Shown: piece after piece, positions 1 through 64,000 of the stretch
Layout of the letters: the number at the start of each line of letters is the position of its first letter
Position numbering within the stretch: the first letter of the stretch is position 1
Source of the DNA: an uncultured bacterium
GTDB lineage: Bacteria > Planctomycetota > UBA1135 > GCA-002686595
Length of the DNA: 64,000 nucleotides
Assembly (NCBI GenBank): GCA_943787795.1
Contig: CALSNU010000001.1
Location: 800,001 to 864,000 of the forward strand
Direction: 5' to 3'
Notes under the pieces: model-generated
What the model was told of the DNA's origin: nothing
What the model saw: the letters and a program-made list of their open reading frames with translations, nothing else
Database searches by the model: none
Program-made: the position numbers and the translations under genes

Positions 1-1
1 C

Positions 2-253
2 TGCCTCGCGTCGCGGATCCCGGTGGGGACAGAGGTCACGCCTGAGCGGCTCTTGACGGTCGAGCGCGCGGAGGCGGCCCTGCGAGAGCTCGGGATCCGG
101 GTGCTGCGGGTGCGTCACCACGGGGCGCACGCCCGCGTGGAGGTCGGGGCCGACGAGCTGGAGGCCTGCCAGGGGATGGTGCCGCAGATCGAGACAAGGC
201 TCATCGAGAGCGGCTTCGAGAGCCACGAGCTCGCCGTCTACGGGCAGGGGTGA
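2..253 (+). CDS. larE: LarE/TIGR00268-family ATP-dependent sulfur transferase, C-terminal part (5' truncated by window)
   Basis: Frame 2 reads CLASRIPVGTEVTPERL..VERAE..LR.LG...LRVRHHG..ARVEV, the typical LarE C-terminus. Confidence 0.8.
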   Translation, partial: CLASRIPVGTEVTPERLLTVERAEAALRELGIRVLRVRHHGAHARVEVGADELEACQGMVPQIETRLIESGFESHELAVYGQG

Positions 254-305
254 GGCCCCGCGGGGCGCGCTCGGGGACCACCGAACGGTGAAACCCCAAA
301 TCCAT

Positions 306-333
306 TTGACAATGCGAGTTCCTAGGGTATTCT
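306..333 (+). promoter_or_regulatory. sigma70-type promoter upstream of pilin cassette
   Basis: TTGACA (306-311), 16 nt spacer, TATTCT (328-333) in an AT-richer intergenic patch. Confidence 0.6.
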
Positions 334-465
334 CGCACGCCTCGCGGCGCGGATCGAGTTGGCGCTCGCCGTCGTGTCATCCCGGGGCCTCATATTGAAG
401 CGTCCACCGCTCCGCTTGGAGCGCTGGATGGGCACCGGAGCGGCCCTTGGGGGGGCTGTGCCCAG

Positions 466-960
466 ATGAACTCGACCGCACCCACCGCCTCGGGCAGGTG
501 GACCCAACATCGACGCGCGCCATGGCGCGACGGAGACCGCAGCAGGCTGCGGTCGGCCAGGGCGCTTCGTGTCCGCTCGGGGTTCACGATGATCGAGCTC
601 CTCGTCGCGATCACCATCCTCTTGATCTCCCTCGCCGCCGCCTTCGGTAGCCAGGTCGCGAGCTTCGGCCTCATCGACTCCAGCCGCGACTCGACGCTGG
701 CCATGACGGAGCTCGAGCGGTGCATGGAGGAGGTGCTCACCAAGTCGAGCGACAACATCCCCGTGGACTATCCCGCGGGGGAGCCGATCTCGGGGTACGA
801 CGACGTTCGCCTCCGGCAGCAGTCCATCGTGCCGAGCTTCCCGGGCTACTCGGGAGGCGGGTCGATCCCTGATCCGCTCGAGGTGGTCCTGGAGGCCACA
901 TGGCTGGATTCGCGCGGTCGCTTGCAGCGGCTCAACCTGACGACCCAGGTGGCGAGGTGA
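466..960 (+). CDS. Type IV minor pilin / pseudopilin (PilV-like)
   Basis: Class III signal peptide RSG|FTMIELLVAITILL with Glu at +5. Confidence 0.8.
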   Translation: MNSTAPTASGRWTQHRRAPWRDGDRSRLRSARALRVRSGFTMIELLVAITILLISLAAAFGSQVASFGLIDSSRDSTLAMTELERCMEEVLTKSSDNIPVDYPAGEPISGYDDVRLRQQSIVPSFPGYSGGGSIPDPLEVVLEATWLDSRGRLQRLNLTTQVAR

Positions 961-964
961 GCCG

Positions 965-1780
965 ATGATGTGTCCGAATCGAACAACGGGGGAGCGCCAG
1001 CGCGGCAGCCGCGGCTTCACGCTCCTCGAGATGATCCTGGGGGCCACGGTCCTCGCGCTCCTCGCGAAGACGATGATCAGCGCCACCACGAGCGTGAGCC
1101 ACCTGACCGAGAGCGGGAACCTGGAGTCGCGAATCCAGCGAGACAGCGACCGGGCGATGGGGCGGATCATGGAGGACCTGCGCATGTCCGGCTTCCATAC
1201 GGTCAATGGGCGGGCGTACCCGCACGTCTTCCTGAACGGTGAGCCGGACTCGGAGTTCCGCGAGTTCGAGCATACCCCCGCGCCGCAGGCCGCCGCTCCG
1301 GGGGAGGCCGCTCATGGACCCATGTGCTCGATCGTCCTCTGCGCCCCGAGCGACCTGGACGGGAACGGGCGGCCTGAGATCGATGTGGACGGCGACGGGA
1401 CCCCGGAGCTAGATGGGAACGGTGACGGATCGGTCTCCGATGAGCCCGAGGATGTCCTGGGGATCTGGGATGAGCAATCGCACACCATCAGCGCCCGGTC
1501 ACGGCTGGTCTGGTCCCACGAGGACATCGCCTACATGGTGATCGAGTCCGCGGCGGGCGAGAACGAGCTGGTTCGCCTCGTCTCCAACGGCGAGGGCGGG
1601 CGAGAGGTCCTGGCGCGCTCTGTGGAGCGCCTGACCTTCGAGACCTCCCAGCCGGGCGCGGCGAGCGTGTCGGCCGGCACGGTCCGGGTCCGGATCGACT
1701 TTCGCGCCACCACGGAATCCGGGCACCTGTTCCGGACCCACTCCGAGGCGCTGGTGAGGTTGAGGAACAACAACGGCTGA
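965..1780 (+). CDS. Type IV minor pilin / pseudopilin (PilW-like) with DxDGxG loops
   Basis: SRG|FTLLEMILGATVLALL prepilin motif; DLDGNG, DVDGDG and DGNGDG acidic loops. Confidence 0.8.
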   Translation: MMCPNRTTGERQRGSRGFTLLEMILGATVLALLAKTMISATTSVSHLTESGNLESRIQRDSDRAMGRIMEDLRMSGFHTVNGRAYPHVFLNGEPDSEFREFEHTPAPQAAAPGEAAHGPMCSIVLCAPSDLDGNGRPEIDVDGDGTPELDGNGDGSVSDEPEDVLGIWDEQSHTISARSRLVWSHEDIAYMVIESAAGENELVRLVSNGEGGREVLARSVERLTFETSQPGAASVSAGTVRVRIDFRATTESGHLFRTHSEALVRLRNNNG

Positions 1781-1876
1781 GGCGGCCACGCCGTGTCTCC
1801 GAGCGGAGGCACGGGGGGACCGCGGCCAGGCAACACCGCGCGCCGAGGGCGGCGCGTGGAACATCGAGGGCATAAC

Positions 1877-3676
1877 ATGAAGTTGATTCGAACGAGAAAG
1901 GGAGTCGCCTCGCGGCGGGGCGTCGCGCTCATCTACGCGGTCTTTGGCAGCTTCGTGGTGGCCAGCATGGTCTCGGTCATGTTCACCATGGCTGGGGTTA
2001 GCGATCGGCAAGCAGCGGTCCATAACGGCCAGACGAGGGGCCGTTACCTGGCTGAGGGCGCCCTGCGGGTCGTCGCCAAGGAGCTCCAGAACGACCTGGC
2101 GAACTGGAAGGCCCCGACGCTCAGCGGCACCAAGGTGGTCGGTGGGGAGCAGGTCGAGTTCACCGTGACGGCCCTCGGGGAGCAGGTCACCACGACCAAC
2201 GAGTCGGGGATCTCGAACCTCGTTCAGCCCTACGAGCTCGAGACTCGAGTTCGGGTGGACGGCGTGCGGCAGCGGGCGCACCGGATCGTCAACGCGACCT
2301 GGACGCCGCTCTTCCAGTTCGCGGTCTTCTATAACAGCGACCTGGAGGTCCACGCCGGGCCCAACATGACCCTGCGCGGCCGAGTGCACTCCAATCGGGA
2401 CATGTATCTGGGTGGCGGCAACACGATCACGCTGGACACCAACTACGTCCACGCCGTTGGCGGGGTCTTCCGCTACAAGAAGCGCGACGGCACGGCGGCG
2501 GGCGGCAACGTGGACATCCGGCGCTGGGTGGAGAACCCCTTCGACCCCTCGGCGCCGTCGGAGTTCGAGCGAATGCTCAGCCGCGCGCAGCTGCCCGTCT
2601 CCAGCACCTCGGGCTACGACAGCAACTACAGGGACGGCCTCGATCTCGACGGCGACGGGCTCTTCACCGGCCCGGGCGAGTGGCTGCCCTTCGAGTTCGG
2701 TGCGGCCGAGCTGTGGAGCCCGCCCTCGGGGTACGAGGAGGGCTATGGCCAAACCGTGATGACGGGGCAGCACGGCGTCGAGGAGGCCGTGACCCCCCCG
2801 ATCGGGTCCATCCAGATGTACGAGTCCGTCGAGGGAGGGTCTTACGAGCTCGACGCCAACACGGGTGAGTACTCGTTCGTCGGCCCCGGCCTCGGGGACC
2901 ATGACAGGGGCTTCTACCACGAGAACGCAGGCCTCTCCATCATTGCAGACAGCTCGGGCTACGGGTTCACCGTCTATGACGCCGAGGGGAACGACGTGAC
3001 CATGGAGGTCGCGGACGCGATCAGCCTCGATTCCGTCCCCGACATGCGTCAGTCCAACGGGGGCTCCACGGACGTCGAGACGATCCAGCTCGACCTCGGC
3101 CTGCTCGCAGACTCCGGATACTTCCCGGACAATGGCCTGGTCTACGCGGCCCACGAGGCGCTCGGCACGGGCACCGACGCGAGCGGCCTAATGCTCACCA
3201 ATGGGTCGGAGCTGGCGTCCGCCCTGACGGTGGTCTCTCCGTCCTCGGTCTACGTTCATGGTGACTACAACGTGGTCAACAAGCAGGGGGCATCCATCAT
3301 CGGTGACGCGGTCAACCTGCTCTCGAACGCCTGGGACGGGAGCAAGGCTCCGGGGACTCTGCCGAGCGCGAGCGAGACCAGCTTCAACTTCGCCATGGTC
3401 ACCGGCTCCTACGATAGCGTGCCCGGCCGCTACAGCGGTGGCCTTGAGAACCTGCCGCGCTTCCACGAGAACTGGAGCGGGGTGGCCTGCAACATCTCCG
3501 GGAGCTTCGTGAACCTGTTCGACAGCCAGCACGCTACGGGCGACTGGCGCTACGGCAGCGACCGCTACAGGGCGCCCATCCGAGCGTGGCAGTACGACGA
3601 CGACTTCAATGACCTCGGTTCACTCCCCCCGTTCACGCCGATGGCGGTCGAGACGGTGGACATCGTGGCCTGGTAA
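1877..3676 (+). CDS. PilX-like large minor pilin with extended C-terminal domain
   Basis: RRG|VALIYAVF (no Glu+5, as in PilX/GspK), then YLAEGAL; GAGGG RBS before ATG 1877. Confidence 0.7.
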   Translation: MKLIRTRKGVASRRGVALIYAVFGSFVVASMVSVMFTMAGVSDRQAAVHNGQTRGRYLAEGALRVVAKELQNDLANWKAPTLSGTKVVGGEQVEFTVTALGEQVTTTNESGISNLVQPYELETRVRVDGVRQRAHRIVNATWTPLFQFAVFYNSDLEVHAGPNMTLRGRVHSNRDMYLGGGNTITLDTNYVHAVGGVFRYKKRDGTAAGGNVDIRRWVENPFDPSAPSEFERMLSRAQLPVSSTSGYDSNYRDGLDLDGDGLFTGPGEWLPFEFGAAELWSPPSGYEEGYGQTVMTGQHGVEEAVTPPIGSIQMYESVEGGSYELDANTGEYSFVGPGLGDHDRGFYHENAGLSIIADSSGYGFTVYDAEGNDVTMEVADAISLDSVPDMRQSNGGSTDVETIQLDLGLLADSGYFPDNGLVYAAHEALGTGTDASGLMLTNGSELASALTVVSPSSVYVHGDYNVVNKQGASIIGDAVNLLSNAWDGSKAPGTLPSASETSFNFAMVTGSYDSVPGRYSGGLENLPRFHENWSGVACNISGSFVNLFDSQHATGDWRYGSDRYRAPIRAWQYDDDFNDLGSLPPFTPMAVETVDIVAW

Positions 3677-3721
3677 ACGCCCCGCTTGTGCGTGGGGGCG
3701 CGCCGCGTCGCCCAAATGACC

Positions 3722-3757
3722 GCCGGCCCGCGCTTCCTCAAGGAGGCGCGGGCCGGC
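3722..3757. terminator. Hairpin between convergent genes, probable bidirectional terminator
   Basis: GCCGGCCCGCGC (3722-3733) pairs perfectly with GCGCGGGCCGGC (3746-3757). Confidence 0.65.
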
Positions 3758-3776
3758 TCATTGGTGACCTCTCGGC

Positions 3777-6311
3777 TTACTGGAAGGTCACGGAGTAGCC
3801 GCGCGAGAAGTTCGACGTGTTGCCCGGGTTCTGATCCCGATACCAGCACTGGAAGTTCCATGTCTCACCCGGGAGGGCGGGGACCGTCATCGTCGGCTGC
3901 GGGATGGCGCCCGTGTCCACGGTGATCGAGAAGCTGCCGAGGAAGCCCGAGTTCCCGACCTGCCCGAGGTAGCGGCCGGCGTTGGAGCCGACGCACAGGT
4001 TGCCCTGGCTCCCGCCGGGGTTCGTGATGAAGGTCTGGTTACGGGAGACGATGAAGTAGCCGCTCGAGAGGAACGGCAGGTCGACCACGGTGAGGGTCAG
4101 GTTGTTGAGGGCGACCTCAGCGGAGCCGGAGCCAATGATGGTGGCCGCGCGGCCGCTGGAGTTGGTGACGGCGTCGCAGTAGAGCGTGCCGATGCCGTCG
4201 CCGCAGTTGACGTCGGCGATCTCGAAGTCGTCGATAGCGGCCTCCACGATGGACCCTGAACCGAGGTCCGAGGCGATGAAGCGCATGCGCATCTGGGACG
4301 TGGGCGTGACGACGCTGGAGACCCGGAAGACATTCTGGATCCAACCGCCTGCGGTACCGGATCCATCTGGACCGACGCTCTCCACGAGGCTCCAGGAGGA
4401 GCCGCCGTTGTTGGAGATCTCGACCACAAAGACGTCGGCGTTCGGCGACGCACCCTGGTCGTTGGAGTACCAGCGGTAGTAGGAGACCGTCGGATCGTTC
4501 AGCGCCGACATGTCGATGATCGGGGTCAGCAGGGTCGTGCTGCCGCCGTCCACGTCGTTCGTGCCAATGCTGCCGCCCGGGTTGCCCTGGCCGGTGAACC
4601 AGCACTGCGCGCCGATGACCGAGTGGTCGTCCTCGGGCTGCGCCGAGGTCCCGACGGGGTTACCGCGTTCCCAGATGCCGGTCGTGGCGTCGTCGCCCGG
4701 TGCGCCTGAGACCCAGCCTGCGGCGCTCTCCATGTTGTCGGACCGCGCGACGGTGAGAGAGTCACCAGCGATCGACGAGTAGGAGGACGAAGGGGCTGAC
4801 GACGGCGCGTTGACCGTCTGTCCGGTCTGCGAGGTCGCGGAGATGAAGTAGGAGACCTGCGCGCCGCAGGGGAGCGGCGGGAACGCGGCCGAGTAGAACG
4901 AGCCGCCGTTGGCCACGAGCGGGACGGTGGTCGGGCCGCTCCCGATGTCGTAGGTCAGCGTGGGGGACGAGGGGTCGAGGGAGCCAGGGATCAGCTCGTT
5001 GATGACCACGGGGATGGTGCCCCCGGATGGGTCGATCGTGGCGGGCTCACCCTGCGCGAGGGCGATCGAGAGCTCGGGCGGACCGAAGCGCAGGACGAAC
5101 AGGCCGGACTCGATGTCGCTGCCGATGATCGTCCCGCTGGGGAAGCCGACGTAGCAGCTCCAGAGCCCGTTGAAGGAGGCGTTGCTGGAGTTCGGCGCGG
5201 TGTCGAAGAAGCCGACCTCGGGGGGGGAGTTCAGGCTCTGGTTCAGGTCGAAGGCCCTGATCCCGGAGGTGTAGTTGGCCTGGAACAGGATCCCGTCCCG
5301 CTCGTACATGTTGTGCCCGATCGCGGCGTTGCCGTTGTCGAAGGCGCCGATGTAGGAGGCGTTGCCCGGGTCGGACACGTCGAAGACGCGGGTGGTCGTG
5401 GTGCTCACGGTCGAGCCCTCATCGAGCTCGTCGCCGAGGTAGAAGCGGGTCCGGTCGTTGGAGAGCCAGCCCTGGTGGCTGTAGGCGCGAGCCGGGTAGG
5501 AGACCTGCGAGAGGACGACCGGATTGCTCTTGTTCGTCACGTCGACGATGGTGAGCCCGGTGTCCGTCTGGCCGCCGTTCAGGCCGCCACAGCAATACGC
5601 GATCTCACGGCCGGCATAGGGGCCCGTGGTGTAGGTGACGATCTGTGCGTCGTGGACGTAGCGCTGCGACCAGGAACCCACGTACTGGGGGTTCGAGGGG
5701 TTGGCGAGGCTGTAGATGCGAAGGCCCTCGCTCCCGCCGCCTGTGCGATAGAGGAAGCCGCTGACCTCGTCCAGTGCGACGTTGTGGGTGGCGTTGGTGC
5801 CAGGGCCCGTCACCGTGTTCTCGAGGTTGACCACGCCAGCGTCGACGTTGGTCAGGTCGATGACCTGGATGCCGCTTCCGCCCTCGGAGACGGCGTAGGC
5901 ACGGGAGCCGTAGACCTTGATGTCCCGCCAGGTGCTGTTCGGGCCGCTGATGGTCTCGACGAGCGTCGGGAGCGTCGGGTTCGACACCTCGACGATCGCG
6001 GTCCCCTGGGTGGTCAGCATCAGCGCGTACTCACGCCCGGACGGCGAGGTGTAGCCCCAGCAGTCGTTGCCGTTGGCGCCGCTGAAGCCGAGGTCGCTCA
6101 AGGTCATCCAGGACTGGAGCGTGAAGTTGTCGGCGGGGAACCCGAGGGAGGCGGCCGCGGTCAGGGCGCTGAGGCCCTGGGCGTTGGTGGCCGCCGTGAA
6201 CCCTGTCCCGGGGACCGGCGGCTTCCGGTCGAGGATCTTGGGGTCGTCGTCGTGAAGTAAGGCCGGGGCCGATGTGGAGAGCGTGAGCGCGGCGAGGATG
6301 GGGAAGATCAT
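3777..6311 (-). CDS. Secreted choice-of-anchor B / LVIVD-like beta-propeller protein with jelly-roll-like domain and Cys-containing C-terminal module
   Basis: Signal peptide; NDCWGY..PSGREYA, HNVALDE, YVHDAQ, YSHQGWL, LGDELDE, HNMY and QANYTSG motifs. Confidence 0.75.
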   Translation of the reverse strand: MIFPILAALTLSTSAPALLHDDDPKILDRKPPVPGTGFTAATNAQGLSALTAAASLGFPADNFTLQSWMTLSDLGFSGANGNDCWGYTSPSGREYALMLTTQGTAIVEVSNPTLPTLVETISGPNSTWRDIKVYGSRAYAVSEGGSGIQVIDLTNVDAGVVNLENTVTGPGTNATHNVALDEVSGFLYRTGGGSEGLRIYSLANPSNPQYVGSWSQRYVHDAQIVTYTTGPYAGREIAYCCGGLNGGQTDTGLTIVDVTNKSNPVVLSQVSYPARAYSHQGWLSNDRTRFYLGDELDEGSTVSTTTTRVFDVSDPGNASYIGAFDNGNAAIGHNMYERDGILFQANYTSGIRAFDLNQSLNSPPEVGFFDTAPNSSNASFNGLWSCYVGFPSGTIIGSDIESGLFVLRFGPPELSIALAQGEPATIDPSGGTIPVVINELIPGSLDPSSPTLTYDIGSGPTTVPLVANGGSFYSAAFPPLPCGAQVSYFISATSQTGQTVNAPSSAPSSSYSSIAGDSLTVARSDNMESAAGWVSGAPGDDATTGIWERGNPVGTSAQPEDDHSVIGAQCWFTGQGNPGGSIGTNDVDGGSTTLLTPIIDMSALNDPTVSYYRWYSNDQGASPNADVFVVEISNNGGSSWSLVESVGPDGSGTAGGWIQNVFRVSSVVTPTSQMRMRFIASDLGSGSIVEAAIDDFEIADVNCGDGIGTLYCDAVTNSSGRAATIIGSGSAEVALNNLTLTVVDLPFLSSGYFIVSRNQTFITNPGGSQGNLCVGSNAGRYLGQVGNSGFLGSFSITVDTGAIPQPTMTVPALPGETWNFQCWYRDQNPGNTSNFSRGYSVTFQ

Positions 6312-6432
6312 GTTCGGAGAACTGAGCTGGCGAGCGGGGGGCGAGCTTGGGCCCCTAAAAGCTACCTCGAACCCCCAGGAGGGGAGCGGGCGACGCTGGG
6401 GGATGGCTGTAAAGGAGGGGGCGGCGTTTCGA

Positions 6433-7770
6433 TCAGCGACCTGGCGCAGATTGAGACGGTGGGGCGAGCAGCCCGGGGGCCGCCTGGCTGCCCTCCAGGG
6501 CCGCCAGGAAGGCGCTCAGGTCACGCTTTTCCCCGACGGTGAGACGGAGCCGCACCAGGACTTGTTCCTGGTGATGGCCTCTTCCGGTGGCCCCCTCGAG
6601 CTCCGAGTAGAACTCGATCACGCTCGCGAGGTCTTCGAGCTGGCCCTGGTGCATGAAGGGCTTGCGATGATTGAGGTTACGGAGGCTCGGGGTCCTGAAT
6701 TCGCCCCAGGCCTCGGAGGACTGACGCAGCTGGCGGACCCTTAAGGCCGCCGGTCCGTCGGGATCGTCGCTGTACGAACCGGCCGCGTTGAACGGGCTAC
6801 CAGCGACCACCCTCGCCCCGTCGAAGCGGCCCGGATCCCGGGCCTCGCCGCCGTGCAGGGTTGGCAGGGCGTTGTTGTGAAACTCTCCGTCCGAGAAGTT
6901 CGGGCCGCTGTGGCAGAGGACGCAGTTGGCCCTCCCCATGAACAGGGCGAGCCCACGCTGGGCCTCGGGCGAGAGGCTGCCGACCTTCTCGGCGTCGTTC
7001 TCACGCAGCCCCTCGACGAAGCGGTCAAACGGGGCGTCGCCGCGGACCAGGAGGCGCTGATAAGCCGCGATGGCCTTGCCGGCGTGGACGAAGACCTCGT
7101 CGATCGCGGCACGTTGAGCGTCGTCGAGGGCGGCCCACGCCTGAACAGCCTCGGGGGCCGCGGGCCCTTGAGCCGTCTCCCTGCCACGGGCAGGCCGAGC
7201 ATCGTCGGGGCGTCCGCCGAGCGCGGCGCGGTTCAGGGGCCCGAAGACGGCCTCGTAGTCCGCGAGCAGGGCTGGATCATCGGCAATGACCCGAACGAGC
7301 ATCCCCCTCGTGGTGCCCATCTCCCTGGTGTCCTCGAGGGGATCGAGGGCCTGCATCCAGAGGGAATCTGCGCGACCGTCCCAGGTCAACCAGCGGTGGT
7401 GGGCGACGTTCCAGAGCGTCGGGGTGTGCCGGTTTCCGACCTGTTGCCCCATGGCCAGCTGCCGGCCGTCCGTGAAGCCGCGCTTCGGATCGTGGCAGGT
7501 AGCGCAGGAGACCTCTCCGTCCGCCGAGAGGCGCTCGTCGAAGAAGAGCGCCTGGCCGAACCGGGCCGCGAGGGCGTTGTCGGCGAAGCGATTGGTCGGG
7601 TCCGCGGGGAGCGGGGGCAGCGGCGACATCTGCAGGATGCGCCGCACCTGCGCCTCGCTGAAGGGCACCGCGGTCTCCACCGGCGCAGCCGGTCCTTCGG
7701 GCGCTGGGCCGCAGGCTACCGCGATGAGGAGCGTCGCCGAGGCGAGCCAGGGGAGGGCGCCGGCGCGCAT
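6433..7770 (-). CDS. Di-heme cytochrome c peroxidase superfamily lipoprotein (MauG/MbnH-like)
   Basis: Two CxxCH motifs (CATCH, CVLCH), GQALFFDERLS, WDGRADSL, FRTPSLRN, PFMHQG; lipobox IAVAC; ATG 7770 overlaps upstream stop. Confidence 0.85.
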   Translation of the reverse strand: MRAGALPWLASATLLIAVACGPAPEGPAAPVETAVPFSEAQVRRILQMSPLPPLPADPTNRFADNALAARFGQALFFDERLSADGEVSCATCHDPKRGFTDGRQLAMGQQVGNRHTPTLWNVAHHRWLTWDGRADSLWMQALDPLEDTREMGTTRGMLVRVIADDPALLADYEAVFGPLNRAALGGRPDDARPARGRETAQGPAAPEAVQAWAALDDAQRAAIDEVFVHAGKAIAAYQRLLVRGDAPFDRFVEGLRENDAEKVGSLSPEAQRGLALFMGRANCVLCHSGPNFSDGEFHNNALPTLHGGEARDPGRFDGARVVAGSPFNAAGSYSDDPDGPAALRVRQLRQSSEAWGEFRTPSLRNLNHRKPFMHQGQLEDLASVIEFYSELEGATGRGHHQEQVLVRLRLTVGEKRDLSAFLAALEGSQAAPGLLAPPSQSAPGR

Positions 7771-8251
7771 CAGTACTGAAGCCTCACGCTGACCTGGGCG
7801 CGCTCGAATCGGGCGCCCTTCTGCACGTCCACGTGTAGCTCCCAGTGTCCGTACATATGAAGGAGGAGGCCGTCCGCCCGCATCGAACCGTCCTCCTGGG
7901 GCGTCAGGCCGACGTCTCGCAGCATGCCGTGCTTGTGGGCGGGCATCGCGGCGTCGATGGAGACCGCGTCGTAGGCGTCGAAGGGGGGCACCAGACTCCG
8001 GGTCGATGAGCGAGAGCGAGACGCTGAAGGCCTCGTTCATCGGCATCGGGTCGACCAGCGGCGTGATCCGAGCGATGAACATCCCGCCGCTGGAGAGCGC
8101 CTCCAGCGTCTCGCCGCGCACCTCGGGACTCGCCGGCTCATCGGTGCGGGTCCGCCACGCTGGTCCCGGCGTCAGAGGCCGGCGGATCTTGCTCGCCCGC
8201 GCCGCAGCCAAGGGTGATGAGCGACAGGATGACGGGGATGGAGAGTCTCAT
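7770..8251 (-). CDS. YtkA/FixH-like lipoprotein with MPAHKHGM motif (two apparent frameshifts)
   Basis: ATG 8251 gives MRLSIPVILSLITLGC (lipobox); frame changes near 8145 and at the G6 run 7983-7988 join ...LIDPESGAP to FDAYDAVSIDAAMPAHKHGM...LHMYGHWELHVDV. Confidence 0.65.
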
Positions 8252-10242
8252 CGTCCTTCACCTTCCGGTTGATTGGACTTGGGCTGGAGGGGGACCCAGG
8301 TCGCCGCAGACTTCAGGGGCTCGATATAGAGCCGGCCCCCGAATCCAGCGATCAACGTGAGGTGGTCGGGGTCGAAGATCTGGCCGCGATGGTTGCCGTG
8401 GTCGAGCACGACGAGGCGCCCCTCGTCCATGGCGACGATCCCGCGCGGGTCGTGGAATTGGCCCGGCCCCAGGCCGCGCCCGCCGAATCCGCCCACGTGC
8501 CGGACGGCGCCGCCCGGTTGCCGCTCGAACCGCTCGACCCGGTCGGTGGCGCGGTCGGTGACCCAGATGCGATTCTCGCGAGAGGCCACGCCGTCAGGCT
8601 CCAAGAGGACCCCCTCGCCGAACGTCCGCAGCAGCTGCCCGCTGGGACCGAACTCCAGGACCCGTCCCCCTCGGGCGCCTGGGGCTCCCTCTCCGCCTGA
8701 GTCCACGACGAGGATTGTGCTGGCGGTGCCGAGGGTCGCCGGTGAGAGGCCCGCGATGCCGCGGATGGGCCCGGACTCGTCGTCGCCCTCGAGGGTCCCG
8801 ATCGTCTCCAGGTCGTGGTTGAGGATGAGCACCGAGTCCGTCGCGCGGTCCGAGACGAGGATCATCTCGTTGTTGGTACCCGGCGACAGGATCGACACCG
8901 CCCCCGGCCAGAACGGTCGGCCGGACGCGGCGGCGAGATCCAGGCCGTCGAGCTGCTGCGCCAGCTCAGGGTCTGCATTGAGCGGGCGCTGGGGCTGAAC
9001 GCGGAGCAGGGAGCGGGTGAGACGCGCGTTCCCCTCGTCCACCGCGAGCAGCGAGCGGCCACCGTTGAAGAGCCAGGTCGCGCAGGGGGTGCGGTACATG
9101 CCGAAGCGTGTCCCGTAGCTCGCCACGTCGGAGATCTTGGCCGGCTCCTTGCCCCTCAGGTCGTGGACCTGAACCTGGTGGCTCTCGGGAGAGACGGTCG
9201 CCATGTAGATCCCGCTGCCTGACAGGCTCGGTCCGAAGTGGGCAGCGGGCGGGCCGATCGCTGCCCGAAGGGGATCCTCTACAGGCTCCGCGCCCGGAGC
9301 GCGCCCGAAGAGCTGGACCCTGTCGTCCATGGGCTCGGCGACGGCGAGCAGCTGGGCGTCGCCCGAGACCGCGAGGGCCGCGGGGTAGTGGAGCGCGCCG
9401 GCACCCTCGCCCGGGCGGATCGCATGGACTCCGAACCGGTAGGCGAGCTCGCCGATCGCGGTGCCGGTGTTGAAGGCCTGAACTCGATGATTCTCGCGAT
9501 CGGCAACGAAGATCTTGCCGTCCGCAAATTCCACGTCGCTCGGGCCAGACAGGAGCGAGGGGTGGGGGCCCAGCTGCGAGAAGCTCTCCTCGTGCCCACC
9601 GTCGAGATCGAACACATGGATCCGGTGGGTCGCGCGATCGCAGATCGCGATCTGCAGCGCCCCGTCGGGCCCTTCGATGAAGCACGCGGCCTGGGGGCGA
9701 ACGAGCAGCTCCGCGCCGATGACATCGGGCGTGAGGGAGCCGCCTCGGAAGAGCTTCGCGGACCCAGCGCCGGGGTCGGCCACCACGACCAGCTGAGCCT
9801 CGCCGGACCCGGTCACGTCGACGCCAGCCGGGAGTGTGAGCGCCATCGCGTCCGCTGCGGGCACCGCTTCTCCTCCGCCCGCGGGGAGCAGCCAGAGCAT
9901 CCGCTGCAGCTCGTCGGTGATGAACACGTCTCCCTCCTCCGAGACCGCGAGCCCGACGGGCCGCTCGAGCTGGTCGGCGCCGAGCTCGGCGAGGTTCGGG
10001 GCGGGCGGCTCCGGGTCGGCGCTGGGCTCGAAGACCTGCACCGAAGGCGGGCGCTCGGCATCACCGCGCGTGGCGATGAACAGTGCGTTGGGTCTTCCTT
10101 GGAACGGGCCGAAGGCGGCCGCCACCGGTCGAGGGAGACCGGCGATCGTCGTGAGGTAAGCTCCGAGGTGTGAGGGCCCTTCATCGACGGTCTGCTGGGG
10201 GACCATCGAGGGCGAGAGGACGAGAGCGAGCAGCGCGAGCAT
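8248..10242 (-). CDS. Secreted NHL-repeat beta-propeller protein (probably two propellers)
   Basis: Repeated NHL motifs (LSGPSDV...IFVADRENHRVQAF, LHYPAALAV, GPGQFHDPRGI...DHGNHRGQIF); signal peptide. Confidence 0.8.
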   Translation of the reverse strand: MLALLALVLSPSMVPQQTVDEGPSHLGAYLTTIAGLPRPVAAAFGPFQGRPNALFIATRGDAERPPSVQVFEPSADPEPPAPNLAELGADQLERPVGLAVSEEGDVFITDELQRMLWLLPAGGGEAVPAADAMALTLPAGVDVTGSGEAQLVVVADPGAGSAKLFRGGSLTPDVIGAELLVRPQAACFIEGPDGALQIAICDRATHRIHVFDLDGGHEESFSQLGPHPSLLSGPSDVEFADGKIFVADRENHRVQAFNTGTAIGELAYRFGVHAIRPGEGAGALHYPAALAVSGDAQLLAVAEPMDDRVQLFGRAPGAEPVEDPLRAAIGPPAAHFGPSLSGSGIYMATVSPESHQVQVHDLRGKEPAKISDVASYGTRFGMYRTPCATWLFNGGRSLLAVDEGNARLTRSLLRVQPQRPLNADPELAQQLDGLDLAAASGRPFWPGAVSILSPGTNNEMILVSDRATDSVLILNHDLETIGTLEGDDESGPIRGIAGLSPATLGTASTILVVDSGGEGAPGARGGRVLEFGPSGQLLRTFGEGVLLEPDGVASRENRIWVTDRATDRVERFERQPGGAVRHVGGFGGRGLGPGQFHDPRGIVAMDEGRLVVLDHGNHRGQIFDPDHLTLIAGFGGRLYIEPLKSAATWVPLQPKSNQPEGEGR

Positions 10243-10409
10243 GGCTCCATCCTAAGCCGGGCGGCACGGACTCCCGAGGGATGCAGGAGCCCATTCTTCA
10301 CGGCTACACTTCCTTCATCGGGATCGAGAATCGAGTCGCTACCATCCGACCATCGAGACCTCCACGACCCGCACCGCACGGTGGGTGTGGGCGATCGGTC
10401 GCATCGCAC

Positions 10410-11690
10410 ATGACCAGGGAGAAGCTGACACCGCCTCCGGCAGGGCCGAAGGTCACGTCCGAGGAGGGGCTCCAGCCGGAGCTCCAGCCGGAGCTCCAGC
10501 CGGAGCTCCAGCCGGGGCTCCAGCCGTTCGGCGCTCCATCGCGTGCTCCCCGGGGCAGCGCGTTGGCCCGCGCGCTTGAGGACCTTCGCGAGGCCGGAGG
10601 GATGGGAGGCGTGGTGCCCTCGCCTCCTCCTGCCGATCTGGGCCCCGCCGCCGGTGATGCCCGTGACGCCCGAGAGACCCGTGACAACCGGGACGCACAG
10701 GAGGCCAGCGCACTGCGCACTCCCCCGCTGCTGGTTGAGCCGTTTGTGTTCGGGGAGGAGGGCTCTGCTGCGGAGGAAGCTGCTGAGACCAAACGGGTGG
10801 TTCGCTCTGAGATCGGAGCGGACGCCCCAGCAGCCAAGTCAGCAGCCAAGCCAGCAGCCAAGCCAGCAGCCGAATCAGCAGCCGAATCAGCAGCCGAGCC
10901 GGCCGCCACGCTGGATCAAGCTCGGACCGAGCCGCGCTCCTTGGACAACACGCTCACCTCCACGATCCGGCGATGGGCCAAGCCCACCACGCCCAAGGAG
11001 CTCGAGGCGCGAGGCGTGAAGCGGGTGCGCAGCGTGAGCATGTCGCGGATCGCTTCTCTCATCGAGAAGGCCATCAACCGAGAGCTCATCGCCCGGACCC
11101 TGGATGGGGATACTGACGATGCGCTCTCGCTCTCAGCCAACGCGCGCGCGGGGTTCCTCGAGCTCGCTCGGACCGAGATGTCGGGCCGGGTCGACGTGGG
11201 GGCGGACTCGAGCGCCTTCGCGGACCTCGACCGGCTACGAGACGAGCTGGAGGCGCGGCGCGCCGAGCTCGAGGAGAGGGGGCGAAGCCTGGACGGGAGC
11301 GACTTCGGAGTCGAAGACGAAGCGCTGGAGCGCCGACTGCGAGCGGTGTTTGCCTCACGGCCTGAACGGCGAGACCCGGAGCTAGAGCGGGCCGTGGTGC
11401 AGGCTGCGCTCGGGGAGCTGGGCGAGATGCGGAGCCGAGCAGCCGAGCGGCGGATGGCGGAGAGCCGTCGAGAGACCCGACAGCTGGAGCGCCGGATCAC
11501 GAAGCTCGCCGGCCTGCTGGAGCAGACGGAGGGAGAGCTCCGCCGGACGCGCGCCCGCGGCGCCCAGGAGACAGGCGTGGCCTCGATCTACTCGGAGGTC
11601 CAGGGGCTCGACGAGGGAGACGGCCGCCTCGAGCAGAAGAAGGACCTCATGAAGTGCATCTTCGAGGCCAACCTCGAGCTGCAACATTGA
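10410..11690 (+). CDS. Hypothetical protein with low-complexity N-terminus and coiled-coil C-terminus
   Basis: Long ORF with gene-like codon use; charged heptad-rich C-terminal half; start uncertain. Confidence 0.6.
   Translation: MTREKLTPPPAGPKVTSEEGLQPELQPELQPELQPGLQPFGAPSRAPRGSALARALEDLREAGGMGGVVPSPPPADLGPAAGDARDARETRDNRDAQEASALRTPPLLVEPFVFGEEGSAAEEAAETKRVVRSEIGADAPAAKSAAKPAAKPAAESAAESAAEPAATLDQARTEPRSLDNTLTSTIRRWAKPTTPKELEARGVKRVRSVSMSRIASLIEKAINRELIARTLDGDTDDALSLSANARAGFLELARTEMSGRVDVGADSSAFADLDRLRDELEARRAELEERGRSLDGSDFGVEDEALERRLRAVFASRPERRDPELERAVVQAALGELGEMRSRAAERRMAESRRETRQLERRITKLAGLLEQTEGELRRTRARGAQETGVASIYSEVQGLDEGDGRLEQKKDLMKCIFEANLELQH
10469..10526 (+). repeat. 12 bp tandem repeat (GGAGCTCCAGCC), encodes ELQP
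   Basis: About 4-5 near-identical units seen directly. Confidence 0.85.
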
Positions 11691-11772
11691 GGAGCGGCCG
11701 CCCATCACGGGTGCCCCTCATCTCATCGCCGCGTGCTGCGCGACGCGCCCACAGCGTCCAGGGGCCGGCGAA

Positions 11773-13038
11773 CTAGCGGTGGAACAGCGGGAGCGTGTCG
11801 TCCGGCAGAGCCAGGAACAGCACGTTGCTCGCGGTCGCGTAGGCGGCACCGTAGCGGTTCACGAACTTCAGCCCGTTGCCGCCAACCCGGACGTCCTTCC
11901 AGGATCCTGACGGTTCCTGGGACGCGCACAGGCGCCGCATGACCGGCTCTGCCCAGCGGCGATAGTGGCTCGTATCCCGGTGGTGCCACAGGGCCTGGCT
12001 GAGGTAGAACCGCTCGTAGTAGGGGAAGGGATCGGCAGCCCCGGCGCCGTCCTCTTCTCGCTCGAGGAGCTTGCGCCAGATGAAGTCATAGCCCTCCTGG
12101 ACTCTGGGGCCGTCGTACGTCCCGCTGGCCTGCAGGGTCACGAGGCCTGCGGCGGTCAGGGCGATCGAGGTCTGGGGGTCGTCGAGCCCATACTTGAAGC
12201 CGCCGAGGGTCTGGCGGGCGCGCCTGCGGGCCGCCTCCTTGTCGTCCACGGCGGGGTCGTCCTGCGACGGGAGCTCCATCACCTGGAGTCGGGTCACGTA
12301 GTCCACGGCCTCGGCCACCGCGTCGGGGTTCACGCGGATCCCGACGTCGTTGGCGGCGCGCATGGCCTGAACCATCGCCACGGTGACGGACCCCTCGTGT
12401 TGGATCGAGCGGGCGGCGGAGTAGTACCAGCCGCCCTCGGCGCCCTGAGATCCTTCGATGCGATCGATGGCGGCGAGCAGCGTCTCGCCGATGCGCTTGC
12501 CGAGCGGAGTGTTCGGAGAGACGGTGTAGGCCTGCGCGAGGGCCAGGGTCGCGAGGCCGTGCCCGTGGGTCCGCGAGATGTTGTCGCCGCGATCCTCGAT
12601 GAAGCCTGGGAAGTCGTCGGAGCCACGGTGGGTGCTGGCGAGGAGGTACTCGATGGCCCTCCGCACCTGCTCCTGGTGCTCACCGCGGGTGAGCGTGGAG
12701 CCGCCCGACATCCAGGCCAGGGCGGCCAGCGAGGTGACCGCGAGCGGAGCTCGCTGACCAGGTTCGGCGTCCCCGACCTCGACCGAGCCATCCCGGGAGC
12801 TCTGTCGCGTCGACAGCCACTTGAGGCCCCGACCGATGGCCGTGATCCGCTCGGCGTCACCCTCCTGGGGATAGGGCCGCAGGGAGTCGTCCTCTTGGAG
12901 CTGGGGCCCGGCCAGGAGCAGGCGGCCCGTCGAGGACGGGGTGCCCTTGCTGCGCTCGTCCGTCGGCGCGGCCGCGTGGGCGCAGACGCTCACGCAGAAA
13001 ACAGCCAGGAGGCCGCGGGCGATCAGTCGGAGGGGCAT
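11773..13038 (-). CDS. Exported prenyltransferase/squalene-oxidase-repeat (alpha/alpha barrel) protein
   Basis: RGLKWL..RQ..DGS, QGAEGGWYY and QEPSGSW QW-like repeats, HGLATLALAQ; signal peptide; ends LPLFHR. Confidence 0.8.
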   Translation of the reverse strand: MPLRLIARGLLAVFCVSVCAHAAAPTDERSKGTPSSTGRLLLAGPQLQEDDSLRPYPQEGDAERITAIGRGLKWLSTRQSSRDGSVEVGDAEPGQRAPLAVTSLAALAWMSGGSTLTRGEHQEQVRRAIEYLLASTHRGSDDFPGFIEDRGDNISRTHGHGLATLALAQAYTVSPNTPLGKRIGETLLAAIDRIEGSQGAEGGWYYSAARSIQHEGSVTVAMVQAMRAANDVGIRVNPDAVAEAVDYVTRLQVMELPSQDDPAVDDKEAARRRARQTLGGFKYGLDDPQTSIALTAAGLVTLQASGTYDGPRVQEGYDFIWRKLLEREEDGAGAADPFPYYERFYLSQALWHHRDTSHYRRWAEPVMRRLCASQEPSGSWKDVRVGGNGLKFVNRYGAAYATASNVLFLALPDDTLPLFHR

Positions 13039-13057
13039 CAGCGAGGAAGCTCTTGGC

Positions 13058-14050
13058 TCAGCGCTTGCCGCCCTTGTTGAGCCGCTTGTAGTACGAGTCG
13101 ACCCAGTCCCGATAGCGGGGGGGGACGTCCTCGCTGACGCCGTTCTGGAAGACCTTGCGCAGGTGAACCGGGAGGTCACCCCACTCCTCGGCCCCGCTCG
13201 CGCCCGAGGGGCCGCCGGTCTCGCTGAGAGGGGGCGCGTCGGCCTGCCCGTCTTCTCCGGCGTCCGACTCCTGGCTCCCGCGGGGCTGCTGACCGTCGCC
13301 GGGCTCCCCTTGCTGCTCCTCACCCTCACCCGGTTCCGGCGGGCGTTCGCCGCTCTCTTGCTTGCGGCTATTCGACGGGGTCTGCCCCTGCTGGGGCGTG
13401 CCCTGGCTTGAGGGGCTCTGACTCTGGCTGCTGGAGCTGCTGGAACTGCTGCTCTGCTGCTCGGCCATCTCCAGGATCGTCTGGATATCGTCCAGGGTCG
13501 CTTCGCTCTGGCTCCGGGTGGCCCCGAGGATGCGAGCCATCCCGGAGGAGGCGCCCGCGGCCCCCTGCTCGGCCTCACGGATGAGCTCGTCGATGCCGGC
13601 GCTTCCGATGTCGTCGGCTCCTGAGACGTCTCCGCTGCTGGCCTCGTAGAGGAGGTCGGTCACACGCTGGAGGCGCTTCTCGACCTTGAGGAAGAGCTGC
13701 TCGATGTCCTCTGGCCCGCCGGCACCGCCGGGGGGCGCGAAGGGGTTCATCCCCCGCAGGTCGGTCTCGTCCTGCTCAGGGGTGGGGGGGGGAGCGCCGG
13801 CCTCCCGGGGATCGGTCTCTTGAGGCTCCGTCTTTGGGGCCCCGCCTTCCTGGCCGGTTTGCTCTGTGCCGGTTTGCTCTGTGCCGGTCTGCGATGTGCG
13901 GGTTTGCTCTGCACTCGAAGCAGGGAGGGCGGAATCGACGGGGGCCGCCGACTCCTGTGCTCCGGCGAGCGCCGCGAGCATGAGGGCGCCGGCCGTGAAG
14001 GTGGCTCGACGAAGGGGGGGCGTGGTGCGGTTCATGATCTGGTTCCTCAT
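13058..14050 (-). CDS. Exported low-complexity protein with conserved-looking C-terminal WGxLP...YRxxxxxYY motif
   Basis: Signal peptide; WGDLPVHLR...VPPRYRDWVDSYYKRL resembles the ends of DUF4175-type proteins in MoxR clusters; ATGA overlap with upstream gene. Confidence 0.65.
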   Translation of the reverse strand: MRNQIMNRTTPPLRRATFTAGALMLAALAGAQESAAPVDSALPASSAEQTRTSQTGTEQTGTEQTGQEGGAPKTEPQETDPREAGAPPPTPEQDETDLRGMNPFAPPGGAGGPEDIEQLFLKVEKRLQRVTDLLYEASSGDVSGADDIGSAGIDELIREAEQGAAGASSGMARILGATRSQSEATLDDIQTILEMAEQQSSSSSSSSSQSQSPSSQGTPQQGQTPSNSRKQESGERPPEPGEGEEQQGEPGDGQQPRGSQESDAGEDGQADAPPLSETGGPSGASGAEEWGDLPVHLRKVFQNGVSEDVPPRYRDWVDSYYKRLNKGGKR

Positions 14051-17000
14051 CGGTCTTCGCTCTCCTGATCCTGACCCTCGACGGGCGACGCTCCCTGACC
14101 CTGGCCAAACCCGAGGCGCTGGCGCATGTCCGTGAACAGCTCCAGGACGCGCTCGTGTTGGCTTGCGAGTCGCGCGATATCCCGCAGGATCAGCGGGTCG
14201 AGCTCCTCGCCGGCAGCGATCTCGGGGTAGAGGTCGTAGAGCTGATCCACGCGCTGGAGGAGATCCTCCTCCAGCTTGGCGAGGAGCTTGAGCTCGGCCA
14301 CGTCCGGGATGAGCTGGTTCGAGTCCTGCTGCTGCTGTTCTTCTTGCTGCTGGTCCTGCTGTTCCTGCTGCTCTTGTTCCTCCTCGGCACGTCGCTCGAG
14401 CTCATCTTCGAGCGCTTCGCGCAGCAGGGCGAGGCCATCGGCCACGTCGTCCTGCAGGGCCTGAGTGCGGTCACCGGAGCGGTACCCCCCCTGCATCGGA
14501 CAGGTCCTTGACCACGCGGCGAAGGTCCCGAGCAGCACGGTCGAGGACCTCGGCGAAGACCATGGTGCCCTCGGCGCGGATCGCCTCCACGATGCCGTCG
14601 ATGCGCGTCGCGAGCGCCTCCTCCTCACGCGAGATGTTCCGCAGCCGGATCTTCTCGCTCCGCGAGGGGCGAGCCTTGCGGGTGGCGTCGAGGTCGCGGG
14701 TCTCCTGCATCTGCACGCGGTGCAGAGCTTCGATCTCGATCACCTCCTCCTTGATCTGGAACAGGAGCTCCTCCTGCCGCAGTGAGTCGTACTGCTCTTC
14801 CTCTTCCTCCAGCTCATCGAGGGCCTCCTCGATCTTCTGTTCGGTCTCCTCTTCCTTCGACTCCGCCTCGTCGAGGTCGCCGCTCTCCAGCGCTTCGGAG
14901 GCCTCCGCTGCGCTCTCCGCTGCCTCGGAGAGGGCCTTGTTGGAGTCGGCCATCTCGTTCCGCTCCTCGTTGCGCTCGGCGAGGGCGAGGAGCTTCTCCT
15001 CGAGGGCTTGCTGCCGATCTGCGAGCTCCTCGGCGCGCTGCTGCTGCTCCTCGTTCTGAGGCTGAGCTCCCTGCTGAGCCTCCCGGGCCGCGTCTCGCAA
15101 GGCGTCGACGGCCTCCCGCTGGGCCTCGGCTGCTGCCGAGCTTCCGCTGGGCTGCTCGAGGGCCTCGCTGGCCTCGCTCATGGACTGTTGAGCCTCTTCG
15201 ATGGCCTGCTCGACGGCGTCGGAGGCCTCAGGGCTCATTCCGGCCGCCTCGGCGGCCTCGGCGATGTCGCCGACCTCCTGCTCGAGGGCCTCTTGCGCGG
15301 CCTGGGCCGCTTCGGCCTCTGCCTGGTCCTCGGAGCCAGTCGCCGCTCCGATGGCCTCTTCGAGGGCCTCGCGAGCGGCCGCCAGCTCCTCGGCGGCTTG
15401 CTCCGCGGCCTGCTCCGCGTCCTGCTGGCGCTGTGCCGCCTCGGACGGGGAGGGGCTACTCTGCTGCTGGCCACTCTGCTGCTGGCCACTCTGCTGCTGG
15501 CCGCTCTGCTGCTGGCCGCCTCTGCTGCTGGCCGCCTCTGCTGCTGGCCGCCTCTGCTGCTGGCCGCCTCTGCTGCTGGCCGCCTCTGCTGCTGCCGCCT
15601 CTGCTGCTGGCCGACTCTGCTGCTGGCCGCTCTGCTGCTGGCCGCTCTGCTGCTGGCCGCTCTGCTGCTGCCGCTCTGCTGCTGGCCGCCTCTGCTGCTG
15701 GCCGCTCTGCTGCTGGCCGCTCTGCTGCTGGCCGCTCTGCTGCTGGCCACTCTGCTGCTGGCCGCCCTGCTGGGAGGCGGCGGCAGCGGCTTCACGAGCC
15801 GCCGATGCAGCCCGCTCCATGGCTTCTTGGGCCCGCGCGAGGGCGTCGGCCACCTCCGAGGCTCCGGGGAGTGATCCCTCCGACTCCGCGGCGCGGCGTG
15901 CCTCACGCTCCAGGTTCGCCGCGGCGCTGGCCGCGGCCTTCTGCCGCTCCTGTGCCTTGTCTGCCTCACTGGCGGCCCGTCCGAGCGCCCGGTCGAGAGC
16001 TGCGAGGGCCTCGGTGGTCGCCTCGCGGACCCGCTGCTTGGCTTCGCGTCCGGCATCGGCGTCGCCCGGCGCGTCCCTCGCCTCGCGCTTCGCTTCGGCG
16101 CTGGCGGCTTCCGCTGCCGCAAGCTCCTGGTCGATCTCTGTGGCCTGGGCAGCGGTCGCTTCACGCTCGCCGGCCTCTGCGGCCTCGGCCAGGGCCTGCG
16201 CGGTGCCCTGAGCCATGCGGCGCGCGCTGCTGGCCGCTTCCCTGCGCTCCGCAGCGGCAGCACGGGTCTCGGCCGCCTGCTGCGCGGCGGCCTCGGTCGC
16301 CTGAGCGCGAGCCCCTGGAGCGGCACCGTCCGCTGTGCTCTGGGCAATCTGCTGCGCGACCTCCCGGAGGTCTCCGGCTGCCTCCAGGAGCTGTTCGTCC
16401 CCCGACAGCTCTCCGCGGCGTTCGAGGTTGTCCGCTACGCGGTCGAGCTCCGCGGCGGCGTCGGCGGCGGCCTCTGGGGTGGCCTTGGTGGGGGCTGCGT
16501 TCCTGGAGGCCTCCTCGAGGGCGGCGGCGGCCCGATCGAGGTCCGCTGCGCGCGCCTCGTCGGAGCGCGCAGCTGCGAGCGAGGGGCGCATGGACTCGAG
16601 CATCGAACGGTCCGCGGCGCTCGCCGCACGGAGCGCCTCCGCGCGGGCGCGCTGCTCCGCTTCGAGCGACTTGAGCTCAGACAGCAAGCGCTCGGCGTCG
16701 AGGAGGCCAGACTCCCGTGAGCGCTCCTCGTTCTCACGCAGGAGGCGCTGCTGCTCCTCGATGGCGCTCTCGATCCGATCGATGACCTCACGCTGCTCCG
16801 GCGTCGTCGCGTCCTGGCGGAGCTCCTCGGTGTCCTCGCGGATGTCCTGCTCTTCGCTCGCGATGGCGTTGAGCTCGGCGCGGATCTCGCGGATGGCCTG
16901 GAGGTCCTCTTCGATCGACTCTTGCCGGTCGCGCTCGGTGAGAATGTCAAGGAGTCGGGCGACGCGCCCGATGATGCGCTCCTGTCGTTCCAGCGCGGCG

Positions 17001-17329
17001 AGGACCCGGTTGCCCTCGAGGTCCTCGCTGGAGTTGTTCATGAGCTCCTCGATGGTCCGTCCCTCCGCGTCCGTCGGGCGCTCATCGAGGAATTCCAGGG
17101 CCTGGCGCAGGAGCGCGGCGGCGCCCGGGCGTTGCTCGGCCTCGTAGCGCGGGGCGAGCTTCACGATCTTCTCGCGCAGCCGCTTGATCTGCCGTTGCAA
17201 GCTCAGCTGCTCGTCCGCGAGAGCACGCCGGTCCCTGGACCGGTCATCCTGCGGGGCGCTCAGGGTCGGCGTCGCCGAGCTGGTCGCGCCAACGAGCAGG
17301 ATCATCATCGTGAGGAGAGGTCGCTTCAT
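14047..17329 (-). CDS. Long exported coiled-coil protein (DUF4175-like), apparent frameshift at C7 run 14485-14491
   Basis: Signal peptide MKRPLLTMMILL; E/Q/A-rich heptads; deleting one base gives ...LSDAGGYRSGDRTQALQDD continuing to stop at 14047. Confidence 0.7.
15460..15775 (-). repeat. About 15 bp tandem repeat tract (CTCTGCTGCTGGCCG on +), encodes SGQQQ
   Basis: About 20 units with length variants seen directly. Confidence 0.9.
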
Positions 17330-19707
17330 CGGTCGTTCTCCGCGGCCTTCCGGGTCCGCTCCTTCAGGTTCTTCTGCCGGCTGAGGATGTCTCGGGTGAG
17401 CGAGAGCACCGACTGCAAGCTGTCCCACTCACCGAGCTCACCGGTGAGGCGGTCCATGGTCTCGCGCAGCTCCGTGAGCCGGAGGTCCGCCTCGGAGAGC
17501 GCCGTCTTGGCGCTCTCCAGGTCGCCTGCGTCACGCACGGCCTCCAGGGACGTGATCCATGCCTCCATGCGGGGCCCGGTGGCCTCGAGGGCCAGGCCCA
17601 CGATTCGAACCAGGTCGCCCGCCCGCTCCGGGCTGCCGAGCTGGCCCGCGCTGAGCTCCCCCGAGATCTTGGCCCAGGCGTTGTCATCGAAGCTCCGCTC
17701 GGTCGATCCGGCCGTCAGTTCGACAAGGCGGCGCTCGAGCGCGCCGGCTCGCTCGTCGAGGCGAGAGTAGATCATCGCCTCGGCCAGGCCGGAGAGGTCT
17801 CGTGCGATGGAGCGCAGGTCACCGCGTTGCCGCCTCGCGTCGTTGGCGGCGTTGATCAGCTCCCCGGCGTCGGGGAGCTCGGCGGCGTCGCCAATCAGAG
17901 AGGACAGCAGCGCCTGCAGGTCGCGCTTCGCCGGCTCCATCGATCGGTCAAGGCGCTCCACGGCCTCCGCCGCGGCGCTCAACCCGTCCCGCTGACCGCG
18001 CATGAACTCGTCGGTGCCGACCACCCGGATCAGCAGGGCGCTCGTGCGGGAGAGGTTGGGCTCCGGCTCCCGGGTGTCTTCAGCCTCGATGAACAGTGCG
18101 GTCACGCTTCCCACGAGGGACTCGGCCGGCGGGAAGAGCTCCTTGACCTCCAGAGGGGTCGAGGCGAGGGCCGCCATGCGGCTCCGGCCCTCGGAGACCG
18201 TGGTCGCGTCGGTGACCACCGTGAGCCCAAGGGGGCGAGCCTCCATGACCTCGTCCGTCGCGGCGTCGCGCCCCTCGAGCCGGACCTCTCCGATGCCAAA
18301 GTCATCCCTCACGAGCACGCGTAGCGGGACGGCGCCGCCCTCCACGACCTCCGTCTCGCTGCGGCCGGGAGCCAGCACGAGCAGCTCCGGTCGTCGGTCG
18401 GGGACGACCTCGATCCCGAACAGCGCGGGGTCGGGGTTTCCGAGCCCCGCCGCGTCGGTCAACTCCACCCTGAAGCGGAGCGACTGGACCATCACGTCGG
18501 AGAAGCTCAGCCCGGGGGCGGGATCCAGCGAGACTCCGTCGGGGGGAGGCGGCCCCAGGTGGGGGAAGGGCTGCGGCTGGAGGTCCCGAACCAGGTCGTC
18601 AGGGAACGTCCGGACCACGCCGGTGGCGTCCTCGGGGTCCGTCTTCACGTGGACGGTGACGCGCGATCCAGCGAGGACCGACACCTTGGTCTCGGACTCC
18701 GTGCGGCGAGGGAGGCCGGCGTAAGCGGGCGGCTCAATCGCGAAGGCGAGGCCGGCGATGTCGGGGGGCTGGAGCACCTCGACCACGACCCTCGGGACGC
18801 CGCGGTTGTCGTCGCCCCCGGTGACCGTCAGGGAGGTCGACTCCTGAAGTGAGGGGAGCAGGGTGCGGTATTGACCCGGACCGCTGGGGCCCACATCGAG
18901 GGTCGTGCCGCTCTCGAAGCTGATGGTCACCAGCTCCGGGGACACGCCGTCAGCCTCCACCAGCACGGGCACGTCGCTCCCGCGGGCGGCTCGAACGAGG
19001 ATCACGCCCTCCTCGGGGCGCCTCACCTCGAGGCCGGGCGCGTCGTCCGGCACGGTGACCGTGAGGGTGGTCGCGCGGGGCCAGGCCACCTCGGCGCCGA
19101 GCATGCGGGCGGCGAAGATCCTGGCCATCGCAGGCTCGGCGGAGAGGGCCATGGCGGTCGCCGTCAGGGCGAGCACGGCCGTGCCCATACGGCGCCGTGG
19201 ACCCCGGCGGTCCGTGACCCGGCGGAGGTCAGCACGCGCGGCCAGGGCCTCGGCCCGGGCGGCCACGGCGCGGACGAGCTCCGCCGCGGGCGCCTCGGCG
19301 GGCACCGAGCCGTCCAGCTGGATCGCGCTCACGAAGAGGTCCTCACGGGCGTCCTCGTCCACCGCGCGCTCGGCGAGCATCGCCAGCTCGGACCGGCCAG
19401 GGAGCGCCTTGACGTGCAGGAACAGGCACCGGCGGAGCAGGTAGATCGTGCCGCCCGTGAGCACCGCGAGGTGAAGGATGCGGACGGGGGCCGGAAGCCG
19501 GAGCAGGCGGTCCGCCGCGTACATGAAGAGCAGCCACGCAGCCGTGGCAGCCACGACGGTTCCCACGCCGTGCAGGAGCACGCCGCGGGAGAGCGAGCCC
19601 CTGAGCCTGCGGAGCAGGGCGTCGAGGCGCGGAGTTTCCACCCGAGCCCTGGCGCCCTCGACGGCGCGATCGCCCATGGCGGCGTTGCTGGTGTCCTGTG
19701 CGCTCAT
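17326..19707 (-). CDS. Membrane-anchored protein with Ig-like domains and helical C-terminus (DUF4175-like N-terminal part)
   Basis: Three N-terminal hydrophobic segments, WPRAT, PPAYAGLP and LVRDDFGIG motifs; ATGA overlap with downstream gene. Confidence 0.65.
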   Translation of the reverse strand: MSAQDTSNAAMGDRAVEGARARVETPRLDALLRRLRGSLSRGVLLHGVGTVVAATAAWLLFMYAADRLLRLPAPVRILHLAVLTGGTIYLLRRCLFLHVKALPGRSELAMLAERAVDEDAREDLFVSAIQLDGSVPAEAPAAELVRAVAARAEALAARADLRRVTDRRGPRRRMGTAVLALTATAMALSAEPAMARIFAARMLGAEVAWPRATTLTVTVPDDAPGLEVRRPEEGVILVRAARGSDVPVLVEADGVSPELVTISFESGTTLDVGPSGPGQYRTLLPSLQESTSLTVTGGDDNRGVPRVVVEVLQPPDIAGLAFAIEPPAYAGLPRRTESETKVSVLAGSRVTVHVKTDPEDATGVVRTFPDDLVRDLQPQPFPHLGPPPPDGVSLDPAPGLSFSDVMVQSLRFRVELTDAAGLGNPDPALFGIEVVPDRRPELLVLAPGRSETEVVEGGAVPLRVLVRDDFGIGEVRLEGRDAATDEVMEARPLGLTVVTDATTVSEGRSRMAALASTPLEVKELFPPAESLVGSVTALFIEAEDTREPEPNLSRTSALLIRVVGTDEFMRGQRDGLSAAAEAVERLDRSMEPAKRDLQALLSSLIGDAAELPDAGELINAANDARRQRGDLRSIARDLSGLAEAMIYSRLDERAGALERRLVELTAGSTERSFDDNAWAKISGELSAGQLGSPERAGDLVRIVGLALEATGPRMEAWITSLEAVRDAGDLESAKTALSEADLRLTELRETMDRLTGELGEWDSLQSVLSLTRDILSRQKNLKERTRKAAENDR

Positions 19708-19714
19708 CCGTTCA

Positions 19715-20902
19715 TCAGCGGTGGAAGATCGGGAGGAAGTCGTACGGGATCTCGAGGATCAGGCAGGCCATGGCCGTGCTGAACGCGGCCCCAGGTCCGG
19801 TCTCATTGGGCCAGGAGCCGTCGGCCTTCTGATACCGGATCAGCAGCTCGCGCAGGCGCGTGAAGTAGTTCACCCAGTCGTGCCCGCCCTTCGTGTACAT
19901 GGCCTGCACGCCGTAGTAGTGGCCGTACCAGAAGAAGTAGTGACCGGCTGAACCGTAGCGCCGGTTGAAGCTGTCGAACTGCGAGTTCAGGAAGTCGACC
20001 CCCCGGTCAATCAGCTCGTCGGAGTAGATCCCGAGCCCGTTCAGGGCCGTGACTCCCGCGGAGGTCAGGGGGAAGGTCGAGCGGGACTGGGCCTGGCGCT
20101 GGTAGCTGAAGGTGCCGAGCGCGCTGTATCGAACGGAGCGGCGTTGGGTGCCGGTCACCGCGGAGTCCACGACGTAGCGGATGGCGAGGTCGACCGTTGA
20201 CTTCGGCACCCGGATCCCGATGTTCCGCGCCGCGCGGAGGGCGAGGACCTGACAAACCACGATCGACATGTCCGACTCGCGGGCGAGCGGCACGTACCGC
20301 CAGCCGCCCTCCTCGTTCTGGCACTTGACGATGAAGTCCACGGCCTTCTGGAGACGCAGTCGGACGTCCTCGCGGTGGGTCATGCCATAGATCTCCGCGA
20401 GGAAGAGCGTGGCGAAGGCGTGGCTGTACATCCGCGTCCCGGCGAAGGTGATGTAACCGTCTTCCTGGACACAGCCAAGGACGAAGTCCACGGCGCGGTC
20501 AAGGGCCTCTCCGTACTCGCCGCGACCCGGCAGGTGCCCGCCGGCCAGGAAGGCGATGCCCGCGAGTGAGGTGACGCCCACGTGGGCCGCAGAGGCGCTC
20601 GTGGAGCGGTAGGAGTTGTTCAGCTTGAAGCCGACCGCCGCGGTCCAGGACCCATCCTCGTTCTGCTCCCGAGAGAGCCACGCCAGGCCCCGTTCCGTGG
20701 CACGCTCTTGTTCCTCGGTGATCCTCACGCCGCGCGTGCTGCCGCTTCGCTTGAGGCCATCTCGGCCCCCTTCCTGGACCATCTCCAGGACCAGCGGTGT
20801 GGCGGGGGAGGGGCTCGAGTGGCCTGCGCTCCCAGAGCCGAGGGCCAGAAGACTCGCCAGGGTCACGGTGAGCGACCGGAGCTTGTGCGGGTGGATATTC
20901 AT
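19715..20902 (-). CDS. Exported prenyltransferase/squalene-oxidase-repeat protein, second paralog
   Basis: RGLAWLSREQNEDGSW, MYSHAFATLFLAE, CQNEEGGWRY, YQKADGSW; ends LPIFHR. Confidence 0.85.
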   Translation of the reverse strand: MNIHPHKLRSLTVTLASLLALGSGSAGHSSPSPATPLVLEMVQEGGRDGLKRSGSTRGVRITEEQERATERGLAWLSREQNEDGSWTAAVGFKLNNSYRSTSASAAHVGVTSLAGIAFLAGGHLPGRGEYGEALDRAVDFVLGCVQEDGYITFAGTRMYSHAFATLFLAEIYGMTHREDVRLRLQKAVDFIVKCQNEEGGWRYVPLARESDMSIVVCQVLALRAARNIGIRVPKSTVDLAIRYVVDSAVTGTQRRSVRYSALGTFSYQRQAQSRSTFPLTSAGVTALNGLGIYSDELIDRGVDFLNSQFDSFNRRYGSAGHYFFWYGHYYGVQAMYTKGGHDWVNYFTRLRELLIRYQKADGSWPNETGPGAAFSTAMACLILEIPYDFLPIFHR

Positions 20903-23900
20903 CGTTGCATCACGTCCATTCGCCTCGCGCCCATCATGACCAGGGATCCGCCGATCCCGCTGAGATTCCGCCAGCGCGCCGAGATGCCGCCAAACTCGAC
21001 GTTCCGGGTCTCAACGTGTCGCCCGGTGGCGGCGTCGAGAAACATGAGCCGCATCTCTGGCCGGACCGATCGGCGCTCGCCAGTGGTCTGGCGGATGAGC
21101 ATCGCGACGACGCCGCCTCCGAGCGCAGGGGCGGCAAGGCTCTCCACGCCGGAGGCCTGGAGCGGCCTGGATGAGGACTGTCTCCAGATGACGCCTCGGC
21201 TGGCGTGGATCCCCTCAAGGAGGGGAGGGGAGGTACCGTTCTCGGTGATCCCGACCATCAGCGGGCTGTCCAGGACCACCCGAGAGCGGATGTTGACCCC
21301 TACCAGGTGGGTCTTGCTGTCGAGCGCGGCCAGGGGGGACGAGCGGAGGATCCCGTTCTGTTCGTCGAGGGTGTGCAGGCCCAGTTCGGGCCGGCTCAGG
21401 TTGCTCCGCCGGGACCCGGAGTTGCCGACCCGCTCGAGCATCGCCAGGCGAACCCGCTTCGCGCTGCCGACCTCTACCGGGAGGTCCACCAGCCCCACGA
21501 GGTTGTGGACGCCACCATTGAAGCGGTCGAGGTCCACCTTCCAAAGCTCTCTTCCGTCGTCGAGGTCAAAGGCCACGACGCGGTTCTCCGAGCGGGTGTT
21601 GTATCCACCCTCGATGGTGGCGAGCACCAGCTGTCGACCGTCCGCCCAGGCCGACTGAGCCTCGCGGGAGTTGAGCTGACCGGTCTCCGGCGCGGCCAGG
21701 GGGTGTCCGGTCGAGAGGTCGTGGACTCCCGCCTTGGTCCCGCGCAGTGGCAGGAGGACGAAGCGCCCGTCGGAGACCTTGATCTCGGGGTGGAAGCGGT
21801 CGCCAATGACGCCGAGCTTCCACAGCCGGATGCCGAGCTCGGCGTCGACGCCGTACACCTCGGCGGGCTTCCCTGTGTCGAGGAAGCGAGAGACGATGAC
21901 CGCGACTCCGGCGGAGACGGTGGCCGAGGTGATCCCGCGATCGGGGAGCTCGAACACCCACTGGGGAGCGCCGGTGGCCGCGTCGCGGCTGATCACCCGG
22001 TCACGCTCCGCGATGATCACGTCGCCGCCTGTGGGGGAGACTCGAGGTGCTCGGTCGCGTCGACCCAGTCCGAGATCTGCGGGGACGCTCCACCGGACCC
22101 CGGTGCCAGGGGAGACCGCCGCCAGGCGATCCCTGGAGGCGGCCAGGAGGACCTGGCCGTCCGGGGCGACCCCGGCTCCGGGGCGTTCGGCCAGCCGCAT
22201 GGATCCGACCGGGGTGAAGTCGCCGTCGATGGAGTCCTTGATGGTCACCTGCTGATCGAAGGTCGAGCTGGTCGGAGCCTTGGCGGGCAGCGCCGCGCGC
22301 CAGCGAGCCGCGAGCTCTTCCAGCGGCAGAGTCCCGATCGACGAGAGCTCCACCTCAAGCGACGGGCGGTAGCGGGCGAGGTTCTCGACGATCCCTGCCC
22401 GGAGCTCGAGGTTGCCCGCCTCACCCATGACCTCGGCCAAACGGGCGAGCTGAGAGGCCTCTCGAGCCGTGCAGCGCGCCGGATGCCAGTCAAAGGAGAG
22501 CGACGAGATCACCAGCTGGGCGACCTGCTCGGGGTCTCCGCGTTCGATGGCGAACGCGACACGATCCTCGGCGGCGCGGGTGGCCGCCGCGGACCCAGGG
22601 AAGAGCCGAGGCAGGCGCTCGAGCAGCTCGTCGGAGCCAGTCAAGGCGTAGGCCGAGCGCGCGTCCTGCAGCGCTTCATCGGCCTCGGCCTCCAGGCCTG
22701 CGATGGCGACGGACTCGGGGTACAGCATCCTGACCGCGAAGATCCGCGCCGCCGCCCACTGGGCGCTCGTGGTGCCGAAGAGGCGCTCGTCGGGGAACTC
22801 GAGCAGGACTCGATGCAGGGCGGCCAGCTCAGCGGACAGGGCAGCGTCCAGGTCGGGGAGGACGCGGGCCATCTCCGCCTGGCTGATGCGGGCGAAGAGC
22901 CCCGCGGTGATCGTGGCCTGCTCGACGCTGCCCGCGCTCTCGGACGCGGGTCGCAGCGAGGTGGCTCGCGGCGTGACCGGACCCCTCCAAGGGTCGATCC
23001 AGAGCGAAGAGGCCATCAGGCGGCCGCCCGAGGCGTCAACGTCGCGCGCGCCCTCGACGACCCGGTTCAGGGCGCTCTCCGCGCTCCACCCAGCGTCGAG
23101 GGCGTTGGCCTCCACGGCCACCTCGAGGGCGGCGTGCCGCTCGAGGATCTCCTCGAGGATCGCCGCTCTAGCGAGATCGTCGCGGGAACGTTCGATCTCG
23201 AGGAGGGTCAGCAAGGCCGTCAGCCGAAGGGGCTGCGAGGCGCTGAACTCCACCGCGTCGCGGGCAGCCGCGCGGGCTGCATCCGCATCTCCCCGCAACC
23301 GCTCGCCGCGCGCGCGGAGCAAGAAGCCGCGGTGGGTCTGGTAGCGACGTAGCGCGAGGTCCGAACCGCGCTCGGGCGTCCCTGAACTGTCCGCCTCGAT
23401 AGCTGCGACCGCCGCCTCCGCCTCGCCCACGAGCGCGAGCGCCTCATCGACCATCGTGCCGCGCGCGAGCAACGCCTCCGCGCGCTCGAGCAGCAACCGG
23501 ACCAGCCCGAGGACCTCGGTCCTCGACGCCTCCGGCCGGAGCACCGCCGCCCGTGCCCGGGCGACCATGGCTGCCCACTCGAAGCGGGCGTTGAGGTAGT
23601 TGCCGTCGGTCGAGAAGAGCATGCCGTCGGCGACGAGCAGCTGCCCGGCGCCCAGCCGGCCTCCGGTCACCTGCTCTCGGACCCGGCCGCTGTCGCGGTC
23701 CAAGATCACGACCCCTTTCGAGGTCGGGACGAAGACGCTCTCGGCGTCGACAGCGGGGAACCCGTCATCGCTCCGGAGCACGCCCTCGAGCGGCCAGGCC
23801 CAGCCCCTCTCGAGCGGCGGTCCGAGCCGAGAACCTCGGGGGAAGTTGACGGAGACCACCGAGGTCCCGCCGAGGAGGATGCTGCGCTCGTCCGCGGCGA

Positions 23901-25746
23901 GCAGGAGCGCCAGGCCTGCGCCGGGCCGGCGGCGACTCCTCGTCGAGCGGATGCCCAGCTCGCGGGTCAAGAGTCGCTGATCCATGGACCAGAGCGTGGC
24001 CCCGGTCTCGGCGTCGAGCGCGATCAAGGCCTCTCCATCGAACGGCGCCACCAGGACCGTGTCACCCGAGATGATGGGCGGGGAGTTCCGCCACAGGTTG
24101 GCGATCCAGCCCGCTGCGTAGTACTGGGGCGGCTGGATCGGGACCTGATCGTAGAGCGCGTCCCAGCGGGTCTCCCCCGTGAACAGGTCCAGGGCGGCGA
24201 CCAGCCCGAGCTGGGTGGCGACGATGACCGTATCTCCAAACACCACCGGCGGCGGCGCCGAGAACTCGACGTTCGCCCGACCGAACATGTTCAGCGTGCG
24301 CTGCCCCGTGACGACGGGAGCAGACCACAGCACCTCGCCCGTCGAGAGGTCAAAGCAGCCGAGGTGGAGCTCGATGCGACCTCGGAGGCGTGCCATCGGC
24401 ACCAGGACGCGCGCCCCGACGATGGTGGGGGGGCCCACCACGGTCATGCGCTCGGCAAAGGACCCCGAGTCACCATCCCAGCCGTCGGGGGGCATGGTGT
24501 TCCACAGGGGCTCGCCGGTCTCGAGGTCGAGGGCCATGAGCCGGCGCTCAGGGATCTCCACGATGATGGACATCTCGTTGTACTGATCGCGCTGCTCGAA
24601 GGAGAACGGGATCTGGAGCGGCGCCACCACGATGCCGCGCCCCGCGGCGACCGTGACGATCCTCTCCGAGGTGTCCACTGCGTCGTCGAAGTCGCTCTTC
24701 CCGCGGCCGTTGTCCCAGTCGAGCGCCGAGGGCTCGAGGCTCCAGAGCGGAGACCCGTCGAAGGCGTCGATCGCGTGCACGCTCCGTGACGTGTTGACGA
24801 TGACGGTGTCCCCGACGCGCTGGGGGAAGAGTCGACTGGACCCGTTCAGGTTGGCGAAGGGGCCTCTGGGCAGCGTGAAGGGGGAGGGCCATGAGGCCGA
24901 ACCGTCCTCCCCGTCGCGAACCGAGGAGGTGATCGCCGCGGCCGCCACGGAGGTCGCCGGGCCCCGGGAGAAGCTGGCCTCCCGTGAGGCCCGAGAGCCG
25001 CCCTCGGCCCCGGACTCCTCGAGCAGAGCGGCCGCGAGGTCGGCGCGCGCGAGGGCCCCGGGGGCTCCGTCGCCGAGGTCGGCTCGGAGCGCTGCCCAGT
25101 CCTTGCGGGTGACGGTCACCCGTTGGGGCTGGCCGAGGCGCAGGGCCGCCGCGCGAGCCCAGGCACGGAGCCCGTCGCCCGCGTGGCCGAGCTCAAGCTC
25201 CAGGTCTCCGAGGGCCCACCAGGCACGCTCGGCGGACTCCGAGAGGGGCCAGCGCCGCGCCACGTCGGAGAGCCCACCTCGGTCTCCCGCCGCGATGGCA
25301 CGCTCGAGGGCGAGGCGCGCCCTGCGGCCGAAGCGCTGTCTGTAGAGGTCTCGACCCTCGGCGGGCAGGGCGAAGAGTTCGCGGGCTGCCCAGCTGGAGG
25401 CGCCAGGGTGGACGTCAGTCTGTGATGGCTTGAGCGCGCCCAGCGCCTGCGGGCGCTCGGCGCCGAGGACCTCGCCGCGGTGGTCTTCGATCAGAGTTTG
25501 TAGTCCCTCGATGGCCTCCGACCAGCGCCCCGCAGCCACATGGTCCGCGGCTTGATTGGCGACCGCTCGGGCGGCCTGGGTGTCGTAGAGCTGGAAGGCG
25601 CGCGGACGGAAGTTCTCGTCCGCTTCCTCCTGGGGCTCCGGCGCGGCCGCCGCGCCGACGGAGAGACACCATGCTGCCGTCGCCGCGAGCAAGAGAGGCC
25701 TGCTCGCGCCGCGCGCGGCTCGCGTTGTCTTCCAGTGGTCCACCAT
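20899..25746 (-). CDS. Large exported PQQ-like (BamB-type) beta-propeller repeat protein with TPR-like helical regions
   Basis: Repeated A.D..TG...W motifs (ALDLETGEPLW, FDLSTGEVLW, ALDAETGATLW, RDAATGAPQW); signal peptide. Confidence 0.75.
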   Translation of the reverse strand: MVDHWKTTRAARGASRPLLLAATAAWCLSVGAAAAPEPQEEADENFRPRAFQLYDTQAARAVANQAADHVAAGRWSEAIEGLQTLIEDHRGEVLGAERPQALGALKPSQTDVHPGASSWAARELFALPAEGRDLYRQRFGRRARLALERAIAAGDRGGLSDVARRWPLSESAERAWWALGDLELELGHAGDGLRAWARAAALRLGQPQRVTVTRKDWAALRADLGDGAPGALARADLAAALLEESGAEGGSRASREASFSRGPATSVAAAAITSSVRDGEDGSASWPSPFTLPRGPFANLNGSSRLFPQRVGDTVIVNTSRSVHAIDAFDGSPLWSLEPSALDWDNGRGKSDFDDAVDTSERIVTVAAGRGIVVAPLQIPFSFEQRDQYNEMSIIVEIPERRLMALDLETGEPLWNTMPPDGWDGDSGSFAERMTVVGPPTIVGARVLVPMARLRGRIELHLGCFDLSTGEVLWSAPVVTGQRTLNMFGRANVEFSAPPPVVFGDTVIVATQLGLVAALDLFTGETRWDALYDQVPIQPPQYYAAGWIANLWRNSPPIISGDTVLVAPFDGEALIALDAETGATLWSMDQRLLTRELGIRSTRSRRRPGAGLALLLAADERSILLGGTSVVSVNFPRGSRLGPPLERGWAWPLEGVLRSDDGFPAVDAESVFVPTSKGVVILDRDSGRVREQVTGGRLGAGQLLVADGMLFSTDGNYLNARFEWAAMVARARAAVLRPEASRTEVLGLVRLLLERAEALLARGTMVDEALALVGEAEAAVAAIEADSSGTPERGSDLALRRYQTHRGFLLRARGERLRGDADAARAAARDAVEFSASQPLRLTALLTLLEIERSRDDLARAAILEEILERHAALEVAVEANALDAGWSAESALNRVVEGARDVDASGGRLMASSLWIDPWRGPVTPRATSLRPASESAGSVEQATITAGLFARISQAEMARVLPDLDAALSAELAALHRVLLEFPDERLFGTTSAQWAAARIFAVRMLYPESVAIAGLEAEADEALQDARSAYALTGSDELLERLPRLFPGSAAATRAAEDRVAFAIERGDPEQVAQLVISSLSFDWHPARCTAREASQLARLAEVMGEAGNLELRAGIVENLARYRPSLEVELSSIGTLPLEELAARWRAALPAKAPTSSTFDQQVTIKDSIDGDFTPVGSMRLAERPGAGVAPDGQVLLAASRDRLAAVSPGTGVRWSVPADLGLGRRDRAPRVSPTGGDVIIAERDRVISRDAATGAPQWVFELPDRGITSATVSAGVAVIVSRFLDTGKPAEVYGVDAELGIRLWKLGVIGDRFHPEIKVSDGRFVLLPLRGTKAGVHDLSTGHPLAAPETGQLNSREAQSAWADGRQLVLATIEGGYNTRSENRVVAFDLDDGRELWKVDLDRFNGGVHNLVGLVDLPVEVGSAKRVRLAMLERVGNSGSRRSNLSRPELGLHTLDEQNGILRSSPLAALDSKTHLVGVNIRSRVVLDSPLMVGITENGTSPPLLEGIHASRGVIWRQSSSRPLQASGVESLAAPALGGGVVAMLIRQTTGERRSVRPEMRLMFLDAATGRHVETRNVEFGGISARWRNLSGIGGSLVMMGARRMDVMQR

Positions 25747-25751
25747 CTCTC

Positions 25752-28175
25752 TTAGATGAGCTCCATCCGTTTTCTAAGGAGCCATTCCGATCCGAGCAGG
25801 GCCAGCGCGAGCAGCAGGGTCGCCCAGCGGTCCCAGGCGTCTTCGAGCTGGCTCGAAACGGGCTCGCGGCGCTCCTGGTCGGCGGGGAACGCCTCTTCGA
25901 TGGCGTCGAGGTCCGCGGCGGAGGTCGAGATCCCCCCGGTCAGGGTGGCCAGGCGCTCCATGAGCACAGGGTCGGGGCTCGGGTCAGCGTTCTCCCGGGA
26001 GGGGAGGAGCACATCGAACTCCGTCCGGACGCGCTCGCCGCCGGTCTCGGACTCCACGAGGGAAACGTAGCGCCCCGGCCGCTCGGGCTGATAGGTGCCG
26101 CGATAGAGACCTGGGCGGCCCTCGACGCCGGCTAGAACCAGCTCGGTCTCGTCCCCGTCGGGCGTGCGCAGGATGATCTCCTGAGCGGGCTCATCGCTGG
26201 GCTGGAAGTCCTCGTCGAGGACCCGGGCCTCAAGCGTCACGCGATCGGAGATGTCGTACTCGGTGCGGAGGGACTCGAGCTCGAACCGTCGATCCCCGCT
26301 TCGCATCCGGCCGAGGGCGAGCCAGCGCAGGGCGTTGCGCCAGAAGGCCTCGTAGTAGCGATAGCCAAAGCGGAAGCGCCAGCGGTTGGTGGCCTCCACG
26401 GCGAGGAACAGGGTCCGCCCCGAGGGGAAGTACCCCGTGACCAGCAGGGGATCACGTTCGCCGCCGCCCGCGATGGAGGCGATCGGGTGACGGAGGAGCA
26501 CCTGGGAGCCGGCCTTGGCGCCGCGCACCGGGTAGTGCCAGTAGAACCCACGGAGCCCGCGCTCATCTTCCCAGAGCGCGCGGTTGGTCTCGGCGTCCTG
26601 CTCGAGCCGCACGATCTCATGGGGTGCGCCAGGATCCTCGAGGGTGTAGCGGTGCTCCTTGGCCGTCGGCACGTCGAGCATGGACACCCCTGCGCGGTCG
26701 AGCTCCACCGGTAACAGGTCCGCGAACTCGGTCCCTGCGATGGAGCGCGGCATGTCGTACTGACCGGCGATGATGCAGAGCCCGCCGCCCCGCTCGACGA
26801 ACTCGAAGAGCGACCTCACGAACTCTTCTCCCCGGGCAGGGTCCGGAGAGATGTCGTAGGGGTTGATGTCGCCGAGGATGATGACGTCGTAGTTCTGGAG
26901 CAGCTCCTCGCGGGAGGTCGGCACCGCCGTGAGGGATTGGAGGCCGCGGGTCCGGTCCTGCTGGAAGTCTGGAGTCGCTGACAGCAGGAAGAGCTGCACG
27001 TCGATCCGGTCGTCGATCCGCCGCAGCTCGGTGTTGAGGAAGCGGTACTCGTAGCGGGGGTAGCCCTCCACGTAGAGCACGCGGACCTTCTCGCGGGTCA
27101 CGGTGACCGAGACGGTGAGCTGGTTGTCGTCCGTCACGCGCTCGCCCTCGAGGGGCTCCACCCTGAGTCGGAAGCGTCGCTCGCTCGAGCCGTAGTCGAG
27201 GGCGTCGCGCCCTGCGACGAGGACCACGCGGTCACCCGAGTCCACGAGGGGGACCTCCTCGGAGGTCACGATCCGAACCTCGTCCGAGCCCGTGGTGGAG
27301 AGCTCCTCGAGCTGCAGGACGACGCTGCCACCGTCGGTGCCGCGCGCCGACACGCGCGCCGCGATCTCGATCTGGTCGCCCTCGAGGACCGAGCTGGGTG
27401 AGTCCACAAGTTCGATCGCGAGGTTGACCTCTGTGCGGTCGTCGCCCACGACCACGGTGTTGAGGGCCACGCCAGCGACCCCTGCCGCTCCGACCGCCTC
27501 TTCGATGACGGAGCCGGTGTTGGAGCGGCCGTCGCTGACGATCACCACGTCGGAGACGTACCGGCCCCTGTGGCCCGCGAGCGCGGCCCGGATCGCGTCG
27601 CCGATGGCGGTCGCGGACCCCTTGCCGTCGAGGGGGCTCCCCGACGCCAAGGGCTCGAGGTCCTCGGCGAAGCGGAACGTCCTGGGGATATATCCGCGGT
27701 CCGTCGCGAGCTGCTCGACCCGGTCTCGGACAGCGAGGGCGATGTCGGTGCGGCTGAGGGCCTCGGGCGACTTGCCGGTCAGCGCCTGCAGCGCAGCGCG
27801 CGCCTCAGGGTCTCCGGTGTACGGGTCCTGCCGGGTCATCGACCCGGAGTCGTCGAACAGCAGGAGGACCTCAGGGGAGATCACGTTCTGCTGCTGACGC
27901 ACATGAACGGGACGGGCGAGAACCGTGAGCAGGAGAAGGAAGCTCAGGGCTCGCAGCGTGACCATGCTCCACCTCGCTCGGGTGGAGATCGACTCGCGCC
28001 AGTAGGCGAGATAGGCGACGCCAAAGGCCCCCGGGATCAGGAGGAGCACCACCACCCAGAGCGCGGGCAGATCCATGAGCCGCCAGGTCTCCTGGATGGC
28101 CTCGCCAGCGGCCTTGCTGGCCGCGGGGACGGCGGCGTCGCCGCCTCCCTGGAGCAGTACGAGGAGCGGACTCAT
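25752..28175 (-). CDS. Membrane-anchored vWA plus glutamine-amidotransferase-like domain protein
   Basis: MIDAS DDSGSM...T.IGDAI...VSDGRSN; RVLYVEGYPRYEYRFL, YDVIILGD, FVERGGGL; C-terminal EWLLRK helix. Confidence 0.8.
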   Translation of the reverse strand: MSPLLVLLQGGGDAAVPAASKAAGEAIQETWRLMDLPALWVVVLLLIPGAFGVAYLAYWRESISTRARWSMVTLRALSFLLLLTVLARPVHVRQQQNVISPEVLLLFDDSGSMTRQDPYTGDPEARAALQALTGKSPEALSRTDIALAVRDRVEQLATDRGYIPRTFRFAEDLEPLASGSPLDGKGSATAIGDAIRAALAGHRGRYVSDVVIVSDGRSNTGSVIEEAVGAAGVAGVALNTVVVGDDRTEVNLAIELVDSPSSVLEGDQIEIAARVSARGTDGGSVVLQLEELSTTGSDEVRIVTSEEVPLVDSGDRVVLVAGRDALDYGSSERRFRLRVEPLEGERVTDDNQLTVSVTVTREKVRVLYVEGYPRYEYRFLNTELRRIDDRIDVQLFLLSATPDFQQDRTRGLQSLTAVPTSREELLQNYDVIILGDINPYDISPDPARGEEFVRSLFEFVERGGGLCIIAGQYDMPRSIAGTEFADLLPVELDRAGVSMLDVPTAKEHRYTLEDPGAPHEIVRLEQDAETNRALWEDERGLRGFYWHYPVRGAKAGSQVLLRHPIASIAGGGERDPLLVTGYFPSGRTLFLAVEATNRWRFRFGYRYYEAFWRNALRWLALGRMRSGDRRFELESLRTEYDISDRVTLEARVLDEDFQPSDEPAQEIILRTPDGDETELVLAGVEGRPGLYRGTYQPERPGRYVSLVESETGGERVRTEFDVLLPSRENADPSPDPVLMERLATLTGGISTSAADLDAIEEAFPADQERREPVSSQLEDAWDRWATLLLALALLGSEWLLRKRMELI

Positions 28176-30421
28176 GAGTGGACCCTCCGGCGGGTGCCAA
28201 TCCAGGCGCCCCAGAGGGACTCCGCCACGAGGAAGATGAGGGCCGCGAGGGCGAGCCAGCGCCAGAGCTCTCCCTGGCGGGGCGCGATGCTGGCCTCGAC
28301 CTCGCCGCCCTCGGTGTTCACCGTGGCGACACGGAGAGCGGGGTGGATCGCCTCGACCTCGAGGGCAGTGGCGCGCGCGAGGTCGCTCTCTCGGGCGTCG
28401 AGCTGCACGGCCACCGGCTGGGTTCGCCCGCCCTCGGTACGGACGGTGTAGACACCCACGGAGTCCATCCAGCTCCCGTCCAGCATGGGCAGCGCCCAGC
28501 GACGATCGGGGCGCTCGGTGGAGTCACCCTCGATGGGGCGCTGGGCGCCGCTGGGTGAGATCAGCGTGGCCGCCCGGGGGAAGCTGTCGACCACGAGCTC
28601 GATGCCGCTCCCCACGGCCAGGTTCCGCTCCTGCTGGAAGCGGGCCCCCAGGTCCTGGACGAGCTCGAGGACCAGCGGAACGAAAGTCCCCGGCGAGTCG
28701 GGGACTCGGTTCCAGGCCCGATCCAGGCTGCTTGTCCAGAGCACCACCTTCCCGTCTCCGTAGCCGCGCTCCAGGAGGAAGGGACTGCGCGCGGTGTCAT
28801 CGAAGGCGGCCAGGACGCGGGCCGTGGGGGACGGCGTGAAGGACACGAAGTCGTAGAAAGGCGCCTCGGTCAGCAGCGGCCGCCAGCGCTCATCACCGAA
28901 GAAGTTGAGCGCGGGATGCTCCTCGTCGAACTCGTTCACGCGGTAGTAGCGCGTGCGGTCCGCGGCCGAGACTCTCCGGACCGGTTCACCCGGGAGCAGG
29001 CCTGTGCCGTCCGTACGGAACAGGTCCTGGCTCCAGCCAGAGAGGTCGCCGAGGCGGTCGCCCGCGGTGATCAGCAGGCCTGCACCCGCGGCCACGCGCT
29101 CCTCGAGCCGCGTGACGGCGGCGCTCGAGAGGGGCGGAACGTTCGCGAGGACGATGAGATCGGCCTCCTCGATGGGGGAGTCCGCGGCGTCGAGCTCCGA
29201 GGGGGAGATGGTTCGGACCCGGAAGGGGCTGCTCGATGCCCCGTCAACACCGAGCTCGTCGGTGGGAGGCTCGAGGACCGCGAGCAGGTATCCAGCCTCG
29301 TCTTCCTCCACTCGGTCGGCCGGTGCGCCGTTGACCACGAGGACCTCGAGGGGCGGCGGCGCGAGGACCACCCGCGCGCGGCTGTCGTCGACGCTGAGGC
29401 GGTCGCCCTCCAGCGTGGCGACGATGTCGAGGTAGCCCGGGTCCTCCAGCGTGACGGTGAACACCGCCTCGGCCTTACCCCGTGCGGGGATGTCGATGCG
29501 CTGGCTGGGGAGCCGCTCCCCGCCCACCTTGAGGGCGACTCGCTCCGCGAGAAGCTCCCGCTCCCCGTGATTGGTCACCCCCACGGCCACCTCGAAGGGA
29601 GTCCCCGCTCGCGGCCCCTCGCCGAGGACGAGGATCGAGTCCACCGACAGGTTCGGCGGCGTGAGTTCTCCCCGGCCGAGGTCCTCGACGAGCACCGCGA
29701 GGCCGAGCGCCTCGATCCGGGAGAGCTGCTCGGCGAGGGCCGGTCGCGCCTCACCCTCCGCGGCCGATGGGGAGGAGCTGATGGCGAGGAACGTGCTCTC
29801 CTGGAGGTCGCTCAGCAGGCGGACCTCGGCGCCGCCGCCGGCTCCGCGCTGGGCGCTTTCCTCCAGCACGGCCGCGACCTCACCGAGCGCGAGCGTCAGG
29901 TCCAGGGACTCGTCGAGGGGGCGCTCGATCGACTGGAGGATCGAGCGCGCGTCGGCAGGATCGGTCCAGGGGAAGACCCGCGGGCGGTCCCCGGCGAGGA
30001 TCAGCCGGGCCCGATCACCTCGGCCCTCATCGAGCCCTTCGAGGAGGAGTCCAGCGCGCTCCTTGATGCGGCCGAACACGCTCTCCACCTCGGCGCGGTA
30101 GCCGGTGGACGCGGAGCCATCGATCACGAGCACGAGGTCCCGGCGCTCCTCCTGGAGGCCGATGAGCGGGCTGTCGCCCGAAGCGAAGGGGCGGGCCACC
30201 GCGAACGCGAGGGCTGCCACCGCGAGCATGCGCAGGAGCAGCAGCAGGAGATTCTCCAGCTGGACCCTGCGCCGCGTCTTCCTGTAAGCCGCCAGAACGA
30301 ACCGCATCGCCGCCCAGCGCTGTGGCCGGTGGCGCTGACGATTCAGCAGGTGGATCACGAGCGGGACGGCGGCGAGCGTCGCGCCGATCGCGAGTCCTGG
30401 ATTCAAGAAGCCTTCGATCAA
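28172..30421 (-). CDS. BatA-domain / vWA membrane protein
   Basis: FLNP...AAVPLVIHLLNR....QRWAAMRF BatA signature; DGSAST and LSDLQ; C-terminal ELWRWL TM helix; TTG start. Confidence 0.85.
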   Translation of the reverse strand: MIEGFLNPGLAIGATLAAVPLVIHLLNRQRHRPQRWAAMRFVLAAYRKTRRRVQLENLLLLLLRMLAVAALAFAVARPFASGDSPLIGLQEERRDLVLVIDGSASTGYRAEVESVFGRIKERAGLLLEGLDEGRGDRARLILAGDRPRVFPWTDPADARSILQSIERPLDESLDLTLALGEVAAVLEESAQRGAGGGAEVRLLSDLQESTFLAISSSPSAAEGEARPALAEQLSRIEALGLAVLVEDLGRGELTPPNLSVDSILVLGEGPRAGTPFEVAVGVTNHGERELLAERVALKVGGERLPSQRIDIPARGKAEAVFTVTLEDPGYLDIVATLEGDRLSVDDSRARVVLAPPPLEVLVVNGAPADRVEEDEAGYLLAVLEPPTDELGVDGASSSPFRVRTISPSELDAADSPIEEADLIVLANVPPLSSAAVTRLEERVAAGAGLLITAGDRLGDLSGWSQDLFRTDGTGLLPGEPVRRVSAADRTRYYRVNEFDEEHPALNFFGDERWRPLLTEAPFYDFVSFTPSPTARVLAAFDDTARSPFLLERGYGDGKVVLWTSSLDRAWNRVPDSPGTFVPLVLELVQDLGARFQQERNLAVGSGIELVVDSFPRAATLISPSGAQRPIEGDSTERPDRRWALPMLDGSWMDSVGVYTVRTEGGRTQPVAVQLDARESDLARATALEVEAIHPALRVATVNTEGGEVEASIAPRQGELWRWLALAALIFLVAESLWGAWIGTRRRVHS

Positions 30422-30531
30422 GGGGGCCTCTGAGGGCGGTGTGGGGGGGGGCCGGAAGAGTAGCGGGAGGGGGAGGGCCGGTGCCGTGGTGCAGCCGGCG
30501 CGAGGGTGCGGCCGGCGCTGGGGTGCGGGGG

Positions 30532-31437
30532 CTAGCCGCCCGAGCGCGCGCGGGCCAGACGCCGCGAGAGGTACGCCGCCATGACAGCGTCGAGGGGCTC
30601 GTTGGTGGAGACGTGGACGAAGTCGACGGAGAGGGCACGCGCGCGCTGGGCGAGCTCACGCGTGTGGGCGTTGATCTCCTCCAGGTAAGCCTCGCGAATG
30701 GCCTTGGGGTCCACCTTCAGGTTGCCCGCACCCTCGAGCCCTTCGAGCTTGACGAGGGCGTCGAGGTCGAAGGAGGTCTCCAGGGGGTCGACGACCTGGA
30801 ACAGGATGGGCTCGTGCCCCTCGTGGACCAGTCGCTTGATCCCCTCGAGGATGCTGTCGATGTCGTCGAAGAAGTCCGAGAACACGGCGGTGATGCCGCG
30901 CCGACGGATGCGGGGCACCAGGCTGTGCAGGACCTCGCCGACCGCGGTCGGGCCGCCCGGACTGGCCTCCTCGAGCGACCGCAGGATCGCGGCCTCCTGG
31001 GGAGCTCCGTTACCGGGAGGGACCTTCGCCCTGATGCTGTCGTCGAAGATCACGAGCCCAGCGGTGTCTCGCTTCCCGAGGACGAGGTGCGCGAGCGCCG
31101 CAGCTCCCCAGCGGGCGTAGTCGAGCTTGGTCCAGCCGGTCGAGCCAAAGCCCATGGACTCGGAGGCGTCCACGAGCAGGTTGAGGGAGAGGTTGGTCTC
31201 CTCCACGTACTCCTTGACTACGAGGCGCTCGGAGCGAGCGAACACCTTCCAGTCCACCTTCCGCACCTCGTCTCCGGGGGCATAGGCGCGGTGCTGCGCG
31301 AACTCCACGGAGCTACCGCGCTGGGGCGAGGCGTGGACGCCCGCCATGAAACCCTCGACGGCTCGTCTGGCGACGAGCTCGAGCCCCGACAGCTTGTCGA
31401 GGACGGCGGGGTCAATGGTGCCGTTGGTACGGGCCAC
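30532..31437 (-). CDS. DUF58 family protein
   Basis: G.H.S..RGSSVEFAQHRAYAPGDEVRKVDWKVFARS..LVVKEYVEETN, VDASESM. Confidence 0.92.
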   Translation of the reverse strand: MARTNGTIDPAVLDKLSGLELVARRAVEGFMAGVHASPQRGSSVEFAQHRAYAPGDEVRKVDWKVFARSERLVVKEYVEETNLSLNLLVDASESMGFGSTGWTKLDYARWGAAALAHLVLGKRDTAGLVIFDDSIRAKVPPGNGAPQEAAILRSLEEASPGGPTAVGEVLHSLVPRIRRRGITAVFSDFFDDIDSILEGIKRLVHEGHEPILFQVVDPLETSFDLDALVKLEGLEGAGNLKVDPKAIREAYLEEINAHTRELAQRARALSVDFVHVSTNEPLDAVMAAYLSRRLARARSGG

Positions 31438-31457
31438 GGAAGAGAGCGTGCCTGGCC

Positions 31458-32489
31458 TCAGCTGGCCGACTGGTCACGGACGCCGGGGAGGCCGGCGCCG
31501 ACAGCCTGGGCCGGATCGATCTCATCGATCAGGCGGTCGATCAGGTGGTCGGAGGTGATCCCCTCGGCCTGCGCCGTGAAGTTCGTGACGATCCGGTGCC
31601 GCAAGACGGGCTTCGCGACGGCGCGTACGTCCTCGATGGACACGTGCGTCCGGCCGGCGAGGGCGGCGTGGGCCTTGGCGCCGAGGATGAGGAATTGACT
31701 CGCCCGCGGTCCGGCTCCCCAGGAGACGTTCTCGCGGATGAACGGCAGCGGGTCACCGGCACGCACGCGGGTGGCGCGGGCCAGCCCGAGCGCGTAGTCA
31801 AACACCGCGTCGGCCACGGGCAGCTCGCGGATCGTGTCCTGCAGCTCCTTGAGCTCATCCGCAGAGACCACGCTCGAGACCTCGGCGCCGCCACCGCCGG
31901 TGGTGCGCTTGAGGATCTCGCGCTCCTCGTCCGCGTCGGGATAGCCGACCTGGACCATGAACATGAAGCGGTCGAGCTGAGCTTCGGGGAGGGGATAGGT
32001 CCCCTCCTGCTCGATGGGGTTCTGGGTGGCGAGCACGAAGAACGGTTCCGGCAGCTCGTGGGTGGTGCCACCGGAGGTCACGTGGCGCTCCTGCATCGCC
32101 TCGAGCAGAGCCGCCTGGGTCTTGGGCGGCGTCCGGTTGATCTCGTCCGCGAGGATGACGCTCGCGAAGAGCGGGCCAGCCTCGAAGCGGAAGGACCGCG
32201 CGCTGGTCTCCGGGTCGATGTGAAGCAGCTCCGTCCCGGTGATGTCCGACGGCATCAGGTCCGGGGTGAACTGAATGCGGTTGAACGACAGGTCCATCGT
32301 CTTGGCCAGGCTCGAGATCATGAGCGTCTTGGCGAGGCCCGGGACGCCCACGAGGAGGCAGTGACCGCGGGTCAGGATGGCGAGCAGGAGCTCGTCGAGG
32401 ACGTCTTCCTGACCGACAATCACGCGCTGGAGCTCGCCCTTCATGGACGAGTGGACCGTTCGGAGGCGTTCGAGCTTGGATTCGAGCAT
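31458..32489 (-). CDS. moxR: MoxR-family AAA+ ATPase
   Basis: Walker [24 protein letters not shown], Walker [31 protein letters not shown]. Confidence 0.95.
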
Positions 32490-32820
32490 GCTGGGGAGTC
32501 GTCCCGGGGTTCGGATCGGATTCGAGGAGTACGGGATACGGAGGACGACGCCTGGAGTGGGCGCAGCCTCCGGATGAGGCCTCCGGGTGAGGCCAGTGGA
32601 GAGAGCGAGTCATCTAGCCCGCCCGCTGGCCTGGGCCTACAGCGGATCGCTGAGCACAGGTCGAGCGCCAGCAGGGAGCCGGTCATCGACCCTTAACTTA
32701 GCCCGGCGCGAGCGTTACCCCGAACCGCGACCGGAGCTTTACAGGCGCGGAGGCTCGTATCTGAAGTCACTCCGGCCGCCGATGAGCCGGGTCAGCGGCC
32801 AGCCGGCGGTCCGAGCGGGG

Positions 32821-35166
32821 TCACTCCCGACCCCAGATCCACACCGTGTCGCGGCCGATGACGTGCACGTGGCCTCCGTGGAGCACCACGTCGCCTCCGC
32901 GGCCGGCTCCGAGGCTCGGGATCGACGCAGCGGCGACCAGTCGCAGCTCGGCGGCGAGGCCCAGGATCCCGACCTCACGAGTTCCCGCGAAGATGAGGCC
33001 CCCGGAGCCCACGGCCGGGCGACCTGCGAAGCCCTCATCGGGGGCGAGAAAGGTCGCCGGATGGCGTGTTCCAAGGGCATCCTCCACGAGGACCGCGTTG
33101 AATCGCCCGTCCCGCCCAAGGAGCACGAGCCGGGAAGGCTGGCCGGCCGACCCCGGGTCCACGGCCGCCAGGTCGATCGCGCCGCGCCGCGCCCGCGGGG
33201 GCTCCCTGAAGAGGCTCCCATCCAGAGGGGCGGGGCCTGTGGGCAGGGCGTAGGCGAACTCGGAATCGAAGGGGGTCGCCCAGGCGGTGTCCCCGACCAC
33301 CAGCACCGGCCTTGACCCTGGCCAGCCTCTGTCTGAGGCACTGCGGCGCTGGGTGCGAATGGCCCACGCGAGCCGGCCGTCCGCGACGTCGTAGGCGCTG
33401 ACCAGGCCGACGTTGGTGCCCACCAGCAGGTGTCCGGTGGAGCGGTCGATGTTCAGCGGCATGGTCGTGGTCGCGAAGTAGCCCGCGCGCCCGCGCATGG
33501 CCGGGTCGATCAACCCGCGCTCCGTGGTCACCTCCCGCGACCAGCGCAGATCGCCCGAGTCCAGGTCGATGTTGATCAACCGGACCTCGTCGGCGTGGTC
33601 GGAGCCTTCGTGGGTGGGGTCGCCCATCCCGCGTGCCAGGACAAAGACGGACCCGTCGACGATCAGCGGGCCGGGCTGGAACTCCCAGCCGCGGCCGAAG
33701 TCCCAGCCGGCCACCAGCCGCCTCTTCCCGCCGACGAGCGAGATTCCGGGCTGGTCGGCGGGGTCCGGCTTGCGGGTCGGGTTGCGGACCTGATACCCGT
33801 CGCGGAGGACCCAGGTCGGATCCAGGGCCTGCTCCTGTCGCGCATACTCGAGCACGCCGAGCGTGTTCCCCGCCGGCGGAACTTCGATGTCTTGCAACGG
33901 TCGCCGCCGTGTTCCTCGACCGAAGACCAGCGCGGCGTGCTCGCCGTCGCACGCGGGGTAGGACTTCCAACCCCCAGCGGATGCGGAGGCTCGGACAATG
34001 GGCCGGTCCGCTCCGAACAGCACGTCCGGCCTCTCCCGCACCTGGACCTTCCACCCGTCGTTCACCTCGGCGGCCAGCAGGACGCCGTAGGCGCCCTGGA
34101 CAAGGAGGCTCCCGTCGCGGAACACCGCGACTCCCGAGCCGAGGCCGCGACCGAGGGGCTCATCCGGGGTCCTCGAGATCCCGGAGATCCGGTAGCTCCC
34201 CTCGAGTCGGAGGACCGGGGGATCCGCGGAGGTGGGCCGTGGGCCGGGGAGCGCCGCTTGCGGGCGGCTGTGGTCGCCGACAAACCCGGTTGCGCTCTGA
34301 CCGCGGACTTCGGCTCGGCGGCGTGCCACGGCGGAGCGTGAGGCCGCGGCCCACTCGTTGCCCCACGCTGCTGCGCCCAGGTCCACGTGTTGCTCTGCGC
34401 GAGTCGTCCACACGGTGGCCTTGAAAGGGAGGCCCTCCTCGAGCATGAGGTCGGCCATCGCGAGGGCGGCGCGGCAGGCCGCGACGGTCGCGGGGTAGGT
34501 CCGCTCGACCTGGCCGAGGCCCTCCTGAGAGACGGCCTCCTGCTGCAACTCGCGGCGAAGGGCGGCCTCTGCGCTGGCGGCGAAGCGCTCGACCCAGGCG
34601 GTACGGGCCTCGTCGGGAATGGCCGCGAGTCGGCGCTGGACGGCGACAGCTGCGTCCTCGGAGCGGCGGGCGTGGGTCCCGTCGGGGTCGGGCAGCCATG
34701 GCCTGCGAGCGTCCGGATCGGTGAGGAGCCGGAGGCCGTCCCCGGACGTCGAGAGGACGAGCGCGTTGCGCCAGCTGTCGAAGGCACGAACCCGTGCCGA
34801 GTCTCTATCGGCTTCGCCCGTGACCAGTGAGGCGTCCCAGGCGTCGTCTCCAACGCGCAGGGCTGCGCTCGCGATCTGCTGGTCGGGGAGCGGGCTGCTG
34901 TTTCGCAGCGGGCCCTCATCAGCGATCGGCGCTGGCTGCGGGGGCCGAGGCGCGACGGGTGCAGCCGTGGAGACGGACGGGCCCGCTGTAGCGGTCGCCG
35001 CGTGGAGAGCCGCTGCGTGTACGGCGAGCAACCCAGCCGAAGGACCAGTTGGAGAACCAGTTGGAAGACCAGCGGGAGACGCCGCCGGGAATGCCGCCAG
35101 GGGGAGCCCCGGGGCGATCACGGCGACCAGCGTCAACCGGGCCCATGTTCTGCGCGGGACACCCAT
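32821..35166 (-). CDS. Exported PQQ-like beta-propeller protein
   Basis: IDLDSGDLRW, VGTNVGLVSAYDVADGRLAW; helical N-terminal region resembling that of 20899-25746; start uncertain (35166 or 35430). Confidence 0.6.
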   Translation of the reverse strand: MGVPRRTWARLTLVAVIAPGLPLAAFPAASPAGLPTGSPTGPSAGLLAVHAAALHAATATAGPSVSTAAPVAPRPPQPAPIADEGPLRNSSPLPDQQIASAALRVGDDAWDASLVTGEADRDSARVRAFDSWRNALVLSTSGDGLRLLTDPDARRPWLPDPDGTHARRSEDAAVAVQRRLAAIPDEARTAWVERFAASAEAALRRELQQEAVSQEGLGQVERTYPATVAACRAALAMADLMLEEGLPFKATVWTTRAEQHVDLGAAAWGNEWAAASRSAVARRRAEVRGQSATGFVGDHSRPQAALPGPRPTSADPPVLRLEGSYRISGISRTPDEPLGRGLGSGVAVFRDGSLLVQGAYGVLLAAEVNDGWKVQVRERPDVLFGADRPIVRASASAGGWKSYPACDGEHAALVFGRGTRRRPLQDIEVPPAGNTLGVLEYARQEQALDPTWVLRDGYQVRNPTRKPDPADQPGISLVGGKRRLVAGWDFGRGWEFQPGPLIVDGSVFVLARGMGDPTHEGSDHADEVRLINIDLDSGDLRWSREVTTERGLIDPAMRGRAGYFATTTMPLNIDRSTGHLLVGTNVGLVSAYDVADGRLAWAIRTQRRSASDRGWPGSRPVLVVGDTAWATPFDSEFAYALPTGPAPLDGSLFREPPRARRGAIDLAAVDPGSAGQPSRLVLLGRDGRFNAVLVEDALGTRHPATFLAPDEGFAGRPAVGSGGLIFAGTREVGILGLAAELRLVAAASIPSLGAGRGGDVVLHGGHVHVIGRDTVWIWGRE

Positions 35167-35350
35167 GCGGGAAGACGATGCCACGAAGTGCTCTCGGTGG
35201 CGAGTCCAGGCTGCCATCCTGAGCGGCGTCGCTCCGCGGGGCGGTTCCTTGGGTGAGCTCCGTGGGGAACCCTGTGGGGAGATTCCTTCGAGAGCATCCT
35301 CCCGGGGCAACGCCGTCCCCGCTCGTGCCCCCGCAATGGGCCAGGCCGGA

Positions 35351-35689
35351 TCAGCGCCCCTCGGTCTCGTTGCTCTCCCCTGGCTTGGTGCCGTCGGCGC
35401 GGCGTCGGCGCTCGTGGTAGACCGGGTCATCCCAGGCGCGATACTCCGCTGACATCACCTCGAACTCCTGGGTCGTCTCGTCGTGCCGCTCTTCGACGGC
35501 TGGCCTCACGTCCTCGAGGCGTCGCTGCTCGGCGAGGGCCGGGCGGAGCCCGCCCACCGAGATCTGCCAGAAGAGGAGGGCGGGGACCCACACAGGAGAC
35601 CAGCCGATCACGGTCCTCAGGACGCGGATCGGCAGCAGGGCAGGGACGGGGCGAACGATGGCCATGGCGCCCAGCATGGAGAATGCCAT
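35351..35689 (-). CDS. Small bitopic membrane protein, FtsB/DivIC-like
   Basis: One hydrophobic segment, about 35 aa coiled coil, then DDPVYHERRRR; first gene downstream of eno; start uncertain. Confidence 0.45.
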   Translation of the reverse strand: MAFSMLGAMAIVRPVPALLPIRVLRTVIGWSPVWVPALLFWQISVGGLRPALAEQRRLEDVRPAVEERHDETTQEFEVMSAEYRAWDDPVYHERRRRADGTKPGESNETEGR

Positions 35690-35797
35690 GAGCCCATCTC
35701 AAGCAGAACGCCACCGCTCTCCGGGGACCCGCGCCCGAGTTGCGAGGATCGAGGCGGCCGCGTGCCGGCCAGGGGCGGGAGGGAGGCGTCCTGTCAC

Positions 35798-35847
35798 CAG
35801 GCAGCGACGGCCCCGGTGGAACCGTCCACCGGGGCCGTCGCTGCCTG
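35798..35847. terminator. Perfect 23 bp inverted repeat with 4 nt loop downstream of eno
   Basis: CAGGCAGCGACGGCCCCGGTGGA-ACCG-TCCACCGGGGCCGTCGCTGCCTG; no U tract. Confidence 0.6.
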
Positions 35848-36004
35848 AAGGGCCACTCGAAGGGCCGCCCCCAAGCTCTGCGACCTCCACCTCAGCTGGG
35901 CTGATTCAAGGAGCGCCAGCCAGGAGGCCCCAGCGAGTCAGACCCTGCAAGTGGGACTCGGTGAGCCATCGAGGCCAACGGGACCCAGCCGGAGGCCTGT
36001 CCGC

Positions 36005-38209
<2,205 letters not shown>

Positions 38210-38222
38210 AGGCGCGATCGAG

Positions 38223-39605
38223 ATGGTGAGGTCGAGAATCACGGCAGCCATCGCCCTGGGTGCCAACGTCGGGGAGCCAGAGCGGACCTTCAAGCGAGCT
38301 CTGTCGCTACTCGAGCGTGACGGGGACGTTCAGATTCTTCGCCGCTCACACTGGCACGGCACCGACGCGGTGGGCGGTCCTGCGGCGCAGCCGAACTACA
38401 CCAACGGGGCGGTGCTGGTCGAGACGACCGTCGCTCCCGGGGCGCTGCTGGAGCGGCTGCACGGCATCGAGTCCCACCTCGGGCGGGATCGGGCGAGCGA
38501 GGAGCGGCGCGGGCCACGCGTGCTCGACCTCGATCTGCTGTACGCGTTGGACGAGCAGGGGGGCCTGATCACCGACCGGGGAGAGCAGCTGCAGCTGCCG
38601 CATCCTCGCATGGAGGAGCGACCGTTCGTCCTCGCGCCCCTGAAGGAGATCGCGCCAGAGCAGCGCCTGCCACGCTCGGGGCGGACCGTGTCCGACCAGC
38701 TCGCGTTCCTGGAGCAGAGCGGCGGCCTCGCGCGCCTCGACTCGCCCGCTGAGGCCAGAGCGTGGTGCGAGGCCGCGCGCGCCGCGGGGGCGACCATCGG
38801 GTTCGTGCCCACCATGGGAGCGCTCCACGACGGTCACCTTGAGCTGGTCCGGCGTGCCGCGATGGAGAACGACCTCGCCTGCGTCTCCGTCTTCGTCAAC
38901 CCGCTGCAGTTCAACGACCCCTCCGACCTCGAGAAGTACCCCCGCGACTTTGCGGGCGACGCGCGGCTGCTGGCCCAGGTGGGTTGCGCCATGGTCTTCA
39001 CGGGGAGCCTCGAGGGATTCTTCCCTGAGGAGCTCGTGGACGGGGAGCTACCGGCCGCGGCGAGGGTCCCCGCGGGCCCGGGCGCAGCGGGCCTCGAGGG
39101 CGACTTCCGCCCTGGGCACCTGGGCGGCGTCGCCACCATCGTGGACCGCCTCTTCGAGGTGGTCATGCCGACCCGGGCGTACTTCGGGGCGAAGGACTTC
39201 CAGCAGTGCCTGGTCGTGCAGCACGTGGCGGACCTGCGGGGCGGCCGCCCCGAGATCGTCCGTTGCCCGACCGTGCGGGAGCCGTCGGGGATCGCCATGG
39301 CCTCGAGAAATACCCTGCTCGAAGGCGAGGCTTGCGTGCAGGCGCTGGCCATCTCACGGGGGCTCCGCGCGGCGAAGGCGGCGTGGGAGGCCGGGGATCG
39401 TGACGCCGCTTCGCTGACGCGGCAGCTCCAGGAGGGCGTCGCGGCGCCCGGCGTCGATGTGGAGTACGCCGAGGTCCGCGACCCGGGCAACTGGACGCTC
39501 GAGGCACCGTGCGGAGCGCTCGAGCGGGCTGTGGGGCTCGTCGCTGCCAACGTCGGAGGCGTGCGGCTGATCGACAACATGGAGTTCGACGAGGGCCTTC
39601 GGTGA
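38223..39605 (+). CDS. folK-panC: Fused HPPK (FolK) and pantoate--beta-alanine ligase (PanC)
   Basis: N-terminal IALGANVG, GPRVLDLDLL, LPHPRMEERPFVLAPL; C-terminal FVPTMGALHDGH, SVFVNPLQF, YFGAKDFQQ, AMASRN, RLIDN. Confidence 0.9.
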   Translation: MVRSRITAAIALGANVGEPERTFKRALSLLERDGDVQILRRSHWHGTDAVGGPAAQPNYTNGAVLVETTVAPGALLERLHGIESHLGRDRASEERRGPRVLDLDLLYALDEQGGLITDRGEQLQLPHPRMEERPFVLAPLKEIAPEQRLPRSGRTVSDQLAFLEQSGGLARLDSPAEARAWCEAARAAGATIGFVPTMGALHDGHLELVRRAAMENDLACVSVFVNPLQFNDPSDLEKYPRDFAGDARLLAQVGCAMVFTGSLEGFFPEELVDGELPAAARVPAGPGAAGLEGDFRPGHLGGVATIVDRLFEVVMPTRAYFGAKDFQQCLVVQHVADLRGGRPEIVRCPTVREPSGIAMASRNTLLEGEACVQALAISRGLRAAKAAWEAGDRDAASLTRQLQEGVAAPGVDVEYAEVRDPGNWTLEAPCGALERAVGLVAANVGGVRLIDNMEFDEGLR

Positions 39606-40540
39606 GCATCAGCCTGCTCGCGAACGCCAAGATCAACCCGACCCTGCGTGTGCTGGGCCGAAGGGGGGATGGGTTCCACGAGGTCGTGACGACCATGTTG
39701 GCCCTGGACCTCGGTGACGTGGTGTCCGCCTCGACCTCCAACGTCGAGGGCGTCGAGGTCAGCATGTGCGGTGCGCTGGCCTCCCCAGACATCCCCACGG
39801 ACGCGACCAACCTCGCCGTGCGCGGCGCGCTGCTCGGTCGCGAGGCCGCGGGCTCCGAGTCAGGCCTCTCGCTGAGCGTCGTCAAGAACATCCCGAGCCG
39901 GGCGGGGCTCGGCGGCGGCAGCGCGGACGCCGCGGCCGCCGCGCGGGCGGTGGTGGTGGAGCTGGGCGCGGAGGACGCCTGCCTCGACGGCCGGCTGGGA
40001 GCGCTGGGCTCGGACTGCGCCTTCTTCCAGGGGGCGCGTCGCACCGGCGCAGCCTTGGCCCTCGGGCGGGGCGAGCAGGTCCTGCCGCTCGATGGACCGC
40101 GAGGCTGGTGGGTGGCGCTGCTGACTCCCGAGGTGGAGTGCTCCACACCAGCCGTCTACGGGGCCCTGGACGCCGGGCTGGCGAGCCCCGCGTCGGGCTG
40201 GCGCGTCGAGGCAGAGGCTCAGGCGCGGGAGCTCTTCGGGCTCCCCGCGCTGGAGGCGCGAGCCGCGCTGGCCAACGACCTCGAGCCCGCCGCGCGGGCG
40301 GCCGCGCCCGGGCTCCTGCCCTGGTTCGCGCTCCTCGAGTCCGAATCCGCGGCGCACTTCCGGCTCGCCGGCAGCGGCTCCAGCTTCTTCGGCCTCTTCG
40401 AGGACGAGGCCTCCGCGCAGGAGAGCCTTGAACGGCTCGAAGCCCGGGCGGGCGCCCAGGGGCTCGGCACCCGGCTCGCCTGCGTGGCCCGACCGGCGGG
40501 CTCGGCGCTCACCACGGTGACGGGGGTGGAGCGTGGCTGA
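39602..40540 (+). CDS. ispE: 4-diphosphocytidyl-2-C-methyl-D-erythritol kinase
   Basis: AKINPTLRVLGRRGDGFHE, KNIPSRAGLGGGSADAA, LGSDCAFF, GSGSS; GTGA overlap. Confidence 0.9.
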   Translation: MSISLLANAKINPTLRVLGRRGDGFHEVVTTMLALDLGDVVSASTSNVEGVEVSMCGALASPDIPTDATNLAVRGALLGREAAGSESGLSLSVVKNIPSRAGLGGGSADAAAAARAVVVELGAEDACLDGRLGALGSDCAFFQGARRTGAALALGRGEQVLPLDGPRGWWVALLTPEVECSTPAVYGALDAGLASPASGWRVEAEAQARELFGLPALEARAALANDLEPAARAAAPGLLPWFALLESESAAHFRLAGSGSSFFGLFEDEASAQESLERLEARAGAQGLGTRLACVARPAGSALTTVTGVERG

Positions 40541-41427
40541 GCCCCTTCGTGAGGTCGGGATCATCGGGCGTGAGATCGGGATCATCGGGGGCGGCCGGGT
40601 GGCTGCGGCCCTCGCCTCGAGTCTCGGGGAGCAGCTCGACGTGGCGCTCCACGCGCGACATCCCGAGCGCGTCCGACTCTCACCGCACGGGCCCTCCGTG
40701 CCCGTTGACGCGGACCTCGCCCTGGTGGCGTCGCGCGAGCTGATCATCATCGCGGTGAGCGACGACGCGATCCCCGAGGTGGCGCGCGCCCTCGCCGCGC
40801 AGCTGCGGAGCCAGCCGCGCCCGGCGCGGCCCGGAGGGCGGGGTCACGTGCGTGCTCCACACCAGCGGGGCGACCACCGGCGCGCGCTCCCTCGCGCCGC
40901 TCCTCGAGGTCCCCGGCGTGGAGGTGGGGTCGGTGCACCCGCTGCTCGCGGTGCCCTCCGCTGCGGCCCCGGGCTACTTCACCCTGGCCCCATTCGTCAT
41001 CGAGACCAGCGGGTCGGTGGCGGCCGAGCGAGCGCGGGCGCTGGTGGAGCAGCTTGAGGGAGAGCCCATCGAGCTCCCGGATTCGACCGAGGAGACCAAG
41101 GCTCGATACCACGCCCTGGCGACGATGGTGGCCACGGGGACCGTGACCCTGGTGGATCGGGCGGCCGACGCCCTCGGCGTCGACGCGGTCCAGCGCGCCG
41201 CGTTCCGGGACGCGTTCGGCCGGCTCGCCATGACGGCGGCGGTCAACGTCAGCCGTGGTCCGGGGCCGGAGGTCTTGACTGGACCCGTCGCCCGGGGCGA
41301 CGGCGCCACCCTGGAGCTCCACGACCGAGCGCTGGAGGGCCATCCGGTCGAAGGACTCCACGCCGCGGTCCGCCGCGCGGCGGAGGACATGGTCGATCGG
41401 GGACGTCAGGAGGAGGGGGGCGCGTGA
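40533..41427 (+). CDS. Rossmann-like plus DUF2520 oxidoreductase (PanG-like), apparent frameshift near 40800-40850
   Basis: IGIIGGGRVA and IIAVSDDAI in one frame; VLHTSG, SVHPL, KARYHALA and LTGPVARGD in the next. Confidence 0.8.
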
Positions 41428-43007
41428 GCGCAGGCTCTCTCTCCCCAGGGCCGCTGGTCGTCTCGCTCCTGCCTCGATCCTTCGGGGCCCTGGGGCAGGC
41501 GCTCGAGGGGGGGGCGTGCTCCGGTGCCGATGTCGTGGAGCTGCGTCTGGATCACCTCGCCGGAGAGATCCGGCGTGAGCCGGGAGGGCTGCGGTCGCTC
41601 GTGGAGCGAGCCGGCAGGCCGGTCATCGCTGCCGTTCACGGGCGGGAGGGCTTTGGCGCCTTCGCCGGGGACATCGGTGAGCGGCGCGAGCTGCTCCATG
41701 CCGCGGCGTCCGCGGGCGTGTCCCGCGTGGACGTTGACGAGCGCTTCGTCCGGGAGATCGGGGAGCTCGGTGTGGCGAGGATCATCTCGACCCATCGAGC
41801 CGCAGAGACCGTGGCGGAGCTCGACGCCCTCGCGGCAAGACTCGACGCGCTGGCTGAACCCGGCCGCGACCTGGTGAAGGTGGCGCCTGCCGCGGGCACG
41901 GCGGCCCACGGCCTGCGGCTCCTCCGCTGGCTCGCCCAGCGTGACCCGGAGACGACCGTGGCCATCTCCACGGGCGCCGCGGGCTCATTCACGCGGCTCC
42001 TGGCCCCGGCCTTCGGTGGCGTGCTGACCTTCGCAGCCCCCGCGCCGGTGGAGGGCGTCGACCTCGTGCTCGCTGCCCCCGGGCAACTCCCGGTGGACCA
42101 CGTGCGCGCGGTCTGGGCAGGAGGTGCTCCGTCGACGGAGACCGACGTCGCCCTCGTCTGCGGTGATCCCATCGGCCATTCGGCCGGGCCGGTGGTCCAC
42201 GGTGCGGCGCTCGCTGCGACCGGCGTGGACGGCGTCCTCGCGCCGACCCTCGCCTCGCCTGTGGAGGCGCTAGGCCTTGGACCGCGGCTGGTCGGGCTCT
42301 CGGTGACCGCGCCCTACAAGGTCGACGCCATGGAGCTCGTCGGTGAGGCTTCGGCCGCGGCGCGCGCCATCGGAGCGCTGAACACGATCGAGGTGGGGGT
42401 CGGGAGAGCGGAGCGCGGATCCAACTCGGACGCTCCTGCCATCCGGGCGGCGCTCGAGGCGTCTGGTGTGGAGCTGCGGGGGGCGGCGGCGCTGGTGGTG
42501 GGCGCGGGAGGCGCCGCGCGCGCGGCGGTCCATGCGCTCCAAGAGGCCGGCGCCTCGGTCACGGTGGCAGCGCGCCGGGTCGAGGCCGCCGCCGAGCTCG
42601 CCGGGGATCGAGCCGTCTCGCTCGATGCTCTGGGGGACCTTGACGCCCTGGGAACCCCTGGCGGAGAGGCCCCCGCGGTCATCGTTCACGCGACGCCCCT
42701 TGGCTCCGCGGGCAGCGGCGAGGCGCCGGTGCCGCGAGCGCTGTTGACCCCGGGCGTCACCGTCTTGGACGCGGTCTATCGGCCCCGTCGAACCGGGCTG
42801 CTGCGCCTCGCTGCGTCGCTGGGCGCCGAGACGGTGGAGGGATCCGAGTGGTTCCTGCAGCAGGCCTGGCTTCAGCACCTCCGGATCTTCCGCCAGGGAT
42901 ACGCGGCGCGCTACGGAGCGGCCGGCCCCCCTGCCGCCGTGGCCACTGCCGCGGCGGCGGCCATGGGGAGCGCGCTGGACGCGTGGCTCGAGGGGGACGC
43001 TCGATGA
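41424..43007 (+). CDS. aroDE: Bifunctional type I 3-dehydroquinate dehydratase / shikimate dehydrogenase
   Basis: ADVVELRLD, IISTH, APGQL (AroD); GDPIGHS, SVTAPYK, IGALNT, GAGGAARA, DAVYRP (AroE). Confidence 0.88.
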   Translation: MSAGSLSPGPLVVSLLPRSFGALGQALEGGACSGADVVELRLDHLAGEIRREPGGLRSLVERAGRPVIAAVHGREGFGAFAGDIGERRELLHAAASAGVSRVDVDERFVREIGELGVARIISTHRAAETVAELDALAARLDALAEPGRDLVKVAPAAGTAAHGLRLLRWLAQRDPETTVAISTGAAGSFTRLLAPAFGGVLTFAAPAPVEGVDLVLAAPGQLPVDHVRAVWAGGAPSTETDVALVCGDPIGHSAGPVVHGAALAATGVDGVLAPTLASPVEALGLGPRLVGLSVTAPYKVDAMELVGEASAAARAIGALNTIEVGVGRAERGSNSDAPAIRAALEASGVELRGAAALVVGAGGAARAAVHALQEAGASVTVAARRVEAAAELAGDRAVSLDALGDLDALGTPGGEAPAVIVHATPLGSAGSGEAPVPRALLTPGVTVLDAVYRPRRTGLLRLAASLGAETVEGSEWFLQQAWLQHLRIFRQGYAARYGAAGPPAAVATAAAAAMGSALDAWLEGDAR

Positions 43008-43543
43008 CCACCTCCGGCCGTCGCTCGGTGGTCCTCGCGCTGGTGGGTCTTCGCTGCTCTGGCAAGACGACGGTGGGCCGAGCCCTGGCGGAGCGGACCG
43101 GCGCTGACTTCGTGGATCTGGACCAGGTGGTGGCGTCACGGACGGGCCTCAGGTCGGCGGGGGAGGTCATCGAGGCCTGTGGTCTCGAGCGCTTTCGGGA
43201 CCTCGAGGAGCAGGCCCTGAATGACGTCCTGGCGTCGGCGGCGCGCCCGCTGGTCCTCTCCACCGGTGGAGGTGTGGTGGTGCGTGCGGCGTCAAGGGAG
43301 CGCCTCGGGCAGGGGGCCACCGTCGCCTGGCTGCGTGCGCCGCTCGCTCTGCTCCGCCAACGGATGGCCGCCGACCATGGGACCTCCCGGCCCAGAATCA
43401 CGGCCGGAGATGAAGACGAGTTCATCTCGCTCGAGCGCGAGCGTGCCCCGCTGCTCGAGGCCCTCGCTGACGAGGTCGTCGAGGTTGAAGGACGGGACAC
43501 CCGTGAGCTGGCGGCCCATCTCGACGGCCTCTGGCGCGGGTGA
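43004..43543 (+). CDS. aroK: Shikimate kinase
   Basis: LVGLRCSGKTTVGRALA, FVDLD, FRDLE, STGGG; ATGA overlap. Confidence 0.9.
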   Translation: MTTSGRRSVVLALVGLRCSGKTTVGRALAERTGADFVDLDQVVASRTGLRSAGEVIEACGLERFRDLEEQALNDVLASAARPLVLSTGGGVVVRAASRERLGQGATVAWLRAPLALLRQRMAADHGTSRPRITAGDEDEFISLERERAPLLEALADEVVEVEGRDTRELAAHLDGLWRG

Positions 43544-43728
43544 ACGGAGCCTCTGGCGCGGGTGAGCGGGGACGCGGTCTCGGGTGACCTGGGATGGGGC
43601 GAGGGCTCCGAGTCGAGGCCGCTGGGCGGTGGATCGGCGCAAGCTCGGGCGGGCGTCCGCTCGATAAGGCCCGGGGAGAGCGCACGCGCCGCTGGGATTG
43701 GCGGTCTGTGGTGCTACATTGAGGGCAG

Positions 43729-46700
43729 GTGGTCACAGGAAATCAAAAGTCGCGAACGAGAGCCTCGTTCTTCGCTCTTTGGTGCCTTCTCCTGTCGCCT
43801 TCCGCGTCCGGCTCTCCCGTTGGTGGTGGCTCTCCCCTGACCCGCCATGCCTGGGTCGCCCTGGACCCGCCGGTTTCCCTGGATCCGCCGGTTTCCCTGG
43901 ATCCGCCGGTTTCCCTGGATCCGCCGGGCGCCTCGGACCCGCCCCGGGCCGGGCGGGCCCGCAGGGCAACGTCGGGGCCCCTCGATCTGCGCAGGATCAG
44001 GCGCATCACCGAGATCTCCGCGGCGCTGTTGGACCTCGACGCAGAGGCCCTGGACCGCGCCGCGACCGCCTATCGCGCGACGGTGCCGGAGGACCTCACC
44101 CTCGCGGTCATCCTCCGTGCGGGTCGCCCGGTCCCTCCGGGCCTGGCCGCCGCCCGCCGAGCTCAGCGGGAAGCGCGCGCCGAGGAGGCCCTCGCCTGGC
44201 TTGTGCGTGAACGCGAATCGGGCCCTGGCCGCGAGCACACCGACGCCTGCCTGGACTTTGCCCTGTCGGCCGGCGGAGGCGAGGCGCCGTCGATTCCCGA
44301 GCTCGAGATCGCCGCCTCGTTCGTCGTGGCCGACCTCGAGCTGATCGATCACGCGCCGGCGGTGGCGCGGCTCCTGGACAAGGGGGCCTCGGCGGAGGTC
44401 CGTAAGGGCGCGAAGACGGCGCTCTTCAGGCTCTACGCCCGCTCTTTTGATTCCCTCGCGGGCTTCGAGAGCCGCTGGCCGCAGCTGGAGGGGAGGGCGC
44501 CTGAGGCCACCGGCCGCGATGAGCTCCGGGCCGCTCTGGAGGAGGGGAACGGGCGAGCTCTGGCGCTGCTGGAGCTCGCGCCCGGTCGATTTGACAAGGG
44601 ACCACTGGACTGGGTGGACCCCGAGATGGCGACAAGAGCGGCGCGGACCCTGGGCCGAGCGGTCGCGGGCGGCGCGCTCGATCCCGAGTCCGCGCGGGAG
44701 CTGCTGGTGGAAGGGCTCGGCGCCGTGGCAGACCCCGGTGAGCTCCACGCACGTATGGGGGTCTTGATCGACCTCGTCCAGGGAGCCGACGCCGAGAGCG
44801 AGGCCGCGCGCGGCGTTCGTGAGACGGTTCACTCCGTGGCGGAGGCCTCGCTGCAGGCCGGGCCCGACTTCGTGTGGGTCTCCCTCGGAGCGCTTCGGAG
44901 GCTCCAGTATCCACCGGGAAGCGACGGGGACGCCGAGCGCCTCGCCGCGCTCGAGACCGCGGTCAGGGTCTTCCGCGGGGCGCTCGAGGCGCGTCGCTCG
45001 CGGCCCATCGACCCGGACGCCCTCCAGGGAGCGGTGCTCGCCATGCGTGACGTGGCCCGGGGCGTCCAGGATGCGGGGGAGCGTGAACGAGGCGTGCGGC
45101 TGCTGATGCGGGACCTGCGCGCGCTGGTCGTGGACACGGGCCTGCCCCTCGGCGTTCGCCGCGCGGCGGCGAGCTCCCTCACCCTCTCATCGGCAGCTCG
45201 CGACGCGCTCCAACTCGTGAACCTCATGCAGTCCCCCGAGGCGAGGGAGGCCCTGGGCTACGAGCTGCTCGGGGCGCTCAAGGTCGTGGCGGGGAGCCTG
45301 ACGCCCGGGAGTGAGGCGGCGGAGACGGTCCTGGACCGGCTGTTCGAGTTCGTGGCCGAGCCGGACTTCGATCGTCGTCGGCTCTCCCTCGAGCTCCTGC
45401 TCTCGGACGAGTTCGCGCCGCTCCTTGCCCATAAGGTCCGCGGGACGTCGGCACGATGGACGGTGCTGCGTCTGCGGGCGGAGCCGTCGGAGGAGCTGCG
45501 CCTGCGGCTGCTCTCACTCCTCGCGCGCATCGGCACCGTCGAGACGCTCGAGCTCCTGCTGGCACGGGAGGGGCTGGTCGAGGACATGATCGGCCCGGAT
45601 CCCGGTATGGCGAGCGCGCTCTGCGAGGCCGCGCTGGCGATGCACGACGTCTCGGACCCCGCGCCGCTGCTCCGCCTCGCGCGCCGCATTGCCGGTCCGC
45701 TGGGGACCCCAGATGCCCTGGATCCCACCCGGGTGGCCCGGCTGCGCGCCGGGGTCGAGCTGGTGCTTGGGCTCGATACGGAATCGAGCGAAGGGCTGCC
45801 GATTCGCGACAGTCGCTGGGTCGTCGCCGCGTCGGTCGATCTCCGGCGCGCGTATCCGGTGCTGGCGCTGGGGCAGTTGACCCGGTCTGATCGAGCGACG
45901 CTCCGCACCGTCCACGTGGCGAGGCTGCAGCAGGCCGTCCCGGGCGAGGACGAGGGCGAGGGCACGGCGGACGCCCCCTTGATCTCCTTGGCGCTCGGTC
46001 TGCTCGAGGCGGACGACCTCGCCGCTGAGCTTCGGGAGGACCCGTCGGAGCCCGGGGTGGGCCCGGGCGACCTCGTCGTCTCGGCGCGGATCCGCCGCGC
46101 GGAGCGAGCCATGGGGGAGCTGGACTCGGCCATGGTCGCCCCTGCGCCCATGGATCGGCTCGGCTGGGATCCCGTCAACCTCAGCCTCGAGGGGATCGAG
46201 CTGCTTCGGCGCATGGGGCGGAACGAGGCGGCGCTGGTCCGCACCGAGTCCCTCTTCGGGGGCCCCAGAGCGTCGATCGCCGGTCGATCGGGGCGGGCCG
46301 TCCGGCTGCTGGTGGTCCAGGCCTTGGAGGCGATCGACGCTGCCTTGATTCAAGGGGCCTCAGCTGGCGACTCAGCTGGCGACCCAGCTGGCGACTCAGC
46401 TGACGACGTAGCTGACAACTCCGCTGGCGACCCAGCTGGAGCCCCAGCCGGGGCAGCGGCCTCCGGTATCGATTCGACAGTCCGGGCGCGGGCGGACCTC
46501 GCGGCGCGGGGGCTCCTTGGTCTCATCGGGAAGGAGGGGTGGCCCGGAGAGCTACCTGCCACCCAACTGACGGATCTCGACGCCCTGCTCCGTCTTGTCC
46601 GGGTCGGGTCGGATGAGGGCGCGCGAGCCGAGGCGGTCACCTACCTCGACGAGCGCATGAAGAGTCAGGCTGCTGCGGTGGTGGCGTGGCGCTCTGCGCT

Positions 46701-46896
46701 GGCCGAGGCTGACCCGGAGGCCTTCTCCAAGGTCGAGGCAGACCTCGCCTCGACGCGCTCGATGGGGGAAGCGGGCCGCGAGGGGGACCCTGAAGCGGCC
46801 GCGGGGCCCGGAGGAACTCCCCGGTCAACGCCTCCCGCGGAGAGCTCGGCGGAAGGGGGGGCGATTGAAGGCTCGGGTTCCGGGGACGGAGCTTGA
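43729..46896 (+). CDS. Large hypothetical alpha-helical (HEAT-like) protein, possibly exported
   Basis: 1055 aa ORF with L/A/R/E-rich helical pattern and hydrophobic N-terminal segment; no family recognised. Confidence 0.55.
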   Translation: MVTGNQKSRTRASFFALWCLLLSPSASGSPVGGGSPLTRHAWVALDPPVSLDPPVSLDPPVSLDPPGASDPPRAGRARRATSGPLDLRRIRRITEISAALLDLDAEALDRAATAYRATVPEDLTLAVILRAGRPVPPGLAAARRAQREARAEEALAWLVRERESGPGREHTDACLDFALSAGGGEAPSIPELEIAASFVVADLELIDHAPAVARLLDKGASAEVRKGAKTALFRLYARSFDSLAGFESRWPQLEGRAPEATGRDELRAALEEGNGRALALLELAPGRFDKGPLDWVDPEMATRAARTLGRAVAGGALDPESARELLVEGLGAVADPGELHARMGVLIDLVQGADAESEAARGVRETVHSVAEASLQAGPDFVWVSLGALRRLQYPPGSDGDAERLAALETAVRVFRGALEARRSRPIDPDALQGAVLAMRDVARGVQDAGERERGVRLLMRDLRALVVDTGLPLGVRRAAASSLTLSSAARDALQLVNLMQSPEAREALGYELLGALKVVAGSLTPGSEAAETVLDRLFEFVAEPDFDRRRLSLELLLSDEFAPLLAHKVRGTSARWTVLRLRAEPSEELRLRLLSLLARIGTVETLELLLAREGLVEDMIGPDPGMASALCEAALAMHDVSDPAPLLRLARRIAGPLGTPDALDPTRVARLRAGVELVLGLDTESSEGLPIRDSRWVVAASVDLRRAYPVLALGQLTRSDRATLRTVHVARLQQAVPGEDEGEGTADAPLISLALGLLEADDLAAELREDPSEPGVGPGDLVVSARIRRAERAMGELDSAMVAPAPMDRLGWDPVNLSLEGIELLRRMGRNEAALVRTESLFGGPRASIAGRSGRAVRLLVVQALEAIDAALIQGASAGDSAGDPAGDSADDVADNSAGDPAGAPAGAAASGIDSTVRARADLAARGLLGLIGKEGWPGELPATQLTDLDALLRLVRVGSDEGARAEAVTYLDERMKSQAAAVVAWRSALAEADPEAFSKVEADLASTRSMGEAGREGDPEAAAGPGGTPRSTPPAESSAEGGAIEGSGSGDGA
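43861..43926 (+). repeat. 18 bp tandem repeat, encodes LDPPVS
   Basis: CTGGATCCGCCGGTTTCC about 3.5 times. Confidence 0.85.
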
Positions 46897-46920
46897 CGTC
46901 GAGCCCTTGAGCGCTATCCT
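46893..46920 (+). promoter_or_regulatory. sigma70-type promoter of the tRNA
   Basis: TTGACG (46893-46898), 16 nt spacer, TATCCT (46915-46920), 13 nt before the tRNA. Confidence 0.65.
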
Positions 46921-46933
46921 CCCCCCAACGCGT

Positions 46934-47010
<77 letters not shown>

Positions 47011-47017
47011 CTTCTAA

Positions 47018-47055
47018 GAGAGGACTGTGCCCTTCCCGGCGCGGTCCTCTTTTTT
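47018..47055 (+). terminator. Intrinsic terminator after tRNA
   Basis: AGAGGACTGTGCC...GGCGCGGTCCTCT stem followed by T run. Confidence 0.8.
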
Positions 47056-47390
47056 CGTGCCCGGGAAGGCGGGTGAGGTCGCCGGTACGAAGCGACCCCC
47101 GCTAGGCATGTCGTGAGATGCGGCCGAGCTCGGCCCCCTAGGGCTCCGATACGGTTCCCCGGAGGTTCCCCATGGGTTCCCCGATTTCGGCTCGCCCAGA
47201 GACGGCGCCGCGGAGGAGATTCGAGCGGGAATCGCGGTCTGGCAGGCCGCCCGCGGGGAGGACGCCGGCCCGGCATCCGGCGATTCTTGGGGGTGCGGGG
47301 AACTCGGCAGCTTGGATTGCTCGAGTTGTGCTTCAGTTCCACGAGAGCCGCGCCAGCGGGCGGCGGGATCTGGCCGATAGGACTCGATGG

Positions 47391-47591
47391 ATGACTGTCC
47401 CCGCCGACAACTCCGGTCCCACTGAAGGGGCCCGGCACGAGCCCTTCTACGAACACCGGGCACCGCTGTACCCGTGCCCGGCCTGCTCGGCAGGCGTGCT
47501 CCTCCCGAAGCAGGACACGCTGCACTTCGGCCAGTGGGCCGAGAGCCGGGCGCTCTACGAGGCGGTCGGCGGTCGGCGCTGGTACCGCTGA
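47391..47591 (+). pseudogene. Short gene fragment with CxxC motif, possibly a DUF4145-type N-terminus
   Basis: PLYPCPACSAGVL; runs head-on into the recombinase remnant. Confidence 0.25.
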
Positions 47592-47769
47592 TCGCGTCGT
47601 CGACGAAGAACCTGGCAAGTTCGAAGCCGTTCTCGTCGGCGTAGCGCTCGATGGCTTTCTTCTGGTCGGGGATGGACTGTTCCTGGCGGTCCGTTGAGCG
47701 GCGCAGGTAGCCGACGGCCACCTTGGACGGTGGGCGGCCCCGGGCCGGGGTGGGGGAGGTGCGTTGCAT
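47563..47769 (-). pseudogene. Truncated serine recombinase (catalytic N-terminus only)
   Basis: VAVGYLRRSTDRQEQSIPDQKKAIERYA...FFVDDAISGTSADRRP with catalytic YxRxS; similarity is lost after about 69 aa. Confidence 0.85.
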
Positions 47770-47943
47770 GGTGGATTCGCGTTGTTCCACCATGGAGGCT
47801 CAGCCTGGCCGAGACAGCCAGGGCATTCCGGCACCTCTTCGAGCATCCTCGCGGCCGCAAGTCCGCCACCGCTTGCGGGTTACGGCAGAGAGCTGGACGC
47901 CATTCCTCTCCAGGCGAGCCAAGCGGCCCCCCGCTACATTCAA

Positions 47944-47982
47944 GAAGAGAGGTCGCCCTTCGGGGCGACCTCTCTTCTTTCA
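47944..47982 (+). terminator. Intrinsic terminator following att scar 1
   Basis: GAAGAGAGGTCGCCC-TTCG-GGGCGACCTCTCTTC perfect stem, then TTT. Confidence 0.8.
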
Positions 47983-48552
47983 TTCCTCTCTGGCCCAACC
48001 GCTGACGCGGTTGGAGCGAGGCGCGCCCGGAGGGCGCGCGGGGTCGTGCGGCTCGCTGTGGGTCGGGCGGCTGGCGCGGTTGGAGCGAACACTTCCAGGG
48101 GAGGACTCGGCCCTTCCTGGCTGGGTCCTCTTCTTTCGTCGCCGATGCCGCCACGAGCCTCGAGGCACGGGACATCCGGTCAAGGGCTGAGCAGGGACAA
48201 CTGGCTTCTTGGAATGCCCGCCCGCTTCGTCCTGGTGCGCGCTCAACGGGAATGCACACTCCTCCAACAGGGGCTCGGCGCCATCCATTGCAAGTACGTG
48301 GGAGTGGCTCGCCAGCCCGGAAGGACCTCACGGGTACCACCAGCTTCTCGGGCAGGTTTCAGAACGCACGCCCGTTTCAGGTCGGTTCGGTCGATACGAG
48401 GGCAGTTGCCGACGCTTCTCGGGAAGTAAGCCCTACCCGCGTGGTATCCTGGGCAGCGCAAACACAACTTAGCGGGGACCTCGCGTAGACATACGGCCAC
48501 TTCTGGTCGTCACGATCCGGTCGCCTCCTCTGAGCATTCTTGAGGAGTGACC

Positions 48553-49722
48553 ATGTCCGCAGTCCCGCGATCCGCGTTGGTGCGCCCATTCGGTGCGAAT
48601 CTCGCCCTTCCCGCCGAGGACCCTCCGTCGCAGGCGCGGCAGGCAACTGCACTCGTCTACTGCGAGGCGAACTTCGGCGCCATCGACGGCAAGACGGCCA
48701 ACGGCCTCGTACGCCACTCGGAGAAGTACACGATCCTCTCCGTGATCGACAGCGAGAAGGCGGGCCGCGACGCAGGCACGGTGCTCGACGGGAAGCCCAA
48801 CGGCATCCCCATCTGTCGCGACATTCCCGATGCGCTGGCGCACGCTGGCCCGCTGCCCGACTACTTCATCTTCGGGATCGCGCCGGTGAGTGGAATGCTG
48901 TCGGCGCACGAGCGCAGCCTCGTGCTCGCCGCGATAGGGCTCGGGATGAACGTCGTGAACGGACTCCATGAGTTCCTGAGCGAGGATCCGGAGTTCGTGG
49001 CGGCCAGCGCAGCGAGCAACGTCGAGATCCTCGACGTCCGCAAGCCTCGCCCCAAGAAGGACCTGCGAGTCTTCAGTGGCCGCATCGCCGACGTCACGTG
49101 TCCGCGGATCGCCGTTCTTGGGACCGATTGCGCCATTGGCAAGCGCACGACTTCCAACATCTTGACACGCGCGCTCAACGCCATCGGCATCAAGGCTGTG
49201 ATGGTCGGCACCGGTCAGACAGGCTTGATGCAAGGCGCTCGCTACGGCATGGCGCTCGACGCCGTCCCGTCGCAGTTCTGCGCGGGTGAGCTCGAGGCGA
49301 CCATCATCGAAGCATTCGAAGGCGAGCAGCCCGACGTGATCGTCATCGAGGGGCAGGGCGCGCTGAGTCACCCGGCCTACTCGACCTCGTCCTTCATCCT
49401 GCGCGGCAGCTGCCCAGACGGCGTCGTGCTGCAGCACGCGCCGGGCCGGCCTCACCGCTGCGACTTCCCGGACATGGCGATGCCCTCGCCGGCCAGCGAG
49501 ATCGAGCTCATCGAGACATTCGCCGACACAAGGGTGATCGGCCTGACGCTCAACCACGAGCACATGACCGACGTCGAGCTCGAGGCGGCCATCACGCTGT
49601 ATGAGCTGGAGCTCGGCGTGCCCGCCACCGATGCGCTGACCCACTCTCCCGAGCGGCTGGTGGCGATGGTCCTCGGGGCCTTCCCGCAGCTCGGACCGAG
49701 GTTGGCCTCCGGCACGCGATGA
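48553..49722 (+). CDS. DUF1611 family P-loop protein (DgcN-like)
   Basis: GKTANGLVR, VVNGLHEFL, GTDCAIGKRTT, GTGQTG, IEGQGALSHPAY; GAGGAG RBS. Confidence 0.9.
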   Translation: MSAVPRSALVRPFGANLALPAEDPPSQARQATALVYCEANFGAIDGKTANGLVRHSEKYTILSVIDSEKAGRDAGTVLDGKPNGIPICRDIPDALAHAGPLPDYFIFGIAPVSGMLSAHERSLVLAAIGLGMNVVNGLHEFLSEDPEFVAASAASNVEILDVRKPRPKKDLRVFSGRIADVTCPRIAVLGTDCAIGKRTTSNILTRALNAIGIKAVMVGTGQTGLMQGARYGMALDAVPSQFCAGELEATIIEAFEGEQPDVIVIEGQGALSHPAYSTSSFILRGSCPDGVVLQHAPGRPHRCDFPDMAMPSPASEIELIETFADTRVIGLTLNHEHMTDVELEAAITLYELELGVPATDALTHSPERLVAMVLGAFPQLGPRLASGTR

Positions 49723-50882
49723 GCGCGCCGCGCCTGGAGATCGACCTGGGCAAGATCGAGCACAACGCCCGCGCGCTGGTCGAACGCCTGGCCGCCCGTG
49801 GCATCGCCGTCACGGGCGTCACGAAAGCGACCCTCGGCTCTCCCGAGATCGCCCAGGCGTTGCTGCGAGGGGGAGTTGTGCGGCTCGCCGATTCGCGCAT
49901 CGAGAACATCGAAGCCCTTCGGCGATCCGGCGTGTCAGCCTCGATGACCCTGATCCGCTCTCCGATGCTGAGCCAGGTGGACAGGGTCGTGGCCCATGCC
50001 GACGTGAGCTTCAACACCGAGCTCGAGGTCATCGGCAGGCTCTCGTCGGCCGCCATGCAGGTAGGGGAGTCCCACGGAGTCGTGCTCATGGTCGAACTCG
50101 GAGATCTGCGCGAGGGCATTCTGCCCGCCGACATCGAGCACATCGTGAGCGAGACCCTGCGCCTGCCGAACATCGCACTCAAGGGCATTGGGGCCAACCT
50201 CGCCTGTCGCAGCGGAGTCGTGCCCGGACCCGAGAACATGGCGGAGCTCTCGGCTCTGGCCGATTCGATCGATGCGACCTTCGGGCTCGAGCTCGAGATC
50301 GTCTCCGGCGGCAACTCAGCCAACCTCGGCTGGGTGTTCGGCTCGACGGATGTGGGACGGATCAACGACCTGCGCCTGGGGGAGGCGCTCCTGCTCGGCT
50401 GCGACCCAATCACCCGCCAATCGATCGAGGGGCTCGACACCGACGCCATCACGCTCACCGCCGAGGTGATCGAGGCCAAGCTCAAGCCCTCGCTGCCATG
50501 GGGCGAGATCGGACAATCCGCATTCGGAGAGCCGCCTCCCGCAACTGACCGGGGCCCTGTCTGGCAGACGATTCTCGCCCTCGGGCGCCAGGACGTCGAT
50601 CCAGAGGGCCTCCACCCGCCAGCGGGAATGAAAGTCCTGGAAGCGAGCAGCGACCATCTGATCGTGGACTTCGGCCCACATCGCCTGCCCGTCGGGGGGG
50701 AGGTCAGCTTTCAACTGAACTACAGCGCGCTGTTGCGCGCCATGACCTCACCCTTCGTCACCAAGGTCTTTGTGGGGGCGAGCCGTGCCGCGCCCCTCGC
50801 CGCGACCCTCGACGATGAGCACGCCTTCGGGGGATGGCATCGGGCCGCCCCGAACCGGAGGGTGGGCCCCCGTGCCGGGTGA
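49719..50882 (+). CDS. PLP-dependent fold-type III alanine/ornithine racemase family enzyme
   Basis: IDLGKIEHN, GVTK (PLP lysine), ADSRIEN, MVELGDLREG, SGGNS, SSDH; ATGA overlap. Confidence 0.88.
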   Translation: MSAPRLEIDLGKIEHNARALVERLAARGIAVTGVTKATLGSPEIAQALLRGGVVRLADSRIENIEALRRSGVSASMTLIRSPMLSQVDRVVAHADVSFNTELEVIGRLSSAAMQVGESHGVVLMVELGDLREGILPADIEHIVSETLRLPNIALKGIGANLACRSGVVPGPENMAELSALADSIDATFGLELEIVSGGNSANLGWVFGSTDVGRINDLRLGEALLLGCDPITRQSIEGLDTDAITLTAEVIEAKLKPSLPWGEIGQSAFGEPPPATDRGPVWQTILALGRQDVDPEGLHPPAGMKVLEASSDHLIVDFGPHRLPVGGEVSFQLNYSALLRAMTSPFVTKVFVGASRAAPLAATLDDEHAFGGWHRAAPNRRVGPRAG

Positions 50883-50980
50883 CGGTGCATGGGCACGACG
50901 AGGGAAAGCCCCGCCCGGCCCGTCTCGTCAGTCGCCTGCATCTCCAGCCGAGCCGAGCGGCCCCCCGCTACCACGTACGC

Positions 50981-51018
50981 GAGAGGATCTGGCTCCACCG
51001 GCCGGGTCCTCTTTTTTT
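50981..51018 (+). terminator. Intrinsic terminator following att scar 2
   Basis: GAGGATCTGGC...GCCGGGTCCTC followed by T7. Confidence 0.75.
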
Positions 51019-51183
51019 GTGCCCGCAGGACGCCCTGACCAGGGCGAGCGCCGCAGCCCCTTGGGCGCTCGCGGATTCCCAAGACCGTCTCGGTCCAGCC
51101 GTCCTGGAGCCAGCAGTCCTGGAGCAGGCCAGGTGGGACCCCCAGGCTCGCGGCGGCTTCACCGAGGCGCCAGCGCCCGACGT

Positions 51184-51906
51184 TCAGAGCCCGAGCTTCC
51201 TCTTCAGGTAGTCGCTCGTGAGGTGCCCAGCGGCATCGAAGGGGTCGCACTTGCCGCTCGGGTCGAAGTCGATGGGGCCGATCTTCTTCGCCACCCGGAG
51301 CGCCGCCCTGTTGAGGGCCTTCGTTCGCTTGCCGATCCCCAGCAGCGCGCCGGCCATGGACATCCGGACGCCCGTCGATTCCCTGGAGTGGCGCTGGTCG
51401 ATCAGCGCGATGTAGCCCAGGAAGCTCGCCTCGTCGGGCGCGCTCTTCTTCTTGGACTTCGAGACCTCATAGAGGAGGCCATATCCGCAGCTCCGACGGA
51501 CCCGATCCCGGCTCTCGATCCACCGGTCGATGAGCTCGACGACGAAGGGCGTCTTCGCGAGCGGGGCGCCGCAGGAGGAAAAGACGTGGGCGAGGTGCCC
51601 GCCATCGAGCTCCTGGACCTGAACTTCGGCCTGCTCGATCGTCATCCGCTTGGGGTCGTCGATCAAGAGCGCGATCACCTTGGCGTCGTAGACCCCCGTG
51701 GCCCAGAGGCGCCGCGCGAGCTCGGGGTCCTTGCCGAGGCCCTTGGCGTAGGACCGCAGCCGGGTGAGGCCCAAGCCGTAGCTCCGCAGGCCGCCCGAGC
51801 GGCCCTGGAGCTTCTTCCAGCTCGCGATGCCGCGCGGGTCCTGCTCGGCCTTCAGGAAGGCGAGGACCTCAGCCTTCGAGGTCGCACCGGATCCAGCTCT
51901 TGCCAT
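51184..51906 (-). CDS. DNA alkylation repair protein (AlkD-like family)
   Basis: YGLGLTRLR..AK..GKDPELARRLWATGVYDAKVIA...WI.S...RR pattern. Confidence 0.7.
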   Translation of the reverse strand: MARAGSGATSKAEVLAFLKAEQDPRGIASWKKLQGRSGGLRSYGLGLTRLRSYAKGLGKDPELARRLWATGVYDAKVIALLIDDPKRMTIEQAEVQVQELDGGHLAHVFSSCGAPLAKTPFVVELIDRWIESRDRVRRSCGYGLLYEVSKSKKKSAPDEASFLGYIALIDQRHSRESTGVRMSMAGALLGIGKRTKALNRAALRVAKKIGPIDFDPSGKCDPFDAAGHLTSDYLKRKLGL

Positions 51907-51997
51907 GGAAGAGAGCCTACACGGCCTGCGGAGGCCCGAGCCAGTGGGCCTCCATCGAGCTCGGACACGGGCTCCAGAGCGGACCGGGCGCCGGTGG

Positions 51998-53104
51998 TCA
52001 GCGCCCGTCCGTGACGAAGTCGGGCCAGCGCCGCATGTAATCCACCATGGTCTCGCTGAGGGCCGCCGCTCGCAGGTGCTCCGGGGAGAAGGGGGGCCGG
52101 GCCGGCTCCCAGCCGGCCTCGGCGGCCTCCTGCGGCCAGCGGTCGTTCCCGATGGCGGCGCGGCCCAGACCCACGAGATCCGCGCCTTGTTCGAGGACGA
52201 GGTCAGCCTCCGACGGGGTCCACACCGCGCCCGTGGCGATCATCGGGGTCAGGGGGCCGATGGCCTCGCGGAACCAGGTGGTGAGGGGCTTCTTGGAGCT
52301 TGGGTACTTGGCGGGGGCCTTGAAGCTATCCCAGTTGGACACGTGCACGAAGTCGACGCCGTCGCTCGCGAGCCACCCCGCGACGATGAGCGACTCGTCG
52401 AGGTCGACGCCCTGCTCCGGCACCTCCGGAGAGATCCGAACGCCGACGAGGAACCCATCGGGGGTGGCCTCACGCACGGCGGCCACGACTCGCCTGACGA
52501 AGCGGGCGCGGTTCTCGAGGGAGCCGCCCCACTCGTCGTCGCGAGCGTTGGAGATCGTCCCGAGGAACTGGGTGATGAGGTAGCCGTGGGCGCCGTGGAT
52601 CTCGACGCCGTCGAACCCGGCGTCGGCGCAGCGGCGGGCGGCGGCGGCGAAGGCCGCGATGGTGCGCTCGATGTCGTCCACCGTGGCCTCGCGGGGGACC
52701 TCGAAGTCCTTGGCGTCGAGCTCGAAGGCGCTGGCGCTGAAGGGTTGCTGCCCGGTCAGGCGCGACGGAGCGCGGACCCCTCCGTGGAAGATCTGTACGA
52801 GGGAGAGGGCGCCATCGGCGCGCAGGGCGCCGGCGAGGCGCGAGAGGCCGGGCAGGAGCGCGTCATCGAAGACCCCCAGCTCGCCGTCCCAACCCTGCCC
52901 GTCCGGGCTCACGTGCGCGGCGCAGGTGGTGACGATGCCGAAGCCGCCCCGGGCGCGCGCCGCGAGCCACTCGAGCTCATCGTCTCCCAGGGAGCCGTCC
53001 GCGTGGCTCTGCTTGTTGGTCATGGCCGCGAGCACCGTGCGGTTTCGGACCTGGGTGCCGGTGCGGGGGAATTCGTAGGGCGTGAGGATCTTCGGCGTCG
53101 TCAT
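51998..53104 (-). CDS. NADH:flavin oxidoreductase (Old Yellow Enzyme family)
   Basis: RNRTVLAAMT, RARGGFG, QIFHGG, AGFDGVEIHGAHGYLITQFL, RDDEWGGSLENRARF. Confidence 0.92.
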   Translation of the reverse strand: MTTPKILTPYEFPRTGTQVRNRTVLAAMTNKQSHADGSLGDDELEWLAARARGGFGIVTTCAAHVSPDGQGWDGELGVFDDALLPGLSRLAGALRADGALSLVQIFHGGVRAPSRLTGQQPFSASAFELDAKDFEVPREATVDDIERTIAAFAAAARRCADAGFDGVEIHGAHGYLITQFLGTISNARDDEWGGSLENRARFVRRVVAAVREATPDGFLVGVRISPEVPEQGVDLDESLIVAGWLASDGVDFVHVSNWDSFKAPAKYPSSKKPLTTWFREAIGPLTPMIATGAVWTPSEADLVLEQGADLVGLGRAAIGNDRWPQEAAEAGWEPARPPFSPEHLRAAALSETMVDYMRRWPDFVTDGR

Positions 53105-53299
53105 CGAAGCAAGGTACTGGCCCGTGCGCCGGGGCGTCGGCATGAGGTCCGGGTCTCCGTCAGCCCTCGGCGGCCGATCCCGAACCCCGGGCCCGCCTGT
53201 TGGCTCGAATTGTGCCCGGCGGCTTGTGGAGTCAGGGAGGGGAGGACAGGCTCACGCGAAGGGCTGCGCACCCATGGGGCAAGACGCGGCCCCGTCCAG

Positions 53300-53800
53300 A
53301 TGCTGTACCTCGCCTACATCGACGTCCGCCCCTTCCTGTACCTGGGCGGCCTCGCGCTCGTGCTCCTCCTCGGCCTGCTCTTCTCCGCGGTCGTCATGGG
53401 AGGAGCCCGCAGGGGCCGCGTGATGTTCGCGGCGACGGCTGCCTGGACTGTGCTCTTCACAATCTTCCTGACCGAGTTCGGTCCGTTCGTCGGGCAGGAG
53501 GCGGTCGTCGAGCACCGGCTGGCCTGGACCGTGGCGTCCGAGGGCCCCGGGTCGACGGCGGTCGTGGAGCTCTCCTTCACGGACCACCCCGGGCATCACC
53601 TGTGGGAGCCGTCCGCCGACCTCGCCGCGCACCTCGAGGCGCTGGGCGAGGCCACCGTCGTCGGCCGCTTTCGGGTCACGCGGGACTATGGGCGCATGCG
53701 GGGATACGACCTCATCGAGGTGGCAGGGCTACGGGGCTGGGCCTCGAAGGGCGCCGCTGGCGGAACCCGGGGTCAACCGGCCTCCTCCCCCTGGGACTGA
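53300..53800 (+). CDS. Hypothetical membrane protein
   Basis: Two hydrophobic helices then a soluble domain; only the 3' part of the 51827-53800 ORF looks coding. Confidence 0.6.
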   Translation: MLYLAYIDVRPFLYLGGLALVLLLGLLFSAVVMGGARRGRVMFAATAAWTVLFTIFLTEFGPFVGQEAVVEHRLAWTVASEGPGSTAVVELSFTDHPGHHLWEPSADLAAHLEALGEATVVGRFRVTRDYGRMRGYDLIEVAGLRGWASKGAAGGTRGQPASSPWD

Positions 53801-53810
53801 GCGGGGCGGC

Positions 53811-55235
53811 TCAGCGTGCCTCGGCCCCTGAGGGAGCGCGAAGGGTCGAGCTCCAGGCGGCCAGCTCGCGCTGCAGGTCCGTGACGAGCTCGGGACGCTG
53901 GGCCGCGAGGTCATGCGCCTCGCCGGGGTCCGCTTCGAGGTCGTGGAGGGTGAAGGGCTGATCCCCCTTGCGGTGGATCTTCCAGCGCCCGCGGGTCCAG
54001 GCCTCGGCCCCCTTGTGACGGAATCCCATGCCAGCTCCTCGCTCAGTGGATTCGCCCCGGAGAACGGGGCCGAGGTCCACCCCGTCAAGCACAGCTTCGG
54101 GGAGGGGGAGTCCGGCGGCTGAGAGCACCGTTGGCAGGGTGTCGACGGTCCCCGCGGGGACGTCGGTCACCGCGGGAGCGAGGTGGCCTGGCCACTCGAT
54201 GATCCCGGGGACCCGGACGCCGCCCTCCTTGAGGCTGCGCTTGCGGCCGGTCAACGGGCCGGTGATCCCGAGCCCGCTCTCCGGGCTCCCCTCGGGGCCG
54301 TTGTCGCTCGTGAACCAGACCATGGTGTCGTCCGCGACGCCGAGCTCGCGCAGCCGCCCGCGGAGGCGGCCGACGCTGTCGTCCACCGCTTCGAGGCAGG
54401 CGAGGAAGTGCTGCTCCTGGAGCGGGCGGTCCGCGAAGCGCCGCGCGCGGGCGGGGTCGGCCACCACGGGGAGGTGGGGGGCGTGGAGCCAGACCACCGC
54501 GAGGAACGGCCGATCCTCGGCGACGGCCGCGTCGATGAAGGTCAGGGCGCGGTCCATGATCAGGGCCGAGTCGTCCCCCTCCAGCCCCTCGGTCACCCGC
54601 TCGCCGGGGCCGGTCCAATACGCCGTGCCGTAGGGGCCGCCGGGGACAAGGCCCCGTGCCACCCCGCCGTGCTCGCGGGCCGGGGTCACCATGGGATCGA
54701 AGGTCGGGACCTTCGCCTCGGTGGAGAAGCACACGTCGAAGCCGTGCTCCCACGGTGGCGAGTAGTGCTCCGTGGCGCCGGGCCGGCCGCGGTTGGAGTC
54801 CTTGACCTCGGTCGTCAGCGTGCCGAGGTGCCACTTGCCGAAGTGGCCGGTCCGGTAGCCGGCGGCGTGGAGCTCCTCGGCGAGGGTGTGCTCTGTGGCG
54901 GGCAGGTGCCCGGAGTTTGCGCCGCCGATCCCCATGCGCGCCGGGTGTCGGCCCGTGAGGACGCTGGCCCGGGTCGGGGAGCACACGGGCGAGGCGGCGT
55001 AGAAGCGGTCCAGGCGGACGCCGCTCCGCGCCATCTCGTCCAGGTGTGGTGTCTCGAGCCGCGGGTGCCCCCGGAGCCCGAGGTCACCCCAGCCCTGGTC
55101 GTCGGTCATCAGGAGGATGACGTTGGGTGTGGGGGGCGCGTCGGTGGAGCCGGCCGTGGCCGCAGCGGTCGCCGCGCAGGAGCCGAGCCACAGGGAAGCC
55201 GCGGAGAGGAGCGCGCAGGACGGGGCGGAGGTCAT
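53811..55235 (-). CDS. Cys-type sulfatase, probable lipoprotein
   Basis: PNVILLMTDDQG, CSPTRASVLTG (CxPxR), GKWHLG, TSDNG; LWLGSC lipobox-like. Confidence 0.92.
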   Translation of the reverse strand: MTSAPSCALLSAASLWLGSCAATAAATAGSTDAPPTPNVILLMTDDQGWGDLGLRGHPRLETPHLDEMARSGVRLDRFYAASPVCSPTRASVLTGRHPARMGIGGANSGHLPATEHTLAEELHAAGYRTGHFGKWHLGTLTTEVKDSNRGRPGATEHYSPPWEHGFDVCFSTEAKVPTFDPMVTPAREHGGVARGLVPGGPYGTAYWTGPGERVTEGLEGDDSALIMDRALTFIDAAVAEDRPFLAVVWLHAPHLPVVADPARARRFADRPLQEQHFLACLEAVDDSVGRLRGRLRELGVADDTMVWFTSDNGPEGSPESGLGITGPLTGRKRSLKEGGVRVPGIIEWPGHLAPAVTDVPAGTVDTLPTVLSAAGLPLPEAVLDGVDLGPVLRGESTERGAGMGFRHKGAEAWTRGRWKIHRKGDQPFTLHDLEADPGEAHDLAAQRPELVTDLQRELAAWSSTLRAPSGAEAR

Positions 55236-55279
55236 GGGACGAGGATAGTCCGCGACGCGCAGCAGCGTCGAACGAAGGC

Positions 55280-55308
55280 GGGGCCCGGCCCCCTGGGGAC
55301 CGGGCCCC
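55280..55308 (-). terminator. Hairpin downstream of the M56 gene
   Basis: GGGGCCCGG...CCGGGCCCC inverted repeat. Confidence 0.5.
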
Positions 55309-55333
55309 GTATGGGCTCACGACGTGGCGAGGC

Positions 55334-57593
55334 CTAGCGGCGGTCGCCGAACATCTTGGCGCGGGCCTCCTTCAGCTTGGCCTCCGCCTCGTCCGCGGTC
55401 ATCTCGCCCTTGTCGATGGCGGCCTTGAGGCGCTTCTCGTACTCCGCGTACCGCGCGCGCAGGGCAGCCTGGTCCGCCTTGGCCTCGCCGCCCCCGGGCT
55501 TGTCGGTCACGGCGCCCTTCTTGGTGCCTTGGGACATGCGCTCCTTGGCCTGGCGGAGCCGCTCCATTCCTTGCTCCTCCGTGATCTGGCCGGACGCGAC
55601 CGCGGCCTTGATGCGCCGCTCGAGCTCCCCATAGCGGTCGGCCATGGCCTTCTTGTCGGTCACGGCGCTTCTTCTTGGCGCCTTGGGACATGCGCTCCTT
55701 GGCCTGTTGGAGCCGCTCCATTCCCTGCTCCTCCGTGATCCGGCCGGACTCGACCGCGGCCTTGATCCGCCGCTCGAGCTCCTCGTAGCGGGCGGCCATG
55801 GCCTTCTCATCGGCCTCTCCGCCGCGCTGGGCCTCCTCGGCGCCGCCGAACATCTTCTCGCGGGCCTCCGTGAGCTTGGCGTTGGCCTCGTCCTTGGTCA
55901 TGGCGCCCTTCTTGACGCGCTGCATGAGGCCCCGCTCGTACTCGGCATAGCGCTCGCGCTTCGCCCGCTGGTCCGCGTCGACCTTGCCCTTGGGGGCGCC
56001 GCCGAACATCTTCTCGCGGGCCTCCGTGAGCTTGGCGTTGGCCTCGTCCTTGGTCATGGCGCCCTTCTTGACGCGCTCCATGAGTCCCCGCTCGTACTCG
56101 GCATAGCGCTCGCGCTTCGCCCGCTGGTCCGCGTCGACCTTGCCCTTGGGGGCGCCGCCGAACATCTTCTCGCGGGCCTCCGCGAGCTTGGCGTTGGCCT
56201 CGTCCTTGGTCATGGCGCCCTTCCTGACGCGCTCCATGAGGCCCCGCTCGTACTCGGCATAGCGCTCGCGCTTCGCCCGCTGTTCAGCCTCGACCTTGCC
56301 CTTGGGGGTGTCGCCGAACATGGACCTGCGCGCCTCGGCGAGGCGAGCGGCGCCCTGCTCCCGGGTGATCTTGCCGCTCTTGATCCCGGCCTCGACGCGC
56401 TGCTCCATGGTCGCGTAGCGCTCGCGCAGGGCGCGCTGGTCGACGCTCGCGTCGGCCGGCCGGTCGGTGGACGCGCGGCGGAGCGCCTCCATCATGGTGC
56501 GGGCCTGGGCCGGGGTCAGCTCGCCGGCCTCCACGGCGCTCGCGAGCCGCCGTTGGACGGCCTCGAAGTCCTGGGCGTACGCCACGCTCATGGGCAGGAA
56601 GAGGGCGCCGAGCGCGAGGCAAGCAGAGAGGAACCAGCGAGGCGTCCGCGGGAGTCGGTTGGAGAGAATCATGGTCAATCGAGCTTCGAGCTCCTCGCCG
56701 CTTGTGAGGGTGCTGGCCACGAGAGGGGGGCGAACACCCTCGGGGGACAGGAACTCCGCCACGGCCAAGAGCGAGCTGGCGTAGCGGCGTTGATCGGGGT
56801 GGAATCTGGAGAGGACCACGGCGTCGCAGGCGAGCTCCTCGTTGGCGCGCAGGTGGTGGCGGGCCCACCAGGTGACGGGGTTCCACCAAAAGGCGACCCC
56901 CGACAGCCACTCGACCCAGCGGACCCAGTGGTCACGGCGCTGGATGTGGGCCAGCTCATGGGCGAGGACGAGGCGCAGGTCCGCGGAGGAGAGGCTCTTC
57001 ACCAGGGCCGAAGGCACGACGATCCGCGGCGGCCCGGCGAAGCACCAGACGTAGGGGCTGATGCGCGCGGTGGTGGTCCACACGGCGGGGGATCGGCGGA
57101 GCCCGAGGCTGCGGCTGACGCGGTCGCTGAGGCCCTGGACCTCGGGGGGCGCGGCGGTGGTCGCGCGGCCCATGGCGACGTGAAACTGGCCGACGCGGAT
57201 CAGGGAGACCGTCAGGGCCAGGGCCGAGCCCAGCAGCCAGACCCAGCCGGCGACGCGGCGCTCGGGGAAGGCCTCGGCCCGGGCCGGAGTGGTGGCAAGC
57301 TCCGCTTCGAGGAGGTCCAGCGCCGCGACGTCGCCTCCGGAGATCGGGGATGCCCCGAGGGAGGTCAGCTGCTCCTCGACCAGGGCCAGCTCGGCGGTCG
57401 CGGCGGGACTCTCGAAGGGGATGAGCGGGACGGTCATCACCGGTGGGGTGACGAGCTTGAGCAGGACCCCGAGCCACAGCGCGTGGGCCAGGAGGGGATG
57501 ACGGCCGCGGCGGTGCACGGCGTACGCGACGAGGGCCAGGGCGGCCGAGACGCAGACGTTGCTCAGGGTGAGCTCCAACCAGAAGGCGCTCAT
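55334..57593 (-). CDS. BlaR1/MecR1-type M56 metallopeptidase with repeated helical C-terminal modules (apparent frameshift near 55670)
   Basis: LWLGVLLKLVTPP, VLAHELAHIQRRD (HExxH), FWWNP, EELACD; repeat comparison shows one extra base near 55670. Confidence 0.88.
55845..56320 (-). repeat. 156 bp (52 aa) tandem repeat, three copies, within the M56 gene
   Basis: GCCGAACATCTTCTCGCGGGCC recurs at 55845, 56001 and 56157. Confidence 0.9.
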
Positions 57594-57594
57594 G

Positions 57595-57978
57595 TCACGC
57601 CTTCCCCCGGCCGGCGCCGTCGAGCAGGGTCCGGAGGCGATCGAGCTCCTTGCGGCTGATCTTCTTGGAGCGGAGGAGGTGGGTGAGGAACGGCGCGAAC
57701 GACCCCCCCGTGAGGCGCTCGGCGAGGCCCACGAGCTGCTCGCCCGCGAAGTCCTCCCGGGTCACGGCGGCCTTGAACACGTGCACATGAAGGCTTCGAT
57801 CCCGGGCCACACAGCCCTTCTCCTCGAGGCTCTGGAGGAAGCGCTGGACGGTCCCGTGCTGCGCCCGCTCGGCGTCAGGGTAGAGGTGCTCGCGGATCTG
57901 CCGGGCCGTCAGTTCCGGTTGCTCCCAGAGGAGTTCGAGGACGGAGAGCTCTGCGTTGGTCAGCTGGCTGGCGTTCAT
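57595..57978 (-). CDS. BlaI/MecI/CopY family repressor
   Basis: LTNAELSVLELLW...TVQRFLQSLEEKG.V.R...ISRKELDRLR; directly upstream of the M56 gene. Confidence 0.92.
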   Translation of the reverse strand: MNASQLTNAELSVLELLWEQPELTARQIREHLYPDAERAQHGTVQRFLQSLEEKGCVARDRSLHVHVFKAAVTREDFAGEQLVGLAERLTGGSFAPFLTHLLRSKKISRKELDRLRTLLDGAGRGKA

Positions 57979-58012
57979 GACTCCGCCGGTTGTAGCGATT
58001 CCCGAGGGGGCG

Positions 58013-58054
58013 CCTACGGTGAATCGTCGTAGATCTACGGCGATTTACCGTAGG
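58013..58054. promoter_or_regulatory. Probable BlaI-family operator: 42 bp dyad containing two CTAC-N11-GTAG boxes
   Basis: CCTACGGTGAATCGTCGTAG-AT-CTACGGCGATTTACCGTAGG, arms complementary at 18 of 20 positions, 35 nt upstream of the repressor ATG. Confidence 0.7.
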
Positions 58055-58190
58055 TGCACCGCGAGGCGCCGCCAGGGATCCACCCGTGGTGCTTGAGCGG
58101 CGGATGTGGGGGAGGGCGTCGGGGCCGCCGCCCCCAGGTTTTTGGCGCTCGGCGCCCATCCGGGGAGGGCCCATCGCTTCTAGTTGGACC

Positions 58191-59417
58191 ATGCTGCTCC
58201 CCCTGCTATCGACCGTGCTCCTCCTCACCGCTCAGGACCCCTTGGCGCCCGGTGGCCCCGCCGCCGCGAGCCGGTTGACGCTGGTGGAGTCGTCACCCGT
58301 GGAGACCACCCTGGACGCCCCGGACCTGCCCCAGACGGCGGACGTCTGGAGGGGCATGATCGACGGGGCGAAGCGGGAGCTGCTGCTCTCTCACTTCTAT
58401 GCGTCCACCGCGCCCGCGAGCCCGCTGAACGACGTGATCGAGGCCATCGAGGCGGCGGCAAGCCGCGGAGTGCGGGTCCGGTTCCTGCTCGCCGAGCGCT
58501 TCCGAAAGACCTACCCCGAGCTCGCGGAGCGCTTCGGGCGCGTGGAGGGTATCGACGTCCGCTTCATCGACTTCGGGGAGGTCGCCGGCGGCGTGATGCA
58601 CGCCAAGTACATGGTCGTGGACGGGGCGCAGTCCTTCCTCGGCAGCCCGAACTTCGACTTCCGGGCCATGGATCAGATCCAGGAGCTCGGGGCGCACCTG
58701 GTGGACCGGTCCATCGCCGCGGGACTGTCGCGGGTCTTCGAGATGGACTGGGCCCTCGCCGGCGGCGAGCCGGTGCCCGCTGGTGGGGAAGCTCTGGCTC
58801 CCGTGTCGCTCCAGCTCGCGGCGGAGCAGGCGGGGCCCGACGGCGCCGCGGCGGTCAGGGCGACGTTGGCCTGTAGCCCTCAGGGGCATCTTCCAGGCGG
58901 CATCGCGTGGGACCTGCCCCTGCTGCTCGAGCTGATCGACAGCGCCAAGGCGCGGCTCCGCGTTCAGGTCCTCACCTACGACGCGACGGGCTACGGCGGC
59001 GGCTACTACGACCGCCTCGAGAGCGCCCTGCGCCGGGCCGCGGCGCGCGGGGTCCGGGTGGAGCTGCTGGTGGCGGACTGGTGCAAGCGCAAGGGGTGCG
59101 TGGACGGCCTGCAGAGCCTCGCGAGCCTCGACGGCATCGACGTGCGCTTCGCGGTGATCCCCGACGCCAGCACGGGCTTCGTGGAGTTCTCCCGGGTGGC
59201 CCACGCCAAGCTCTGCGTGGCCGACGAGCGCGCAGCGTGGATCGGGTCCAGCAACTGGGAGGGGTCGTACTTCATGACCTCGCGCAACGTGAGCCTCTTC
59301 CTCGAGGGCGCCGGGGTCGGGGCCCGGCTCGCGCGCTGGTTCGACGTCACCTTCCAGGGGGAGTACGCCGAGCCGGTGGTGCCGGGCAAGTCCTACGAGC
59401 CGCGTCGCCGGCAGTAG
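58191..59417 (+). CDS. Exported phospholipase D superfamily protein
   Basis: Two HKD motifs, HAKYMVVD...GSPN and HAKLCVAD...GSSN; signal peptide. Confidence 0.88.
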   Translation: MLLPLLSTVLLLTAQDPLAPGGPAAASRLTLVESSPVETTLDAPDLPQTADVWRGMIDGAKRELLLSHFYASTAPASPLNDVIEAIEAAASRGVRVRFLLAERFRKTYPELAERFGRVEGIDVRFIDFGEVAGGVMHAKYMVVDGAQSFLGSPNFDFRAMDQIQELGAHLVDRSIAAGLSRVFEMDWALAGGEPVPAGGEALAPVSLQLAAEQAGPDGAAAVRATLACSPQGHLPGGIAWDLPLLLELIDSAKARLRVQVLTYDATGYGGGYYDRLESALRRAAARGVRVELLVADWCKRKGCVDGLQSLASLDGIDVRFAVIPDASTGFVEFSRVAHAKLCVADERAAWIGSSNWEGSYFMTSRNVSLFLEGAGVGARLARWFDVTFQGEYAEPVVPGKSYEPRRRQ

Positions 59418-59457
59418 CGCCGCGCGGGGGCGCGTCGCGGGCGCACGTCACGCCCGG

Positions 59458-60624
59458 TCAGAACGGCTGGCCGAAGCTCAGGTAGAGGGCCGAGTTGTCG
59501 TCCTCGCCGACCGCGTAGTCGAGGCGCAGGACGATGCCCGCCTCTGGCTTGAGGTCGTAGATGATCCCGGCGCCGCCCATGAAGAAGAGGGCGTCGGAGC
59601 TGTCGAGGTCCGAGAGGGTCGAGTACAGGCTGCCCACCCCGCCGAAGAGGGCCGCGCCCCAGGGCTCATTGAGGGCGAAGCGCGCGTCGAGCTGGACCTG
59701 GGTCGAGTGCTCACCCAGGTAGTTGCCCCGGGTGTAGCCGCGCATGTCGATGGAGGAGAAGCCTGACTGGGGGGCGTCCTTGGTCCAGCGGCCGCTGATG
59801 TCCGCCGCGAGGACGTTGCCGTCGCCGAAGGGGAAGTACTTCGCGAGCGAGAGGTGCAACGAGTCGAAGGACTCCTCGCCGCCCAGGTCCTCGCGGTAGG
59901 CCACGTTGTGCACCGTGAAGTGCTGTCCGAGGGTGGGGTTGCGGACGTTGTCCCGGTCGTCGAACTCGGCCACGAGGCCGAGGCCGTTGGAGCGCAGGCC
60001 CGTCAGACCGATCTGGTCCAGGGCCCCCGCCAGGAGCCCCTCGGCGCCGATGACGTAGTCGGTGGAGATGCCCTGGACTCCGCCGTACCAGCCGCCATCC
60101 AGGCGGTAGAGGTAGCGCGCACCCACCGCGCCGATGTTGTCCTGGGTCTCCGCAGGCAGCCCGCTGCCAAGGAAGTCGTCGTACTCATTACGGACCTCGC
60201 CGCTCATGAGGCCGAAGATCAGCTTGTGCTGGTTGGCGTTGAAGTAGGTGTCCGCCGCGAATCCCGCGTAGTGGGAGTCGGTGTTGCTGTAGCCCCCGAA
60301 GAAGGTCAGCAGGGACGGGTTCGAGTCCGGGTCGAACTTCCGGATGTAGCCGGCGACGCCACCGAGCGTGGAGCCGAGCTTGGGGTCGATGCTCATGGTC
60401 GGGGTCACGAGCCAAGGGGACTCCGTCGACCCGGAGTCCCCGGCTGTGGCGTCGGCTGTGGCGTCGGCTGTGGCGTCCGCGATACTCGCGTCTTCGACGA
60501 CCACTTCCGGGGCGGGAGCTGTTGCGTCCTGGGGGCCAGCGGTCGCGAGCGACGGGAGGAGGACGCAGAGCGTCAGCGAGAGGCCTCGGGAGATCCGAGG
60601 GAGTGCGAGTCGTGTGGGGAGCAC
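59458..60624 (-). CDS. Outer-membrane beta-barrel of BamA/TamA surface-antigen type without POTRA domains
   Basis: DDRDNVRNP, MRGYTRGNY, LRLDYAVG, C-terminal LYLSFGQPF; start uncertain. Confidence 0.7.
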   Translation of the reverse strand: MLPTRLALPRISRGLSLTLCVLLPSLATAGPQDATAPAPEVVVEDASIADATADATADATAGDSGSTESPWLVTPTMSIDPKLGSTLGGVAGYIRKFDPDSNPSLLTFFGGYSNTDSHYAGFAADTYFNANQHKLIFGLMSGEVRNEYDDFLGSGLPAETQDNIGAVGARYLYRLDGGWYGGVQGISTDYVIGAEGLLAGALDQIGLTGLRSNGLGLVAEFDDRDNVRNPTLGQHFTVHNVAYREDLGGEESFDSLHLSLAKYFPFGDGNVLAADISGRWTKDAPQSGFSSIDMRGYTRGNYLGEHSTQVQLDARFALNEPWGAALFGGVGSLYSTLSDLDSSDALFFMGGAGIIYDLKPEAGIVLRLDYAVGEDDNSALYLSFGQPF

Positions 60625-60843
60625 GGGAACAGCCGAGTGCGGGGGGCCGTGGCGCGGCGAGAGCCTGCGCCATGGAGTGAGAGGGCGCGAAGGATATCGA
60701 ATGGCCTGTGGCCCGGCGCCTCTATCCTGCGCCCCGGGCCTGCGCCCCGGGTCGGCATCACGGGCCTGCGCAACGGGCATGCACCACGGGCATGCACCAC
60801 GGGGAGGTCGTGGGGTATCAACGGGCCGGACCCTTGCCGGCCT

Positions 60844-61488
60844 TCACCGCCCGGGGACCCAGGACCACGGGGCCCCATCGGCCTCCGTGACCTGCCACTC
60901 TCCAACCGCCGTCAGCTCCACGAGCACGTCCTTGCGCATGAAGACGAAGAACATGCACGCGTTCTCGAGGGTGAGCGTCTCCCCGGACCGGCGGGCGGCG
61001 ACCGTGAGCATGCCCTCAGAGGGAGGGTCGAACCGCCACACGAAGCGCTCCCCAGGGCCGAGCTCCTCGGTCTCGTAGCGCGCGCTTCCGCAGGCCACGA
61101 GCGTGACGTCCTGGATGGGGACGTCCCCGAGGTTGACCACCTCCACGCGCTGGATCGCGGCGACGCCCAGTCCGAGGAGGTAGATCGCGGCGAGGGGGAA
61201 GTTCGCGAAGAGGAGCAGCGCGCGCCTGACGAGCGGGGGGGTGGGGGCTCCCCGTCGCCGCGCGACCGCGAGGGCGCCGAGCCCGATGACGACGAGGACC
61301 GGCCCGCCACCGAGGGCCGCGATCCCGAGCATGATGAAGAGATCGCCCTCGCTGCCGATGCCGCCGGTGGAGATCAGCCACCCGAAGAAGCCGAGGGAGC
61401 CCAGGGCCATGGGGGCGAGTCCGCAGGCCGTGGCCAGCCTCAGGGCTGGGCGGGGCTCGAGCGAGCTCGTGGGGGGCGCGCCCATCAT
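60844..61488 (-). CDS. Hypothetical membrane protein
   Basis: Three hydrophobic segments plus a small beta-rich domain. Confidence 0.55.
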   Translation of the reverse strand: MMGAPPTSSLEPRPALRLATACGLAPMALGSLGFFGWLISTGGIGSEGDLFIMLGIAALGGGPVLVVIGLGALAVARRRGAPTPPLVRRALLLFANFPLAAIYLLGLGVAAIQRVEVVNLGDVPIQDVTLVACGSARYETEELGPGERFVWRFDPPSEGMLTVAARRSGETLTLENACMFFVFMRKDVLVELTAVGEWQVTEADGAPWSWVPGR

Positions 61489-61492
61489 GGCC

Positions 61493-61819
61493 TCAGAGCG
61501 TGAGGACCTTCTCCGCCCGCTCGATCTCGCCCAGGATCTCGTCCATGGAGCCCACCTTGCCGACGGCCGGGGTGACCTCGTAGTGCTGCAAGCAGGTCCC
61601 GCAGGGGACGAGGTCCACGCCGTTCTCCTCGAGGAGCATGAGCTCGGCGCGCACGGGCGAATCGGGCCCCACCAGCTTCACCCCGGCGTTGTAGAAGAGC
61701 AGCGCCTCCAGCTCCTGCAGGACGCCGGTCTTCTGGAGGAAGGTCTTGAGGATGCGGGCGCCGAGGTCGGCGTCGCCCTCGCCCATCTGGTCCCTGGAGA
61801 GGACGATCACGGTCTTCAT
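61493..61819 (-). CDS. DsrE-fold protein resembling the YedF sulfurtransferase-like C-terminal domain
   Basis: MGEGDADLGARILKTFL, FYNAGVKL, CGTCLQHY, GSMDEI. Confidence 0.75.
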   Translation of the reverse strand: MKTVIVLSRDQMGEGDADLGARILKTFLQKTGVLQELEALLFYNAGVKLVGPDSPVRAELMLLEENGVDLVPCGTCLQHYEVTPAVGKVGSMDEILGEIERAEKVLTL

Positions 61820-61926
61820 GGTGGAGATGATACGGCTTCGAGCAGGCCTGCCGGAGCTTAGCGGGTCAGGGGGTGGCCTCGGGTGCTTGGAGAGATTCGC
61901 GGGGAAGTGCCGTATGCTCACCTGGC

Positions 61927-62919
61927 ATGAAGGAGATCAGCGCTGAGACCCGCGGCGGCGGCATGATCTTCGCCGTCCTCCTCGACGGCGAGGGTGGTGC
62001 GAGGGAGCTGGACTGGGAGGGCGTCCGGGCCTGGACGCCGGAGCAGGGGTTCCTCTGGACCCACCTGGATTACCGCGCACCAGGCGTTCGGGAGTGGCTG
62101 GCCGATGGTCCCGGGCTCGACGAGGTCCTGATCGAAGCCCTCTGCGCCCAGGCGACGCGCCCGCGCTCGTCCAGTCGGGGAGAGGGGCTATTGGTCAACC
62201 TCCGCGCGATCAACCCCGCCAGCAAGGGCGACCCCGATGAGTTGGTGGCCTTCCGCCTGTGGTCGGACCATCGTTGCGCTGTGTCTCTTCGTCACCGTCA
62301 GCTCCAGGTCCCCAGCGAGGTCCGCGAGGCGCTCGCGAGCGGCGTCGGGCCATCAGGAGCCGGCGAGCTGCTGGTCGAACTCTGCGCCCGTATCTTCGAT
62401 CCGCTCTCCGACCTGGTGGTCAACATCGATGACGATGCGGACGCCATCGAGGATCAGGTCCTGTGCGGAGAGGGCCGCGAGCTCCGGTCGAAGATCAGCG
62501 ACGTGCGGCGTCGGGCCATCGGGCTGCGCCGATTCCTCGCTCCCCAGCGGGACGCCATGGGACACCTCGACGTGCTCCCCGTGGAATGGCTCGCGGACCG
62601 AGAGCGGCTCATGCTGCGGGAGCTCAGCGACCGGCTGCTGCGCTTCGTCGAGGACCTCGATGCCGTCCGCGATCGGGCGGCGGTCACCCAGGAGGAGCTG
62701 AGCGCGCGCCTCGCGGAGTCCATGAACCGGACGATGTACGTGCTCTCCATCGTCACGGCCATCTTCCTACCCCTCGGCCTCCTGACGGGGCTGCTCGGCG
62801 TCAACGTGGGGGGGATGCCCGGCGAGGAGAGCGAGCAGGCCTTCGCCTACGTCTGCGTCCTCATGGGCGTGATGGCGCTCGGGCTCTGGGCGCTCTTCCG
62901 GAGCAAGCGCCTCGTGTGA
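61927..62919 (+). CDS. zntB: ZntB/CorA family zinc transporter
   Basis: WTHLD, TRPR, LRRFLAPQRDA, MNRTMYVLSIVTAIFLPLGLLTGLLGVNVGGMPG. Confidence 0.88.
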   Translation: MKEISAETRGGGMIFAVLLDGEGGARELDWEGVRAWTPEQGFLWTHLDYRAPGVREWLADGPGLDEVLIEALCAQATRPRSSSRGEGLLVNLRAINPASKGDPDELVAFRLWSDHRCAVSLRHRQLQVPSEVREALASGVGPSGAGELLVELCARIFDPLSDLVVNIDDDADAIEDQVLCGEGRELRSKISDVRRRAIGLRRFLAPQRDAMGHLDVLPVEWLADRERLMLRELSDRLLRFVEDLDAVRDRAAVTQEELSARLAESMNRTMYVLSIVTAIFLPLGLLTGLLGVNVGGMPGEESEQAFAYVCVLMGVMALGLWALFRSKRLV

Positions 62920-63010
62920 ACGGCGAGCGGTGTGGGCCGGGCGCCTCTCCCGCCGCGGAGCCATCGGCTCGGCGGCGACGCCAGGGGGCAGCGTCTCCAG
63001 ACCCCGTGCG

Positions 63011-63286
63011 CTAGCGGCTGCGTTCGTCGACGAGCTGGAAGAAGGCGCCGATGACCAGTGACGCCATGAGCACGACGAATCCGCTCCCGAGCTGCTCGCC
63101 GCCGTTCTCGGCGAAGGGTGAGGTGAGCATGACGAGGGCGCCAAAGAAGAGCGGGAGCTTCACCAGCTGCCGCCCGACCCCTGCGAAGGTCCACTCGCCA
63201 AGGGGCTTCATGGTCGGGCCAGGGCGGCGGGCGGGCTCCGTGAAGCTCTCGGGCATGGGGGCGGGCTTGGGCTTGTCCTTGCTCAT
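63011..63286 (-). CDS. Small hypothetical membrane protein
   Basis: Two hydrophobic segments. Confidence 0.45.
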   Translation of the reverse strand: MSKDKPKPAPMPESFTEPARRPGPTMKPLGEWTFAGVGRQLVKLPLFFGALVMLTSPFAENGGEQLGSGFVVLMASLVIGAFFQLVDERSR

Positions 63287-63497
63287 GAATCGGGGGCGGC
63301 TCTGGCCTGCGAGGGGGTTCATCCCGGAGGCGGAGACGTCATCTGGAGCCTAACACCGGGTGCCGCGGCCCGTGGTCAGAACCGGATCTGGAGGCCCGCG
63401 CCGGGGTCGAGCGGCTCATCTGGGCGTTGCCACAGCCCGCGTGTCCCGCCCTCCTGTGGCCTCAGAGCAACGTGTGACCTCAGAGCAAGGTGTGACC

Positions 63498-64000
63498 TCA
63501 GAGCACCCTGCGCGGCGGGACGATCACGTTGGCGGTCAGGGTGCCTCCGACGAGGGCCGCGCCCACCAGCAGCATCTCATACACCGAGGCCACACCGCCC
63601 AGGGCGTTCTGGTCGGCGAAGGCGCTCAGCGCGCGATAGCCGATGGCGCCGGGCACCAGGACCAGCAGCCCGGGGAGCAGCGGCACGGTGGCGGGGCGGT
63701 CCTTGAGGCGGGCGTACCCATTGGAGAAGGCGGCCACGGCGAGCGCGCCGGCGAAGGCTGCGGCGGCGGAGACCTGGAGGGCGCCGTCCATGGCGTGTCC
63801 GTGGGCCGCGACCCAGGCGGTCCCCCTGGCGGCCGTGAACCCCGCGGCGCTCGAGCCGAGGATCCAGGGGAGCTCCCGGAGCCGCGCGCCGAAGAGGAGC
63901 CCGAAGCCAGTGGCCGCGACGGTCAAGAGGACGGCGAGCGCGAGGGGCGAGGACAGCCAGGGTTCTGGCTCGGGAGCGGGGAACGGGCCCGAGAGGGGGA
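63498..64000 (-). CDS. ThrE-family threonine/serine exporter, C-terminal part (5' truncated by window)
   Basis: Multiple TM helices with PATVPLLPGLLVLVPGAIGYR motif. Confidence 0.75.
   Translation of the reverse strand, partial: PLSGPFPAPEPEPWLSSPLALAVLLTVAATGFGLLFGARLRELPWILGSSAAGFTAARGTAWVAAHGHAMDGALQVSAAAAFAGALAVAAFSNGYARLKDRPATVPLLPGLLVLVPGAIGYRALSAFADQNALGGVASVYEMLLVGAALVGGTLTANVIVPPRRVL

Follow-up and report, generated by a model that had tools for sequence, protein, structure and literature searches.

Two inserts stacked at the 3' end of an initiator tRNA gene in a marine bacterium point to a tRNA-targeting family of large serine recombinases

Here, we describe two inserts that lie one behind the other 3' of the tRNA-fMet gene of a marine, likely Planctomycetota, bacterium with a 4.7-Mb genome: a 929-bp remnant that retains the start of a recombinase gene, and a 3,034-bp cargo cassette without an integrase. 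Judging from the sequences, it is very probable that the region is a stack of two insertions, that the inserter belonged to the large serine recombinase family represented by the remnant, and that crossover falls on a CC dinucleotide at tRNA bases 65-66. The borders of the inserts, an empty site, the recombination arms and the linkage of the family to tRNA genes were observed directly; the mechanism is what we infer from them. Coordinates refer to the window, the whole 64,000-nucleotide stretch of DNA that was analyzed.

Results

The tRNA-Met(CAT) gene occupies 46934-47010 on the forward strand and is the only match to an fMet-tail pattern in its genome; we take it to be of initiator type from its unpaired 1:72 position, three G-C pairs in the anticodon stem, and A11-U24. 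Both inserts terminate in a 24-bp arm followed by a CC core and an arm derived from the tRNA tail. As reported in a preliminary description of this DNA, 47907-47937 and 50941-50971 are identical at 29 of 31 nucleotides, and neither scar has a better non-self match than this pairing (blastn E 5e-6) anywhere in the 4.7-Mb genome. An empty-site relative, suggested there as a check, was found in two forms. In two of four runs, from two studies, contigs carry a CC joint that leads from 46998 to 50962 and skips 3,963 bp, with shorter sides of just 18 and 21 nucleotides and 13 ambiguous letters at the joint. Two species of the genus (G009 and G017) are also empty, and go from the tRNA trailer straight to the gene at 51997.

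Insert 1 has a forward-strand right half-site (47001-47024) consisting of tRNA bases 67-76 and then GAGA at +18 to +21, which is also part of a terminator stem; the terminator-like hairpin at 47016-47049 overlaps it. The 5' remnant of the large serine recombinase gene (47563-47793, reverse strand, 77 codons) follows; neither the ORF at 47172-47591 nor any other ORF of insert 1 has a match among the Pfam and NCBIfam families. The recombinase was first described as starting about 135 bp inside the scar, which is true of its second ATG (47769, 134-135 bp from the arm) but not of its first (47793, 110 bp), which is kept in an intact relative too. Its upstream region (47794-47903, reverse strand) leads to the P half-site that ends insert 1 (47904-47927, forward strand; TCTC at -21 to -18, inner motif AGCGG), and this layout recurs in G042, where a 5' remnant lies about 100 bp from a P arm. 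The CC core, right half-site and terminator of junction 1 (47928-47979, forward strand) match the tRNA-fMet trailers of three other genomes (G011, G012 and G019) at 75-78% over about 100 nucleotides. Beyond it, the segment 47992-48136 (forward strand) comprises a hairpin repeat that is linked to tRNAs (47992-48018) and the decayed remains of a right arm plus terminator (48082-48136). Two forward-strand cargo genes encode a DUF1611 protein resembling the DgcN-like N-acetyltransferases (48553-49722, below the NCBIfam cut-off) and an Orr-like protein of the alanine racemase family (49719-50882, also below cut-off). Insert 2 ends in a second P half-site (50938-50961, forward strand), and the CC core, right half-site and terminator behind it (50962-51013, forward strand) are the trailer native to the genus and the true attR, matching the trailers of G006, G009, G015 and G017 at 95-97% over 58-65 nucleotides.

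Spare att-like copies also follow the tRNA. A degenerate one on the forward strand (47072-47121) resembles B in its left part, has a CC (47096-47097) and an in-register GAGA (47115-47118), and shows no stable fold; an RNA role for the copy (47070-47125) was rejected, its folding being no better than that of shuffles (z -0.24). Both this copy and the decayed right arm had been overlooked in the preliminary description.

When the arm at 47904-47927 is compared with the reverse complement of 47001-47024, 13 of 24 positions match, including the 7-nucleotide outer and 5-nucleotide inner runs described earlier (p=0.0014 for the arm matches and p=0.0002 for the 7-nucleotide run in 200,000 letter shuffles, with the center picked post hoc). 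Identity with the tRNA starts exactly at 46999-47000, at the symmetry center, with a run of zero to the left. These two forward-strand positions are tRNA bases 65-66, the junction of T stem and acceptor stem, and the start of identity, the empty-site joint and the dyad peak together mark them as the putative crossover core; by sequence alone, crossover is placed only within 46999-47011. To their left, the candidate B half-site is the T arm of the tRNA (46975-46998, forward strand), which is identical to P arms at 5-8 of 24 positions and by eye has neither a P-type outer motif nor a shifted one.

The outer dyad holds up in part: the 7-nucleotide run is present, but its right half doubles as the 5' strand of the terminator-like hairpin, while the left TCTC motif lies outside any terminator. 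Across relatives, the conserved part is positions 18-22, complementary in 12-14 of 15 rebuilt sites, whereas positions 23 and 24 pair in only 7 and 6 of the 15; arm conservation drops from 17/21 at -22 to 8/21 at -25. Summed over the 15 rebuilt sites, the dyad score has its maximum at the core (154 versus 111 for the next position), a peak that is partly built in because 11 of the 15 P arms are of one type and were retrieved with a pattern containing the dyad motifs. Arms in G304, retrieved independently of any left-arm pattern, are complementary at 18-23, where the base pair at 22 differs; two G305 sites give no clear dyad peak, and in three Glu-type sites the dyad is not centered on the core and no center was found. 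Met-type sites are about 50 bp long, with an imperfect dyad around a 2-bp core and an outer motif near positions 16-24. GAGA stands at the P register after the fMet tail in 46 of 82 matches, among 13 possible spacings. The attB arrangement, in which each arm carries its outer motif 5 bp closer to the core, was not found, and the empty-site right arm has its motif at +18 to +21. Since this right arm, which is also the tRNA terminator, has the same type in empty sites, three of the four half-sites are alike. The scars are attP-like junctions, not ordinary attR scars, and on one contig a naturally occurring P arm runs into a right arm resembling 47008-47087.

The recombinase fragment is a genuine Resolvase (E 9e-11) and a deletion remnant, 97% identical to an intact 627-residue large serine recombinase, P0002. 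Because homology ends at codon 77 by deletion and the remaining sequence was not found in any frame of 47000-48600, the insert 1 element is dead. Family proteins span about 600-700 residues, and P0002 and intact homologs contain Resolvase, Recombinase and Zn ribbon domains. The structure predicted for P0002 has a coiled coil and an additional C-terminal strand (residues 621-626), and its top fold matches are serine-integrase structures (E 2e-19).

Homologs of this recombinase are linked to tRNA genes: at 41 of 80 GTDB loci, the recombinase gene faces tRNA-fMet, tRNA-Glu or a duplicated tail of one of these, 37 of them with the tRNA or a junction within 10 kb and four more at 10-21 kb, from 18 rechecked among the other 43. 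ARAGORN called Met or Glu for 25 of 28 tRNA genes in these loci, and no tmRNA in the 80. Glu users form a single clade (SH-aLRT 98; 0 of 500 shuffles as low), and one genome carries both clades, each at its own tRNA. The family was first proposed as one that targets tRNA-fMet, which is borne out for the initiator users and must be widened to include the tRNA-Glu clade. Outside the usual geometry are 39 of the 80 loci, 18 of them with less than 3 kb of flank; one is in opposite orientation (L055), one is near tRNA-Ser (L102), and in two (L070, L076) the 60-127 kb that lie downstream contain no fMet tail. The intact proteins closest to the remnant are found at L122, L123 and L125-L127 (69-77% to the remnant); neither at these loci nor at L124, which is closer still (84%) and frameshifted, does the 0-10 kb of sequence downstream contain tRNA-fMet or a junction. 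Of the expectation that homologs flank tRNA-Met with the same arms, the tRNA linkage stands, while the tie between P arm and sub-clade rests on truncated copies (the window, G042 and G243). Intact genes point their 3' end towards attL and usually stop between 150 bp and 9.5 kb short of the site. A tRNA tail within 400 bp upstream of the homologous genes was found at the window copy and in one chance match among 119 loci (L042-L160). The short gene-to-site spacing of the window is special, yet it recurs in G042.

The arms are not a dispersed repeat: there are two copies in the genome of the window, 14 of 174 genomes of the bacterial family have the arm, and 13 of the 20 matches in that family are located downstream of a tRNA-fMet tail with which they share contig and strand. 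Two G073 arms have degenerate right arms and are on contigs without an fMet tail. One genome, G304, holds three intact recombinases in tandem (at 273, 340 and 405 kb), and a junction precedes each of them. All junctions in the arrays examined start at the same core and have an unrelated left arm; the scars enclose unrelated cargo of 1.4-66 kb, and many units lack an integrase. Each element in G304, G305, G309 and G310 gives one Resolvase match, and no small serine recombinase was found as a second enzyme. One of the G305 elements carries a coupling-protein gene, a hint that it may be mobilizable. Relatives in annotated phages and plasmids are distant, every one of them below 60% (23-28% for the eight best-ranked of each), and viral contigs contribute two loci, suggesting that the family is not mainly one of prophages.

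Discussion

The tRNA linkage, the empty site and the three-copy array support the earlier proposal of a serine-integrase family that repeatedly targets and restores tRNA-fMet and stacks in tandem. None of the three observations named there as grounds for refuting it was made. We propose that a circular element bears a site of about 50 bp, P/R, made of a P arm and an R arm (tRNA tail with GAGA at +18 to +21), and that the host site, B/R, would join the tRNA T arm (B) to a like R arm. When B/R recombines with P/R, the tRNA would again have B/R and the distal end P/R, so that both starting site types reappear. Because the products repeat the original types, the tRNA and its terminator would be rebuilt, internal junctions would be attP-like, and the tRNA site is predicted from its sequence to stay reusable after each insertion. 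Integrase-less cassettes would be mobilized in trans by an intact family member.

Alternatively, the same family may have ordinary directionality and recombine P/P' only with a true B/B'; the P'-like trailers of "empty" genomes would then be relics of lost elements, arrays would have grown through homologous recombination or through co-integration, and a directionality factor would have gone unseen. The modeled coiled coil fits this account, and GAGA after the tail is common in some families only, as relics predict (57 of 96 genomes in f1, 13 of 34 in f9, 3 of 74 in f10). RecA could act on the right repeats, since they are long, with up to 33 identical nucleotides in G304. Yet the array junctions all share one core and have unrelated left arms, and newcomers adjoin the tRNA, which argues that a B/R site is used repeatedly; moreover, the extra C-terminal strand of the P0002 model resembles one noted for non-directional SCCmec enzymes in the available text of PMC12286644. 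We therefore consider ordinary directionality doubtful.

The two remaining accounts dispense with serine recombination. A tyrosine integrase could have left the usual tRNA 3'-fragment repeats, with the serine recombinase a passenger and the dyad a product of terminator stems: tyrosine enzymes are the usual users of tRNA genes (PMC4383910), the right outer motif forms one strand of a terminator, and G083 has a fragment of a tyrosine recombinase 1.3 kb past its scar. However, no tyrosine recombinase was found either in the window or where the units of the intact arrays in G304, G305 and G309 join, and the two tyrosine recombinases of the window's own genome are both far away; target choice tracks the serine recombinase tree, and arm conservation stops near -24, beyond a TCTC motif that belongs to no terminator. 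This origin is largely refuted, and we hold it to be very unlikely. An origin of the scars as repeats or duplications that the host carries at its tRNAs, and not as recombination sites at all, is hardly credible: short direct and inverted tRNA-tail copies with terminators do lie directly behind tRNA-fMet in G083, G105, G226 and G273, but unrelated cargo between scars, a 24-bp non-tRNA arm common to 11 genera, and a precise empty site all speak against it.

Returning to reloading of a B/R site, a further reading is tentative. The family may provide a serine-recombinase counterpart of integron cassettes in Planctomycetota, in which the T arm and the tRNA's own terminator serve as half-sites and a directionality factor would be unneeded, because products equal substrates. 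Integrase-less metabolic cassettes of 1.4-6 kb would be shuffled, with the 24-bp arm in at least 11 genera, a binding motif left behind tRNA-fMet in a large share of one whole bacterial family, and the spare att-like copies as possible extra landing pads.

Initiator tRNA tails are widely conserved, and if active, the enzyme would offer Planctomycetota a reloadable landing site that preserves the tRNA. Island finders would likely miss these elements, because the repeats are just 10-13 nucleotides or so of tRNA tail. The half-site layout also provides a clear and cheap test of the coiled-coil directionality model, in a single-protein system as opposed to the two-protein CcrAB. More generally, tRNA genes are usually seen as tyrosine-integrase targets, and here a widespread serine recombinase clade uses two of them, at sites defined to the base. 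Serine integrases are described as preferring coding genes (PMC12884075, PMC9580842, PMC8627217, PMC10083194, PMC13626063, in excerpt), and Ghinet 2011 (PMC3218068, in excerpt) calls their integration into tRNA genes rare, while reporting it for mycobacterial AICE recombinases at tRNA-Leu and phage phiRSM at tRNA-Ser, in another phylum and at other tRNAs than ours. Our literature search found no paper on this recombinase family; supplements and the TIGER and Durrant tables may list its elements.

Several known systems share parts of this architecture. Tycheposons of Prochlorococcus, as excerpted (10.1101/2020.12.28.424599), are cargo elements that stack at tRNAs, one of them tRNA-Met, with partial tRNA copies between, but 910 of 937 rely on a tyrosine recombinase, the remainder on a large serine one. 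An Islander-type tyrosine integrase beside the tRNA or its fragment was not found here, apart from the fragment outside the G083 scar. The phage serine integrases LI/A118, Bxb1 and phiC31 (PMC3783163, in excerpt) share the site of about 50 bp, the 2-bp core, the zinc-domain outer motif near 16-24 and the coiled coil; both of their attB arms have the motif 5 bp nearer the core, unlike the empty site here, with its right-arm motif at the attP distance and no shifted copy in the T arm.

The closest parallels are SCC cassettes and DsiB islands. As described in the available portions of PMC13739063, PMC12286644 and PMC3783163, SCC elements insert through CcrAB or CcrC at the 3' end of an essential gene, which is rebuilt, form tandem composites with recombinase-less units, and have three similar half-sites and one inside the target gene, a definition that we take from PMC13739063. 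They differ in target (rlmH rather than a tRNA), in core (GA rather than CC), and in that CcrAB is a two-protein system whereas each element here has one recombinase; scores against the CcrA, CcrB and CcrC profiles fall below the curated cut-offs (79/900 bits for CcrB, 50/900 and 40/700 for the others). DsiB islands at ssrA in Dehalococcoides (McMurdie 2011, PMC3146451, in excerpt) likewise place a reverse-strand large serine recombinase beside attL, stack in tandem at a t(m)RNA gene that is single-copy, next to its 3' end, include many units without an integration module, and carry ParB and methylase genes near the integrase, as do elements in G304 and G305. The same source gives tmRNA as the target, where ours is tRNA-fMet or tRNA-Glu; a crossover midway through the T loop and not at the T-stem/acceptor junction; a second small serine recombinase, DsiA, absent here; a gene that overlaps the site instead of usually ending well short of it; and a 540-residue protein, shorter than those of our family. 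The system described here works like DsiB islands and SCC cassettes and is a member of neither, set apart from DsiB by published features; serine recombinases stacking at tmRNA and tRNA ends have already been described, and the present system is a variant of that arrangement.

Two inserts behind the initiator tRNA

The sole tRNA that ARAGORN calls in the window, tRNA-Met(CAT) at 46934-47010, carries marks in its sequence by which we take it to be of the initiator type (tRNA-fMet). Two inserts of 929 bp and 3,034 bp are stacked behind it, and their far ends, scars 1 and 2 (47907-47937 and 50941-50971), are identical at 29 of 31 nt, just as the preliminary description had reported; the two are reciprocal best matches genome-wide (E 5e-6). 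The dyad it described is likewise present: about the CC at 46999-47000, 13 of the 24 bases of the arm 47904-47927 are complementary to 47001-47024, with p=0.0014 in shuffles for a centre that was picked post hoc. The stretch is detected in runs that are marine metagenomes. Overall, the original observation is real, and its reading as serine-integrase elements that repeatedly target tRNA-fMet is supported.

An unoccupied locus, proposed as a check on this reading, exists. In two genomes of the same genus, G009 and G017, the tRNA leads into a trailer with 95-97% identity to 50962-51025, and the gene at 51997 comes next; contigs from two of four runs, in two studies, join 46998 to 50962, skipping 3,963 bp. 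Thirteen letters at this joint fit either side, and the shorter sides of the joint contigs are just 18 and 21 nt; one contig extends 500 nt at ~93%. The empty loci and the joint together identify scar 2 as the real outer end, with a right arm that is the native trailer of the host. In G006 and G015, only the cassette encoding a DUF1611 protein and a racemase is present; since the left ends of the inserts in these genomes are not those of the window, left ends have been exchanged.

A DNA-alkylation-repair gene beyond scar 2 (51184-51906) is in G006 and missing from G009, G015 and G017; no att arm was seen around it, and it is a separate gain or loss. Contigs of two runs connect 48534 with 49889, omitting 1,354 bp of cargo genes, and may come from another organism. 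Directly upstream of the tRNA, a 1,055-aa gene (43729-46896) with a 12-bp repeat tract at 46350-46460 is kept across the genus; its product has no match in Pfam or NCBIfam.

A recombinase family linked to tRNA-Met and tRNA-Glu

Insert 1 carries a recombinase fragment, a Resolvase N-terminus on the minus strand at 47563-47793, with 97% identity to P0002, an intact 627-aa homolog with Resolvase, Recombinase and zinc-ribbon domains. Homology stops at codon 77, and the rest is found in no frame. A coiled coil is visible in the AlphaFold model of P0002 (mean pLDDT 75), whose fold matches serine-integrase structures. Names of homologs indicate Planctomycetota. In P0024, a second truncated member of the family, the reading frame continues into a tail that resembles the end of the window ORF at the tRNA terminator, a separate instance of such decay.

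Scanning GTDB genomes with a 32-protein alignment yielded 246 stretches encoding a relative, of which the best 80 were analysed. In 37 of these the gene is oriented towards tRNA-Met (12), tRNA-Glu (12) or a junction bearing a Met/Glu tail (13) within 10 kb, in line with the predicted tRNA linkage, and 25 of the 28 tRNA genes in the 80 loci are Met or Glu. Whole-genome rechecking of 18 of the 43 other loci found four linked at 10-21 kb, one near but inverted, 12 on a contig separate from the fMet tail and one with no tail match. Counting against linkage, no site appears in the available flanks of the remnant's nearest intact relatives, which come from metagenome contigs, and loci L070 and L076 may sit elsewhere. 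Glu users form a single clade (SH-aLRT 98) in a quick-mode tree of 78 proteins that omits three short or broken loci, and G305 has both clades, each beside its own tRNA. Three distant serine recombinases, 27-32% identical to P0002, also end directly at tRNA-Met (L155 in G256, L156 in G048 and metagenome locus L147) and may represent a second lineage on the same tRNA.

Tandem stacking recurs with intact enzymes: G304 has three recombinases in tandem behind tRNA-fMet, in an array whose units 1 and 2 span 67 and 65 kb, and arrays also occur in G305 and G309. A tyrosine integrase, an alternative author of such scars, was absent from the junctions of all three genomes, and the two tyrosine recombinases of the window's own genome are both distant from the locus. 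Element A of G304 (L194-L195, G304:C1:290000-330000) carries an NRPS/PKS cluster of ~35 kb as cargo.

Many units lack an integrase. No recombinase match was found in 11 arm-bounded units of 1.4-6.1 kb (window insert 2, one each in G006, G015, G042, G261 and G272, two in G018 and three in G275). The cargo looked at is metabolic: a ferredoxin oxidoreductase, a dehydratase/TetR set, an FAD oxidoreductase and, in insert 2, the DUF1611/racemase pair, whose inferred role is likely D-amino-acid use. This pair recurs at 75-76% identity in L004 (G001), where no tRNA link was seen, and L005 (G040).

Architecture of the attachment sites

The arms might instead have been a dispersed repeat. Of the 174 family genomes, 14 carry the window-type arm, in 20 copies overall and across 11 of 68 genera; the control gave one match. 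Thirteen copies are preceded on the same strand of their contig by an fMet tail, one of these tails belonging to a tRNA-like copy without an ARAGORN call; the other seven are on separate contigs, two with degenerate right arms. Conservation ends near -24, and 17 of the 21 arms have C at -22, though -22 to -24 lay outside the search pattern. Across 15 rebuilt Met-type sites the summed dyad score is maximal at the core (154, next 111), a peak partly built in because 11 arms came from the pattern search; positions 18-22 are complementary in 12-14 of the 15. The G304 arms, located from the right side only, pair at 18-23, with an altered pair at 22, and no clear dyad centre was found in the G305 arms or three Glu sites.

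Rutherford 2013 (PMC3783163, in the portion available) assigns the zinc-domain motif to positions 16-24 in attP and to a place 5 bp nearer the core in attB. The empty-site right arm departs from this rule, having its motif at attP distance. Across the order (301 genomes), 46 of 82 GAGA matches behind the fMet tail, over 13 spacings, fall at that single spacing. At any spacing, GAGA follows the tail in 57 of 96 tail-matched genomes of the window's family, 13 of 34 in family f9 and 3 of 74 in f10. In each of the window's four right arms the motif also forms the 5' strand of a terminator-like hairpin. A contig from metagenome run X8 joins a natural 24-bp insert-end arm to a right arm resembling 47008-47087, and may be a circle or array junction.

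Additional att-like copies accompany these sites. A degenerate copy of the tRNA-side site follows the terminator at 47072-47121, 8 of the 29 loci examined have a similar motif 66-75 nt past the tail (background 0.23 per 260 nt), and full att-like copies occur in both clades; our guess is that they may serve as spare landing pads or decoys. Other repeats adjoin the same tRNA. A conserved hairpin of ~27 nt (47992-48018) follows tRNA-fMet terminators in the window and in G011, G012, G019, G083, G202 and G042 (L027, L029, L014, L263, L277 and L278), with five looser matches elsewhere in the window's own genome. At L263:14690-14900 (G083) and L280:900-1080 (G226), the 3' half of tRNA-fMet recurs in inverted orientation opposite the tRNA, the two sharing a two-way terminator in a long palindrome. 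Tandem 130-155 bp copies of the 3' half plus terminator in L272 (G105), L273 (G273) and L274 (G177) resemble tRNA-linked repeats.

A proposed recombination scheme and its relation to known systems

The sites comprise two left half-site types, the tRNA T arm (B, 46975-46998) and the insert-end arm (P), with a single right type (R, tRNA tail plus GAGA). We propose that recombination of B|R with P|R would give B|R and P|R again. Because both types would be regenerated, the scheme would explain stacking at the tRNA and the attP-like internal junctions, and under it no directionality factor should be required.

Serine integration into tRNA genes is described as rare in the accessible text of PMC3218068 and as not known in that of PMC4383910. 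We found no paper on this recombinase clade in the article texts searched; supplementary tables may list it. As far as the available parts of these papers go, SCC att sites have the same three-plus-one half-site layout as seen here (PMC13739063), and SCCmec enzymes act on many site pairings and possess additional C-terminal strands (PMC12286644), beside which we set the strand modelled at 621-626 of P0002. The present system nevertheless falls outside SCC on target and score. The Dehalococcoides ssrA islands, in what PMC3146451 makes available, work in the same way, but differ in target (tRNA-Met/Glu here) and partner recombinase. The system is thus a real variation on already known serine-integrase stacking.
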